From positions 255,316,001 to 255,380,000 of the forward strand of contig NC_091473.1 of NCBI RefSeq assembly GCF_036971445.1: 64,000 nucleotides of DNA. The letters are read 5' to 3'. The notes below the pieces were generated by a model. That model worked only from the letters and a program-made list of their open reading frames with translations. It was not told the origin of the DNA and ran no database searches. Numbering within the stretch: the stretch's first letter is position 1; the number at the start of each line of letters is the position of its first letter. This document shows, one piece after another, positions 1 through 64,000 of the stretch. Source of the stretch: Narcine bancroftii. Taxonomy: Eukaryota. Both the position numbers and the translations under genes were made by a program.

Positions 1-1545
1 TATTACTGGCTCAAGGCAGTAAAAGAAGAGTAGAAATGAAAACTAAATTTGACCTTCTTACAAAAGCACAACAATTGCTGAAGAACAGGAGCCATTTTAT
101 GTACATGGAGAAAAAACAGGTAAATTAAAGGCTGAACAGTTACAAGGGCTATCAGCTAAAAGGCAAATGAACAAGATTAGGAGAAATTATTGGTACAATG
201 ACTACAGATCATGCTGAAATAAATAAGATTTTTAAGAAATTTTACTCTAAACTTTATATTTCAGAATTTAATAATGACATTATTGCTCTGTCTGATTTAT
301 TTCTCCATTTGAATCTACCTACTATTTCACAATATAAATGTGTTAGTCTTGAAGCTCCTATTTTCTCAAGAGGAAATAGTCGTAGCTATTTCTTCCTTGC
401 AATCTGGGAGAGCACCAGGACCAGATGGATATCCTGTTGAATTTTATAAAGCTTTTTCTAAATTGCTGGGTCCATATCCAAGTTCAGTGTTGGACAACTC
501 GTTTAGGGAGGGGAAACTTCCTTCTTTTAATGAAGTGAGTATATCTTATTTTGAAGAAGGGGAAGGAAGCAATTAAATGGGCCTCTTAGAACCATTTCTT
601 TAATTAATGTAGATATGAGGATCTTATCTAAAATTTAGCCCATAGAATAGAGAATATTTTACCATTGATTATCAATACTGATCAGACATGTTTTATCAAA
701 AACCATTACTCATTGTTATATACATCAATTATTGAAAAGAGTACATCGTCCTTCTAACCCAACGAATGAATGTGCATTATTGCTAGATGCCGAAAAAGGG
801 GTTGAATGGGAATATATGTTTGCAGTTTTAAAGAAATTTAATTTTGGTCCAATTTTTATTGGATTAAACTAATGTATTTATACCTTACAGCTTCAATACA
901 CTCAAATACACAACAGTCAACTCTTAGACTTTTTAGGGGAACTTGACAAGGTTGTCTGTTAAACTCTTTGCTTTTTGATCTTAGCTTGGAACCTCTAGTG
1001 ACTGCTTTGCGGAATATTTTCAGAAATAGATTTGAACATAAAATTCCTTTATATGCAGATGATCTATTGTCATTTATTTCTAATCCTGAGACTTCATTAC
1101 CAACCATATTATTCTCTGTTTGCTCAATTTAGTAAATTTTCCAGGTGCATAATAAATTTTATAAGAGTCAATTAATGGATCTTTGGCAGTTTATGCCAAT
1201 TTCCCTTTCAAACTAGTTAAGACCAGTTTAAATATTTGGGAATTACAAAGAGTTGCAAGAATTTATTAAAAGAAAACTTCCTAGACCTACTTAAACAGAT
1301 GAAAGAATCATTGTCGGGATGAACACCTTTCTTTATGTCAATGTATCAATGGAATTAGAATGAGCATTTTACCTGCATTTTTGTTCATGTTCCAATCCTT
1401 ACTAATTTTTGTTCCTAAAACCTATTTTGACTCATTAGGATTTGATTATTTTGTCTTATGTAGGGCAGAACAAATAGCCTCATATAAACAAATCTATCTT
1501 CAAAAAGTACACATGTATGTACCAAATATTTTGTTTTTATTGGTA
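1..1545 (+). mobile_element. Degenerate L1-clade LINE ORF2 fragment (RT region)
   Basis: ORF 340-576 contains GRAPGPDGYPVEFYKAF; YADD-like motif (tatgcagatgat) near 1052; many stops and frameshifts. Confidence 0.85.
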
Positions 1546-2279
1546 AGTCCACATTTGGGGCATTAGGAGTTCCAGTGGGCAGGCAGCTGGGGCCAAGAAC
1601 AGAGTCTGCATTTGGGGCATCGGGATCTCTGGTTGACAGGCAGCCAGGGCCTAGGCGACTATCCATGGTCGGAACATTGGGAGCTACAGAGGACTGGTGG
1701 GCTGGATCACACTAACACTCCACTAGTTTCACTGCCTGCAACATAGCCACATGCGCCACAATCACGTGATCGCAAACCACGTCCACTAACACTACCGTTG
1801 TGAGCACTGGCTCATGTGATTCCTGTCACGGACAACAACACATTTCCACAGGTTACATATTACTTTAAAGAGTGGCATTTGGCTCATGAGCCACTATTTG
1901 GCCACCCCTGGTCTAGACCTTTCCTAAATACACCAGCCTAAATGTCTTTTAAACATTGCAATTGTCCCCGTATCCACCAGTTCCTCCAGCAACCCCTTCT
2001 GTACACCCACCATCCTCTGTATGGATAGTGCCCCAAGGTCCCTTTAGAAATTTCACCCCTCTCACCTTAAATCTCTGCCCTTCCCAATGTTATTTACCTA
2101 TTAGACTATTTATCTTCTCTATTGTCCTTGCCTCATGCCTTTATAAACCTCCATAAGGTCCCCTCCTCACGATCCTATGCATCAAGTAAGATCTTCCAAT
2201 AACCTGCCGTTTCATTGCAGCCATCCTCAAACACCACAGCTTTCTTTTTAATACAATAAATGACGGGTTTTTTTTGCAG

Positions 2280-2304
2280 GAGCTGTTCTGGACCACGTAT
2301 CAAG
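2280..2304 (+). CDS. 25-nt exon ELFWTTYQ(G) resembling the Gla-domain aromatic-stack exon; putative novel Gla protein (5' exons outside window)
   Basis: ttttttttgcag|GAGCTGTTCTGGACCACGTATCAAG|gtatgt; phase 0 to 1; FWxxY motif; same size as exon 3 of F7/F9/F10/PROC. Confidence 0.7.
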
Positions 2305-3034
2305 GTATGTGTTTATTTCTTGTTCTAATTCAGTGCACAGATTAATAAAAATGAGTTTATTGTCATACACAGTGTACAATCTATGAATTTCAGTGTATGC
2401 ACTGAAATTTATTACTTGGTGCAGCTGAACAGGAACTTGTAAAGAAAAATGATAATTGACCAGAAGCTGAACTGGAATAGCCGATGTGGCTCCAAGAACA
2501 GGTGAGAAGCCAGGAATCCTGTGGCAAGTAGCTCACCCCCAATGTTGTCCACCACCTACAGGACTCGAGTCAGGAGTGTGATGGGTCAATCTCCAATTGC
2601 CAGGACGAGGGCACCTTCTATCACACTGAAGAATTCCAACACCATCCACTGCAGTCCATTTGATTGGGATCCCATCTACCACCGTCCACACACAGACAGT
2701 AGTTTGTACCATCTTCAGGATGCATAGCAGCCGCTTACCAGGAATTGTCAATCAACTCCTTGCAAACTACTTTCACCTCTGCCAACTGGAGGGATATGGG
2801 GAGAAAAAGCTCAGGGGGACCCCCCCCCCCCCCCGAAGTTAAACAGGAATGTCTGCAGAGTGAGTACAACACACAAAAGTGCTGGAGAACCTCACCAGGG
2901 GAAGATAAGTTTGGTGGTGGGATCAAATACTGACCAGGTCTGTGCCTGTTTAGCTTCCGAGATCAGACGTATTCAGGCTATTATGCTTCTTATAAGGGAA
3001 AGGAAAACTAGAGGTGATCATTGGGGGATGAGAG

Positions 3035-3995
3035 GTGGAGAGGGTGAGCAAATTTAAGTTCTTGGGAGTCACTATGTCAGAGGAGCTTTCCTGGACCAAA
3101 CAGATTAATCTCATCGTGAAGAAAGCATGTCAGTGCCTCTACTTCCTCAGGTGGTTCCAGAGTTTTGGTATGTCATCAGACACCCTGGGAAATTTCTACG
3201 GAGGTGTGATGGAAAGTGTGCTAACCGGTTGAATCACGGTCTGGTATGACAACACCAGTAACCCTGAGTGTAAAGCCCAGCAAAAAGTAATGGACACAGC
3301 CCAGGACATCACAGGTGAAACTCTTCCCCACCATCGAGAACATCTACAGGAAATGCTGCCGTCTTGTCCATCCTGCTTGTTCATGTGTCTGATTGGAGGG
3401 TGGTAGAGCACATGCACACAGAGGTGCAGATTACATTGACATCACGTTCAGCACAGACATCATGGGCTGAAGGGCCTACTCCTGTACTACACTCTTGTGT
3501 GTATAGGCATTATCAACTGAGTACTGGTGATACAGATCAGTGCATCATAGGCAAAACCCTCCCCACCACTGAGAACATCTACAGGGAACGCTATAGTCAG
3601 AGAGCAGCAGCAATCATCAAGGATCCACCCCACCCAGCACACACTCTTTTCTCGCTGCTGCCATCAGGAGAGAGGTATTGGTGCCTCAAGGCTCGCACCA
3701 CCAGGTTCAGGAACAGCTGCTCCCCCTCCACCATCAGACTCCTCAATGACAAACTCAATCAGGGACTCATTTAAGGTCTCTTATTTTGCATGTTATTTAT
3801 AACTGAATATTTATTTTCTGTATTTGCAGTTTATCTGCATTTCTTTCTTTGTTTCCATTTCTCTCTTTTGTCTACACATCTTTTCTTGACTACTTTTTTT
3901 TTGCACTACTGATAAGTGGTAATTCTGCCCGGCCCACAGTAAAAGGAATCTCAGCGTTGTAATGTGATGTCATGTATGTGCTCCGACAATAAATC
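3035..3995 (+). mobile_element. Rex1/Babar-type LINE 3' fragments
   Basis: KFKFLGVTMSEELSW...KKACQCLYFLR and HPAHTLFSLLPSG...TTRFRNS motifs; tail ending caataaatctgaa. Confidence 0.8.
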
Positions 3996-4329
3996 TGAAA
4001 TCTAAATTTTGAGACCACACCTGTAATATTGGACAGGTCTGTTTTTTATAAATGTATGTTAACAGGTCCTTCCAGCCATTTGAGCCTGTGCCCACCCAAA
4101 CATCCCAAATAACCTCCAACAAGGGTACATTTTGAAAGGTAGGATATCGATTGGGGGAGTGGAGTGACTGATTCCTGGGATGGTGGGTTTGTTCTACAGG
4201 GAGAGGTAAACAGACGAGCTTTATTCTCTTGTTGAGAAGAGAGAGATGATCCCACTGAAATGGACGCAAGTTTGAAGGGACTTGACACACAAGGCGTGAG
4301 TTTTTAAATTTTTTAATTTAATTTTTATT

Positions 4330-4548
4330 TAAATTTAGGCCAACAACGTGATAATAGGCCATACCAGTCCACAAGTGCATGCCACCCAATTAACCTACAA
4401 CCCCCGATATGTTTCAAATGGTGGGAGGAAACTGGGGGTCCTGGGAAAAACAGGGAGAACATACAAATTTCTTAGCGCAGGACTCAAACCCCGGTCCTGT
4501 TTGCTGACGCTGTAAAGGTGCTATGCTAACCACTACACCAACCGTGCC
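4330..4548 (-). mobile_element. tRNA-derived SINE (V-SINE-like)
   Basis: Related to copies at about 16125-16380, 20370-20560, 28190-28433, 29345-29560, 47885-48100, 57710-57950 and 63480-63650; box A/B-like head on the minus strand. Confidence 0.65.
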
Positions 4549-5030
4549 ATCCTGCTTCCCCTGCCTGATGTTCTAGAAGCAAAGGTTGACCAATTCTGGA
4601 CAGAGATGAAGTTTCTCTCTGAGACTCTCATATTCATGGAACAATATTTATTTATTTATTTGTACAGATGAAATACTTGTCCTGCATATATATTGTTTGT
4701 CTGTATGTGTGCAAATGTATAGTTGTGTGTCTGCAAGTTTTTGCAATGAAGACCGGAGAACATTGTTTCATCAGGTTGTACTTCTACAATCAGATGACAA
4801 TAAACTGGACTTGATTTGACTTCTTCACCCAGAGTTTAGTCAATCTTTGGAATTTTCTGACTCTAATAGATTCCAGTCAGAGATTGTTGAATTTTTGTAC
4901 ATGTCGGGAACTAAAGTTGATTTAGAGAAGGCAAATCAGCAGATCTGATCACTGGAGGAGCTGGTGGGGTGCAAACAGCCTTTCCAGCTTCATTTTCTCT
5001 TGCCCTTATTTTCTTTCCTCTGTCCTGCAG

Positions 5031-5126
5031 GTTTATTACCCAAAGCCAATGTGTCGGAGAAGCACGTTGCTCCTGTGAAGCCAGAGCTGCATGAATTCAT
5101 TCAGGATATGCTCAAATTCGGCACTG
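5031..5126 (+). CDS. 96-nt internal exon of putative Gla/coiled-coil protein (GLLPKANVSEKHVAPVKPELHEFIQDMLKFGT)
   Basis: Long polypyrimidine acceptor ...tgtcctgcag|, donor |gtgagg; phase 1-1; in frame with the 2280-2304 exon. Confidence 0.7.
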
Positions 5127-5949
5127 GTGAGGGTATATGGCGACGGTGGTGAGGGTTGTTCATTCCTTCCACAGGCACCTATCTGGGCTTTTGAAACAGA
5201 CTCCTTCCCCCCAGCAGGTCACACCCCCTCTCCCCCCCCCCACTGTGTCACTGCCATTCAAACCACCGCCTGGCCACCAGATCTTTAACATTTTCTTTTC
5301 CAATCTATGAGCAGCGGAAAGGACACATCTCAGGCCTGTGTCTCCAAAAGGTCTCTCAGCTTGTGGACCAAATGATTCATTGATACTCAGAAGCTCAGAG
5401 TAGCAATTCCTGAGCTGAAAATGTCATACACCTCCATCAATGTAAGATGAGAGTTTCTGGTCATTCACATAAAGGTATATATGCACCAAAATTCTTGCAT
5501 TCGCCCGCTGGGAAATCCAGAACTAGATTTCAGAATATAGTGGCACTCACTAGTGATGGAGATGAGGAAGAATTTCTTCTCTCCGAGAATTTGAACTGCT
5601 TGGAGTTGCTGGGATGGAGTCATTTGGAAGAAACAGGAGAATGCAGCTGCTGGAATTCAGAGCAAAATGTAAACTGCTGGATGAACTCACTTCATCAAGC
5701 AGCCTCTGTGGAAGAGGTGACATTTTGGGTCAAGAACCTGCATGAGGATTGGGGGTGGGGTGGGGAGAGGATTCCACCAACATTCGCATTGTCCCTCTCC
5801 CTTCTCTCCCTGGGGATTGTTCTCTCTGAAATTTCCAGGTCTGCTCATCCCTCCCCACCCACCTTTCCCCATCCCTTGGCTCTTTCCCCTACAACCAAAA
5901 GAGGTATAAAACCCATCCCTTCTGATGCTCCTCCACCATCCAGCAACCA

Positions 5950-6575
5950 ACACATAGGAGCAGAAATAGGCCATTCAGCCCATTGTCTGCTCCACCATTT
6001 AATAATGAGCTGATCCATTTCCACACTCAGCCCCACTTCCCGGCCTTCTCCCCACAACCTTTGATGCCCTGGATAATCAAGAACCTATCAATCTCTGCCA
6101 TAAATACACCTGATAACCTGACCTCCACAACCACCTGTGGTAAAAAAAATTCCACAGGTTTACCGTCCTCTGGTTGAAGAAATTCCTCCACATCTCTGTT
6201 CTAAGTGGACACCCTTCAATCCTGAAGTTGTGCCCTCTTGTCCTAGATTCTCCCACCGTGGGAAACGACCTTTCTACATCTACTCTGTCCACGCCTTTCA
6301 CCATTTGACATATTTTAGTGAGATTCCCCCCCCCCCCCATTCTCCTAAATTCCAATGAGTACAGGCCAAGAGCTGTCAGGTGTTCCTCATATGATAATCC
6401 TTTCATTCCTGGAATGAACCTGGTGAACCTCCTCTGAACCCTCTCCAATGTCAGCACATCCTTTCTTAAATGAGGAGCCCAAAACTGTTCACAATACTCC
6501 AAGTGAGGTCCAACCAGTACCTTATAAAGCTTCAACATTACATTTCTGCTCTTATATTCCTCTTGAAATGAATGC
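5950..6575 (-). mobile_element. CR1 LINE 3' end
   Basis: ORF 6077-6625: LYKVLVGPHLEYCEQFWAPHL...LERVQRRFTR...SRTRGH. Confidence 0.9.
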
Positions 6576-7739
6576 CATCCCTTAGCACTTGCGTTGCAAC
6601 CAAAGGAGGTGGGAAACCCATCCATTCAGCTGCTCTTCCACCATCCAGTAACCTTAATAGCCCTGACAGGTGAGGCCTCCTCCGACTTCCTCTGCTGCAT
6701 TCAGTGCTCAGGATGGGACACAAGTGAGACTAAGCATAGACTGGACAACCATTTGACAATAAAAACACACAGAAATGCTGAAGGAACTCAGCAGTCTCAC
6801 AGCCTCCAGAGGAGGTAAACATATATTGCTGATGTTTCAGGCCTGAGTCCTTCATCAAGGTAAAACCATTTGACAGAGCATCTGACTTCCTCACCAGCCT
6901 CTTTAGCTCCCCCTTCCCATTCTTGGGCTTCTCCAGTAATTCGAGGCCAAACACAAGGTACAGGAACAACACCTTGTATTCCGCTGGTGCAATCCACAGC
7001 CCGTTGGTATAAACATTGAATTGTCCAATTTCAGGTACTCATAGGGTCATGGGAAGGCAAGGAGTTGGATATAGGTTCTGGATGGTCCTTTATCGATCCC
7101 CTTTGACAAGGTTCAGGGTTGCACTCTCTTCTTCAGTCAACATACCATAAGGAATGGAGGACATGGACACTTTCATTTCCTGGTACTCCTCTATTACACA
7201 CAAACTTGGTGGGAAGTCCCTCCCCCCTATAGGGGATCAAGGAAATTACATTGGTTGGTCTATCCCACTGCCATCTGACTTGGCCAATCCAAAAAGGTCT
7301 TCTTCCATGTGACAAGCATTATCCTATCAGCATTAAACTACACACTATCCACCTGCAAATTGCATCATTATGTGAATCAATCACCAACCAGTCCCCTTTC
7401 CTCAGGCATTGTTTTTTCACGTCCCCTGTGAGGAAACTCCAGGCTGGTGGCAACTTACTAGCTGATCAGGGGATGCCCAGCAACAAACAGCAAACCATTA
7501 TTGCATTGCTATTTCCTGTTCCCTGTGACCACGTGCAAGCAGAGTAAATTGTCACGGATCAGAGGTTACTCATTAGTAATACAGGTGCAGTCTGAATAAT
7601 CAGGATGGATGCTTATAGAGAAAGTTGCTTCCTAGTTTGGAAAAGTGCAGCAAGGATGTAAAGATTGATTTAATATTGTGAACTTGAGCGATCATCGTTT
7701 GGAGACTCTTCTGTTAAAACTCTTTTTCCTGGTCCTCAG

Positions 7740-7927
7740 TATTCTCTGGGAATGAGACTAAACTGGCATCCATTTTTACCTTGGAAAGGCAAATCCTTGA
7801 AAAGCAAAGGGAAATTATTAAATCTCTCTGGAAGCTGACTGGACACAAAAAGGATCTCTTGGCCTTGGAAGAGGAACTCCTTAAGTTGGTAACTGGCTGT
7901 TTTGACCAGAGTGATGGACAGGTTTAA
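7740..7927 (+). CDS. Terminal coding exon of putative Gla/coiled-coil protein (VFSGNETKLASIFTLERQILEKQREIIKSLWKLTGHKKDLLALEEELLKLVTGCFDQSDGQV*)
   Basis: Acceptor tctttttcctggtcctcag|; phase-1 entry gives 62 open codons to TAA 7925-7927; AATAAA at 8052-8057. Confidence 0.65.
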
Positions 7928-8051
7928 ATGTTTCCAAAAGTAAATGCAAGTTGGGTTTAGTTTGGAATATACAGTATGATTTTGTGAAAACATTAAAATT
8001 TCACCTTTGCTATAAAAGCTCAGCCTTGTGTAAGATTTCAGTCATAATTGC

Positions 8052-8057
8052 AATAAA
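8052..8057 (+). terminator. Polyadenylation signal of putative Gla/coiled-coil gene
   Basis: AATAAA about 125 nt after the stop codon. Confidence 0.5.
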
Positions 8058-8254
8058 ATACTTGTCATACGCAAAATGTACAACATAGTTTGTGCCAAAG
8101 AACTTACTGGTTGAGTGCTTATTGTATGGTTCTCTTTGCATATTTTATTGTGGATTTTTCTGATATTGACTGTGCCTCACAGTCATTCAGAAGATGGTGA
8201 GTCTCCTTGAAAACAAGTCCATGAGTGGTTGTATTAAAGCACATATTTTACCTA

Positions 8255-9450
8255 AATTTGTTGTTTCTTTTCCAATCTATACCAATTTTCATTCCCAAAA
8301 ACGTTTTTGACTCATTGGATTTGATTATATCTTCCTATGTATGACGAGGAAAAACACCCCCTCTTAAATAAAACTCATCTTCAAAAAACTAAAAGGAATC
8401 ATAGGTGTACAAGCAGGGGCAGGGTGGGGCGGGGGGGGGAAACAGCCCTCTAAAATTCGGTCAAAACAGTGGGGAAAATTTGGGCAAAGCAAGAAGAAAA
8501 AAACAATCGGACAGAGAAAGCATCTGATGTCCTCAGGGGTGGTGGCAGGGCTGTTACTGAAATCCACCGTTGTCCTTGACTCACTCCAGACTATCACCGG
8601 ATATATCTGACGTCCCCTGGAGTGATTGACTCTCCTCGTTGTGCCCAGAGCCAGCGCTACCATTAGGCGAACTAGGCTACCGCCTAGGGCGCAGACCACA
8701 GTGGGGCAGAGTCCGGATCGGACAATTTCAGCTCAAGTGCAGCTATATGTTTGCGGAGTGACCCAACCACATGCGGCGATCAGGTAAGTCTTTATTTTTT
8801 GGCGGGGGCGCTGTCCGGTGAGTGAGTGGCTTGGGGAGGACAATGGTATAGTGGTTCCCTGAGGTGAAGGGACGCAAATGCCCTCACTCGGCCTTGGCCA
8901 CATTGGCCATTGGGTTGCTGGAGCTCAATGTGTCCCTCCCTCTCTCCCCACCTCCCTGTTCTCTGTTTCTTCCCCCCCCCCCCCACCAGTGGTCTCTGCT
9001 CCCCCTCCTCAGTTCCTGTTTTACCCCCTTTTCCAGTCCCCGTTCCACACCCCCATCCCCACTTTCACCCCCCTCGGTCCCTGGGCATAGTGTGGGCCCC
9101 ATATAAAATTTTGGGCAAATCAACCCCTCTGCCCCACTTAACTAAAGAGCCCACATATGTTTATGAACGGGATGATGGATTGGAATTTCCTAATTTTAGA
9201 TTTTATTACTGGGCAATCAATATACATAATTTGCTTCTTTTATTACACCGATAATCAACTTGACCACCCTCCATAGGTAGAAATGAAACTGAATTTTACT
9301 AAAAGCTCTTCTATGTTGGAAATTTTAGGGTTTTTTTTAAATCCTCTTCTTTATATAAACTAACTGATAATCTCATAATTAGACATAATTTGAGAATATG
9401 GGGACAATTTAGAAGGTTTTTTGGATTTCAGAGTTCTCTTGCCAGCCCTA
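8255..9450 (+). mobile_element. L1 ORF2 fragment interrupted by a GC-rich insertion (about 8400-9110)
   Basis: GLEFPNFRFYYWAINI motif at about 9175-9230; 8255-8400 resembles the L1 segment at 1370-1510. Confidence 0.55.
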
Positions 9451-10469
9451 TTATGCCCGCTAATTACACCCAATTCACCTACAACCCCCAGTACATTTTG
9501 AATGGAGGAGGAAATGAGAAAATCCACACAGATATGGGGAGAACATACTGACAGACAGCGTAGGATCCAAACCCCAGTCCCGAAGGATATAAATTGGGCT
9601 GCATGGACTCACCTGTTACCGTGCTTTATGTCTACATTTTAAAAATCAATTTAAAAAAATGCCAGGAACAGAGAGCTTGAGTTAGAGAAGTACAGCAAAG
9701 AACAGGCACTTTGGCCCATCTCATCCATTCTGACCTAGTTGTGTTGGCCTGCATTTGAGTGGTGGTGAGTGGTTGGATCGGCTGGATCTTTATTCCCTGG
9801 AGCACAGGAGTGTGAGGAGTGTGGTGGTTTGTATCTGGAACAAGCTGTCAGAGGAAAAGACAAGTGGGTACAATAATATTGGGACAGATTTATGGATAGT
9901 CCAAAAAACACCATTGTAGAAGATGCAGAGAACATACCGTCCAGCTGCAGGAGGCAGAAAGCAGGGGTGAACCCCTATTTCAGCATGGATACAGGGTCGT
10001 TCAGGGAAGCTCTTCCATGCTGTCTACCCCAGCTGGTCCCATTTGCCAGCATTCGACCCATATCCCCAGTTCCTATCCATTTCCCAAACTGGACTAGACC
10101 AGAAAGCAAAATTGTTAAGCATAGATCAGTTGGGCCAAAGGGCCTGTTCCATGATAAACGACTGCATGACCTGTGATTCTGTCGTTTAACGTTGAGCTGT
10201 GTTATCAAATGTTATCTATGTTTTTATCCACCAGGGCAGCTATTTTCAACAGGGACCAACAGCACTGAAACTACAAACTATTTTTGATATTTTTTAATGT
10301 TGTTGTAGAAGTACAGAAGAAACCAAAATGTGAGTGCTTCATGAGGAAGGGGCTCATAAACTTGGAGAGGAGACCTAAGGCGGGCATAGCCAAACCAAGG
10401 TTGGGAAGGTTTAGTTTAGAGAGTGGTGAGAACAATCTGATCACTTGTGCCCACATCAACTCCTTCATC

Positions 10470-11140
10470 ATGGTCCAGGGCCCCAAAAAGGCCTTTCACA
10501 TGAAACAACACTTCAGCTGGACATCCGCAGGACTGATTTACTGCATCTGCTGCTTCCTTTGTAGAGAGACAGGTCGCAAACTGGGAGGTTGTTTTGCTCA
10601 GCACCTCCGCTCCGTTTGCAACCATTGCGACCATTTCAATTCCAATTCACACACCCAGACTCACGTCTGTTCATGGCCTGATATACTATCCTGCAGATTT
10701 GAGGAACAATGCCTTACTTTCTGTCTGGGCACCCTCAATACAGATGGCATGAACATCGACTTTTCTGCTTTCTACTAAACTTGTTCACATTGACTTTCCC
10801 ATCCGCCTTACTAGTCTTTCTAGTTCTCCCCTCTCTTCCCCTTCCCCACCCAGCCATCCCTCCTCCCTCTCATTGGTCCTGTTCCCCCCTCCTTTCTCCA
10901 TCAACCATCTCCTGAATATTTATTCAGACACCTGCCAGCATTGAATGTTACATTCTCAATGTAGTATTATGTTGCAGTAATGGAACCTTTACCTTTAATT
11001 TCTCACACGTTGATGAAGGGTTCAAGCCTGAAACATCGGTAATGTACCTTTGCTACATAAAGGACGCTGTTTGCCCTGCTGAGCTTCTCCAGAATTTTGT
11101 GCCTTTACTTCAACAACGGGGTCTGCAGATTTTCCATCAG
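10470..11140 (+). mobile_element. Penelope-like element fragment (GIY-YIG endonuclease region and tail)
   Basis: QGPKKAFHMKQHFSWTSAGLIYCICC...ETGRKLG..FAQHLRSV; tail tgatgaagggttcaagcctgaaac. Confidence 0.75.
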
Positions 11141-11432
11141 ATCACAGTGACCAGGACAAGCTGTCCCTCCATCCACTGGTCTTCCACCGCTGCCAATGGT
11201 AGTGGGAGTGCCAGGAATAGCCTTCAGTGACGGGAAGTGGATGGCAACGGGGATACGGGCCAAACGCCAGCAAATGAGACCAGCAGCAATGGTCAATTTG
11301 GAAGAGCTGGGCTGAACGGCCTAGTTCCATGCTGAGTTGGTGGCTCATCACTGCTCGCCGCCTCCTGCATCTGGAATGGTCAGTCTCAGTGTCTCCAGTT
11401 AAGGTTCCCCAGTGGGTGCAGAGGCGGTGAAA

Positions 11433-11780
11433 GGGTCACTGGGGGCCTGAGATGGTGAAGGGGTCACTGGGGGCCTGAGATGGTGAAGGGGTCACTGGGG
11501 GCCTGAGATGGTGAAGGGGTCACTGGGGGCCTGAGATGGTGAAGGGGTCACTGGGGGCCTGAGATGGTGAAGGGGTCACTGGGGGCCTGAGATGGTGAAG
11601 GGGTCACTGGGGGCCTGAGATGGTGAAGGGGTCACTGGGGGCCTGAGATGGTGAAGGGGTCACTGGGGGCCTGAGATGGTGAAGGGGTCACTGGGGGCCT
11701 GAGATGGTGAAGGGGTCACTGGGGGCCTGAGATGGTGAAGGGGTCACTGGGGGCCTGAGATGGTGAAGGGGTCACTGGGG
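11433..11780. repeat. 28-bp G-rich minisatellite, 12 full copies plus a partial (gggtcactgggggcctgagatggtgaag)
   Basis: Exact 28-nt period (11433, 11461, 11489 ... 11741, 11769), no spacers. Confidence 0.97.
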
Positions 11781-11784
11781 GGCG

Positions 11785-11996
11785 TCGGCGGTCATGACGA
11801 AGCGAACGCCCGGACCTGCCCTCTGGGACTAGCCCCGCCCCCTCCAGACAGGCCCCGCCCCCTCCAGACAGGCCCCGCCTCCAGCTTGTCCCACAATGCC
11901 CCGCGCCCGCCTCGGCCCAGTATGGCGGCTCCCTCTCCCTGACCCTCGGGCCGCCGGGACCTTTGCTCATCTTTCCGCCGGTACCGGGGACAGGAG
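11785..11996 (+). promoter_or_regulatory. CpG-rich promoter and non-coding exon 1 of C1orf74
   Basis: Three GC boxes (gccccgccc/t) at 11832-11880; ZNF143/SBS-like tcccacaatgcccc 11889-11902; YY1-like atggcgg at 11922; donor gag|gtgagt after 11996. Confidence 0.7.
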
Positions 11997-12077
11997 GTGA
12001 GTTCCGGGTCACATATCGCGCCTCACCCGGCCCGCGGACAATGAACCGGTCGGCGGATTGGAGAGGGTCTCCATGGA

Positions 12078-13557
12078 GACCCCCAACCCGATCACGGACC
12101 CCCCCCATCCCGATCATGGACCCCCGACCCCCATCCCGATCATGGACCCCCGACCCCCATCCCGATCACGGACACCCCCATCCCGATCATGGACCCCCGA
12201 CCCCCATCCCGATCACGGACCCCCCGACCCCCATCCCGATCATGGACCCACCGACCCCCATCCTGATCACGGACCCCCCCGACCCCCATCCCGATCACGG
12301 ACCCCCCGACCCCCATCCCGATCATGGACCCCCCGACCCCCATCCCGATCACGGACCCCCCCGACCCCCATCCCGATCATGGACCCCCCGACCCCCATCC
12401 CGATCACGGACCCCCCTGACCCCCATCCCGATAATGGACCACCGACCCCCATCCCGATCACGAACCCCCGGCCCCCATTCCGATCATGGACCCCCCAACC
12501 CCTCTCCCGTTAACGGACCCCCCCTGACTCCCATCCAGATCACGGACCCCCCAACCCCATCCCGATCACGGACCACCCCCCCCATCCCGATCACCGACCC
12601 CCCGACCCCCATCCCGATCATGGACCCCCGACCCCCATCCCGATCACGGACCCCCCCATCCCGATCATGGACCCCCGACCCCCATCCCGATCATGGACCC
12701 CCAACCCCCATCCCGATCACGGACCCCCCCATCCCGATCATGGACCCCCGACCCCCATCCCGATCACGGACCCCCCCCATCCCGATCATGGACCCCCGAC
12801 CCCCATCCCGATCATGGACCCCCGACCCCCATCCCGATCATGGACCCCCCCATCCCGATCACGGACCCCCCCATCCTGATCATGGACCCCCGACCCCCAT
12901 CCCGATCATGGACCCCCGACCCCCATCCCGATCACGGACCCCCCGACCCCCATCCCGATCACGGACCCCCCGACCCCCATCCCGATCATGGACCCCCGAC
13001 CCCCATCCCGATCATGGACCCCCGACCCCCATCCCGATCACGGACCCCCCGACCCCCATCCCGATCATGGACCCCCGACCCCCATCCCGATCACGGACCC
13101 CCCCGACCCCCATCCCGATCACGGACCCCCCGACCCCCATCCCGATCATGGACCCCCCGACCCCCATCCTGATCACGGACCCCCCCGACCCCCATCCCGA
13201 TCACGGACCCCCCGACCCCCATCCCGATCATGGACCCCCCGACCCCCATCCCGATCACGGACCCCCCCGACCCCCATCCCGATCATGGACCCCCCGACCC
13301 CCATCCCGATAATGGACCACCGACCCCCATCCCGATCACGAACCCCCGGCCCCCATTCCGATCATGGACCCCCCAACCCCTCTCCCGTTCACGGACCCCC
13401 CCTTTCTCCCATCCAGATCACGGACCCCCCAACCCCCATCCCGATCACGGACCACCCCCCCCATCCCGATCACCGACCCCCCGACACCCATCCCGATCAC
13501 GGACCCCCCGACCCCTAAACTGATCATGGAGCCCCCTCCCCCCTATCCCGATCACTG
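12078..13557. repeat. C-rich minisatellite, about 27-29-bp unit (gacccccatcccgatcaYggaccccc), in C1orf74 intron 1
   Basis: About 1.5 kb of tandem units with variable C runs; explains all Pro-rich ORFs in 11963-13558. Confidence 0.97.
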
Positions 13558-14219
13558 AGCCCCCTGGCCCTATTGCTCTGTAAGCCACGGTCACTGGTGG
13601 TTCCTCTTCTGGCAGGCTGTCCCCGCAACCACAACTTACCTGGGTCTGTTTACCATCCATTGGAATGAAGCTAAACACCACCTGCTGGAGGAGTTACAGA
13701 GGCCTAATGTTGTTAACACCATCTACCCCGGTTTCTGTTGGTCCTCTCCCCCATCTCTTTCCCTATCGCAATGTCTCCTTTGCCTTCACAGTTACCCCCG
13801 ACCCCAATCAATTCTCAGCTTTTCTCTCCTGCCCTCCTGTCCATTCCACCTATGGCCTTGGACTAAGCACTTGCCCCTTTTTCCCACCCCCCCCCCCACC
13901 TCCCCAAAAAGCCTACCTGGTTTTTTGCTCATACCTTGATGAACAGCCCAGGCCTGGAATGTCACTTATCTACCTTTGCATACTATGGACACTTTGTGAG
14001 ACCAGCTAAGTTTCTCCAGCACTTTTGTGTATTATGTACAATCACAATACCTGTACATTTTTGTGTTTCACTCCAAGATATTGGTGAGATTGTACGTGGA
14101 GTATTGTGCACAGTTCTGATTTCCTGTTTAATGACTTCCATCCTTCAGCGGGGCAAAGGTGCAAGACTATTCTATGTTGTCCCAACACCAGTGGTGTTGG
14201 CAAACCATTTTAGAGCCCA

Positions 14220-14535
14220 TCAAGCCTGCCCAATCATGAGCTAATCCATTTTCCCTCTCAGTCCCACTGCGCGGCCTTCTCCCCATAACCTTTGATGACC
14301 TGGCTAATCAAGATCATATCAATCTCTGTTTTAAATACACCCAATGACCTGGCCTCCACAATCGCCTGTGGAGACAAATTCCACAGATTTACCACCCTCT
14401 GGATGAAGAAATTCCTCTGCATCTTTTGTACTAAGCAGAAACCCTTCAATGTTGAAGTTGTGCCCTCTTGTCCTAGGCTCTCCCACTATGAGAAAAAAAC
14501 CTTTCTACTTCGATTTTGTCCATGCCTTTCAACAT
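14220..14535 (-). mobile_element. CR1 LINE 3' end
   Basis: NFFIQRVVNLWNL...SLGVFKTEID; same subfamily as 5950-6575 and 41060-41540. Confidence 0.85.
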
Positions 14536-14707
14536 TTGGCAACAGTTTGAGAAATTGGGAGGTCCCTGCTCAGTGTCAGAAACTTGGAAGTGAGCAGGAC
14601 CATGGGGAGGCTCCCACACACTATTGGAGAGTCCAGGAGGTGGGAGAACTCCAATTTACAGAATCTGCAATCCCTGGTATCTCTTGTATTTCACAGTAAT
14701 TATCACC

Positions 14708-15523
14708 ATGGTGGATGCTGCACAGAAGGAACAACTGATCTTTGTCACTCAGAAGTCTTTAAGGATGAATCGAAAGAAACATTTTTCAGAATCGCGCTGC
14801 TTGCAGCTCTTTGCTGAAATCCTAACTGTAGATTCAGGATTAAAGCCTGCTTTCTTATTTGATTATTGTTTATCAAATGCAGAACAGATCCAAGAATATG
14901 TCCAGGAGCTGCAACAAACTGGGCTTCTCTCTGAAAATTTGCACATCCTCAGCATGCAAGAGAATGTCTTAATAATAAATTTAAACCGAATCATCCAACA
15001 CTTGGAAAGAGCACTGCAAGAAAATGGTGTTCAAGTCATTGACGTCTCTGTGCACAGAGAGAATCCACAGCTCGCTGAGACGTGGGTGACAAAACAAGTC
15101 AGGGCCCAGGTGGATATTATTTGGAAGCACTTGAAATCGCAGGTCATTCAAACAGGGGAGAGCAAACCAGGTTTGGTTACTGCAAGTGAGATTTTCTCTT
15201 CAGAGTGGAACCTCTGTACAATGTTTGGGTTTCTCCTCGGGTTCCCTGCTTCATACTGGTTTGATTTTAACACGAGTTTTGAAAATTGTTTAAGTATGAC
15301 TCCACTTCGGGCTTTCTCGGTCTCTGCTTTTTGTCCCAGAATCACCAAAAACCTCAAGCATCGAATGTACTCATTCAGTGTCCCAGATATTCTGTACTTG
15401 GATTTGCAGAGCGCTATAAAGACTTGGCAGAGGGAACTGCAGTCAGACTTTCAAACTCAGACCATGTTCTCCCATCTCTGCGTTTCAACAGAATCTGTAT
15501 GTCTGTCTGCAGTTATGTTGTGA
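14708..15523 (+). CDS. C1orf74: UPF0739 / DUF4504 protein C1orf74 homolog, 271 aa, single coding exon
   Basis: Motifs GLKPAFLFD, SSEWNLCTMFGFLLGFPASY, NCLSMTPLRAF, YSFSVP and C-terminal LSAVML match C1orf74; accATGg Kozak; acceptor tcacag| at 14696; synteny with TRAF3IP3 and G0S2. Confidence 0.95.
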   Translation: MVDAAQKEQLIFVTQKSLRMNRKKHFSESRCLQLFAEILTVDSGLKPAFLFDYCLSNAEQIQEYVQELQQTGLLSENLHILSMQENVLIINLNRIIQHLERALQENGVQVIDVSVHRENPQLAETWVTKQVRAQVDIIWKHLKSQVIQTGESKPGLVTASEIFSSEWNLCTMFGFLLGFPASYWFDFNTSFENCLSMTPLRAFSVSAFCPRITKNLKHRMYSFSVPDILYLDLQSAIKTWQRELQSDFQTQTMFSHLCVSTESVCLSAVML

Positions 15524-15931
15524 ATATTAACCCCAACATTCATCCTTGATGCAAAAAACTTTGCATTAAGAAAATGACATGTAAAAAGTTAGTATTGTTG
15601 ATGGGAACAACATGGACAAAGAGAGGAGAGATGGACAGGCTTGAGAAATGAATTCCTGAGTTTAGGATCTTGGCACCGGAGAGAGCAGGTTGCCCATGGT
15701 GGGATAACTCAGGAAGCTGGAATTGGAAGAATGTCAGTTTATTTATTGTCCATCTCGAATTACCTGGTGAGAGGCAGTAGCCATATTAGACGCCAGTATT
15801 TTCTTACTAATTTTGTCCTTGAAAAGCCTGTTGGCTTAGTCCATTGACACTTCCCAAAATTTCATCGAAACGTGGAGAATCTATCCGTGCTTACATTTAT
15901 AATGTAATTTCTGTTTCTAAGTTAGACGTAC

Positions 15932-15937
15932 AATAAA
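15932..15937 (+). terminator. Polyadenylation signal of C1orf74
   Basis: AATAAA about 410 nt after the stop codon. Confidence 0.55.
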
Positions 15938-16734
15938 AGGAATCTGTTCCATGTTGTCACAACACTTATTGTGCTGGCAATCCAATTTTGAAGTTCCTTG
16001 CGTGAAAGCTGCTATAGTACGTGCTGCTGCCAGAGCTACAAAGTATTAATGTAAAACAAGTTGAAGCAGTGCTGATAATCCTCTCTCTTGAACACCACTC
16101 TTCTTGGGTACCTGGGTAGCACAGGGGCACAGCAAGGCGAGAACTGTCACAACTCCAGTCATCCAGGTTCAATCCTGACCTCCAATGCTGTCTGAGTGGA
16201 GTTTGCATGTACAGTCTGGGACTACACAAGCTTCCCCCACATACTCTGGTTTCCCTCATTTCCCAAAGATGTGAATTTGCCACTGTAAATTGGTCCTATT
16301 AAAGAGGTTAAGGAGGAATGTGGGGCAAAAATGGGATGAATGTCAATTTAGTGTAGGTGTCTGCATAGTCCGGGAGACTTCATTGCTGTAGTATGACTGA
16401 CTTTGTAATTAGAGCAGGAGACCACAGTCAGCTGCGACTTCAATGTAATCAGGATGTTGATGAAGGTCATGTCTACAAGAGAGGCCACTTGGACTTTTAC
16501 AGAATGTAATTTGAAGGAATTGAACTATTTATTTTCACATGTACTGAGCTATCGTGAGTCAGGGTTTTACAGAAGAGAAGCAAACCCTTTGGCCCATCTT
16601 GTCCATGCCAACCAACTTTTCTGCCCGCTTCCCTGGAATTGGACCATATTCCTCTAAACCCCTATCCATATAAGTGTCTAAATGACTTTTAACTGTTATA
16701 ACTTGTACCTGCCTTTACCACATCTTCTGGCAGT

Positions 16735-17265
16735 GTGCAGTTTTGGTCACCAAGCTGCAGGAAAGATATCAATAAGGTTGAAAGAGTGCAGAGAAGATTT
16801 ACTAGAATGTTGCCTGGACTTCAGGAACTGAGTTACAGGGAAAAGTTGAACAGGTTAGGACTTCGTTCCCTGAAGTGTAGAGAATGAGGGAAGATTTAAT
16901 CGAAGTATTTAAAATTATGAGGGGAGCAGACAGGGTAAATGTAGGTCGGCCTTTTCCACTGAGGGGAGGTGAGATACAAACCAGAAGACATGGGTTATGG
17001 GTGAATGGGGAAAAGTTTAGGGGGAACAAGAGAGGAAGTCTCTTCACATAGAGAGTGGTGGGAGTGTGGAACAAGTTGCCAGATGAAGTGTGAATGCAGC
17101 CTCAATTTTAATGTTTGAGAAGAATTTGGACAGGTACATGGATGGGAGAGGTATGGAGGACTTTGACCTGGGTGCAGGTCAGTGGAAATTAGCAGTAAAA
17201 TGGTTTGGCACAGTCTAGAAGGGCCAAAGGAGTCTGTTTCTGTGTTGTAGTGTTCTATGGTTCTA
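16735..17265 (+). mobile_element. CR1 LINE 3' end
   Basis: VQFWSP...ERVQRRFTRMLPGL; tail gttctatggttctatg. Confidence 0.85.
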
Positions 17266-17689
17266 TGTACTCATCATGCTATGTGTGAAAAAGATGCCCA
17301 ATTGGTCCTTTTTAAATCTTTTCCCTCTAAGCTCTAAGATTTAATTAGTCTTGGATAAAGACTTTGCTTAAGGCCTTTTTGATTTTATAAACCTCTGTAA
17401 GGTACACCCCCCCCCCCCCCCCCCATTCCTCAGTCGCCTAATCTGCAGGAAGAAGTTTCCCAGCCTATGCAATCTCTCCCAGCCTGCCAGTCGCAGAACA
17501 TTTGTAGATCTTTTCTGTCTCCTTTCCAATGTAATGATAGCTTTCCAGTGTGGTCTCACCCATGCCCTGTACGTTAAAAACTTTAATTTGCATAAATAGG
17601 GAGGGTAAGAAGAAATAGGATGTTGCATGGTATAGCACACATTCAGGCACTTTGCCCACATGCCTGTGATGAACGTGATGTCCAAATCA

Positions 17690-18430
17690 GCCTAAACCTC
17701 TGTTGTTCCACGTACCATCTTGACTTCATTCCAGTACCTATTCTCAGAATCCGCTGCCATCCATTCTCTCTGCACCAATCCCAACTTTACTATCAAACCA
17801 TAGACAAGGGCCGTGCTGTAGTTTGGCGCACAGACCTCTGCCCTGCTGAGGCCAGACCATAACTCTCAGACACCTCCTAATACTTCTTCAACAGGACCCC
17901 ACCAAGGAGCATCAGGTGACCGTCTCCCACATAATCACTGACCTTATCTCTTCTGGTAATCTCCCTTCGGCAACCTACAACATTGTTTCCCAGCCCCACA
18001 CTACCAGGTTTTACCTCGTACCCGAGATCCACAAACTGAACTGCCCTGGTAGACTCATCGTTTCTCTGTGCTCTTGCCCATTGATATCATCATAGCCCAT
18101 CTCCATTTTGTTCTCCTTGGCACAGTCTCTTCCCACCTACATCCAGGACACCTCACCTGGTCTGTCTCCATCACTTTTAAGTGTTCCGTTCCATGGGTGG
18201 ACCATCTGATGTTTACCATGGATGGCCACTTCCTATACACTTCCATCCCTCATGAGGAAAGCCTCAAGTCTTCCTGCTTCTTCTGGATAACAGCCTAGCC
18301 AGTCCCCCTCCACCCTTGATAGCTTCTCCTTTGGCTCATCCCACTTTTTCCAAATCAAAGATGTAGCGATGGATATTGTATGGGCCCCAGCTAAGTCTGT
18401 CTTTTTGTTGGCTATGTGGAGCAATCCATG
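17690..18430 (+). mobile_element. Penelope-like element RT fragment
   Basis: DKGRAVVVW, P.IHKLNCPGR and QIKDVAM.I.MGP remnants. Confidence 0.6.
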
Positions 18431-20159
18431 CTGGTGAATGTGGGCTCAAATTTAACACAATGCCTCTCATGAGTTTATGTACCTTTATCACTTCACTTCT
18501 CAACCTCCTGTACTCCAGAGAAAACAACCCCAGTTTGTCCAAGCTCGTCCCATTATTCATACCTTGAAACCAGGCAACTTTCTGGGAAACCTCCTGTCCC
18601 CTTTCCAAAGCCTCCACTCCCTTCCTGTAATGGGATGACCAGAATTGTACAAAGTATTTCAAGTGCAGCTGAACCCACAGCTCCCTGATATTCCACATCC
18701 TGCTGGAGACATAAACCTCTGTCCGGACTGACATCCTCTCTGCAAGCTGAAAGATCTTAACCTGAAGCACAGCTCAGCCCTGTTGCCAAACCCTCTGCAC
18801 TTGCCCTCAATCCCTGCCGCTCCAAAATAGCTGCTCCGCTACACCCATCTGTTCTTATTGGCTGCTGTGACTCCAAAAAGCCAATCACAATTGAGCTTTT
18901 CCTCTTCAAAGCACAGGTTCAGCCAGTCACTAAACTATTTTTCAAGTCCCTACTACTTTTTGGGGGAAGCCTGCAGTCTAAATTTTACCGCAAAACTCAC
19001 CTCATGAATTTGATGTCCAGCTGATGATGCAGGCCACATTGCTCCACGTAAAAGCACCTGGACTAACGTGCACAGGAACCTAAACGGTGCAGTGTAAACG
19101 ACCACAAAATGAGTGAGTATGTTAATTTATGTAGACATTTTCACGGATTTTTCCAACATTGGTGTCTAAAAAAAACACTAATGTATCTTATTGTTACAAA
19201 AGATTGACAGTGGTGTTTTTGTGTAGTTTATTGGTAATGGAGTAATTATGGTCAGTAGGAAATCTAATGGTTTTTGGCTGTGGCTCAGTTATTGAACCCT
19301 TGCTTGTGACTGAAGTTTATGACTTCAGTTCCAAGATGCAAAGTTATCCATGAAGATTACTGGAAATAAAATATTTGTTCAAATTGTAGTCATTGGTAGT
19401 ATCTTTTCATACTGAATTGTGTTGAGTAAGTCAGAGCCTCCTTAATTTGACAGTATTTTTCTTTTATGAATTTCTAATTTTTGTGATTTTATAATTTTTT
19501 GATTGGGAAGGGAATCAAGATTTATAGGGCGAAGGCAGGAAAAGGGTTGGAAAGGATAGTAAATCAAGCTTGATGGAATGTTGGTTTGGGCTCAATGGGC
19601 TGAATGGCCTAATTCTACTCCTATGTCTTAGTCCAATACTTAAGGTAATAGTAGCAATTTGTTTAAATCGATGAATAGTTGCAAAGATGCAACTTTTCCA
19701 GTTTTCTTTCCTCATCTCTTCTCTTTTACATTCGAGTGGATGTCTTTACCCAGATCACTCCTGGTGCCTTCGGGCAGTGTGAGAGAAATGTACTGAGCAA
19801 CAGCATCCATGAAACTGAAATGAGACTCATCAACCCAAGGCATTGCCCAGCAACTCTACTGTTCTGCACCCTGCACCAGCAAAGATGTGTTTATGAAAGA
19901 AATAACCAGAGGTGATGATCTCAAAATGTTAATGTTACATATGCATCTTACAACGAAAAGTACAAGAACTTTAGTTGGCACTTTTTTCAAGTTAGTAAAT
20001 GCTCAGGACTTTCTGTCCTTTTTCTATGTTTTGTTGAATACAGTGCCCATGGCACTGTTCTGAATTTAACAATGTTTCCAAATAAATGAAATTGCATCAC
20101 TGATTAATTAGATACTGAAGTAAGGAGAATCCTAAACTTCAGAATCACATAAAGGCAGC

Positions 20160-21720
20160 AGGACCAGACAATGTACCTGGTTAGACTGTGCAGACTAACT
20201 GACGAGGATCCTTGTGGAGATCTTTAGCACATCATTGCAGCAGTCCATCGTCCCCATGGGTTTCAAGGCAGCCACCATCATCGTGGTACCAAAGAAGGCG
20301 ATAGTAACAGGCCTCAACCATTACCGCCCAGTAGCACTGACCTCCACCATAGTGAGATGCTTCGAGTTGCATGGCTGGTGTAGTGATTAGTGCAAGGCCA
20401 TTACAACTCCAGTGATTGGGACTGGGGTTTGAATCCCGCACTGTCTATAAGTATCTGGTATGTTCTCCCCGTGTCTGCGTAGGCTTTCCTCCAAAATGTA
20501 CCGGGGTTACAGGTTAGTTGGGCGGCAGAGGCATGTGGGCCAAAATGGTCTATTACCATGCTGTCAGTCTCAATCAAATCAAGTGTCTGGTGATGGAACA
20601 CATCAAAATGGACCTCCCAGAGCATTGGACATTTCAATTCGCATTGCAGTAATGATGCTTGTCTCTCTACTCCGTACTGATCCACCTGGAAAATGATGCT
20701 GTTCATTGTCTTCAACACAAGTGTTTATACCATCATACCCCAGAGGCTGGTGGGGAAGCTGACTTTGATGGGACTCAACATCCCTCTCTGCCCTTCTCTG
20801 TAACTGGATTATGGACTTCCTCAGGGAAAGTCCACAGTTCGTCCAGGTCGACAGCAGAACATCGAGCACCATCACGCTGAGAACTGGCGCACCTCGGGGC
20901 TGTGTGCTCAGTCCACTCCTATTCGCGCTACTTAGCTGCATTGTCAGATCCAGCTCCAACAGTTTCATCAAAGTTTGTAGATGACACCACAGTCGGTGGT
21001 CTCATCAGCCACAACAATGACTCAGACTAGAGAGAGGAGAGATGGAAAATGGTGCGTGAATAACAACTTGAATCTCAATATGGACAAGATGAAGGAGATG
21101 ATTGTGGACTTCAGGAGGACCATGGGTGACTACTTCCCACTACACATTATTAGCTTGGAAGTGGAAAGAGCAGAGAGCACCATGTTCCTTGGAGTTCACT
21201 TAAGAAGTGACTTATCATGGACACACATCTCCTTACTTGTCAGGAAGGCACAACAGTAACTGCTCTTCCTTAGAAGGCTGAGTCAAGCAAGGTTACTGGC
21301 CACCATTCTGGCAACTTTCTGTGGGAGCTCTTTCAAGAGCGTCCTGGCCGGCTGCATCACAGTGTGGTACGGTTGCTGTAGAGCATTGGATCGGAGGTCA
21401 ATCCACATGACCACAAAATCGACAAAGAGGATCACTGTGATTGCCCTCCCACACACACACCCCTCACCATCAATGTGATTTACCAGGATCATTGTTTAAA
21501 GAGGGCCCCTACCACCCCACACTCAGCATCTTCCAGCTGCTTCCATTGGGAAAACCATACAGAAATATCAGAGCCTGAACCACCAGTCTGAGGAACAGCT
21601 TCTACCCACGGGCAGAGAGATGCTGAACAACTGCTAAAACCCCTCTCCACGATTGTATTATTTATTAAGAACATTTATTTTAATATATGTACATACATAC
21701 TGTGCATATGTACCATTTGT
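20160..21720 (+). mobile_element. Rex1/Babar-type LINE fragment with nested SINE (about 20370-20560)
   Basis: GAPRGCVLSPLLF, KFVDDTTV and KMKEMIVDFRR motifs. Confidence 0.85.
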
Positions 21721-21724
21721 CTGT

Positions 21725-22502
21725 TGTTATGTTGCAGACCAGCAGCAATAGAAATTCACCAAGAGATTGTTATGGTTTTTCTTTTAAAATAATATATTTA
21801 TTAATAATATAACAACTTATCTAAAACTTAACCCTTAACTATGTGCGAATGTGTGTGTGGGATATCCAAACCATTACCGTTTAGGCACAATTCTGGAAGT
21901 GATTCCAAAGTTCAGTCTTAGAAATCCTGTGTTGAAACTTAGACTTTCGAACTGATGCCCAGAAGTAATTATGAAGGAGGTGAGAGACTGAGTGATCAGA
22001 TTGCTGAAAACTCACGAATCCTTGTCTAGTTGCTTCCAGAGAATTGTCCTTTCATTCGAATGGTTGTCACAGCTCCCCTTTTACTTGTGTAGGGGAAATG
22101 AAAATTCCATGATGCTTCCAAAACCCAGGCACGGGTCCATCAAAATGACCAACACAATGGTCACCGTAGTTCAATAATTCCCCTGATAAAGAGAATTAAC
22201 AGAATTGTCCATTTCACAGAGTTATTCCACCTTTGTGTTTATCAGATGACTGGCTGATCAATACAGAAAATACTGTTTCTTTAAGTGTCCCAATCATGTG
22301 ACTCATAATCACATGACTTCTCTCACCATCTGGTTTTCCTGAATGAAAAACTAATGTTCTTAATGGAGAACATCAGTTTGTTAATAGTTGGGACTTGATG
22401 GTGCCATGCACAACATTTCTGTGAAATGTCATGTTTACAATGTTTACCGCCTGCTTCACTCCACCAAGTCACACTCACTAAATAAAATGGGAGATTGTAA
22501 AA
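21725..22502. mobile_element. Probable solo LTR inserted in the LINE tail
   Basis: Starts TG (tgttatg), ends tgtaaaa (CA probably mutated); flanked by tctgt at 21720-21724 and 22503-22507; the Rex-type tail resumes afterwards. Confidence 0.5.
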
Positions 22503-23129
22503 TCTGTATGTCTGCACTGTGATCCAGAGAACGCTGTTTCATCGGGTTGTACTGGTACAATCAGATGACAAATAAAGCTGAGCTAAACATAGAAACAGTC
22601 CCTTTGGCCACAATATTTACGCCCACCTTTTCGTTCATCTACACAATCCCATTTTTCCACATTAGATCAGTTTCCTCTGTCTTGCCTATTTAAGTGTATG
22701 TGTAAATGGCTCTTAAATATAGAGATCGTATCTGACTCCACCAGATCCTTTGGCAACACAGTACAGATATCAATCACTCTTTCTGTAAAAAAAATCAGAC
22801 CCCCTTTAAAGCTACCCTCTGATATTGAAATTATGCCATCATGTTTACAGTATATACCCTTACCCTAGGGAAGATTTTGACTATCTATCCTGGCAGTGCC
22901 TCCATAGCCCTTGGTCTCCTTCACAAGACCAGCCTTTCCAATCTCTCTCCATAACTAAAGTCTTTCAATCAGACCACATGCTCTGCACTATTTATAGTGC
23001 AGTCTCATCCTTCCTATTGAGTGGTAGTCAGAACTGCACACAATACTCCCAAGTGCAAACTAACCACTGGTTTGTAAAGTTGTAACTTAATGTCCCAACT
23101 CTAATATCGTATGCGGAAGATTGTCAAGC

Positions 23130-23510
23130 TAAGTTTATTATCATCTCATTGTACAAGTACTACCCGACAAAACAGCATTTTTAGGTCCTCAGTGCAAATC
23201 GGAATAACTTACCATACAGACAAACAGTCAACATCTCATATGCAGGACAAATATTCATCTATTACAAATAAATAAATATTGTTTCATGAATATGAGAGTC
23301 TCAGATAGTCAGTGTGAGAGGTTCCTTTGGTCATTCAGCATTCTCACTGCCTGTGGGAAGAAGCTGTTCCTCAGCCTGGTGGTGCTGGCTCTGATCCTCC
23401 TGTATCTCTTCCCCGACGGGAGCAGCTGAAAGATGCTGTGTGTAGGGTGGAAGGGGTCCTCGATGATTTTGCGTCCCTTCTTCAGACAACGATCCCAGTA
23501 GATTACATCA
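23130..23510 (-). mobile_element. Rex1/Babar-type LINE 3' end
   Basis: IIEDPFHPTHSIFQLLPSGKRYRRIRASTTRLRNSFFPQAVRMLN. Confidence 0.85.
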
Positions 23511-23933
23511 TGGGGGGGGGGGGGGGGGGGAGGGAGGTGGGTTGTGCATTGGTATTTGTTCAATTATGTTTGATACTGTTGTTTATGAAAAGATAATGTT
23601 TTTTTATGTACAATGAAGTACGATGGCCTCAGTAGATTACCCATTTGAAGGTGTTTGCCATCTCCACCAAGTCTCGGCACTAGAGGGGTGGGAGGGGGAG
23701 CTGGGGAGGCGATGTCGTGCACTTTATAGTCAGACAACAAAATGTACACCATTTTGTTTATGTGTTCACTATCAGGACGTGAGGCTCACTGATGAGGCTA
23801 GTATTGATGTCCTTGCTTTTTGGCCCTGACAACATGACAGCAATTCACCGTCTTAACAATTAAATGGTTTGTTTAACCAAACCAGAGTGTGATTAATGAT
23901 CACACCAGTCCACGTTAAGTAAGGACTGCAGAT

Positions 23934-23939
23934 TTTATT
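23934..23939 (-). terminator. Candidate polyadenylation signal of TRAF3IP3
   Basis: tttatt on + (AATAAA on -) about 350 nt past the stop codon. Confidence 0.45.
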
Positions 23940-24287
23940 TTCCGAAGGCAATGGTAAACTAGATTGGGATTTCTAACATTTGGGTCAGTTCAGGTTTACC
24001 TTTAGCTAGAGTAAGTATTATTAATAAATTTGAGTTTGCTTAGTTTAGAGTTTCAGATTCTTTGGTTACTACGACTCAAATGTATGAGTTCATGGGCAGA
24101 ATGAAGAAAATATCACGGCCTAGTTGAATTCTTGCTGCATCTAAGGAATTGGTCCTTTGAGCTGCCGTTTAATAATACTCAGCACAGAGAGGTATAAATG
24201 AGCAAGCAGCGTCTCCTTGGCATTTGCCTAACTCTAGTTTGCAATATTCCACATAACCAGTACATTGATATTTTAAAAAAAGAATCA

Positions 24288-24443
24288 TTATTTCAAATTT
24301 GATGGGAGTTTGGTGATGAAAGGCATTTGCAAGTTTGATAAGATGTCTTCGAAAGGGATTTTGTCCCGATTTGCCCACAGCACAGCAAACCCTACTACCA
24401 GTGCTGCCATCAGGAGGAAGGCCACACATCGGCAGCAGCGCCC
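24288..24443 (-). CDS. TRAF3IP3: TRAF3IP3 last coding exon with tail-anchor TM (GRCCRCVAFLLMAALVVGFAVLWANRDK...SNLK*)
   Basis: ctcttctctag| acceptor; TM followed by ANRD (human ANKD). Confidence 0.88.
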   Translation of the reverse strand, partial: GRCCRCVAFLLMAALVVGFAVLWANRDKIPFEDILSNLQMPFITKLPSNLK

Positions 24444-27400
24444 CTAGAGAAGAGAATGAAAAATTACTATTTTTATTAAAATTATTATTAAAAATCAAAA
24501 ATGAAATTGGTACATTACTACATCATCCAACTGTAAAATCTACACACCTACCTGTGGCTGCAGAACAGGCCCTGATCTGGAAACATTCATTCAACATCTC
24601 ACAACTTCACTTCTCTTCGTTGGTCGGGAGATATTCATTATTCCTCTAATTTACCATTTTCTATTTCTGCTCATCGTGTTCATAAATAATTCCAAATGAA
24701 TTTTTAGTTGCTGAACAAAGCTTTGGAAATGTATTTCAATGGCAAATTAACTAACCATAGTTACCAGATTAACTAACCATAGTTACCAGATCATTGTGGT
24801 TGTGTTGCTGGATTGATAATCCAGAGATCTGCACCAACCTCCCCTGAGAGAGGATCTTGAATCCCACCACAGTGACTGAGGGATTTAAAAACAATGGATT
24901 CAATCCTCAGGAATAAAAAAACTACTCTGCGTAATAGTGATTTTGAAAATGGCAGATTATTGCAGAAAAAGTTCAAGAGCCAGATAGCTGTCGGATAAAA
25001 ACTGTTTTTAAACCTGGGCCTTCATCCTGAAGGTAGCACTGAGAAGAGGTTGTGACCAGGAGATGGGCGTCCTTCATGATGTTGTCTGCCTTCTTGATGG
25101 CAGTGCCTCTCATAGATGGCTGCAGTGGAAGGGAAGTCAGAGCCTGTGATGGTCTTGGCTGCATTTGCTACTTTCTGCGTTCCTGGACATTTGTATTGCC
25201 AAGCCAGGCTGTGATGCCACCAGTCAGTATACTTTCCACAGTGCACCTGTAGGTGTTTGATAATATGATGATGCGCCGAGAAAGATCTGAAACATGGACT
25301 GGCAGAAACTCTCCACTGCCTTCTCATCAATGCAACCAGGCACATGGTTCCACAGCCTCCCATCCTAAAATCAACATTAAACTCCTTGGTCTTGGAGACA
25401 TTGAGAGCAAGATTGTTGTGGCATCAACCAACTCCATTTTCTTTGATTCAATGAATATTGAAAAGTGTCTTAAGAGTTCTGGTATAAAACACAGACGATC
25501 CCCCCCCCCCCCCCAACTGTTTGACCAGCTGAGCTCCTCCAGCAGATTGTTTATCATTGTTCTAATTTCTACCTATAATACAAGAATTTTTGCTCTCACT
25601 GATCCTGTCATATTATGCGAAGACATTGAGCAACTGTCATCACCAAAATACCAGAGATGACAAAAGTAGCACCTGTAAAGATTATTGATTCATTTGGGAA
25701 GTACTCATTCAGTTAAGCTTCGAAAATAAAAAAGTTTTGTCTGATAGTTCCCAAATCATGAAAATGCAATCATTTATTTAGAGGTTCACTGAATTTGCTT
25801 CTGTTTTGAGAATTTCAAACCTTAACCATCAAATTTTAATGTTCTTAGATTGGATGGAATATGAAATACTTGATGGTGGTTTGTTAAAATAACTTTGCAG
25901 AGAAAGGCTTTTTCACTGTGACTGGTTATTGTCAGTGTTTGAGATGTATAAAATCGTAATCTCATAGGAATCCTAAAAACATATAAAATTATGAAAGGCA
26001 TAGATAAGACAGAGGTACATAAGTTGTTTCCATTGGTGGGGGAGACCAGAACCAGGGGACATAGCCTCAAGATTCAGAGGAGTATGTTTAGAACAGAGAT
26101 GAGGAAGAACTGCTTGTCCCAGAGGGTGCTGAATCTGGAATTTGATGCCCATTGAAGCAGTGGAGGCAACCTCAGTTAATATGTTTAAGACAAGATTGGA
26201 TAGAGTTTTATATAGTAGAGGAATTAAGGGATATGGGGAAAAGGCAGGTAGGTGGAGATGAGCCCATCATCAGATCAGCCACAATCTCAGTGAATGGCGG
26301 AGCAGGCTCGACGGGCCGGATGGCCGACTCCTGCTCCTATTTCTTATAATTTTATGTAAATTAGGAATTTGCTTGACTGTTGACTACAGAATTGTACAGC
26401 AAAGAAGATGCTGCAGATACTGGTTTACAAAGAGCCTCTATCATTTATCTGAAACACTAAGACCTTTAAAGTATTTAATCATGGGTATAAGATTAACTCG
26501 GATTGAAGCCAGTGTTAGAATGTTTGCTCCCAGATGGTCTCGTGAGTAAAGGTCACCTGATCACTTCCAGGTTTCATACAATATAAATATGGAATATTAC
26601 CCCAGATTCTCATGCAGTGTAAAGAACCTGGCCATGAACTAACTGGATTAAACATAATCTGCTGGAGGAACTCAGCAAGTCAAGCAACATTATTGGAAGA
26701 AAAAGAATGGTCAATGTTTCGAGCCAAAACCCTTTATTGAAGTTGGTTAAATGTAGTCGAGAAGTCCACTTAACAATGACAAGGTGGGAGGGCAGGACTC
26801 GGGGCCCTGTATGGGATTGGTGAACCAGGGACTGATAAAGCATGACTGACAGAGGCATCTGATTAGCAGATGCCAGACAAAAGGAGAGGAAGATGAGTCA
26901 CACAGTGGGGGGGGGGGGGGGTAGAGATTAGAGACAAAGATGGCCAGTGCTGGGGCCTGAGAATTATATTTGTCTGGCACAGCATGTTCTTACCCTGAAT
27001 AACTTCTCATTTGATGTCTCATTTCCTTCAAATCAAAGATGTAGCCTTGGGCACTTCTTGGGTCCCAGTATTCCTGCCTCTTTTTTTGGTTTCATGTAAC
27101 AGTCTTTCCTCTGAACCTTCCACCTCCCCTGTTAAACTGGTGACTGCATTGTGGCTGCTTCTTGCACCGTGCAGAACTCATCAATTTCACCAACCTTGCA
27201 CCTACCTCCACCCTGTTCTGAAATTCATTTGGACCATGTCTGGCACTTCTCTCCCCTTTGTAGATCTCTTTATCTCAGGAGACAAGCTATACATTTACTA
27301 CAAACCCAATGAATCCCACAACAGTTACCCTGACTAAGGGAGAAAGGATGAAAAAGAGAGACAGAAATGTTGATTGAATGGGTGGAGATTCAGATGGAGT

Positions 27401-30400
27401 ATATCTTGCACTTTGGTATCTGTGCAGGTATCCAATGCAATTCCAACAAAACATCTTTGGGGCTCTGTCTTTTTAAATTAGTGTTGGCAAATTATTTAAA
27501 AAGGGCATCATCAAATGATGTTGTGTAACAGTTTTGTTGGATTCATTTATGGCTCAAATTGTTAATGATGATAAAAATTCCAGGCTAGTTTATATACACT
27601 GCTTTATTAGTCACTACAGCACAACATCGAGGACTGGACCCTGTACAGTGCTGTAGTGTTCTATGTTCAACTTCCTCGAGGAAATGGGGTGAATGTATCT
27701 GTTGCTCATTAGTTGTTAACCTCTGGTATTAGTTTGGCCATGTCTCACCTTGCTTTGAGACGAGGTGGTTTCAGAACCTCACCTGAACACGTCTCTTTTG
27801 AAATCTTCCTGGCTCATGCTGAGGCTCCGGCAGGTGTTTAAAGGTGTGATGCTCATTCATCAAAGCTGCAAGCTTGGAGTGAAGCTCAATGCACTTGAGG
27901 GTTGACAGGGAAGAGATTATAAAAATTAGGAAAATAAAACAGTTCACAGACGCAAATAACATTTCTTTCCAACAACTGCCAGTGATAAAGTTCAACATCC
28001 TCCTCAATGTACCTACTGAAAATACATCAGTCCTTCAATGAGAAGTGATTGCTCCACAGCTCTTACAAAATCTCTATCTTGCTACTGACAGCATTACACC
28101 AACACTACTAAGGATCTGTCGCCATATCAGACAACTGCAGATAGTTATTATTTATTTTTTCCTCTTCTTTGTACATTTGTTATTTTATTTAAATTTTAAC
28201 TTAGACACACAGCACAGTAACAGGCCCTTTCACCCCACGAGCCCATGCACCCAATTACACCCAATTAACCTACATCCCGGAACATTTTTGAAGGGTGGGA
28301 GAAAACTGGAGCCCCAGAGGAAACCCACATAGACACAGAGACAACATACAAGTTCCTCACAGACAGGGTTGGATTCAAACTCAGGTCGCTGGTGCTGCAA
28401 CAGCGTTGCACTAAATGCTACGTTAACTGTGCCACCCAATTATAAGGCAGGAAATATAGTCGATCTCAAATCACAGTACAGTGGAACCCCGTTATAACGT
28501 GATGGTTTGGGTCCAAAATGTCGCATCGCGTAAAAAGGGTTGTGCTAAATCAAGGTTTCAATAAGTTGTTGTAGCTAGAGTTGAAATTAAAATGAATTAA
28601 TTTTTAGTAAACTGACCGTCCCCATTTGACATCCCCGCTGCTCGTGGCAGCTCCCTGCTGCAGCCCCAAGTACCATGAGCTCCAAGGACCCGCACTTGCA
28701 CTTGGCAGCTGCTCGAAGCCCGAGTCCAATGACTCATCGTGCTATATCCAAATTTGTGTTCAATCGGGGTTCCATTGTACCTTGTCAAATGTTGCTGTTT
28801 TCAACATCACACAAGCAGAATTTATCGATTCCCAGCAAGTAATGTCAAATATCACTGTCCTTTAAAGGAAATTATTTCAAAGAATGGTTTAATTCAGCAT
28901 GTGTGTTTTCCTAGAGTGAGACTTGAGTTTGATTTCTCTGAGATTCTGGGTGAAAGGTGTGCATTGAGCATGTGGGCTGGCACCTTGCAGTCCTGGGGGA
29001 GGGGTCATTCTCACCTCCTCCTGTTTTACATGGAGCTGGCATGATTGCCTTTCCAGTTGGTCAGTCAGGTGTCTGATCTCCAGCTGAAGAGCAACCTCGC
29101 GCTGCTCAGTCCTGGCACGAAACTCATCTACAACAAATTAGAGTCCACGTTGGGAATAAAATGCAAGCAATGAAAGTCGTAATTACTTGGGTGTTAGTGT
29201 GAAGTCTCAACTCACCGTTCTGCTGCACAGCTTTTTCCTGCTCACTGACTTTCTTCTGTAACACGTCTGCAGTTTGAAGAAAAGGGTTACCATCACGCAG
29301 AGTAATGGTCTTATCCATAGAACTTCACGCTCACACCGGACAATTAAGTACAGAGATAGAGCATGGTAACAGGCCCTTCTGGCCCATGAGCCTGTGCAGC
29401 CCAAATAGACTCAATCATCCTACTAATTGTACATCTTTGGAACATGAGAGGAAAACCGCACAGTCACAGGGAGAACATCCAGGCAGTTTGCAGTCAGTGG
29501 TAGATTCAAACCTGGGTCGCTGGCACTGTGTAATAGATTGCAGGATCCACTATGCTAACCATACGTATTCACCCACCACAAACTATTGCAGTAACCTCGG
29601 TGACTCCTTGCAGCCATTTCAGTGTCAAAGGATTTCTCAGCAAAAGGCCGGAAGCACATTTCCACGTTTTGGCCAGGAAAGGGTCATAGAAATTAAGGAT
29701 AGGCTTGAAGGATGGTTGAATGGCCTTCTGGAGGCAGTGACTGGGAGATTCCCAGGAAGTAGGAGACTCACCATGTCAGTCACTTTGTCTTGTCACCAGC
29801 TCCTGAGCTCTGGAATACCCTTCCTGAAGCTGTCCACATGTCTCCTTGAACACTTTCCTTAAATCCGACCAAAAATGGCCTGAAGCCTTCGTATGATTTC
29901 AATGTCATTGTGTGTGATGACATTGGAAAAAAATGTCTAGAGACAATGAGTTCCTCTAAAACTCCATAAATTTATGGTAATAAAGAGCTTCTCATTAAAT
30001 TTAGCAAACATTTTCAAAGGAGCAAATAGCAAATAGCAACTGTGACTAATCTGGTCATTGTGACCCAAGTCTCGAGACAGGGTCCCTGCCTGAAACATTG
30101 ATACCTGCTGATCTGCTTGAATCCCTCCAGCTTCTCGTTCCTCGCTCATGGATTTCAGTGTCTGGTTTTTGTATTATCTCTGACAATAAGCATCAGTCAT
30201 CACCAGGACTTGCACCCAAACATGTGAAGCAACACTTCACCTGTACATCCAGAGGACTGATCTACTGCATCCGGTGCTCCCTTTGTGGCCTTCTCTACAT
30301 TGGAGGGACCGATCGTAGAGTGGGAGATCATTTCGCTCAGCACCTCCTCTCCAGTTGCAACTACAGCGACCTTCCAGAGACCAACCACTTCAATTCCAGG

Positions 30401-33400
30401 TCACACTCCCATTAACATGTCTGTCCATGGTCTCATGTACTGTCCCACCCTGACCACCCACAGATTGGAGGAACAACACCATATTTTCCGTCTGGGCCTC
30501 CTCCAGCCAGATGGCATGAAAATTGACTTTACTGCCTTCCACTAAACCTGCTGGCATTCTCCTTCCCCCATTTCCTGCCTTTCCCCTTCTTTCATCTACA
30601 CAGCCTTGCCTTTCCACCACCCCTCCCCCCCGCGTGATGCTGTCTCCTCCCTCCCTTCTCCACCTATCATCTCCTGCCCCTGGCACTACCCCACCCCCCA
30701 TCCTTCCCACTCTTTTATTCTGATGCTCACCGGCATTTTCTCACATCTTGATGAGGGACTCAAGCCCGAAACGTTGGTTCTGTATTTTTACCTTTGCTAC
30801 ATAAAGGAGACTGTTTGATCTATTGAGTTTCTCCAGCATCTTGTATTTTTACTTCGACAGAATTCTGTGATTTACTTTCATGTGCCGACTTTCATGTTTC
30901 GATCATCATGTTTCTCCAACATTGTGTTTTTACTTCAGCCACAGTATCGGCAGACTTTTCTCTGAGACTAGTCCTTCAGCTCCCAGCTCATAACTGATCA
31001 CCGAGACCAGCTTTTGTTTGGGTTCCTGAAGTAGTAACCGAGCTCTAAACTGTTCCCAAAGTGAGGAAGGATGACCCAAGTATTCAGCTCCAGTACCAAT
31101 GAGCCAAGGGTGTAATACAAGCACATTCACCATTGTATAACTTGCAAACCTCAGCTGTGTGTATTAATTGTGGGCTGTGGTTTTGAGTTTGAGTTGGTGT
31201 GGGTTGAGCCTTTTTCAATTGTTATACACACTTGGTATCAATGCTGCAGAAGGTATCTGCACTTACCCTGTAGATTAATGATTGTAGAAACCATCCTTTG
31301 TTTTTGCTCCTCAGCATCTTGTAGCTCCTCTAGGGGAGAAAAAGCAGTCTCTCTTTATTTTCCACTCACAATGTAACAGCATCAGCTGTGTTGGTTCAAT
31401 GGGCAGCACTCGTGCCTCTACGGCAGAAGGTTGGAGGTTGTTCCAGCGACTCAAGCCTCAGCTCATTCACCAGCAAGGTGATGAAGTACTGCTCTGCTGT
31501 GTTTCCGCTGGTTGCACCATGACACTCCGAACATGGCTTGCAGGCAGTAAAAAAAACATTTGCAATGTCAGGGTCACTGTCCACCCTATCACTAGGCCCT
31601 TTTGGATTGCCTTCTAAAATGGGGTTAACTGAGCAATTTAGTAGGTTGAAGACCCAGATGCAGGGCTATTTGAAAGGGCCAAACTGGGCAAGCCCGGTCA
31701 AAATCAGACCTAGACAGGGAACCCAGTAAAACTTACCTGGGTGTCCTCCTCCACCTATTTGAAAGGGGAAATGGCTAACCCAGTCACTCTGAAACTTTTA
31801 TCAGAAAGAACATGGGGAACAAGGGATTCCCTGCGGCTGTGTGGCACATCATTCACCACGTCATTGCTGGGGCGGGATCCCCCTTAAATCACTGGGTTGG
31901 TGATTTAACAGGTAGGTTAGGCTGCTATTTGAAAGGTGCAACTGTCTCTCATGATTTATAAACCTCTTCAGGACTCCCCTCAGCCTCTGACACTCCAAAA
32001 AAAAAATGTCCCAAGTTTGTCCAATCTCTCCCCATAACTCATACCCTCTAAACCAGGAAGCGTCTTCTGTACCTTTCCAAATCCTCCACATCCTTCTTCT
32101 AATGGGGTGACTAGAATTACACACAGTATACCAGGTGCAGACTGTCTAATCCTGTCAGAATTTGCCTTCCACCAATTTAATGCTTTTCTACAAGAACCAA
32201 AGTTATCCTTGTCCATAACTATCTTGAAACTTAAAGAAGATTGATTACTATTCCCAAAATATCCCCCCACTGGCGAGGCTCATTTACCAATATAAGGTCT
32301 GGTATGGCTGGCTTCCTCCAGGCTGCTTCAAGAAGCTCTCCTGGGTGCCCTAATTCTGCCCCGTCTCAGGCACAAAGGATGTGCTTGTCAATGTTGGGGA
32401 AATTAAACAAGACTTTGTTACTTTTGTAAATCTCCGCAATCTGTCTACATTTCTGTCCCTCCACCTCCCAGTGGCTATTGGCAGGCGGATAGGACAGCCC
32501 CATCATTCTTATTTCTGATCTCGACTCACCCTGTGCCACCGATATGTCCTCTCTGAATGACACTCTCCCTTATTAGCAACGTAGCAATGCTATACCAACC
32601 CTTCTCTTACCCCTTCTATCCAGCCTAAAGCCCTGAGAGCCAGGAATATAGAGCTGCCAATTCTGTTCCTCTTGCAGCCACGTCTCTGTAATGGCCACAA
32701 CATCATAAATCCAAGTACTGATTCAGACTTCCTCCTTTCATTAAAGAAACACTTCAGCCCTCAGTCTTGTGGTGACCACTCACCCATCCTGTCCTTCCCT
32801 TCAGGTTTGATGGCCCCGGAATCTGCCATCCTCTCAGCTCCTCCACCTGCTGCTCAACTTCTCACCTCCACGAATCTAGTTTAAACCTTCCCTGATAGCA
32901 CCAGCAAACCTCCCCTCCCCATGAGGATAGTGAACCCCCTCCAATTCAATTGGAACCCATCTTGTACAGGACCCTCCTCCCTGGAAGAGAAACCAGTGAT
33001 CTAAAATATCTGAATCCCTCCCCTTCTGCACTAGTTCCACACATTAAACGGCCCTATCTTCCTACTTACTGCTTCACAAGCATGTGGCATGAGCAGTAAT
33101 CTTGCTGTCTGTATTATTTATTACATTCTTATGGTACAGAAGAAGACTGTTCAGCATATCAGATCCATACGAGCTCCAGTAGATTAATCCCCTCAGCCCC
33201 ATTCTCCTTTCCTCAGTACCTTTGAAGCTTATTCTCCTTTACTTGTCTTTCAGCTCTGCTCATTTTCCCATGAACCCACATTGAAAGAAAACTTTAATTA
33301 ATCTACGCACTTCTTCAGGATTCAGTCTGAATGTCTATGTGTATTACAGAGCGTCAGTAGTTGGATTTTCCAGTGAGCAGTTGACTTCCTTCCCAGTTCT

Positions 33401-36400
33401 CCCAGACACACATACCTCTGCTAATTAGAAGTTGCTCTTGCTTGAGTTCATTCTCTTCTTTTAAGGAATCAATTTGGTTCAAGAGTTTCTGGGTTTCATT
33501 TTCTACGGCCTCCAATTTGCTCTGTAAATCTCTGAGCACCACACCATCAGTTTCTGCTCTCTGGAAAAAATATCGAGATGAAAGGATGAGGGAGAAAGAA
33601 TTTAAAAAAGTAGTTGTATAAAGAGTTAGCCGACCATTTTGATGTCACATGAAAAGCTAGCCAATGAAGATGCTCGAAATGAAAACAGAAAATGCTTGGG
33701 ATACCTGGTAGGTTGGGCAGCATCTGTGGAGAGGGAAACAGAGAGGTAGAGAAATATGAGTCCACAGATGCTGAAATCTGGAGCAAAATCCAGCTGTTGG
33801 AAGAGCTCATCTGGTTGAGCAGCTTGTGTGGAGGCATAGAAACAGCTGACATTTTGGATCGAGAGTGTGATTCAGGATTGTTTTGGGACAAAGTGACGAG
33901 TCAGTCCATCTCTCTCCACAGATGCTACCTGATCCTCTGAGTTGCTCCAGCTTCTTATTGTTTGCTCAAGATTCCAGCGTCTGCAGTCCCTGTGTTTCAT
34001 TCATCAGCAATATTCATTGGAGACTCTCATAGTCACTAAACAATCTATTTATTTATTTGTATAGATTAAATACTTGTCCTGCATATGTATTAATTGTCTG
34101 TATGTGTGTCTGGTTGTATGTCTGCATGTTTTGCACTGAGGATCGGAGAACGCTGTTTCATCAGACAAAAGACAAAGGAGGAAAAACCCAACACCCAACC
34201 CCAACCCACCAATTTTCCCCTGCAACCGCTGCAACCGTGTCTGCCTGTCCCGCATCGGACTTGTCAGCCACAATCGAGCCTGCAGCTGACGTGGACATTA
34301 CCCCTCCATAAATCTTCATCCGCGAAGCCAAGCCAAAGAATTGTGCAATCAGGTGACGATAAACTTGAATTGACTTAGCAGTCACCTTTTGACATCGAGC
34401 CATGGAGAATTGGGCCAGCTGCAGCGGAGAGAGGATGCGTGGTCTCGGCGGGAATCATGGACCACCCCTTTCCTTCCTTCACAGTGGAAAATGCCAGTCC
34501 TGAACTGTCATCTCCTAAAACTACTTCCATGTCAGTGTGGACTTGCCCAATAACAACTGCTCTCAATTTACTCCCCTGGCTAAAAAAAATGACTCCCCTG
34601 GCTGTTATCTAATCTTCTCAGAATTTGCCCTCCCTGATTTAGTGCTTTTGTACAAGACCCAAACTATTTTGAAACTTAAGGAAGAATGATCTCTATTCCC
34701 AAAATAACTCCCCCCCACCCCACCCCACAATGTCAAGGCTCATTTGCCAATACAAAGTCTAGTATGGTTGGACTATGAACATGGAGCCAGAGAGAAGTGG
34801 GCCAGCTGCAGAGGAGAGAGGATACAGGTCTTGACCTGAAGCATTGGCTATCCCTTCCCCTCCACAGATGTCCGGGAGCTCATTTCTTTCCTGAGAAGGA
34901 AACAGGTTAATGAGATTTCATCCTTGGGATATATCCATTTGAGTGTTCCTCAGGAGGCAAGAAACACACAGCAGGCCAATCAGCATTCATTGAACGCAAG
35001 AAATAGGAGCAGGAACTGGCCATTCGGCCCGTCGAGCCTCGCATGCCATTCAATGAGATCGTGGCTGATCTGATGGGAGGAGCAATAGAGTTCATGTTTA
35101 GCTCTGAGATTCACTGTTGACTGGGAAAGAGGGAAAACAAGACTATAGAGTCAAGGTGCGTCATCAGGAAGTTACCTGCAGCTTGCTCTCGATGACATGC
35201 AGTCGATCCGTGGTCTGTGCGTGTTGAGTGGTCACTTCAGTGCAGTCAGAGATTGCTCTATAATAAGACTCTCTCCAATGAACAGATTCCTGCTTTGCTG
35301 TTCTCAATGATCTCTGCAAACACAAATGCTTAGTGTTAACCCACCTCTGCCAGACAGCTTTTTAAAACCACAGGATATGCAGGCTCCTTGGAGTGCAGGA
35401 AGGTGGGGGAATGATCTCATAAAGGTGAGCAAGATCATGAGAAGAATAGATTGGGTGAAGGCAGGGAATGGGAAGAGATCAAAAGCCATAGGGGTGAGAT
35501 TTTTACACTCCATAGTGTGGTGTGCATGGAGCGGGCTGCCGGAGGAGGGTGTCAAAGATCATGAGGAGGGCAGGAGAATGGGGTTGAGAGGAAATGTACA
35601 CCAGCCATAATTCGAATGGCAGAGCAAACTCAATGGGCTGAATGGCCTATTTGTGCTCCTATGTATAATGTTTCAGGTGGAGACTCTATATTGGATTCCA
35701 TCTCTCTCCACTAACTGGCTGACTTCTCTGTGACACGATGTCCAAAACGTGTCTGCTGGCAAAATACAAGAATTGCAGATGCTGGAATCCTGAACCAACA
35801 GAGAAAAGCTGGAGGGACCCAGCAGGTCAGGCAGAATCTGTGGGCGGAGAAACTGTCAAGCCTCGGCTCAAAGACCACTTGTTTCCGGTTGAAGGATTTG
35901 CCCCTGAAACCTATTTCTGTTCCCAGATACTGCCTGACTTACTGGCTATTCCCAGTATTTTCCATTTTAATTTTAGATTCTAGCATCTGCAGTTTTGTTT
36001 ATTTTCACAGGTTCTATTCAATCTTTTGCTTCAGATAAAATGATCTGAATTCCACACTGATGAAGTTCCTCTGAATTTATAGGAGTTAAGAAGGGGGGGC
36101 TGTGCTTTATCAGTCGGGGGATTGAGTTCAAGAGTCGAGAGGTCATGTTGTAAATCTACAAATCTCTGGTGTAATGATTATATTATTTGGGAAAATTTAG
36201 AGTAGGTTACATACATAGATTTTAAAACAGATCTTATTTGAAAGACTGAAGAAATATTGAAGATCTCTGGAGAATGTTATGCACCTTTCACAAGTAGGTG
36301 TTAATTGAACCGAGGTCATAAAATGAATGACCATTGTTTGGAACAGGAGCCTGGATAGTTACAAGTACCTTTCTGCAGGGTGCTTACAGGAAGGTCACGC

Positions 36401-39400
36401 CTGGGTTTTGTTTATCTAAGACAACAGCTTGAACAGAAGAAAGAACTTGTTGTTTGCTGAAGAAGGTGGGGATTTTGCAAGTGAGAGAGTCACATGGTTT
36501 GGCTGAAAGTTTCAGTTGGAGAGAGAGGGAGGGAGAGAAGAGAAGCCCTCTCAGCTAGTGTGTGTGTGTGGGACACTACAGCAACTGAACAGTACAAGCC
36601 AGGAAGAGCTGGTTGAAACTGATGACAAGTTCTAGAGCAGTGGATGGCTGGAAGTGCTATCTGTCTGATGTTTCTCTTGGAATAAGTGGAACAGAAGGAG
36701 CTCTGTGATAACCTGAAAGAAAGAGGTTACCATCTGGAAAACGCTGATGGGGCAAGTTTCATCGGTGAGACATTGAGGTGACTAATGGTGGTACCTCAGT
36801 TGTGGAAATCCTGGAACAACAAATCTCTCTCTGCAAACCCTACAAGAACCTTCCTGAGCGGTAAACATTTACCTTTCGAGCACCAAAGGCTGGTGAACTT
36901 TATACATGTTAAATTCTGTGCACAGTCTAAGAATTGCCTGCAACCAGAGAACTTGGAAGAATTAGAAGTGAGCTTAAACTGTGAACCAAAGAACTTTTAA
37001 GTTTACACACACATTGCATACACGTGCGCTTAGAATTAGAAGGGTTAGTTAAGTATAAAGTTAAAGTTTGATTTTATTTTTCATGTTTAAAGTTGATTAA
37101 AAATAACTTTTGTTTTAAAAACCACTTGTCTTGGTGAATGTCTATTGCTGCTGGGTTTTGGGGTCCTTTGGGCTCGTAACACTGGTGAGACCACACTTTT
37201 TGTATTGTGTTCATTCTGGTCACCTCATTACAGGAAGGATGTGGAAGCTACAGGGAGGGTGTAGGGGAGATTTCCCAGGATGTTGCCTGGATTGGAAAGT
37301 AAGTCTTATGAGGCGAGGTTAGTAGAGCTGGGGCTTTCTCTTTGGAGCGAAGAAGGATGAGAGGTGATTTAATAGAGGTCGACAAGATTCTGAGAAGCAT
37401 AAATAAGATGAACAGCCAGCGCCTGTTTCCTAGGGGAATAGCAAACACCAGAAGACATGTGTACAAAATGAAGGGAGGGAAATTTAGGGGAGACATCAGG
37501 GGTAAGTTTTTTTACATAGAGAGTTGTGGGGGCCTCTCCCACCTTTATACTGCTCACCTGGACATTCTCAAAACTTCGCTCTGCTGCAGTTTTCTCTTCA
37601 ATTGCTCTCTGGAGAGATTGTTTTGCCATGTGCTCATACTTGAGTTTTTGTTCCTGCATTTCAATCATGCTTTCCTTAACACTGTCCTGCGTGTGATTCT
37701 GTTGAAGAAAGGCATACGTTGCTGTATCACATCACCCCAGGGACAAATTTATCCCTCAACAGACATTAAAATGAAAATCCATTCATTTACAGCTTTCGTT
37801 ATTTTTTGATACTTAATGATTATGATATAGATGGAGGCCATTTACCCATCGAGTGCAAACTAGCTCCCAGCAGTGCAATGTATTCAACCCCACCCCCTTC
37901 CTCTTTCCTGTGAATTCTTGCCGTGTATCTTCTCTTGTGCGTCTATTAACTCCTCTGTAGTTCCATTGACACCTGTCTACGTAACGGGGTAATCTTACGT
38001 GGCAAGCTCATGATCATCCTTGAGACGTGCAAGGAAAATAGAGCATTTGGAGAAAATTCATGGGGATAGAGATATCAAAGAACTTTGCAATTTAATCAAT
38101 TCAAACAGTATTTTGTGCAAAACGTAGTTCCATGAAAATTCATTAAATGCTTGATTTAAATGCGCATGAACAGAATTTGTCAGCATATGTTTCTGAAGAA
38201 AGGGTGTCGAGAATGCTGGAATAATGAATGGACTATGAATTAAAATGATGGGCGGAAGAATAAGTGGGGAGTTGAGGAGAATGTCTTCTCCCACAGAATG
38301 AAGAGAGCCGCAGACAGCAATGCAGCTGCCTGAGGGCCACGGGCCGAGGGCGGAGTTCAGCTGGAGGCTCTGTAATGGATATTCTTGGAACGAGAGGGAG
38401 GCTGTGCTACGTGAGATAAAGGAATAATGACTTGCACGGCACTGGGGCCAAGCTCAACCCCAAACGGGAGGTGGTGGCAGACCTGCGACACATCTAGTTA
38501 CCAGGCCAGCTCTTTTGGTCAGACCATATCAAAGTTCCGCCATCGTCTCTCCCCAGCCACAGGTGAACAAGACCGAGAGAAGGAAAGGCCACTAGCCAAG
38601 TGTGACAGAACTTGTTCTCCCCTAATATTCCATCATTGGTGCACATCTCAACTTCTGAAACAGGTGGGATAGTGCTTGATTTAACCACCCTCCATTCCTC
38701 CAGCTAAATACTTAATGAGTGTTCTCCCAAACACCCCCATCCACTAACCACTGAAGCGGAATAAAGAGTATGTGCAGTTCTCCACTTTAATGGCAGTAAT
38801 AGAAAAGCTTATTATGATCTGAATGGTGACAAATTAAGAAAAAGGGAGGTGCCACGAGATCTGGAGGTCATGGTGCATCAGTCAGTGAAGGTTGGAATGC
38901 AGCTACAGGTATTGAAGAAAGCTGGCCTTTATTGTGAGAAGTTTTGAATGTAGAAGCAGGGAAGTTTGACTGCAGTTGTACAGGGCCTTGGCAGTGTATC
39001 ATGGCCACACCTTGAGTACTGGTCTCCTAATCTGAGGAAGGACATTCTTTACTAATGAGGGAGGCAGCGAAGGTTCACCAGACTGATCCCTAGAATGGCA
39101 GGACTGATGGATGAGGAAAACGGGAAAGACCAGGTTATATTCACTGGAGTTTAGAAGAATAAGAAGGGGGCAGGATCTCACGCAAACATATAAATTCTAA
39201 CAGGACTAGACAGGTTAGATACAGGAAGGATGTTGGGGAAGTCCAGAACAAGGGGTCACAGACTAAGGATAAGGGGTCGGCTGTTGAGGACTGAGATGAG
39301 GAGAAACATCTTTGCATACAGAATCATGAACTTGTGGAACTCCCTCCCACAGAACATTGTGGAGGCCAGTTCATGAGATGTATTGTGAACTTGTGGAACT

Positions 39401-42400
39401 CCCTCCCACAGAACATTGTGGAGGTCAGTTCATGAGATGTATTCAAAAGGGAGTTGGATATGGTCTTATTGGCCAAAGGGATCCTGGGGTGTGTGGAGAG
39501 ACCATGGGCTAGGGGGCATATCACATTGGTGGTGCAGCAGACTTGAAGGGCTGAATGGCTTTCTCCTGCTCCTATTTTTTAGGATCTCAGGAAAGTACAC
39601 TCTTCATTATTTATGCTCTCAATAGCTTGCATAATTTTGAAACCAGTTTGTGCAATCTCCATTTCTGTCAAGAGAGCAATACCTGACTTTCCTATCTCTG
39701 GCATTCCAAACAACATTCTGCATCACTCCATCTCTTCACATCAGGAAGATGTGCCTCCTGAATAAAACCCATAATTCACCATTGCATTTTGTGGCTGTAC
39801 ACACTTTGGATCCCTCTGTTCTGTCACTGTTAGCACACTGCTTATGTGGACCAGTTACTTCCCTTCCTCATTTCTTCATATTTAACCATGTGGAACAATG
39901 GAAAGTTTTAGAGGTAACAGTCTTTTTACCAAAACACACTTAACTCGAAAAGTTTTAAGAATCGGCTCAATAAATAATTTCTTTCTCTACCTGTGTCCAG
40001 GTGTGTAACTGAGTCTCCAGTGACTGCAGTTTGCAGCGCAATGAATCATTGTCCAGTTGCACCTGAAATGAAGGTTCAGCCGATAAGCAAGGGCTGTAGG
40101 AAGGAGAATGTGGTCAGACTACTACACCCCCGCCCTGGGGAGTTAATCCCAGCTGCAGATAGTGAGGGTTCCACCAGTTTTACCCCAGCACTGGGACCCA
40201 AGTTTGGGAATCTCACATGGAGCCACTCTAACAGGTGTCATGGACCAACCGGTCAGAAAAGAGGGAAGCTTGAACAAGTAAGCCCGACACTGAATCCTTG
40301 AGGGTCAGGGTGGGCTATGTTTGCCCATCTACCCGCAGTATTCATGTCCTGTGAGTTGAATTAGAGTTAACACCTCACTGACAAAAGACAAAGGAGGAAA
40401 AACCCAACACCCAACCCCAACCAACCAATTTTCCCTTGCAACCGCTGCAACCGTGTCTGCCTGTCCCGCATCGGACTTGTCAGCCACAAATGAGCCTGCA
40501 GCTGACGTGGACATTACCCCTCCATAAATCTTCGTCCGCGAAGCCAAGCCAAAGAAAAAGAACATGTTAGTAATCAGGGGTCGGGGCTGGGACCGCTTCT
40601 TTTGATGATGTATACTCATGACTTGTATTATGGAATGAATGGCTTTGTAGCCAAGTTTGCGAATGATACGAAGGGAGGTGGAGGAGCAGGGAGTGTTGAG
40701 GAAACACGGAGGCTTCAGAAGGACTTAGACAGATTGGGAGAATTGGCAGAGAACTGGCAAATGAAATATAATGTCAGAAAGTGTTGGTCATGTACTTTGG
40801 TAGAAAAATAAACGGGCAGATTATTTTTTAAATGGAGAGAAAATTGAAAATCCCCAGATGCAAAAGGACCTGGGAATCCTCGTGCAGGAGCCTGTGGTGA
40901 AGAAGGCAAATGCAATGCTAGCGTTCATTTCAAGAGGAATAGAATCTATGAGCAAGGATGTGATGTTGAGGTTTATAAGGTTCTGGGAGGACCTCACGTG
41001 GAGGATTGTGAGCAGTTTTGGCCTCATTTAAGAAGGGCTGTGCTGACATTGGAGAGGGTCAGAGGAGGTTCACAAGGATGATTCTGGGAATGAAAGGGTT
41101 ATCATATGAAGAGTGTTTGACAGCTCTTAGTCTGTACTCTTTGGAATTTAGAAAACTTAAGAGGAATCTCATTAAAACATGTTGAATGTTGAAAGGCGTG
41201 GACAGAGTAGATGTAGAAAGGTTGTTCCCCACGGTGGGAGAGTCTAGGACAAGAGGGCACAACTTCAGGATTGAAAGGTGTCCACTTATTACAGAGATGT
41301 GGAGGAATTGCTTCAGGCAGAGGGCGGTGAATCTGTGGAATTGGTTGCCACAGGCGGTTGTGGAGGCTGGGTCATTGGGTGTATTTAAGACAGAGATTGA
41401 TATGATCTTGATAAGCCAGGGGATCAAAGGTTATGGGGAGAAGGCCAGGCAGTGGGGTTGAGTGGGAAAATGGATCAGCTCATGGTGGGGCAGACTCAAT
41501 GGGCTGAATCGCCTATTTCAGCTCCTCTGTCTTATGGTCTTGCCTGAACTTCCTCCCATTGTGGGAGTGCCATGGTTGACAGTCCATCTCATCAAGGAGA
41601 TGACTCAGCCCTGGTAGGAATGGGGACTTCTGCTGTCCTCACCTGAGAGGACTTGGTTTCAAAAAGCAGATGTAACCAGCAGGTATGAGATTCCTACCTT
41701 CCACGATTTCTCTGCAGCCTGCAGCACCGTGGCAAGCAGCTGCTGGAGGATTGCCATCTTCTGCTTCAGCATCAGCTCCCGTTGCAGTGCTTCCTGCAAG
41801 GGAGAGATGGCCTCACACTCAGTCATCGCCCCACAAGCTCACTCATCATACTGCATGACATTTCACATGGCTACATTTACCTAGAGCTTCAAACAGGTAT
41901 ATAGAAACTCAGAGATTTAATGAAATTCTATCTAAATTTTCATTGCATTCCATAAGAAGCCTGGTGAACAAGTACCTTCAGATACTCCGACAGTTGCTGG
42001 ATCTCCTGCAAGACACAAAATACAGGAATATCCTGAATGACACCAAATTAAGTACTGATGTAAAAAAAAACAATGTGACGGACCGTGAGGAATGGAGAAA
42101 CAGTGCTCCTCCGTCGGGTCCACCCGCCTAGTTGGTTCTGAAAGCTGTGTGGCTGCAGAGGCTGTGCGAGCGCTGGAGGTGAATCTACGGACACTCAGTG
42201 ACCCAGGGAGGGGGGGGGGGGAATTCTCTTTTGCTTCTCTTTCTCTGACAGGGGCGGTGGGCACTTTCTGCTGACGGCGAATCTTTGCCTTACAGTCGAT
42301 TAATGGAAATTTTATGTAATATCACGTTTTCTGTTTTATTACATGACAATAATAGAATCTTGAATTACATCGATAGGCCAGATGCTGTACACCTGGTTCT

Positions 42401-45400
42401 ACGTTCGTTTGTCAGGGCCATCCTGCTACCAAGAGTTCACCCTGGTTTCCAACACAACACATCGTGTGCCACCCATCCTGCCCTTTTCCCCGAACCATCA
42501 ATTTTCAGAGCTTTCCTTGTGTACGTCGTGTACAGAGTTTATTGATAGCTGTGTTTGCTTTATCCATTCACAGGCTGTGGGTGTGGAGTCTCATTGCTGC
42601 TGGACTGAGGGGGTCTTGGACCATTTCTCAGTCAACAAGGCGTTTGAATCTGGACTCGGCGATTGGACCAGACCAGGTAGGGTCAGAAGATTCTCTTCCC
42701 TGATGGCCATTTCATGATCTGGATGGGTTTTTACGGTCATTTCATTGCCACCACACTGGCTTTCCACTCCAGCCACACCCTACCTTGGGTCTGTTAGCTT
42801 TTTACTTGTGAATCCCCATTTTTTCCCTTGGTGTAACACAGGTCAAAGTTGTGAGGGTCAAATGTGTTCCAAAAGAAGAATTGATGCCCAGCTAACAGGC
42901 ATAGATAGACTGACATCAAGCTGACAGACAGACATCTGATGTAACTTCCTTTACCTGATCCAGGACTGTGACTCCACATCTGTAAAGAAAAATATAATGT
43001 TCATTAAAGGCATTTGATAGGCAGTCAGTGTTAACATGGTTGCATTTCAGCTCCACCTCCTGGTCTGCGGCCGCCCAGTGAGGAGGGGGGGGGTTGGCAC
43101 TCGGTGGATCTTCTTGTGGGATTGCCGCTGGGCCTGGCGACACTGGCTATTCATGGGTCGAGGCGGCGGGCGGTGGGGGGGTGGGGCGAGCTGCCTGCCC
43201 CTCTTTCAGGGTTACGTCCAGGTCCGTACGGTGTTGGCCGGGACCACGTGGTGTCCGCGGGGATGGTGGTTGAGTTCCGGGAATGATGGCCCTTCCCCCA
43301 GGGGATTGTGTGTGTGGTTGATGGTGAAAATTGTGTTTTAATTTGATGTTTAATATTGTATAATAGAGAGGTGGTCATGATTACTGCTTCTCACGGCTTT
43401 TGTCATGTTGATGGTGGGTTTTAGTTGTAGCCCTGTGTGTATTTTATGTCTTGTAATGTTGTAGTTTTAAATAATGTTTGTACATTTAAAAAAACCATGT
43501 AAATGTTACACCACTCCTGCAGGATAAGCTGAATAGTGAGCCATAAGGCATGTATCATTAGCCCTTTTTATGGTTAACGCCACATTATAGCTGGCTCAAG
43601 TTGAAAAAAGGCAAATTTACCTTTTATGATAACGACCTGCAATGTGGATCCCGCGGTGCCTTTATGTAGACCTGAGTCAGGAGCCGACTTCCAGAGCTGA
43701 GGGAGGTGGGATGAGTGGGGCAATAGTGCTGCCTACCACCATGACCTCAAACATACACGCCGAAAAGGGACAGTGGCCTATACTGGAAAATGGTGGCTGA
43801 AGAGCAGGTTCGAGCGCTAGTGGAGATCGGTGCAAGCAGTCTTAGGACCCAGGCAGATCACCCGCACCACATAATCCTCCCTATTAACCTTATGGGTTTT
43901 CTAAAATTCGCACTCCTAGGTCACGGGCTGATGGCGTCATCACGGCGACATCAGCCCTCCCCTTTGGAGTTGCATTCAGTGGCATTCCTTTTACAGAGGA
44001 GGTGGAGCGACTTTCCTCCACCTCCGCCTCTGGGTCTCCCCCAGTGGGCCTCAACATTTTTCTTTCCACTCACATCCCACTTTAAGGAATCCCTGTGCCA
44101 TCAGTGCTCTGTGATTAGTAAGGGATTACTTAAGCAATTCCTTACTAATCACAGCGCTCTGATGCCATAGGGATTACTTAATGTGGGATGTGAGTGGAAA
44201 GAAACAGGTTGAGAACCTTGGTCTACCCCCCTAGGAGGATGGAAGATGGAGCGAGTTCGACCAGTCTATCCACCTTCAGACCTTTTATGGAGGTAAGTGA
44301 AGCAATTTAAAGATGGAGAATCTCTGTCTATATAATCGATTTTTTTCACTATAAAAAGGCCTAATGTCTATCTCACATGAAGATTCTGTTGGGACCAACT
44401 GCTAACACAACAATCACATTTCTCCACTTTGATTCACTGATCTATATATTCTATGTCGAATCACTCATCTGCATTATTGAAACAGCACGTTTTGCTCAAA
44501 CTGCAACTGAATATTTATCTTTCCTTTCTTATGTGCTGTCACATTGTGTTAATTTAATTTATACTTATTATTTGCTTTTACGTACCAATGTGTAATGAGT
44601 AATGAAAAATTATTACAATGTACAGGTGCACTAAAATTCTGCCCAGCTACAGCCACAAGGTATGTTAGATGCATCAACTACAATAGTTTAAATCAGCCAT
44701 TCTCAACTGGGCCCATATGGACCCCCCTGAGGCCACAGCACATTTAAGGGGGGGGCACGGACTGAAATCGGGAAGGGGAAAGTACAGAAGAAGTACAGAA
44801 GTACAGAACTTGACTGCTTCACAGGGAAGGGGGGCCCCCCAAACTTCGAGCAGAGTCCTTAGGTGGGGCTTAGCCAAAAAAACATTGAGAATGGTTGGTC
44901 TAAATTAAGTTAACACAAGGCAAAAAAAGAGAGAATAAATTTAAAAGGATGGAGAAATAAATATTCATCATTGCAGTTCATGCAAGAAAAGAAAATTATG
45001 TTTCAGAACTGGTGCTGGTTCCAGAGTAGTTTATGGTGAAGGTCAGGGTAGTACGGGGAGTTTCAGAAACTCGATAGTTGTTGGGTAAAAACTGTTGTTG
45101 GGCCTGGCTGGAGGTGCCACTCTTCAGGTAGCAGCGAGAAGAAGTTGTGACCAGGATGCAGGGGTCCTTTTTGAGTCAGCTGGCCCTCACACAGATGTCA
45201 GCAGTGGACAGGAAGTCAGAGACTTGGGGAAGTTTGCTAGACTCGTTACTCTTTCCCTTGGACAGCAGCAGCAAGAACTCCAGCACGTCTGTGTGTTGTT
45301 TTAACTGGAGTGATGCTGAGCCAAGTGAACTCTGAGCGCCTGCCTTGGCTGACAGTGTAAATAGTGGGGTCAGTACTCACTCAGTCTGCTGGCTCGCCTC

Positions 45401-48400
45401 CTTCCTGCCCATGTTTCTACATTCATCGCTCTCCGCTGACGGCACCTGAGTAGCTGTTCACAGGTAAAGTGATCACAGTGAGATATATAATCAGAACCAA
45501 TACAGGGTGATTGAAACAATAGCCATCCACATTCTCAGACTCAATAGACTCACCTAACAAGGCGCACCAACTCCACAAGTAACTGCCCCCTCAACCCCTC
45601 ATTCCTCATTCAGCCTCACCTCCCTCCCCATCCCCTCACTCCTCACCCTGCATCCCCTCTCCCCTTCATCCCCTCTCCCCTCACCCCTTCACTCCCCCTC
45701 ACCATCCCTCACTTTCCCCTCACTCCCATCACCCCCTTCATTCGCCTCTCATCCCTCACTCCCCTTCACCCCTCTCACTCCCCTCACCATCCCTCACTAC
45801 CTCCTCAATCCCACTCACTCCCTCACTCCCTCTCACTTCCCCACACCATCCTCACTCCCCTCATGCTCTCCTTTATTGCTGGCAGCTCCGCGAGGGTGGA
45901 GTTGGATCATCCTGACCCCAAGCCTCATGATTTGGAATATAAGAGCAGGAATCCTAGAGATCATGGAGAGGAAATCTGTGTCATTGTCTTGTACTCAGAG
46001 ATGGCCTTTATGAACTTTTAAAGCAGTGGGGGGGGGGGGGAATGGAGTGGCGGGAGTGAGAAAGGAGGTCTGTAATTGTGTGGACACACTGAGCAAAGCG
46101 CCAGTTAGAAAGCAGCTCGGAGAGGGAAGAAAATCTGTGGGCGTGCGATGGGGGCTGCAGACATGTGTCTGTAACCATGATTGCCCTCATTCCTGTGATC
46201 TCATTGTCCCCAGCTGCTGGCAGCGGAGAGGGGATGGAGTGAGAGCTACTTCCAGTGGTGGTGTTAAAATCTGAAGTGTAAATGTACATCATGACGTAAA
46301 AGTGATGTACATGGCCCCAATGCAGGAATTAGTTCATTTTGTTCAAATACATTAAAACCCCTGGTATCCGACATCAATAGGGATTGGTAGATGTTGGATA
46401 AGTGAGATTTCTGGTTGCTTGAGACTAAAAGTTGCGTGCATGAAGAACTAACAGTGACACGCCAATTTTAAACCCAAATAAACCATTTATTTTCCACCTT
46501 TTTTTTGCTGGTTGCTTGAATTGTGGATAATGGAGATTTTACAACATATGAATTAGCAATGATGGGTGGAAGGGTAGATTCATGAAGTAAAAACCAAAAT
46601 ATTTTAAAAACCAAGTCTATAAAAAAGAACCACAGGAGATGTTAACCAGAGGTCTATGAGTGGTTGTAAGGCTCAGTTTGGAAATACTCAGCTCCTGAAT
46701 CACCCCAGTCAGTCCAAAGTGAACTATTGAGCACCAGGACAAGCCCACAAACACATTCCCAGTGCTTTATCTCCTCCGGATCATACCTTTATCTTTTCTG
46801 GAAATCTTCCTGATGACAGCATTGGCTTGGATGAGTGTGGTGCTGGGGGAAGTGAGGCTTGCATCTTTGGTTCCCCACTGGCTGTGCCGGTTGCTGCCCT
46901 TAGAAACGGTAAACTCTGGAGGCATCTACAAAGAGAGCAAACTCAGGCAGCCATAGAACTGTTGTCAAAATCTTTGCAAGTCCTAACCAAAATCCAGATG
47001 CTAGAAATCTGAAATAAAGATAAAAGATGCTGGATACAACCTGCAAGTCAGGCAGCGTCCGTGGAGAGAGACACAGAGTTGATAATCCAGGTGGAAGATA
47101 ATACTGCTTCCATAAGATAATGACTGATTTTTACCTCAGCATCACTTTACTGCTCTAACCCCGTATTCATGGAATTTCTAAAAATCTATCAATCTCTGGG
47201 GATGGGAGGGAAGGGAGGGGAAGGAAGGGGAAGGGATGGGAGAGAAAAGGAGAGAAGAGTGAGAAGGGAGAGGAAAGGAGAGAGAAAGGGGAGGAGCACA
47301 GGCTGATAGATAAGACGTAATGGGTGGATACAGGTGGGAGAGTAGAAGCTGAGAGGTGATGGGGAGAGGGTAGAGGGGTAAGGTGTAGCTTACCTGTTAG
47401 TTGTGTTCTATTCCTCCTACCCCCTGCCCCCACCTGTTTATTCAGACATCTACCTGTTTTTCTTTGTTCCCAATGAAAGGCTCAGGCCTGAACATATTGG
47501 ATATCTTTCACTTTCTATGGACGCTGTGTAGCCTGCTGAGTTCTCCAGCAGTTTTGTGTATTGCACTTCGTACAGTGTGAAGGAGTCATACAGTGGTGTA
47601 CAGTTTCCAGAGCAGGGGATTAGATTGGAAAAGGTACATTGATCGGTTACTGGGAGAGTGCCAATGCGGTCTGAAAGTTGAGTGGTGAGATGTGCCAGCA
47701 AATACACGGGCATGGTAGGTCCCATCAGGAATTGTGCTGATCTTATTGTTTTTGGAATAAACCACCTAATGCCAAATCACCCTCGACTTGTATTTGTGGC
47801 AAACCCGATTACATGTTCATGCAAAGCCCAGCTAGGCCTCGAGCACCTAATAAATTAGTAATCCAGTTTCTAGGCAAATATCAGTGGCACAGTTGGTATA
47901 GTGGGTGCTGTTACAGCACCAGCGATTGGGACTGGGGTTCGAGTCCTGCACTGTCTGTAAAGAGTTTGTACATTCTACCCGTGTCTGTGTGGGTTTCCTC
48001 TGAGTTCTCTGGTTTCCTCCCACCCTTCAAAACATACCAGGGGTGTAGGTTAATTGGATGTAATTGGGCGGTTCTGTGCTATATGTCTAAATTTAAATTT
48101 TTAATCTCGAAAACCTCATTAATGGGCCCAGGTGCACTGACTTTTGGGACATAGACAAGTACTGGTTATTCCCTCTGCAAGTGTACATCACTGTGCAATG
48201 ATCCACCCACTCAAGCTCAGTCTCCGTCTGGGCTCTCTTTTTGCTGAATTTATAAAAATCATCTCTTCTGTCTTTTATGATTCAAAATATCTGAGATTAC
48301 AATCACAACATTCAAATCTATCTGCCCCTTCATTTAACCAATAACATTTCTGTCTTTCCACTAATTTTGCAAGGTGGATTCTCTTAAAGATGAGGCTCTG

Positions 48401-51400
48401 CTTTCTTGCCTAAAGGTGACTTTAAAATATAATTCAATCACAAACTTTGTGATTTCTGTTACCTCTTGCTAAGCCTGACCATTCTGATGAAAGGACGTTC
48501 TTTGCTTTTCTCTCTCCAGAGACACCTCCTGATGTTGGGAGCTTAGATAAACACGATGTTGGAGAAACTCAGCAGGTCAAACAGGGCACTTTATATAGCA
48601 AAGATAAAGATACAGAACCAAAGTTTAGCAGTGGTTCTCAACCTTTTTCTTTCCACTCACATTTCACTTTAAGTGATCTCTGTACCATCGGTGCTCTGTG
48701 ATTAGTAAGGGATTGCTTAAGGTTGGATGTGGGTGGGAAGGGAAGGTTGAGAATCACTGCTTTAGACTCAATTGTTACTGAAATATTTTGCTTGAGAAAA
48801 ATTGTCATTGGCTCATTTCTTTTGGAGTTATGAAACTGTGCACATAACGAGTCAATTAAGTACAATTAAAACAGAGGTTTTCCAACATTTTCTTTCCACC
48901 CACGTACCATCTTAAGTAATCCCTTACTAATACAGAGCACCTATAGCATAGGGATTACTTAAAGTGGTATGTGAGTGGAAAGAAAAAGGTTGAGAACCAC
49001 TGGTTTAGGGCTTGAACCCTTCATCAAAGTATGTGCAAAATGTAGGCAGGCGTCCAAATTGGGCTCATTTTGCTCATACCTTGTCGAAGGGCTCAAGCCC
49101 GAAACGCCGGTTATGTATCTCTATCTTTGCAACATAAAGGATAATATTTGGCCTGCTGTATTTCTCAAAAATTGTGTTTTCACTTTAATCATAGTGTCTG
49201 CAGACTTTCATGTTTTACCCTGCAGGGAGTTCAGAGTATTTTCTGTTTTAATATCAAAATCATGGGCATTAACATTGCAAACATTTCTGGTGTTACTTCA
49301 ACTTATCAGGACTGGTTAGGAGTTAAAAAATCCCATTGACAAAGAAAGTTTTGACTCTGAAGCTTAATTTTATTTACAAATTTGTTTCAAATCTTCTGTT
49401 CGCTATGTTAACTGTATACAAAACTTTAATTTGTTCTTCAATTTTGCAAAGCTGTAAGCTACAGTTGTTTTGGAAAATATCTAATTAGTCAATATTTTCA
49501 GTAGTATATGAAAAGATTATTTTATCTCATCAAAAGTCCCGCAGAGCAGTGAAATTTTTTTGTGAAATGCCTCATAACAGTATAAGAACATTGGACAGAC
49601 TTGGCTTGTAATACTGTCCGACATTCTGAAGAAATTCACACGGCCATCACAGTTACTGCATAGAGACCCAGCTCGGCAAAAGGTGGGTTCCTTTCCCGGG
49701 CTTGCTTCCTTGCTGGGGAAAAGCTTACCAAATGCCAAATCTACCCTTGACCACCTTGAACATAGAACAGAACTGTACAGCACAGGAACAGGCCCTACAG
49801 CCCACGCCTCTGCTCAACATGATGCCAAACTCAAACTGAAACCTTCCTGGCTACACATCTTACTATCCTATTCCCTGCATGTTCACGTGTTAATCTAGAA
49901 ACTTCTTAAACCAATGGTTGTCAACCTTTTTTTTAACCATTTCCATTTCACCTTAAATAATCACTTATTAACCACAGAGCAGCTATGGCATCCTATGGTA
50001 TGCGAGTAGAAAATGTGGGTTGAGAACCCACTGCCTTAAACACAATAATATCTCTTTCCACCATTTGTCTTGACAGCCTGTTCCAGACACTCACCATTTG
50101 CTGTGTAAAAATTTTGCCCTACACATCGCCTTTAAATATCTCTCCTCCCCACCCCTCCTTAAATGCCAGTCATCTGTGACATTTTTACCCTGGGATAAAA
50201 GATTCTGTCTGTCTACCTTTTCAATGTGTCCTAATATTGTAAACTTCTACCAGGTCTTCCCTCAGTCTCCTCCACTTCAGAAAAAAACAACCAAAGATTG
50301 TCCAACCTCTCTTTAGAACTGATACTCTCTACTCGGGGCAACATTCTGGTCAGCTTTTTGGTGCCCTTTCCAAAGCCTCCCTATTCATCCTGTTTCACAG
50401 TAGAATTAGAGCAAATTAAGTGAACAGAGTAGATATTGATCCCAGTGAACACACAATAGGCTGCAGATGGTGTGATTATAGTAAAAAAAACCTAAATGCT
50501 GTAGGAACTCAGCCGGTCTTTTCAGTGTATATTGTCGACATTTCAGGCCTGAGGCCTTCTTCAAGGAATAAGTAGAATAAGCCAGAAGCAGGAAATCTCA
50601 GAAAGTCTTAAAATTCAGACAGTGCGGCTCGGGGAGGAATCCAGACCAACAAAAGGAGTTAATTAGATATAATAAGGGATGAGGTAAGAATTTAACTTGT
50701 CTGTGTGGAAGGAGAGAGGGAAGGGAGAGATGGAGTTGGGGGAAGGTGATGGGAAGAAGTGAGGGGGTAGATTTAAATGAAAAAGAAATGGATGTTAATG
50801 CCATCCGGTTGAGGGTGCCCAGTTGGAAGATAAGGTGTTGTTCCTCCAATTTGCAGGTAGTCTCAGTCTGGCAATGCATGAGACCATGGACAGTCATGAC
50901 AGTAAGGGTTCCATCCTCTCTCAACACGAATATGATCCACACTCCACACAAAGGTGTGGCAGCCCAGAGCTTCTGTCCAGGAGAATGGGTACAACTCATT
51001 CCCTTCGTCTCCAGGTCAAGGGTTCGGAGGAGTAACATTCTCCACTCTCTGGAAACCGATATGAACTTTGGTTAGTTCACTGTAGGTTGGGCATCTCATT
51101 CCAAACTGGAGAGATGGATTAGAGCAGGGCGTAACTGTATGAGGGGCTGGTAGCAAGGAACATGTTCAAACCCTATCGGGGATTGGAAGTTGACAAGCTA
51201 AACAGCTGACATCAGGAAAGTGGTTAAATGGGAAGCACTGGAACCTGAAGAAATGCTGGAAAAACTCAGCTAGTCAGGCAGCATCTGTGGAGAGAGAAAC
51301 CTATTCATGTTCTGGGTCAGGAACCCGAGCTCAGAACTGTTGGGAGCTACACTTCCAGGTGCTAGAACTGACTGAGTTCTCCCGCAATCTTTTGGCTTGG

Positions 51401-51970
51401 TGTTAAGTTGCATCAAACCTTAGTCAATGAACAGAGAGGGATGGAAGCAGCGTCGTGGAGGTAGGACCATGGATGAGATGGGAAGCAGACAGGGAGGGTG
51501 GAGATCAAATCAAACTGCATTGTATTGAATGCTAGAACACGTGTGAAGGACTGAGTGGCCTTCCCGTTCCTGAACTGTGCATCGGTTGAAGCAGATTGCC
51601 TTACCTGAGTGGCAGTGGTTGGATTCTGCAGACCTGGCACTGGACTCTGACCTGGGGCTGTGGTGGAGGCTGAGACAGTGAGGTCATCTGCCACCATGCC
51701 CATCCCCCTGGGAGACTTTGTCTTCACCACTTTCTCGCTTGTTGTCAGGTTCCTCCGTTTGAAGAACACCTCCTGTCGCGAGTTCTGCTCTGCACGGCGC
51801 TGCCTTGCTGGACTGCGGCATGAGGTGACATTGTTTCGCCCATATAGGCTCTGACGGTTCTCGTGTCTCCGCTCGACTTTCTCCTCATAACTTTCAACCA
51901 CCAGCCTCCTCTTCTTGGCCGAGCCTGAACTGCCTTGGCTCAAAGCCCGCTTTGGAGTGACGTCCATCAT
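24288..51970 (-). CDS. TRAF3IP3: TRAF3-interacting JNK-activating modulator (T3JAM), full span; 15 coding exons, 1719 nt, 572 aa
   Basis: Exons 51970-51605, 46925-46787, 45453-45381, 42979-42955, 42005-41976, 41793-41698, 40062-39991, 37698-37558, 35313-35176, 33560-33416, 31329-31267, 29266-29216, 29127-29015, 27893-27783, 24443-24288; all GT-AG and phase-consistent; ESYEEKVERR, EASQQT, EALQRELMLKQKM and C-terminal TM match TRAF3IP3. Confidence 0.93.
24985..25420 (-). mobile_element. Rex1/Babar-type LINE fragment
   Basis: YRCTVESILTGGITAW and HPGHNLFSVLPSG-like remnants. Confidence 0.65.
25975..26350 (+). mobile_element. CR1 LINE 3' end
   Basis: GETRTRGHSL remnant; tail ctcctgctcctatttctta. 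Confidence 0.8.
27783..27893 (-). CDS. TRAF3IP3: TRAF3IP3 coding exon 14 (CIELHSKLAALMNE...KRRVQ)
   Basis: 111 nt; compare CRELHSEL. Confidence 0.87.
28479..28777. mobile_element. Tc1/mariner (Tigger/pogo-like) MITE
   Basis: TIRs cagtggaacccc ... ggggttccattg with TA on both sides. Confidence 0.75.
29015..29127 (-). CDS. TRAF3IP3: TRAF3IP3 coding exon 13 (DEFRAR...LTDQLERQSCQLHVKQEE)
   Basis: 113 nt, phase 1 to 0. Confidence 0.85.
29216..29266 (-). CDS. TRAF3IP3: TRAF3IP3 coding exon 12 (DVLQKKVSEQEKAVQQN)
   Basis: 51 nt, phase 1-1, donor gtgagt. Confidence 0.82.
30200..30855 (+). mobile_element. Penelope-like element fragment (GIY-YIG)
   Basis: HFTCTSRGLIYCIRCSLCGLLYIGGT...GDHFAQHL; LEEQHHIFRLG. 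Confidence 0.8.
31267..31329 (-). CDS. TRAF3IP3: TRAF3IP3 coding exon 11 (EELQDAEEQKQRMVSTIINLQ)
   Basis: 63 nt, phase 1-1, donor gtaagt. Confidence 0.85.
31940..32660 (-). mobile_element. CR1 LINE fragments (3' region and endonuclease region)
   Basis: LPGLEGMSYGERLDKLG; YxPPANS remnant; related fragment at 34560-34770. Confidence 0.6.
33416..33560 (-). CDS. TRAF3IP3: TRAF3IP3 coding exon 10 (RAETDG...LEAVENETQKLLNQIDSLKEE...)
   Basis: 145 nt, phase 0 to 1. Confidence 0.88.
34164..34340 (+). mobile_element. RTE LINE extreme 3' end (zinc-finger tail)
   Basis: FPCNRCNRVCLSRIGLVSH; near-identical copy at 40371-40560. Confidence 0.75.
35176..35313 (-). CDS. TRAF3IP3: TRAF3IP3 coding exon 9 (RSLRTAKQE...LHVIESKLQ)
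   Basis: 138 nt; compare RSLALAEQ...LHVLQSKLQ. Confidence 0.9.
36170..37181. mobile_element. Solo LTR (1012 bp) inserted in a CR1 fragment
   Basis: TG(taat)...(gtaa)CA termini; CTGG 4-bp TSD at 36166-36169 and 37182-37185; CR1 sequence resumes across the insertion. Confidence 0.85.
37182..37530 (+). mobile_element. CR1 LINE 3' fragment (continuation of 36100-36169)
   Basis: ERRRMRGDLIEVDKIL. Confidence 0.8.
37558..37698 (-). CDS. TRAF3IP3: TRAF3IP3 coding exon 8 (NHTQDSVKESMIEMQEQK...ENVQ)
   Basis: 141 nt coiled coil; canonical splice sites. Confidence 0.9.
38750..39575 (+). mobile_element. CR1 LINE fragment with internal 59-bp tandem duplication
   Basis: CR1 3' motifs; gaacttgtggaactccctcccacagaacattgtggagg..gagatgtatt twice at about 39328-39445. 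Confidence 0.75.
39991..40062 (-). CDS. TRAF3IP3: TRAF3IP3 coding exon 7 (VQLDNDSLRCKLQSLETQLHTWTQ)
   Basis: 72 nt; compare GQLNEDKLKGKLRSLENQLYTCTQ. Confidence 0.9.
40371..40560 (+). mobile_element. RTE LINE extreme 3' end
   Basis: Near-identical to 34164-34340. Confidence 0.75.
40575..41540 (+). mobile_element. CR1 LINE 3' fragment
   Basis: AKFANDTK..RLQKDLDRL; GESRTRGHNFRIE. Confidence 0.9.
41698..41793 (-). CDS. TRAF3IP3: TRAF3IP3 coding exon 6 (EALQRELMLKQKMAILQQLLATVLQAAEKSWK)
   Basis: 96 nt; strong similarity to human. Confidence 0.93.
41976..42005 (-). CDS. TRAF3IP3: TRAF3IP3 coding exon 5 (EIQQLSEYLK)
   Basis: 30 nt; compare human EIIQLSDYLK. Confidence 0.9.
42955..42979 (-). CDS. 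TRAF3IP3: TRAF3IP3 coding exon 4 (CGVTVLDQ)
   Basis: 25 nt; compare human YGVAVLDK; canonical splice sites. Confidence 0.85.
43036..43495 (+). mobile_element. Tx1/L1-clade LINE 3' end
   Basis: LLVGLPLGLATLAIHGSRR...CLPLFQGYV remnants followed by AT-rich 3' UTR and A tail. Confidence 0.65.
44694..44897. mobile_element. hAT-type MITE
   Basis: TIRs cagccattctcaa ... ttgagaatggttg; 8-bp flanks gtttaaat / gtctaaat. Confidence 0.75.
45381..45453 (-). CDS. TRAF3IP3: TRAF3IP3 coding exon 3 (ATQV...RKEASQQT)
   Basis: 73 nt, phase 1 to 2; ASQQT conserved; donor gtgagt. Confidence 0.85.
45590..45865. repeat. C-rich low-complexity repeat (ccctcactc-like)
   Basis: Degenerate short pyrimidine-rich units. 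Confidence 0.8.
46787..46925 (-). CDS. TRAF3IP3: TRAF3IP3 coding exon 2 (MPPEF...RKISRKDK)
   Basis: ctctttgtag| acceptor, |gtatga donor, 139 nt, phase 0 to 1. Confidence 0.75.
48629..49002. mobile_element. hAT (Charlie-like) MITE, composite of two short units
   Basis: TIRs cagtggttctcaacc ... ggttgagaaccactg; internal TIR copies near 48759 and 48874; related copies at 44042-44221 and 49912-50033. Confidence 0.75.
50600..50900 (-). mobile_element. Penelope-like element fragment
   Basis: VHGLMHCQTETTCKLEEQHLIFQLGTL. Confidence 0.7.
51605..51970 (-). CDS. TRAF3IP3: TRAF3IP3 coding exon 1 (MMDVTPKR...ESYEEKVERRHENR...FFKRRNL...PTTATQ)
   Basis: Similar to human ESYEAKCERRQE...FFRRRNL; donor gtaagg; acceptor at 52047-52048. 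Confidence 0.9.
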
Positions 51971-52563
51971 CCTGGCTGGGTGGACCTCCTGGTGACCCGT
52001 GCTGACCACGCTGGGAATGATGCCTTTGTAACTTAGCAACAATAATCTGTGATGAGCAGAAATATCCCAAGATTCACAAACTCCCTGCACTTGAAAGTAG
52101 ATCTAGTCTATGTAAATACGTCAAAGCTAATGAGATGGCGAGAGCATTTTTCAAGCCCCTGGCTGAATTAGATGGACCCAATGGCAATGTCCAACAGGAA
52201 TCCTAATTTGGATTAAAATTTGTTCAATCACTCACAAATTACATGAACATTCAAGAGTTGATTCGGGCCAGTGTAATCAATTACTCACTGAAGCTACTGT
52301 TTCTTTTCCATTTGGATCTTTTGCATTTGAACACAACTCTTCATTATTCCTCTGATGTTCTCTCTCCCTCAGTCCCAGCAGTCAGTCACAAAGGATTGGT
52401 GTCTGAATTCGGGTTTTCAATGGTGTCCTGCCGCATTACCTCATGCCGGTGACTTACAGAGACAACTGGGCCTCGCCACATGCACCTGCTTCTTGTTTGT
52501 CACCCATGCATCAGATCGACCTGAATATAGAACCAGATATCGGTACATGGAATGTGGACTCAC

Positions 52564-52810
52564 CCTTCAGAGAGTTAGTCCGTGCGCACTGCTTACAAGC
52601 CAGGGATCAGCAACTTCCACATTGCCTCCTGATTCACACCAACTTTGGATCGAGTAACATCCTGGGCAGCTTGGATCTTCACGTCGAAGTGCGAGCAACA
52701 GAATCTCAGGTTCCAGTGCAGCAGCCACTACACACACAGTGCATTGCACGTTAAACAGGAAATATATATTTTTAAATAAACCACCTCACTTGTAGCCTTC
52801 TTCCTGCCTC
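52564..52810 (-). promoter_or_regulatory. Candidate upstream non-coding exon or promoter of TRAF3IP3
   Basis: Donor agg|gtgagt at 52563 on the minus strand; unique sequence with ETS-type caggaa/cttcctg motifs near 52756 and 52800. Confidence 0.3.
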
Positions 52811-53409
52811 ACACAGCTGACTGCTTGGTTTCACCCTTCCATCAGTGGATTCACCATGAGCTGATCTGCAAAAAATTCGACTCCGCACCTGGAAAGCACC
52901 TCGGCAAGCTGTGGGGAGAGGTTCTGTGTCAGAGCTCTGGTGCAATGTGTGAGGCTCAGCTATCACAACGAAAAGCATCTTTTCATGCACCCTGCCTCTG
53001 AGTTTGTTACACCCTGGTGGCAGGCTCTATCTCAACAGCACACTGGCAGAGATAAGGGCCTCATGCCGGATGTGGCCTGTCGCAGGGCCCACGATGTGTC
53101 AGATCTTTATCACTTTTTGGAAGGCGGAAAGAATTAGTGGGAGAGCAACAAATTGTAAAAAAAAACCCAAAATCAACCAACACTTGTCTTCCGTGGAGGC
53201 TGTGTCTTCTGCCCCTCAGTGCAAAAGATTTCTGGTACACTTCATTGTTGCCTACTGCCTGAGGGAACTGCCCTGGTTTCACGCCTTAAAACATGCAGCT
53301 GTTTAAATAAAAAGAACCTTAGGCACAAGATGTGTGACTTCAGCTCCTTTTCCACTGTGCCAGGACTACACGAAAAGGTTAGGGTGTGCAGGAAACATGG
53401 CAGTGACCT

Positions 53410-55050
53410 TAACCCAATGCTGATTCCCCCAAGGAGGTTACCAAGAAAGTAGATATGGATGATTTTCTAAATCAATTTGGAGAGATACCAATGAGGGAGG
53501 ATGCAATACTTGATCTCTTATAAGGGAACCAGACAGGTCATGTGACAGAAGTATGTGTAGGTGAACATTTTGGGTCCCGTGACCATAATGTCATTAGTTT
53601 CAAGTTAATTATGGATAAGGAAAGGTCTGGGCCTTGGGTTGAGATTCTAAATTGGAGAAAGGTCAATTTTGTGGAATTGAGTGGATCGGGATAAACTGTT
53701 TTCTGGCAAGGATGTGTCCAGAAAGTGGAAGGCCTTCAAAGGGGAAATTTTGAGAGCAGAGTTTGCACGTTCTTGTCAGGATTAAAGGCAAAGTTAACAG
53801 GCAGAGGGAACCTTGGTTTTCAAGGGATATTGGCAATCTGGTTAAGAAGAAAGAGGTGTATAGCAGAACAGGCAATAAGGAGCAAATGAAGTACTGGAAG
53901 AATATAGAAAATGTAAGAAAATACTTAAGAAGTAAATCAGGAAGGCAAAAAGAAGGCATGAGGTTACTTTGGCAGATAATGTGAAGGTAAACCCGAAGGG
54001 TATCTACAAGTACGTTAAGAGTAAAAGGATAATAAGGAACAAAATTGGTCCCTTAGAAGATCAGAGTGGTCATCAATGCATAGAACCTCAAAAGATGGGG
54101 GAGATCTTAAACAGTTTTTTTTGTATCATTATTTACTCAGGAAACTGGCAGAGTGTATAAGGAAGGAAGGGTAACCAGCTATAGTTCATGGAATATACAG
54201 AGATTAAAGAGGAGGAGGTGCTTGCTGCCTTACAGCGAATAAAGGGCCTGACATGATATTCCCTTGGAGGTGTTGTGGACAGCAAGGAAGGCTTTCAAAG
54301 CTTGTAGAGGGATCTGGACCAACTGGAAAAATAGGACAGAAAATAGGCAGATAGAATTTAATGCAGAAAAGTGTGGGGTGTTGCATTTTGGAAAGAATGA
54401 CCAAGGTAGGATGTACACAGTAAATGGTGGGGCACTGAAGAGTGTGGAGGAACAAAGAGATCTGGGAATACAGGTACATAATTCCCTGAAAGTGGCATCA
54501 CAGGTAGACAGGGTTGTAAAGAGAGCTTTTGGTATCTTGGGCTTCATAAATCAAAGTACCGAGTACAGGAGATGGGATGTTATGGTGAGGTTGTGGGGCC
54601 AAATTTGGAGTTTTGTGTGCAGTTCAAGTACAGGAAGGATATCAGTATAAGATTGAGAGAGTGCAGGGAAGATTGACTAGGATGTTGCCAGGTCTTCAGG
54701 AGTTGAGTTACAGGGAAAGATTAAACAGGTTAAGACTTTATTCCTTGGAGTGTAGAAGAATGAGGGGAGATCTGAACGAGATTTACAAGATTATGAGGGG
54801 TATAGACAGAGTAAATGCGAGTCGGCTCTTTCCACTTAGATTAGGAGAGATAAATTCGAGAAGACATGGTTTTAGGGTGAAAGGGGAAAGGTTTAGGAGG
54901 AACATTAGGGGGAACTTTTTCACTCAGAGAGTGGTGGGAGTGTGGAACGAGCTGCCATCTGATGTGGTTAATGTGGGCTCACTCTTGTTTTCAGAATACA
55001 TTGGATTGATACATGGATGGGAGAGGTCTGGAGGGTTATGGAATGGGTGC
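53410..55050 (+). mobile_element. CR1 LINE ORF2 fragments (endonuclease C-terminus to RT C-terminus, internally deleted)
   Basis: PWFSRDI, NVKVNPKGIYKYVKSKR, FNAEKCGVLHFG, ERVQGRLTRMLPGL. Confidence 0.9.
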
Positions 55051-56512
55051 ACATTAGGGTGCACTGGACCTCAGCATCTGCAAATTCCAGATGGGGGTGG
55101 ATCGGTTGCAGTTTCTGGCCATGTTCTTTGATGGGGTGGTAGAGGACACGGGTGTGGCAGGTGATGGGGTCGTCTGGGTAAGTGACTGCAGTGTGATCAG
55201 TCAATGGAAACACAGCAGTCCTTGTACCACAAAACCCAAGTGATTTCCAAAACCTCTGTCAAATGTCTTCATTCAACAGTCCCATGTAATGTCTTATCCC
55301 AGGGATACTTAAAAGAACTGTACTGATGCAAAATGGCCCAATGCATCAAGTTCAAGTTTATTGTCACATGTACCGAGGTACAGTGAGGAAGTTCATTTTG
55401 CAAGTAATCTAACTGGATAACCCATTCACAGTACAGCAGTAAAAACACAGGACTGAGTGAAACATGAAAGTCTGCAGACACCGTGGTTGAAATAAAAACA
55501 CAATACTGGAGAAACTCAGCAGGTTGTTCTTTATAGAGCAAAGATAAAGGTACAGAACCAATGCTTCAGGCTTGAGCCCTTCGTCAAGGTCTGTAAAAAT
55601 GTTAGCGGGCGCCCAAGCAAAAATACAGAGTGCAGAGTTACGGAGAGAGATCAGTTGGAACAAAGAAAAGGCAGCATTCATTCTGGAGTCTAACAGTGGG
55701 AAAGAAACTGTCCTTGTATCTGGTTGTGTGGTCTGACACAGGGGAATCTTTGACCTGACAGGAGGAGGGTGAAGAGAAGGTGGCTGGCGGGGGAATGGGG
55801 GAAGAGTCCTTTAATGTGATGACTGCTTTTCTAAGGGAGCAGGTGGAATACATCGAGAAGACTGGGTGTCAGGCAGCATCGAGGGAGTGCAGGAGGCAGC
55901 ACTGATGCAGTTGTCAATGTGGTAACAGTTGGAGTTGTACTGGAGTAGGTATGAAACAAGGATCGTTTCACATAGCCAACAAAAGGGCAGGTATGGCTGT
56001 GGCCTAGGGTCATTTAACGGACAGGCACATGATGCAAGTAAAATGGAGTGTTATGGGTGTGAGGGAAGGGTTAGGTTCGGTTTATATAGGTCAGCACATC
56101 ATAGGCTGAAGGGCATGTATTTTGCTGGAATGTTCTGTGCACCTCTGAAAACATTACCAGACCAAGTGAAGGGAGGAAAGTTTAGGGGAGACATCAGGGG
56201 TAAGTATTTTTTACATAGAGAGTCGTTGGGTCTGGAATGCCTTGACTGGGGTGGTAGTGGAGGCTGAAACATTAGGGGCACTTAAGAAACTCTAAGGCAA
56301 ATGGATGCAAGAAAAATAGAGGGTTATTGATGTGAGGCAGGGAAGGTTTCGTTTGTTGAGTAGGTTAACATAGGTCAGCATAACATCATGGGCTGAAGGG
56401 CTAGTACTATGCTGGAATGTGTTATTTTCTATACACAAGGCTACACTTTGGTTCTGCAGACAGTGAGATGAGCCAAAAAAGTGGTTGCTAGGACACATAA
56501 AAAGTTTGCAGG

Positions 56513-57481
56513 TGTAGTGAACTGGGATTCACTAGAAGTGTCCTATACTGATAACTGATCCCGCCTCCAGGCCCCTCCCCCCAGGGGCCGATATATAACC
56601 CTGATTTCCTGCCTAAACCCTGAATCCCCCTGAAGCCTGTTCATGAACCCTACCTGTGTTGTAAGCTAATAAAAGTGTTAGTTCTCCCTCCAGTTGAGTG
56701 TGAGCTTTTATCTATGCTACCATTTTATTAGCTTATAACACAGGTAGGGTTCATGAACAGGCTTCTGAGGGGGTTCAGGGTTTAGGCAGGAAACCAGGGT
56801 TATATACGGGCTCCCAGGGGAGGAGTTGGGTGGGGGGACCAGTTGTCAGTGCAGGACACTTCTAGTGAATCCCAGTTCACTACATTTATCCCTTCCTTCA
56901 GAATTAAGGGTCTGTGGATGGAGAGAACAAAGATCAGAGGCCGGTAATAGACACAGAAGAGAAATATTTATGATACTATTTACAGATTCAGGTGGTCCGG
57001 GGATCTGGAGATCCTGTTGGAGCACCTTAGCACCAGGGGGCCTTGGGCTCCTTGAGTCTCCTGGTCCACCTGTGATGGAAGGGTAGTGGGCTGGGGCTCA
57101 TTTCCGACAATAGAGGTGGGGTTCACTCTTCTCCTGAACTGGATTCCCTGAGGCCCTGGGCGGGTGGGGCGGGGGGGTTGGGGAAAAAGAGCTAGGTAAT
57201 GGAGGTAATGGATCCTCTGTTCCAGCGGGTGCCAGATCCCTGATGGAGACGGTGTCCTCCCTGCCATCCAGGTACTCAACGTAGGCTTACGTGGGGTTGG
57301 CATGGAGCAATTTCACCCTTTCCACCAGGGAGTTGGTCTTGCTTCTACCCGTATATAACCCTGATTTCGTGCCTAAACCCTGAACCCCTCTGAAGCCTGT
57401 TCATGAACCCAACCTATGTTGTAAGCTAATAAAAGCGTTAGTTCTCCCTCCAGTCGAGTGTGAGCTTTTATCCACACTACA
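56513..57481 (-). mobile_element. Internally deleted Ty3/Gypsy LTR retrotransposon with inverted, triplicated LTR sequence
   Basis: GCAGG TSD 56508-56512 and 57482-57486; TG...CA ends; minus-strand integrase C-terminus VERVKLLHANPT*AYVEYLDGREDTVSIRDLAP; PPT at 56885-56900. Confidence 0.85.
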
Positions 57482-58479
57482 GCAGGTAAAACCAACAAGT
57501 AGTTAAGAAGGTAAATGGCATGTTGATCTTTCTGGCAAAGAGGTTGGAGTTTAGGAGCAGGGAGGCTTTGTTCCAGTGGCACGAGGTGTTGGTGAGACCA
57601 CACATGGAGTGCTGGACAGAATGCAACAGGAGGCAGTCGAGAGGAGACTCACCAGGCACTGAGGGAAAGGAAGAACCACGACCAACCACAAGGCACTTCT
57701 CCTGCTTCTTTAAATTTTAAATTTAGACCTACAGCACGGTTACAGGGCTTTCCGTGCTGCCCAATTACACCCTATTAACCTATACCCCCCCCCCCACATA
57801 TGTTTTGAACAGTGAAAAGAAACCAGAGCCTCTGGGGAAAACCCACGTAGACACGGGGAGAACGTAGAAACTCCTTACAGACAGCGTGGGATTCGAACCC
57901 CTGTCCCAATAGTTGGCGCTGTAACACCGTTGCGTTAACCAACCGCGCTGCTTCTTTGGATTGTTGCTAAGCATTGTATTTTTTAAAACTTTTTTTTAAC
58001 CTTCTAATGGGAGCAATTGACATCTCAGCTGATGCAACTACATGCTACAGTTACAAGGGAAGGGAAGAACAAATTCTATGCTTTGTGTGTGTGATAAGGA
58101 CTGATTGTGAACAGATAAACTGAGGTCTCCTGTCTGAATCCTGACCAACGAAGAGGGTATTGAACAAAAAGTCAACACAGCCATGGTGGTCAAGTGTGCT
58201 GAGCTGCAGCCAGCTGGCCCTCAACACCTCAACATTTCCCCATCAGGGTGGATAACCGACCTTGTCCCGCACACGGCATTCTGTGCGGGACCGCCCTGTG
58301 GATGGCTCCTGAACAATGGAGGGAGGTGCATTACAAAATGAAGTTGCAGTTTATTTCCATTACAACAATGAAAACTTCTGATTACATCCAAATTACAATT
58401 GTAAGCCTAGAGCAGCAGAAGGCCACTCACACCCTCCAGCCTAGCCCACTGTTCAACATCCATCTTCGCACTTAATGCT

Positions 58480-59260
58480 TCAAGGTCGTTTATTGTCACA
58501 TCTACCAACATACAGTGATAAAGTTTGTTTTGTGAGCAGATCAGTAGACATCTCATACATAGTGCATAAAGTGAGGTGCAGTCACAGAGACAGATCAGTT
58601 GGTACGGAGTAAAGGCAGCATAATTTTACTAATCAGGGTTCATTTAGCAGTCTGACAACAGGAGAAAGAAACTGGCTTTGAATCTTCTTGGAATCTTCTT
58701 CTCTCCTGGAGCAGCAAGAGTTATAGATAGCCTCTACGAAGGCGAGGGGTGTGTGATGGTCTGAGCCATGTTCACAATTCTCTGCAGTTTCCTGCGGTCT
58801 TGGACAGAGCAGTTCCCGTCCCAACAGGATGGTTTCAATGGTGCACCTGTAGAATCTGGTAAGGGATGCAGGCGACCTGCCAAATTTCCTTCTGGAGTAA
58901 AGGAGCTGATGGATGATTTTTTTGATCATTGCACTGACATGAATGGTCCAGGACAGGTTACTGGAGATGTTTACCCCAGGAGCATAAAATTGTCCACTCT
59001 CCCACTCTCTCCACCTCCGCACCATGGATGCGGACCAGGGAGTGAGTTCCACCCCAACTCCAGAAGTCTGACCAGCTCCTCGGCCTTGCTGACATTGAGG
59101 GAGGGGCTGTTACCTTGGCCCCGAGCCACACGTCCCTTGACTGTACTTTGGCTCATCTTTGTTCGAGATGCTGCCTGTGACACAGGTGTCATGCTTGGAT
59201 TTATGGATGGAGTTGGAGTGGTACTTGGTCAGATAGCTGTGGATGTACAGGGAGTAATAA
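58480..59260 (-). mobile_element. Rex1/Babar-type LINE fragment
   Basis: GVNISSNLSW...LTRFYRCTIETIL. Confidence 0.7.
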
Positions 59261-59799
59261 GAATGAGAACTTTACACTTCCTTAGACGTTTAAAATACAA
59301 ATTCTGGACCCATTCTGTCTGCCCACAAACCAAAAATACATTTCACTCAGCTTATCACTGCAGTTCTGAGCAGTGACCACTCTGGGTGACCTCAGCATTT
59401 ATGGGCACTGACAAACTCCCATAAACATTTGTACCTTCCTCTTCCGGGCTCTTTATCCATTTGATTTTTCCATTCTAGATGAAAATCCCCCTTGATTATT
59501 GCTCTACCTTTCTGATAAGCACCCATTATTACTTCCTTTAAACTCTATACTGTGACATGGTTACTACTGGAGGGGCCTGTACGTCACTCCCACAAGTTTC
59601 ATCTCCACTCAAAACTGTGTCTACATTCCAGGACATCTCTCTCCTTTGCACTAAGACCACCATTAACTGACTAACCACTCTCTATCTTTGCTGTGGCTCT
59701 CTGACCTTCAGCTAAAAGCCAGAGGAAGCAAAGTTTGACGCAGTTCGTGAACAGGGGCTGCAAGGAAATTTGTTGCTGATTGTATAGAAAATTGTTTGT

Positions 59800-60812
59800 C
59801 CAATTGGAGGCCGGTGACTGGTGGAGTTCCTGGGTCCACTATTGTTTGTTATATATATTAACGATCTGGAAGTAGGGGTGGAGAATTGGATAAGCAAGTT
59901 TGCGGATGATACAAAGATTGGTGGTGTTGTGGACAGTGAGGAAGATTACCGTAGATTAAAAGGTGATTTAGGAAGGCTGGAGGTGTGGGCTGAGAAATGG
60001 CTGATGGAATTTAATACAGATAAGTGTGAGGTGTTACATTTTGGAAAGGCAAATCTAAATAGGTCATATACATTAAATGGTAGGCTATTGAGATGTGCAG
60101 AGCCACAAAGGGATTTAGGAGTTGTGGTAAATAGTACCCTCAAGGCTGATACTCAGGTAGATGGTGTGGTGAAGAAGGCATTTGGAATGTTGGCCTTCAT
60201 CAATCGGAGTATTGAATTCAAGAGTAGGGAGGTTATGATGAAATTGTACAAGGCATTGGTGAGGCCAAATTTGGAGTACTGTGTACAGTTTTGGTCACCA
60301 AATTATAGGAAAGATATAAACAAAATAGAGAGAGTGCAGAGAAGGTTCACGAGAATGTTGACAGGATTTCAGGGTCTGAGTTCCAGGGAAAGGTTGTGCA
60401 GACTGGGGCTTTTTTCTCTGGAACGTAGAAGGTTGAGAGGGGACTTGATAGAGGTGTTTAAGATTTTAAAAGGGACAGACAGTCAACATGGATAGGCTTT
60501 TTCAATTAAGAGTGGGGGAGATTCAAACTAGAGGGCATGGTTTAAGATTGAAGGGGGAAAATTATAAGGGGAACATGAGGGGAAATTTCTTTACTCAAAG
60601 GGTGGTAGGGATGTGGAATGAGCTTCCGACAGACGTGGTCGAGGCAGGATCATTGGTTACATTTAAGGAAAGACTAGATAGTTACATGGATAGGAGAGGA
60701 CTGGAGGGGTATGGACCGGGTGCTGGTCAGTGGGACTAGGAGGGTGGGGATTTGTTACGGCATGGACTAGTAGGGCCGAACTGGCCTGTTCTGTGCTGTA
60801 AGTGGTTATATG
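59800..60812 (+). mobile_element. Relatively young 5'-truncated CR1 LINE (RT C-terminal half and 3' UTR)
   Basis: 224-aa ORF LGPLLFVIYINDL...ISKFADDTKIGG...LYKALVRPNLEYCVQFWSP; one frameshift near 60490. Confidence 0.93.
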
Positions 60813-62124
60813 GTGTTATGCCTGAAATGATATTGCTCCTCTAATAATATGCATAATTAGAAAATGTCACCAGAAATATACAAAGGTATTGGGGCATTCA
60901 ATACACCACGAACATGTGGATATTAAACAAAAGGGTAAAATTTCTACTTCCAACTCGGTTTTAGTGTGCATAGGGAGGACACTTTACTCAATGATATCAT
61001 CGGCTGAAGAAATGGAAGTTGCTGTTGTCTTCATTCCTAACAATCAGAGGCAAGAAAGAGTGAGGAATCTTTAGAAAGAGCAGGTTTACGCCAACTGCTA
61101 CCCAGAGGGTGGGCTGTCAGGCAAGGAAGGGTTGGGCAGCTTGGGCTTCATTCTGGTTGAGGGGGCTTGAAGTGTACAATCTCGACAGGATGGATGTAGA
61201 GGGGATGTTTCACTTTATTCCTCCAACAGTTCCTTGACAGAACGTGGCATCAGCGGAGGCTCATGGGACAGGGTGTCCATGGGCAGATACCCATGGGGAC
61301 AGGCCCATGGGACAGATCACTCAACACACAGATTACAGCACAAACTGTTCTCTTCTGCTGAATTAAGGAAACTTTACTCGTGGCATTAAGTATATCAAAG
61401 TTTTATTGCAATGATACAGAAAACAAATAATTTTCTACTTTGTGTTCATAAAAAAATCAATTTTTAAATCAATTTAAGCAATTTCCCAATCGAGTGCAAG
61501 ACCTGATGTGATCTTTTCCCAACATGAAACCTTACACAATTTGGGGAGTTGTGTCTCCTGGCTTCACATCACAGTTCAAACTCCATGATCAGTGAACTGG
61601 TTTGTATTTGTTCTAACTACCAAGCATAAAAGGATCTGGAAATAACTCAAGTCTGGAACATGGCAAATGTTGTTTGCTTTGTGTGCGTGCAGAGCTCCCC
61701 TCCCTGAATCGGAGCAGAGGGCCAAGTGTTTCCCAACCAGTCAATGCCCTGACAATCCTGTCATTAATTTATTTGTAAATTGACCATGTTTAAATCCCAT
61801 TAATTTGACTCCATTACTGCATCACAGTCACACAGAAGCAAAGATTTCTTTTAAATGCTGGAAGTTTGAAAATAAAGCATGCTGGAAACACTCAGGCAGA
61901 ACTGCAAAAGCAAAGAGAGTAAAAGGAGAGACTTTACAGAGGTAGTGGTGGTGGGATGGATAGATAGAACAAAGGAAATATCTCTCCTGGGTTAAGACCA
62001 GGGCAGGGAGGGGGGGGGGGGGGGTGGTGGTAATGGTGCTTCTTCAGTTAGCTGTGGAGAGTTGAGACCATTACACTCACAGAATAGTGACCCCACTAAA
62101 ATTAGAAGTCTTTTCTGTTCTGTT

Positions 62125-62585
62125 ACTATGAATCGCAAGAGATTGGTTTGCAGGTACAGCCGGCTATCAGGAAGGCAAATGTACGTTGGTCGTCATTGCT
62201 GGAGGGATTGAATTTCAGAGCAAGGGGGTTCTGCTGTAACTGTACACGGTCTTGGTAGGGCGCATCTGGAGAACTGTGTGCAGTTCTGGTCTTCTGACTG
62301 GAGGCTTTGGAGTCAGTGCAGAGGAGGTTCACCAGGTTGAGTCCAGAGAGGAGCCTAGACTAGAGGAAGGCAAGTTTTTTTCCACTGGGAGGTGGGATGA
62401 GAATTAGGTAGCAATCAGGGTAGAAGATTTAGGACAGAAATGAGGAGAAACTGGATTTCCCCAGAGGGTGATGAATCTATGGAATTCACAGCCCATTGAA
62501 GCAGTGGAGGCGACCTCAGTAAATACAAGCTGGGATAGATTTTTACGTGAAAGGGGAAGTAAGGGATATGGGGAAAAGGCAGTCG
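62125..62585 (+). mobile_element. Degenerate CR1 LINE fragment
   Basis: HLENCVQFWS, VQRRFTR remnants. Confidence 0.7.
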
Positions 62586-62741
62586 ATGAAGTTAAGTCTA
62601 TTGATATTTGTCCTCACCTTGATGAAGGGTTCAAGCCCAAAACGTCTATCTTTGCCATATAGAGTAGATTGTTTGACCAGCTGATTTTCCCCAGCAATGT
62701 GTTTTTACGACAAGTATTGACAGTCGATTTAAAAACGCCAG

Positions 62742-62747
62742 TTTATT
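62742..62747 (-). terminator. Polyadenylation signal of G0S2
   Basis: AATAAA on the minus strand about 180 nt after the stop codon. Confidence 0.65.
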
Positions 62748-62927
62748 GAATGTGAAAATATACATGTACCAGTATAAAACGCATTTCCAGGAGACCAGGG
62801 TGGGGGTAACAAAACAACTGCTGCTCAGCAGCAGACAACAGACCCACAGGAGGACCCCATGCTGGGGTTCCAACAGATCATGGACTCAGTCATTGGGACC
62901 GCCCTGCGGCCCCACACGCTGCCTCTG

Positions 62928-63203
62928 TCAGGAGGCATGTTTCCGCTGCCATCTTGGGCTCTGCGCTTCCTTCCCGGCCGGCTGCCGCAGCTGCTTCTGC
63001 CGAGCGAGGACCGAGCAGACTCTCGGTGGCTGCTCCCCTTTCTCGCTCGACGTGAATGGGTAGCACATCGTCTCCATCAGCCCCAGCACCACCCCGAAGA
63101 ATGTCAGCACCGTGCCCACCGCATAAATCTTCAACATCTTCCTGTTGGGTCGCTGGCTCAGCATCTCCCGAGCAAAGGGGATCAACTCGCTCACCGTCTC
63201 CAT
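62928..63203 (-). CDS. G0S2: G0/G1 switch protein 2 (ATGL inhibitor), 91 aa
   Basis: METVSELIPFAREMLSQRPNRKMLKIYAVGTVLTFFGVVLGLMETMCYPF...RKHAS matches G0S2; acceptor ttttgttgtag| at 63211-63212, 7 nt before the ATG. Confidence 0.95.
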   Translation of the reverse strand: METVSELIPFAREMLSQRPNRKMLKIYAVGTVLTFFGVVLGLMETMCYPFTSSEKGEQPPRVCSVLARQKQLRQPAGKEAQSPRWQRKHAS

Positions 63204-63719
63204 CTCGCTCCTACAACAAAAGCACGGATACTGATAATCCCTGAACACCACAACTTCCCCAGGGTAGTTCAAGGTGACAGGGGATTGGACTGCTCTGGAG
63301 GGCCATGGACTGGGGGACAAGGCAGAAGAATGGTTCAGCACAGACTATGTTCTATAGGAAAGGCCAGAGGGCAGTGGAAGAAGGGACAATCACAGCATTG
63401 GACTGGTATATGCAATAGGAAAGGTTTTGTTCCAGTCTTGCAAGCATGGACTTTGGGCCTAAGGGCCTGCTTCCCTCCATTCTATTTCTCCCATCAACTT
63501 CCCCCGCGTTCCACATCAATGGCCCATTAACGTACACTCTGGGAGGTGGTTGCTAACCGGAACAGTCAGGGAGACCCACGGGGAGAACGTGCAAACTCCA
63601 CACAGACAGTGCCTGCGGTCGGGATCGAGCCCGGGGCTCCGATGAAGCTGTAAACTCCTCCAGCAGGATGCAGGAGGCCCGGAGCGGGTGCTGAGCAGGG
63701 GAAGGGAGGGAGGGGCACA

Positions 63720-64000
63720 CGTAGGGGACATGGGCAGGGGAGACAGGCAGAGAGGTCATGGGCAGGGAGGGGACGAGTAGGAGACATGTGCAGGGGAGAC
63801 AGGCAGAGAGGTCATGGGCAGAGAGGGGACGGGTAGGGGACATGGGCAGGGGAGACAGGCAGAGAAGTTATGGGCAGGGAGGGGACGGGTAGGGGACATG
63901 GGCAAGGGAGACAGGCAGAGAGGTCATGGGCAGGGAGGGGACGAGTAGGGGAAATGGGCAGGGGAGACGGGCAGAGAGGTCATGGGCAGAGAGGGGACGG
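63720..64000. repeat. G-rich minisatellite, about 56-bp unit, running off the window
   Basis: gtaggggacatgggcaggggagacaggcagagaggtcatgggcagRgaggggacgR repeated about 5 times. Confidence 0.92.

Follow-up and report, generated by a model that had tools for sequence, protein, structure and literature searches.

Few vitamin K-dependent proteins are known in vertebrates, and the inventory is regarded as almost complete. The genes of the known clotting factors have introns in phases 1/0/1, and the canonical omega loop of their Gla domains has hydrophobic residues at positions 4, 5 and 8, a basic residue at position 9 and Gly11. GAS6 and protein S are secreted, non-enzymatic Gla proteins that attach to phosphatidylserine surfaces, linking these to partners. 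The PRRG (TMG) proteins are short Gla proteins without a protease. Matrix Gla protein and osteocalcin are present in sharks, beside Ddx47/Erp27 (PMC8006282). Gla domains are established membrane binders and carry 9-13 Glu (PMC9669250).

Here we describe a gene of the electric ray Narcine bancroftii that shares with factors VII, IX and X, protein C, protein Z, sirtilin and prothrombin a signal peptide, a propeptide, a Gla domain and a 25-nt aromatic-stack exon. Its intron phases match (1/0/1), and its product finds its best PDB matches in factor X, prothrombin and factor IX, limited to the pro-Gla part. However, the protein has no EGF, kringle or protease domain, carrying a linker and a heptad helix instead, and the omega loop of its family has diverged. 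A preliminary description of the locus had treated the 25-nt exon as a mark of F7, F9, F10, PROC and F2; the exon is present, but it also occurs in L034, a paralogue that groups with protein S and GAS6, and therefore is not specific to those genes. Unlike GAS6 and protein S, the ray protein has neither EGF repeats nor the two laminin-G domains; with a mature chain of 139 aa, its valence would come from oligomerisation. It lacks the transmembrane segment and PPxY motif of the PRRG proteins, and the tree branches are separate. Like matrix Gla protein and osteocalcin it is small, secreted and vitamin K-dependent by prediction, but its gene lies instead between IRF6 and C1orf74 and has a Gla exon of the clotting-factor type and a coiled-coil tail. 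Also comparable are protease-less Gla-EGF proteins of sharks and rays (P0006, P0010), likewise uncharacterised, which have adjacent accessions on the same contigs as members of the family but EGF repeats where the family has the helix; in the tree, type-B Gla domains fall together with the family (support 94/93). The Gla-EGF proteins of marine eukaryotes P0017 and P0023 also lack a protease and occupy a separate branch. A conserved family that pairs a Gla domain with a coiled coil across an entire class of vertebrates adds a new architecture, and bears on the evolution of clotting and membrane recognition in early jawed vertebrates.

Gene structure and transcripts

The electric-ray gene is real and spliced. 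It has five exons on the + strand, all joined in spliced contigs from public runs of one study. Three exons lie in the window (the 64,000-nt stretch of DNA analysed), and the 5' part lies to its left:

G000:C11:255304044-255304080, promoter with HNF4/HNF1/FoxA-type sites (sequence scan)
C11:255304195-255304261 (coding), 11.8 kb left of the window, exon 1, signal peptide (loose end and orthologue leaders)
C11:255314683-255314843 (L002:8683-8843), 1.2 kb left of the window, exon 2, 161 nt, propeptide and Gla residues 1-37
1..2279, +, remainder of intron 2
2280..2304, +, exon 3, 25 nt, phase 0 to 1, aromatic stack F40-W41-x-x-Y44
5031..5126, +, exon 4, 96 nt, phase 1 to 1, variable linker that carries a single N-glycosylation sequon
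7740..7927, +, coding part of exon 5, second sequon, heptad helix of about 53 residues, terminal Cys and stop
7928..8057, +, 3' UTR to the first AATAAA (8052-8057)
14594..15523, +, open frame of the neighbour C1orf74 (DUF4504)

The three exons of the window, through the stop at 7927, have AG/GT sites and splice in frame to the peptide first read from them, with AATAAA following at 8052; the propeptide-Gla and signal-peptide exons predicted upstream were both found. Spliced contigs cross junctions 2304/5031 and 5126/7740, the latter (GT..AG) in all four runs examined, and include the stop. In 4/4 runs a loose end passes from the Gla exon through the 25-nt exon into the exon at 5031, and exon 2 appears in contigs of all four, in one run only in part. 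The runs come from one study and are taken to be RNA by guess, their GT..AG joins behaving as spliced RNA. Contigs from 3/4 runs extend to 8200-8240, beyond the first AATAAA, and a DNA search places exon 5 once in the genome. Support for exon 1 comes from run X4, where a loose end of 13 nt maps once in 264 kb, and from homology, the leader being identical to five orthologue leaders at 9-14 of 22-23 positions.

The protein is already in RefSeq as an automatic model (P0001) and is therefore uncharacterised rather than unseen, which qualifies the novelty first claimed for it. The 5' end of P0001 is wrong: its 5' exons, placed about 12.2 kb and 10.5 kb to the left of the window, agree with none of the three joins observed upstream and are dissimilar to the orthologue leaders.

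A liver origin of the protein is likely. In a post hoc scan with HNF4/HNF1 consensus sequences, HNF1 sites occurred in 1/797 and HNF4 sites in 9/797 equal windows, both together only at the promoter. The depth of the junction contig is 24,845 in one run vs 9-40 in three, and a repeat bin is alike between runs X1 and X4 (72,314 vs 92,620), contig depth being a poor measure of expression.

Protein and Gla domain

The product of 178 aa consists, in order, of a signal peptide, a carboxylase propeptide, a Gla domain, a variable linker with two sequons and a 53-residue heptad helix. Pfam Gla (PF00594) scores 50.4 bits on P0001 (cut-off 27) and is its sole Pfam domain, with no EGF, kringle, protease or laminin-G domain detected; genomic exon 2 alone scores 42 bits. 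A hydrophobic leader is encoded by the exon that run X4 joins and is homologous to the leaders of orthologues, and the propeptide has F-16/A-10/L-6/R-4/R-1 in factor X register (PDB alignment), ending in a basic cleavage site. Because signal peptide and propeptide are intact, the protein is very probably secreted, carboxylated and cleaved by furin. The mature chain contains no membrane anchor (best 19-residue hydropathy 0.57).

Gla residues 1-40 contain 10 Glu (6, 7, 16, 19, 20, 25, 26, 29, 34 and 38), the C17-C22 pair and the first residue of the F40-W41 stack, with an additional Cys at position 30. C17-C22 and Glu 6, 7, 16, 20, 25, 26 and 29 are conserved in 12/12 elasmobranch type-A sequences, and Glu19 in 11/12. 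Glu14 is Gln in Narcine and is also replaced in four other batoid sequences. In place of the canonical omega loop, Narcine has Gly4, Leu9 and Asn11, a pattern common to the type-A clade: position 4 is Gly in all 12 type-A sequences; position 9 is hydrophobic, and is K/R in 11/13 of the ray's other Gla domains; position 11 is N/D/S, and is Gly in 13/13 of those domains. Hydrophobic residues at 5, 8 and 9 remain. We infer that the domain may bind calcium and phospholipid.

The FW pair is missing from four shark models; this loss and the diverged omega loop count against a membrane-binding reading.

The same pattern, with the core Glu retained but the membrane-inserting loop eroding, as the aromatic stack does in some sharks, would suit a plasma calcium-phosphate chaperone or mineralisation regulator whose clustered Gla heads bind nascent mineral like matrix Gla protein. 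Such a stoichiometric role would fit the very high depth in one run, and sharks do have mineral-binding Gla proteins (PMC8006282). We consider this unlikely, however, as propeptide, Gla fold and exon layout are of the clotting-factor type and the hydrophobic residues named above are still present. Eight supplements of a catshark cartilage study also contain no match, a weak point since identifiers may differ.

Coiled-coil tail

The tail was first described as a helical segment spanning both downstream exons. The coiled coil holds for the last ~53 residues, to which it is confined; exon 5031-5126 encodes a variable linker. Both sequons are there, as is the lone Cys of the tail, and a transmembrane segment is indeed absent. 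Over 14 aligned rows, tail hydrophobicity peaks at a period of 3.49-3.5, with power 63 vs 34 at 3.6 and 10 at 3.67. A polar stripe is bordered on each side by a hydrophobic seam (0.89 and 0.82 vs 0.35 by heptad class). AlphaFold2 predicts one helix, P0001 residues 161-213, with block pLDDT 82-98 over 161-210; the Gla part is modelled without calcium and at low confidence (pTM 0.31). Foldseek on this model gave weak Gla matches only, none at E 0.001 or better, and ESM Atlas searches with the mature region and the tail gave no usable feature match, the structure rows being generic helices. No known non-Gla family claims the tail. The Gla exon upstream, the spliced junctions and this result together support the original reading of a Gla and coiled-coil protein.

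The tail probably self-associates, as judged from modelling. Four copies scored 0.55 vs 0.02 for the best control, amphipathic helices often packing in such complex models; runs share at least 95% of contacts, with partner pLDDT of at least 72. The calibration mark was reached by 21/30 solved self-pairs and 0/23 single chains from microbes, and by 17/29 self-pairs (7/16 from animals) and 0/30 single chains from eukaryotes, calibration using two copies where the complex model has four; the complex model made no use of the alignment. Secretion, coiled coil and self-association, as first suggested, are thus supported by homology and prediction.

The model contacts are antiparallel, with residue sums of 368-378 (median 373). 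Six of 17 family members have a Cys at both helix ends, and their terminal Cys fit this register because all six give sums of 372-374; five of the six are close type-B ray orthologues and count as one event. The Narcine tail has the C-terminal Cys only. On this modelling, an antiparallel geometry with heads at both ends is an evenly balanced prospect. Like-to-like cross-links between Cys of the two-Cys members would also be possible in a parallel bundle.

We also considered the fibrinogen coiled coil (PF08702) as the origin of the tail, and rejected it. Only 2/14 tails match, weakly (best E 0.005), no fibrinogen chain appears among PDB matches to E 10, and the fibrinogen frames of the ray itself reach no more than 3.0 bits, less than the 5.3 bits of reversed controls.

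Proposed role

A Gla head on a coiled-coil stalk with no enzyme is likely to be a circulating, multi-headed, non-enzymatic membrane binder. We tentatively propose that the five-exon gene encodes a Gla-helix plasma oligomer. The product would be a liver-made, gamma-carboxylated plasma glycoprotein whose helices bundle into an antiparallel oligomer; its several Gla heads would bind phosphatidylserine-exposing membranes with calcium, and may bridge or shield them during haemostasis without enzyme activity. The anionic-membrane target in haemostasis is itself a tentative suggestion, slightly less likely than not. A more ambitious version appears doubtful: an abundant bipolar antiparallel bundle, with Gla heads at both ends, that would cross-link the membranes of activated or dying cells, a layout with no known counterpart in bony vertebrates and possibly a haemostasis or innate-defence arm kept since the shark-chimaera split. 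At 139 aa, the mature chain may offer a natural multivalent Gla scaffold, and is a candidate phosphatidylserine probe or clotting modulator.

Family in cartilaginous fish

Proteins that combine Gla domain and helix in this way are present in 15 species (13 genera), among them rays, sharks and one chimaera. The tail profile matches seven proteins outside its build set at E 2.8e-10 or better (next best E 0.33). Among annotated proteins, searches beyond cartilaginous fish yielded no homologue of the tail, two of these searches covering the best ~8,000 candidates. The literature searched contains no description of a Gla and coiled-coil family and no mention of the family accessions, and no orthologue is named in the available part of the main text of the nurse shark plasma proteome (PMC9207270); the family is apparently undescribed.

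The type-A Gla clade comprises 15 rows including P0001 (support 99/91), in a tree of 61 columns built from 54 of 166 filter-passing Gla domains and 13 of the ray's own exons, with 112 domains left unclassified by motif rules and omitted and the deep forks unresolved. The Narcine domain groups with its shark and ray relatives and with none of the ray's 13 other Gla exons. The Heterodontus Gla-helix protein P0032 falls outside the family clade.

Relatives are 30-43% identical to P0001, linkers differ widely in length and sequence among orthologues, and type A and type B genes stand in tandem in other species, with copy turnover. Collectin-type plasma proteins carry a recognition head on an oligomerising stalk. 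This layout, the fast divergence and the tandem paralogues would suit an innate-immune opsonin or agglutinin, its multivalent heads clumping or tagging dying cells, enveloped particles or bacteria via anionic lipid, but the protein lacks a receptor-binding domain of the kind that GAS6 has in its laminin-G pair, and we regard the role as improbable. The tandem pairs and the two hydrophobic seams could also make the helix a docking arm for a type-B paralogue or cofactor, the protein being the membrane-targeting subunit of a hetero-complex. That is more improbable still: Narcine has one Gla-helix gene in 464 kb, no type-B gene was found genome-wide, and the homo-oligomer model passes its controls.

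Bridging or shielding of membranes by a homo-oligomer stays our preferred, if tentative, reading. A truncated, decaying and functionless clotting-factor duplicate might be suspected from the diverged omega loop and from pipeline names that indicate clotting factors, but we strongly disfavour it given open frames of the same layout in the 15 species, a heptad pattern conserved at low identity and spliced transcripts. The names themselves mislead, family members being called, for example, 'factor X-like', and shark clotting-factor counts made by annotation name are inflated.

Gene structure and splicing

The combination of a Gla domain with a coiled-coil helix represents a real, conserved and apparently undescribed architecture inside a known protein class. 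The gene has five exons, of which exons 1 and 2 lie left of the window. The three exons proposed within it by the preliminary description are borne out from the sequence, as are their AG/GT sites, frame, stop at 7927 and AATAAA at 8052; the last exon is present in one copy in the genome (DNA search). We identified 15 matches to PF00594 in the genome (cut-off 27 bits), one of them at 42 bits, 1.2 kb left of the window and on the same strand. This is the propeptide and Gla exon predicted to lie there, and it ends in phase 0.

Features of the locus (the window is G000:C11:255,316,001-255,380,000; negative coordinates are C11 positions minus 255,316,000; others are window positions)
-1317 to -1157, + strand: Gla exon (exon 2), 161 nt, phase 1 to 0, propeptide and Gla residues 1-37
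14594-15523, + strand: C1orf74 open frame, neighbour gene
62928-63344, - strand: G0S2 open frame, neighbour gene

Contigs from four public runs of one study, which we guess to be RNA, cross the 5126/7740 junction at GT..AG in all four runs. The 2304/5031 junction is likewise read in all four, from exon 2 through the 25-nt exon to the exon at 5031. Depth at 5126/7740 is 24,845 in one run versus 8.8, 9.8 and 39.9 in the others. Three different upstream exons are joined to the Gla exon. The one used by the high-depth run, ending at -11739, is the anticipated signal-peptide exon. It is identical in 9-14 of 22-23 positions to leaders from five orthologues, and the evidence for its join to the Gla exon is a 13-nt loose end that maps uniquely within 264 kb. 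The two 5' exons of the RefSeq model P0001 (217 aa, Narcine bancroftii, labelled 'uncharacterized') agree with none of the joins seen.

In run X3, one contig joins an internal IRF6 exon (G000:C11:255291741, L004:5741) to the first base of the Gla exon (L002:8683) in the same phase; this low-depth read-through, with 29 nt of evidence, would yield an in-frame fusion of IRF6 with the pro-Gla-helix part. In run X1, an upstream exon ending near G000:C11:255302972 (stretch L003) lacks a signal-peptide frame and represents a minor alternative 5' end. Intron 1 holds, in reverse orientation, a long LINE-like element that by eye looks nearly complete (L002:1-6250).

Corrected product and promoter

Three ATGs are in frame; starting from the second (-11805), the corrected product is 178 aa. 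A 22-aa leader precedes a 17-aa propeptide with F-16, A-10, L-6 and RxRR, and the mature chain is 139 aa (about 16 kDa), with 10 Glu in its Gla domain. The two sequons and the lack of a TM segment reported earlier both hold in this translation. HNF4, HNF1 and FoxA-type sites occur no more than 150 nt from the first ATG. In this post hoc consensus scan, HNF4 and HNF1 sites co-occur in 1 of 797 equal windows of the region, and FoxA sites are common (293/797). Because of the HNF4/HNF1 sites near the first ATG, we infer that the Narcine protein may originate in liver.

A family in cartilaginous fish

Searches with phmmer (1.84 billion representatives) and with full-length and tail-only profiles recovered Gla-helix proteins from 15 species, spread over 13 genera: Narcine, Pristis, Hemitrygon, Hypanus, Mobula (2), Rhinoraja, Leucoraja, Heptranchias, Heterodontus, Cetorhinus, Rhincodon, Scyliorhinus (2) and Callorhinchus. 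Their sources name them factor IX-like, factor X-like, GAS6-like, protein Z-like or uncharacterized. A tail profile matches 17 of 163 proteins searched (10 of the 17 being its training set), all chondrichthyan. Type A, which includes Narcine, has a long linker (15 rows, support 99/91); type B has a short linker, or EGF repeats where the helix would be. Both cluster at 94/93, separate from the other 13 Gla exons of the ray, in a tree of 61 columns that leaves deep forks unresolved and places P0032 outside.

Two identical Gla exons (on a chromosome, G000:C27:64257375, and on a small contig, C345:7376; L027, L028) are probably an assembly duplicate. Another design, likewise uncharacterised, couples Gla to EGF repeats and has no protease; it occurs in the same shark and ray cluster (P0006, P0010, P0152, P0156), and marine eukaryote records P0017, P0023 and P0154 are similar Gla-EGF proteins that share its terminal EGF motif.

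We found no description of a Gla-coiled-coil protein in the literature, subscription journals and unread supplements lying outside the scope. Passages of PMC9643190, PMC9669250, PMC8006282, PMC9207270, PMC3466250 and PMC6850207 do not name one, and supplements of PMC13188829 gave no match.

Gla domain, tail and possible role

The calcium-binding core (C17-C22; Glu 6, 7, 16, 20, 25, 26 and 29) is kept in 12/12 type-A sequences. Unlike the clotting factors, type A has a systematically altered omega loop (Gly4, hydrophobic 9, non-Gly 11). Five batoid sequences have another residue in place of Glu14, and the FW pair is absent from four shark models, so membrane binding may differ from that of clotting factors, or the domain may bind something else. 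Roles as a mineral chaperone or as an innate opsonin are, to an equal degree, unlikely alternatives. That the gene is a relic seems to us very improbable.

The tail had been described as a coiled coil, and AlphaFold2 predicts residues 161-213 as one high-confidence helix in an otherwise poor model (mean pLDDT 66, pTM 0.31). Its hydrophobic residues form two stripes (0.89, 0.82) either side of a mostly polar one, and hydrophobicity in the tail has a period of 3.49-3.5. Four copies of residues 155-217 scored 0.55 versus 0.02 for the best control, runs sharing at least 95% of contacts with partner pLDDT of at least 72. Calibration recovered 21/30 self-pairs and 0/23 single chains in microbes, and 17/29 and 0/30 in eukaryotes (animals 7/16), counts that apply only roughly to four copies. 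The modelling thus supports self-association of the tail; that the protein is instead a subunit of a hetero-complex appears improbable. The predicted contacts run antiparallel (sums 368-378, median 373). Cys occurs at both helix ends in 6 of 17 family members (4 fused or gapped models excluded), with sums of 372-374 in 6/6. Since five of the six are close type-B orthologues, this agreement amounts to roughly two independent cases, and the bundle may instead be parallel. A fibrinogen tail, weakly hinted at by Pfam, failed three tests.

Beyond the observed gene, splicing, domains, family and neighbours, we tentatively propose that the protein would be synthesized in liver, carboxylated via its propeptide, cut by a furin-type enzyme and secreted. 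The helix would bundle the chains, and several heads together, with calcium, would engage anionic membranes, bridging or shielding them in haemostasis. Taken whole, we give this mechanism somewhat less than an even chance.

Locus and tandem copies

The Narcine gene order is IRF6, the Gla-helix gene, C1orf74 and then G0S2; human 1q32 has this order minus the Gla gene. Fused gene models (P0019, P0156) and adjacent accessions indicate that types A and B stand in tandem. The Leucoraja model P0015 fuses C1orf74 with a type-A Gla exon. Across 464 kb, Narcine carries a single gene of the family, and searches of its genome and this region turned up none of type B. The last ~15 Narcine residues (window 7860-7927) resemble type B and the remainder type A. 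In a post hoc permutation test with three type-B rows, p was 0.004, and 1/8 type-A controls reached p 0.03. This resemblance, together with the failure to find type-B genes, suggests an A/B hybrid, possibly left by deletion in a tandem cluster.

Some 57 kb beyond the right edge of the window, a weak EGF-like match (E 0.036) may be LAMB3. Between the Gla-helix gene and C1orf74, window 11798-13523 is a long G+C-rich tandem repeat that gives proline-rich open frames in each of the three + frames.

What the first reader, a model, noticed from the sequence alone, without database searches (positions are those of the whole stretch)
56513..57481. Gypsy element with palindromic 3' LTR and a reverse-oriented terminal repeat
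Seen: one insertion (GCAGG TSD, TG...CA ends, inside a CR1 fragment) carries the LTR-like unit three times. There is a full copy L at 56513-56722 (TATA-like and AATAAA on +), an immediately adjacent inverted copy of its first 162 bp (56723-56884, a 162-bp-arm hairpin with a 48-nt loop), and the right part of L again on + at 57348-57481. The integrase remnant and PPT are on the minus strand, and the PPT abuts the inverted copy. In pol sense the order is rc(L) - internal - PPT - L(part) - rc(L). The junction reads TGGTAGCA, which resembles a PBS start. Established: normal Gypsy elements have two direct LTRs in pol orientation. Inference: either a one-off inversion or template switch, or a family-level architecture with a non-standard strand-transfer mechanism reminiscent of DIRS terminal structures. 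Transcribed copies could form long dsRNA.
Basis: partly seen in the sequence, partly recalled or inferred. Interest (0 to 1): 0.7.

Follow-up and report, generated by a model that had tools for sequence, protein, structure and literature searches.

The report
Fold-back fossil of self-priming retrotransposon
This hairpin-shaped jumping-gene remnant is a single miscopied insertion, not a new element design; it likely arose because its family carries, where a tRNA primer normally binds, a stretch that pairs with its own end-repeat, which likely lets the family prime its own copying and sometimes fold back on itself.

Summary
The structure is real, but it is not a family architecture. Its right-hand junction occurs once in the genome, and relatives have ordinary direct LTRs. 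The LTR is not reversed; the inverted part is the integrase-PPT-LTR piece. TGGTAGCA is only the LTR end read backwards.

The cause is family-wide. Right after the 5' LTR, ordinary copies carry no tRNA site but about 16 bases complementary to their own LTR's poly(A)-signal region. 29 of 34 relatives from other organisms keep such a pairing with different letters (0 of 170 control windows), and none of 29 intact polyproteins has a chromodomain. This points to Tf1-like self-priming outside Tf1/sushi. The scan noted this clade before on other DNA, including this genome.

New here: the same LTR-end/fold-back junction recurs at 8 loci against 305 ordinary junctions, plus one more found by BLAST, each with a different outer shape. 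Most likely the plus-strand cDNA end annealed to an LTR arm instead of its proper target, copied backwards, jumped back, and was integrated. A rearrangement after insertion is the main rival. No RNA evidence was obtained.

The parts
56508..56512 (+). Left target-site duplication (GCAGG)
56513..56721 (+). Complete 5'-type LTR in normal orientation; last base substituted relative to ordinary copies; TATATAA at 56592
56659..56674 (+). LTR arm (L147-162) ending in the AATAAA hexamer plus one A; complementary to the family's PBS; predicted self-primer
   Evidence: priming role inferred
56722..56738 (+). One-base spacer and PBS-equivalent: the same letters that follow the 5' LTR in ordinary copies; here they run on into inverted LTR instead of gag (junction 1)
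56723..56884 (-). Inverted copy of L1-162 (a 3'-LTR piece, U3 and R up to the poly(A) signal); forms the 162-bp arm with a 48-nt loop
56885..56899 (-). Polypurine tract
56900..57347 (-). 3' end of the integrase gene and short 3' leader; 80-84% to family copies
57348..57481 (+). Right part of the LTR (about L76 to the U5 end); its left edge is junction 2, unique in the genome, with at most 2 bases of microhomology
57482..57486 (+). Right target-site duplication (GCAGG), followed by an old repeat fragment (CR1-like by recall)

Best explanation
This is one old Gypsy insertion whose plus-strand cDNA likely made its second jump to the wrong place, because the family's primer-binding site is the complement of a stretch in its own LTR, which likely serves as a self-primer instead of a tRNA. 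Shown: ordinary copies read LTR, one base, then about 16 bases complementary to L147-162; the window has the same letters and then continues as inverted LTR, PPT and integrase. Inferred, normal cycle: the R arm pairs with the PBS in the RNA, is cut just after the poly(A) hexamer (by RNase H, as in Tf1) and primes the minus strand; the same duplex would hide the 5' poly(A) signal. Inferred, this copy: (1) PPT-primed plus strand copies LTR and PBS; (2) its 3' end anneals to a plus-sense LTR arm on a template holding the genome's 3' end (second RNA or another plus strand), which has the same letters as the proper acceptor; (3) it copies back through U3, PPT and 463 bases; (4) it jumps to minus-strand DNA near L76 and finishes at the U5 end; (5) integrase inserts the product, both outer ends being normal. 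The result is dead: no gag, no pol, no copies.
For: Junction 1 equals the ordinary LTR-spacer-PBS junction (158 exact pattern matches, control 0; 28 of the 30 fetched continue into gag). In 34 own-genome 5' LTRs the median pairing is 14.5 of 16 bases, loop 46-50 in 32 of 34. Relatives: 29 of 34 have a perfect inverted repeat of 10 or more bases, 0 of 170 control windows; 19 of 21 families pair at 11 or more of 13 positions, pairs 4-13 each show 2-4 pair types, 0 of 21 start with TGG. The fold-back junction recurs: 8 real loci of 9 matches against 305 ordinary ones at the same stringency, plus L084. In L084, L085, L086 and L091 the inverted copy stops at the U3 end, the 5' end of plus-strand DNA; L084 adds 7 bases resembling the PPT complement before a 6-base duplication, L085 has a perfect 5-base TSD. 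Tf1 cDNA often keeps a single-stranded PBS 3' end that anneals to homologous sites, and PPT remnants (PMC11042837, passages). The three window copies are equally diverged over L80-144 (61, 60, 60 of 65), and left and right share a rare base at L92 (3 of 67 family copies) that the inverted copy lacks.
Against: No RNA, cDNA or enzyme data: self-priming rests on sequence geometry and covariation only. The different-template argument rests on one site. LTR dating has no power here: identity within elements (median 0.854, 8 pairs) equals that between elements (0.856). Step 4 has at most 2 bases of microhomology. L088 and L090 are complex inversions with 8-9-base microhomologies that genomic template switching explains as well. 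TSDs are imperfect in L091 and not evident in L086 and L215. If the TATA box at L80 sets the start site, the arm lies about 35 bases inside the RNA, unlike Tf1, and how the plus strand normally stops at the PBS end is unexplained.
Confidence: 0.6

Rival explanations
1. An ordinary full-length element inserted first; later a replication or repair template switch at the 16-base inverted repeat copied the 3' LTR, PPT and integrase end backwards, then returned near L76, deleting gag-pol and keeping the TSD.
For: Two switches on one integrated element give exactly this order and keep the TSD (sequence logic). L085 can be read as a simple flip of the loop between the arms; L088 and L090 show microhomology-bounded inversions.
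Against: It predicts that the inverted and right copies come from one LTR: they are no closer (60 of 65) than the other pairs, and the rare L92 base is shared by left and right instead (one site). It does not explain why four sister loci stop at the U3 end.
Confidence: 0.22
2. The primer is the 3' end of an element RNA cut just after the poly(A) hexamer, and the plus strand simply read through this long RNA primer (R, U3, PPT, integrase end) before jumping back.
For: The window reads, in coding sense, IN-PPT-L1-162, one base, then the reverse LTR from its U5 end: the exact order of such a primer joined to minus-strand DNA. The arm ends in A(A/T)TAAA in 15 of 19 families, a sequence near the RNA's 3' end.
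Against: A switch within the 16 shared bases gives the same sequence, so the window cannot tell them apart. Stops at the U3 end in L084, L085, L086 and L091 fit a plus-strand DNA template better than an RNA that runs on into the PPT and integrase. I know no precedent (recall).
Confidence: 0.12
3. A family-level architecture with split inverted terminal repeats, replicating like DIRS elements.
For: Junction 1 recurs at 9 loci.
Against: Junction 2 is unique; the outer shapes of the 9 loci all differ; 305 ordinary junctions; DDE integrase, TG...CA ends and a 5-base TSD.
Confidence: 0.02
4. A second LTR of the family inserted antisense into an LTR (nesting), as at L002.
For: L002 shows an antisense solo LTR inside a 3' LTR three bases from the same position, with its own 5-base duplication.
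Against: The window has no internal duplication, no continuation of the interrupted LTR on the far side, keeps the ordinary one-base spacer, and has one TSD around the whole.
Confidence: 0.02
5. Assembly artefact (false palindrome).
For: No listed contig bridges junction 1 or 2 with 31 bases on each side.
Against: The arms differ at 19 of 143 aligned positions, where a false palindrome would be near-identical; an 86-base contig matches the inverted arm letter for letter at the same depth (7.6) as a contig over the right flank (one sample, possibly the assembly's own).
Confidence: 0.02

Closest known systems
Tf1/Tf2/Tj1 and the Tf1/sushi chromoviruses (PMC10085805, PMC4600332: passages)
   Same: Ty3/Gypsy order of domains; PBS complementary to the element's own LTR RNA, not to a tRNA; a second duplex beside the predicted cut in many families.
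   Different: No chromodomain in 29 of 29 intact relatives. The arm ends in the poly(A) hexamer, 24-66 bases before the PBS, and may lie inside the RNA rather than at its 5' end. Priming is untested here.
Integrase-independent Tf1 and HIV-1 insertion at PBS homology (PMC11042837: passages)
   Same: A single-stranded PBS copy at a cDNA 3' end anneals to a homologous site and fixes a junction there.
   Different: Here the homologous site is the element's own LTR arm in antisense, giving a hairpin, and the window product has integrase-type ends and a TSD.
Tcn1 (Gypsy) and TAR/Houba/Osr-1 (copia) plant lineages (PMC6317226: passages)
   Same: Self-priming predicted from sequence alone, as here; shows that it arose more than once.
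   Different: Other lineages and hosts; the passages read mention no overlap with the poly(A) signal and no fold-back products.
Mag-lineage and other non-chromoviral animal Gypsy clades (PMC3286476, PMC6238403: passages)
   Same: About 4.2 kb, short LTRs, single gag-pol frame, 5-base TSD, wide spread in animals; one relative is labelled K02A2.6 by its source.
   Different: Mosquito Mag elements have tRNA-Leu, -Ser or -Arg sites; this clade has none. Clade placement against named references could not be tested.
DIRS elements (recalled)
   Same: Inverted repeat sequence near the ends that can fold back.
   Different: DDE integrase, PPT, TG...CA ends and TSD; the inverted piece is not shared by the family.
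HIV-1 5' poly(A) hairpin (recalled)
   Same: A hairpin that covers AAUAAA in the 5' LTR.
   Different: Here the partner strand is the PBS itself, present only after the 5' LTR.

Membership tests
Ty3/Gypsy LTR retrotransposons | PR-RT-RNaseH-integrase order | tested here: met
   Family copies L038/L049: RVT_1, RT_RNaseH, rve in this order; intact relatives likewise; best PDB matches Ty3 RT. The window itself keeps only the integrase end.
Ty3/Gypsy LTR retrotransposons | Two direct LTRs with TG...CA, PPT, short TSD | tested here: met
   11 of 20 stretches hold direct LTR pairs; window ends and TSD.
tRNA-primed Gypsy elements | PBS beginning TGG, complementary to a tRNA 3' end | tested here: not met
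   0 of 21 families have TGG at the PBS start; the letters vary between families. Half-tRNA primers were not compared with a tRNA set.
Tf1/sushi group | Chromodomain at the integrase C-terminus | tested here: not met
   0 of 29 members match a Chromo family at E 0.01; none in the Pfam lists of 120 relatives.
Tf1/sushi group | PBS complementary to the element's own LTR RNA | tested here: met
   29 of 34 loci, 0 of 170 controls; 19 of 21 families.
Tf1/sushi group | Self-primer at the very 5' end of the mRNA | tested here: inconclusive
   No start-site data. TATAWA upstream of the arm in only 2 of 19 LTRs, 62 and 70 bases before it, which would put the start about 30-40 bases upstream of the arm.
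Tf1/sushi group | Three-duplex 'pretzel' around the primer | tested here: inconclusive
   10 of 19 loops fold a short local hairpin from the first base after the arm (no shuffle control); the full pretzel was not tested.
Tf1/sushi group | RNase H cleavage that frees the primer | not testable with these tools
   Needs an enzyme assay or cDNA ends.
Tf1/sushi group | RT phylogeny within the chromoviruses | not tested
   No named reference sequences were reachable; chromodomain hits in the genome gave no RT nearby.
DIRS elements | Tyrosine recombinase instead of DDE integrase; no TSD (recalled) | tested here: not met
   rve integrase; 5-base TSD.
DIRS elements | Inverted or split terminal repeats shared by the family (recalled) | tested here: not met
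   Junction 2 unique; 305 ordinary junctions against 8 fold-backs.
Mag lineage (A, B, C/SURL) | RT/RNaseH clustering with Mag, SURL, Gulliver | not testable with these tools
   Short motif searches in the readable supplements of PMC6238403 and PMC8556966 found nothing; their alignment files could not be read.

The most novel reading that the evidence does not exclude
This animal Gypsy clade primes reverse transcription with the 3' end of its own genomic RNA, cut at the poly(A) signal and paired to the PBS, and the window is a direct DNA copy of that primer left attached: a third way to start minus-strand synthesis, neither tRNA nor Tf1's 5' leader, with one duplex both silencing the 5' poly(A) signal and defining the primer.
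Probability: 0.12. Interest if true: 0.8.

Novelty: new variant of a known kind. Interest (0 to 1): 0.5.

Why it matters
The insertion itself is a dead accident. Its value is as a record: about 1 in 40 LTR-PBS junctions of this family is a fold-back at the same base, which indicates that the PBS-LTR pairing acted in living cells on DNA or RNA, not only on paper. That supports tRNA-free priming in a widespread non-chromodomain Gypsy clade of animals and shows a built-in cost: the primer's own sequence is a decoy for the second strand jump. The pairing also covers the poly(A) signal only at the 5' LTR, a simple answer to how short LTRs avoid early polyadenylation. Annotation tools that require a tRNA site would miss such families, and the 370-base palindromes could be mistaken for MITEs.

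Tried and rejected
TGGTAGCA as a tRNA site: rejected, it is the LTR end. L002 as a second copy of the architecture: rejected, nested solo LTR with its own duplication. Reading a transcription start from where the inverted copies stop (L114 in L089 and L090): rejected; L088 and L090 stop at 8-9-base microhomologies with an internal site, and L089 is bounded by other repeats. Dating the three copies by LTR identity: no power (one search's within-element list was empty through a de-duplication error and was redone). Reads: only contigs; no RNA holder listed; no listed piece bridges either internal junction, and the bins over the left flank and junction 2 had no exact cover, which proves nothing. 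Empty-site search with the left flank found only the window. IMG/VR held no relative. One search's automatic LTR ends were wrong or cut for several contigs; the gag-anchored test replaced it. A chromovirus outgroup from the same genome was not found. Clade naming through supplements failed (two .fas files, one .pptx, scanned PDFs and two further files unread, which may bear on the clade name). Two Tf1 papers were not held. Ten paper searches showed no report of self-priming in a non-chromodomain animal Gypsy clade or of such fold-back insertions; Repbase, GyDB and most subscription papers are outside the library, and I recall, unverified, that some Repbase Gypsy entries mention self-priming.

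Full report
Observation. The hairpin is far beyond chance (z -25). Its arms differ at 19 of 143 aligned positions, which argues against a false palindrome. Public contigs neither confirmed nor denied the internal junctions.

The family. A search of the window's genome scored 40 of 7083 candidates and fetched 30 loci. 28 of the 29 besides the window have an ordinary integrase-PPT-LTR end; the other, L002, is an antisense solo LTR nested in a 3' LTR with its own duplication. 11 of 20 longer stretches hold two direct LTRs 3.4-4.3 kb apart. RT, RNase H and DDE integrase domains lie in Gypsy order. The closest named proteins are from rays and catsharks, with relatives at 52-60% in corals, insects, crustaceans, molluscs and tunicates, so the host is probably a cartilaginous fish (inference). 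The outer LTRs of the window are therefore in normal orientation on +, and the inner piece is inverted. Junction 2 occurs once in the genome. There is no family architecture.

What makes the hairpin. A pattern for junction 1 unexpectedly matched 158 places, control 0. 28 of the 30 fetched were ordinary 5' LTRs running into gag. So in this family the letters after the 5' LTR are the reverse complement of L147-162, the stretch ending in AATAAA plus A. In 34 own-genome copies the median pairing is 14.5 of 16 and the loop 46-50 bases in 32; one copy folds at z -2.8. The window has these same letters and then continues as inverted LTR instead of gag. TGGTAGCA is the LTR end and spacer read backwards, with one substitution.

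The pairing is clade-wide. An alignment of 29 intact relatives fetched 88 loci from metagenome and genome-bin contigs, which I read as eukaryote-derived. 39 had the gag start matched; 5 were dropped for having under 130 bases upstream. Of 34, 29 have a perfect inverted repeat of 10 or more bases upstream of gag and 26 of 13 or more; 0 of 170 control windows reach 10. Grouped with the own family into 21 families, 19 pair at 11 or more of 13 positions when anchored just after the LTR's CA; the two misses (L117, L194) appear to lack a 5' LTR beside gag (my reading). Pairs 4-13 each show 2-4 different pair types, 0 of 21 begin with TGG, and 15 of 19 arms end in AATAAA or ATTAAA. The families were not weighted by relatedness. 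10 of 19 loops fold a small hairpin from the first base after the arm, without a control. A second family in this genome shows the same pairing with other letters. None of the 29 proteins has a chromodomain, the mark of Tf1/sushi (PMC10085805, passages). Every LTR element needs a primer at this place (established); the only complement found is the element's own R sequence, so self-priming is the best reading. It works like Tf1 but is not filed as Tf1/sushi. After these tests I looked up earlier notes: e1-7857539, e1-8039920 and e1-9879776 (this genome) had reached the same clade-level view; they are not independent support.

The fold-back recurs. At equal stringency, 9 places match the fold-back junction and 305 the ordinary one. 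One of the 9 is an ordinary LTR, leaving 8 with the window, about 2.6%; L084 was found by BLAST only. Their outer shapes differ. L084 and L091 are plain palindromes with a U3 end on both sides; L084 adds 7 bases like the PPT complement before a 6-base duplication; L091's duplication is imperfect. L085 runs from L148 to the U3 end with a perfect TSD. L086 lies within a deleted element without a clear TSD. L088 and L090 go on into inverted gag at 8-9-base microhomologies. L089 is a fragment between other repeats. L215 is a solo LTR with a 20-30-base extension. The counts are lower bounds for a decayed family.

Mechanism. The plus strand ends in a copy of the PBS and must anneal to the minus strand's end. 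In a self-primed element every plus-sense LTR arm has the same letters as that acceptor. Annealing to its own arm gives the plain palindromes, stopping at the U3 end. Annealing to a template that holds the genome's 3' end gives the window, where copying ran through PPT and 463 bases and then returned to L76 with at most 2 bases of homology. Tf1 cDNA is known to keep single-stranded PBS ends that anneal to homologous sites (PMC11042837, passages). The three window copies are equally diverged over L80-144 (61, 60, 60 of 65), so the event is about as old as the insertion; left and right share a rare base at L92 (3 of 67) that the inverted copy lacks, one site in favour of a second template. Against: no RNA or enzyme data, LTR dating has no power in this burst-like family, and a template switch in the chromosome gives the same order. 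I put 0.6 on an error during reverse transcription, 0.22 on a later rearrangement, 0.12 on read-through of a long 3' RNA primer.

Literature. Self-priming is shown for Tf1 and predicted for Tf1/sushi, Tcn1 and TAR (PMC4600332, PMC10085805, PMC6317226; passages only). Mosquito Mag elements use tRNAs (PMC3286476, passages). PMC3601003, PMC3587641 and PMC6238403 (passages) and the readable supplements of PMC6238403 and PMC8556966 (word searches; main text of the latter not read) gave nothing on this point. Ten searches found no report of it; Repbase and GyDB were not searchable. Features of DIRS, CR1 and the HIV-1 poly(A) hairpin are recalled.

Verdict. A real, single, dead rearrangement; the DIRS-like family idea fails. 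It is worth attention as one of a small recurrent class of fold-back insertions that support tRNA-free priming in a widespread animal Gypsy clade. New variant of a known kind; interest 0.5.

Noticed in passing
L002 2121-2310 (G000:C1, near 150.27 Mb): A solo LTR of this family inserted antisense into the 3' LTR of another copy just after the poly(A) signal, with its own 5-base duplication, three bases from the fold-back junction position.
   Followed up: partly
L002 3170-3809, minus strand: A short, internally deleted copy of a second Gypsy family whose PBS also pairs with its own LTR poly(A) region, with different letters.
   Followed up: partly
L084 1337-1694 and L091 1338-1690: About 360-base palindromes made of one LTR and its inverted first 162 bases, U3 end on both sides; they look like MITEs but are LTR-derived.
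   Followed up: yes
L114-L199 LTRs: A small hairpin, often RCCT...AGGY, starts at the first base after the arm in 10 of 19 LTRs; it may mark the cut site as the side duplexes do in Tf1. Families whose arm lacks a canonical hexamer have one downstream in 2 of 4 cases.
   Followed up: partly
L205 7281-7607 (G000:C1, near 425.96 Mb): A second head-to-head LTR junction at the other end of the L090 element: 3' LTR followed by an inverted LTR piece and inverted pol.
   Followed up: no
L193-L199: Gypsy retrotransposons sit in contigs of bacterial genome bins, probably host DNA carried into the bins.
   Followed up: no
window 56079-56133 and 56363-56420: Two short direct repeats about 285 bases apart, 83-87% alike, probably 3' pieces of two LINE or SINE copies.
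   Followed up: no
window 57710-57950: A high-copy piece by contig depth with tRNA-like letters on the minus strand, probably a SINE.
   Followed up: no
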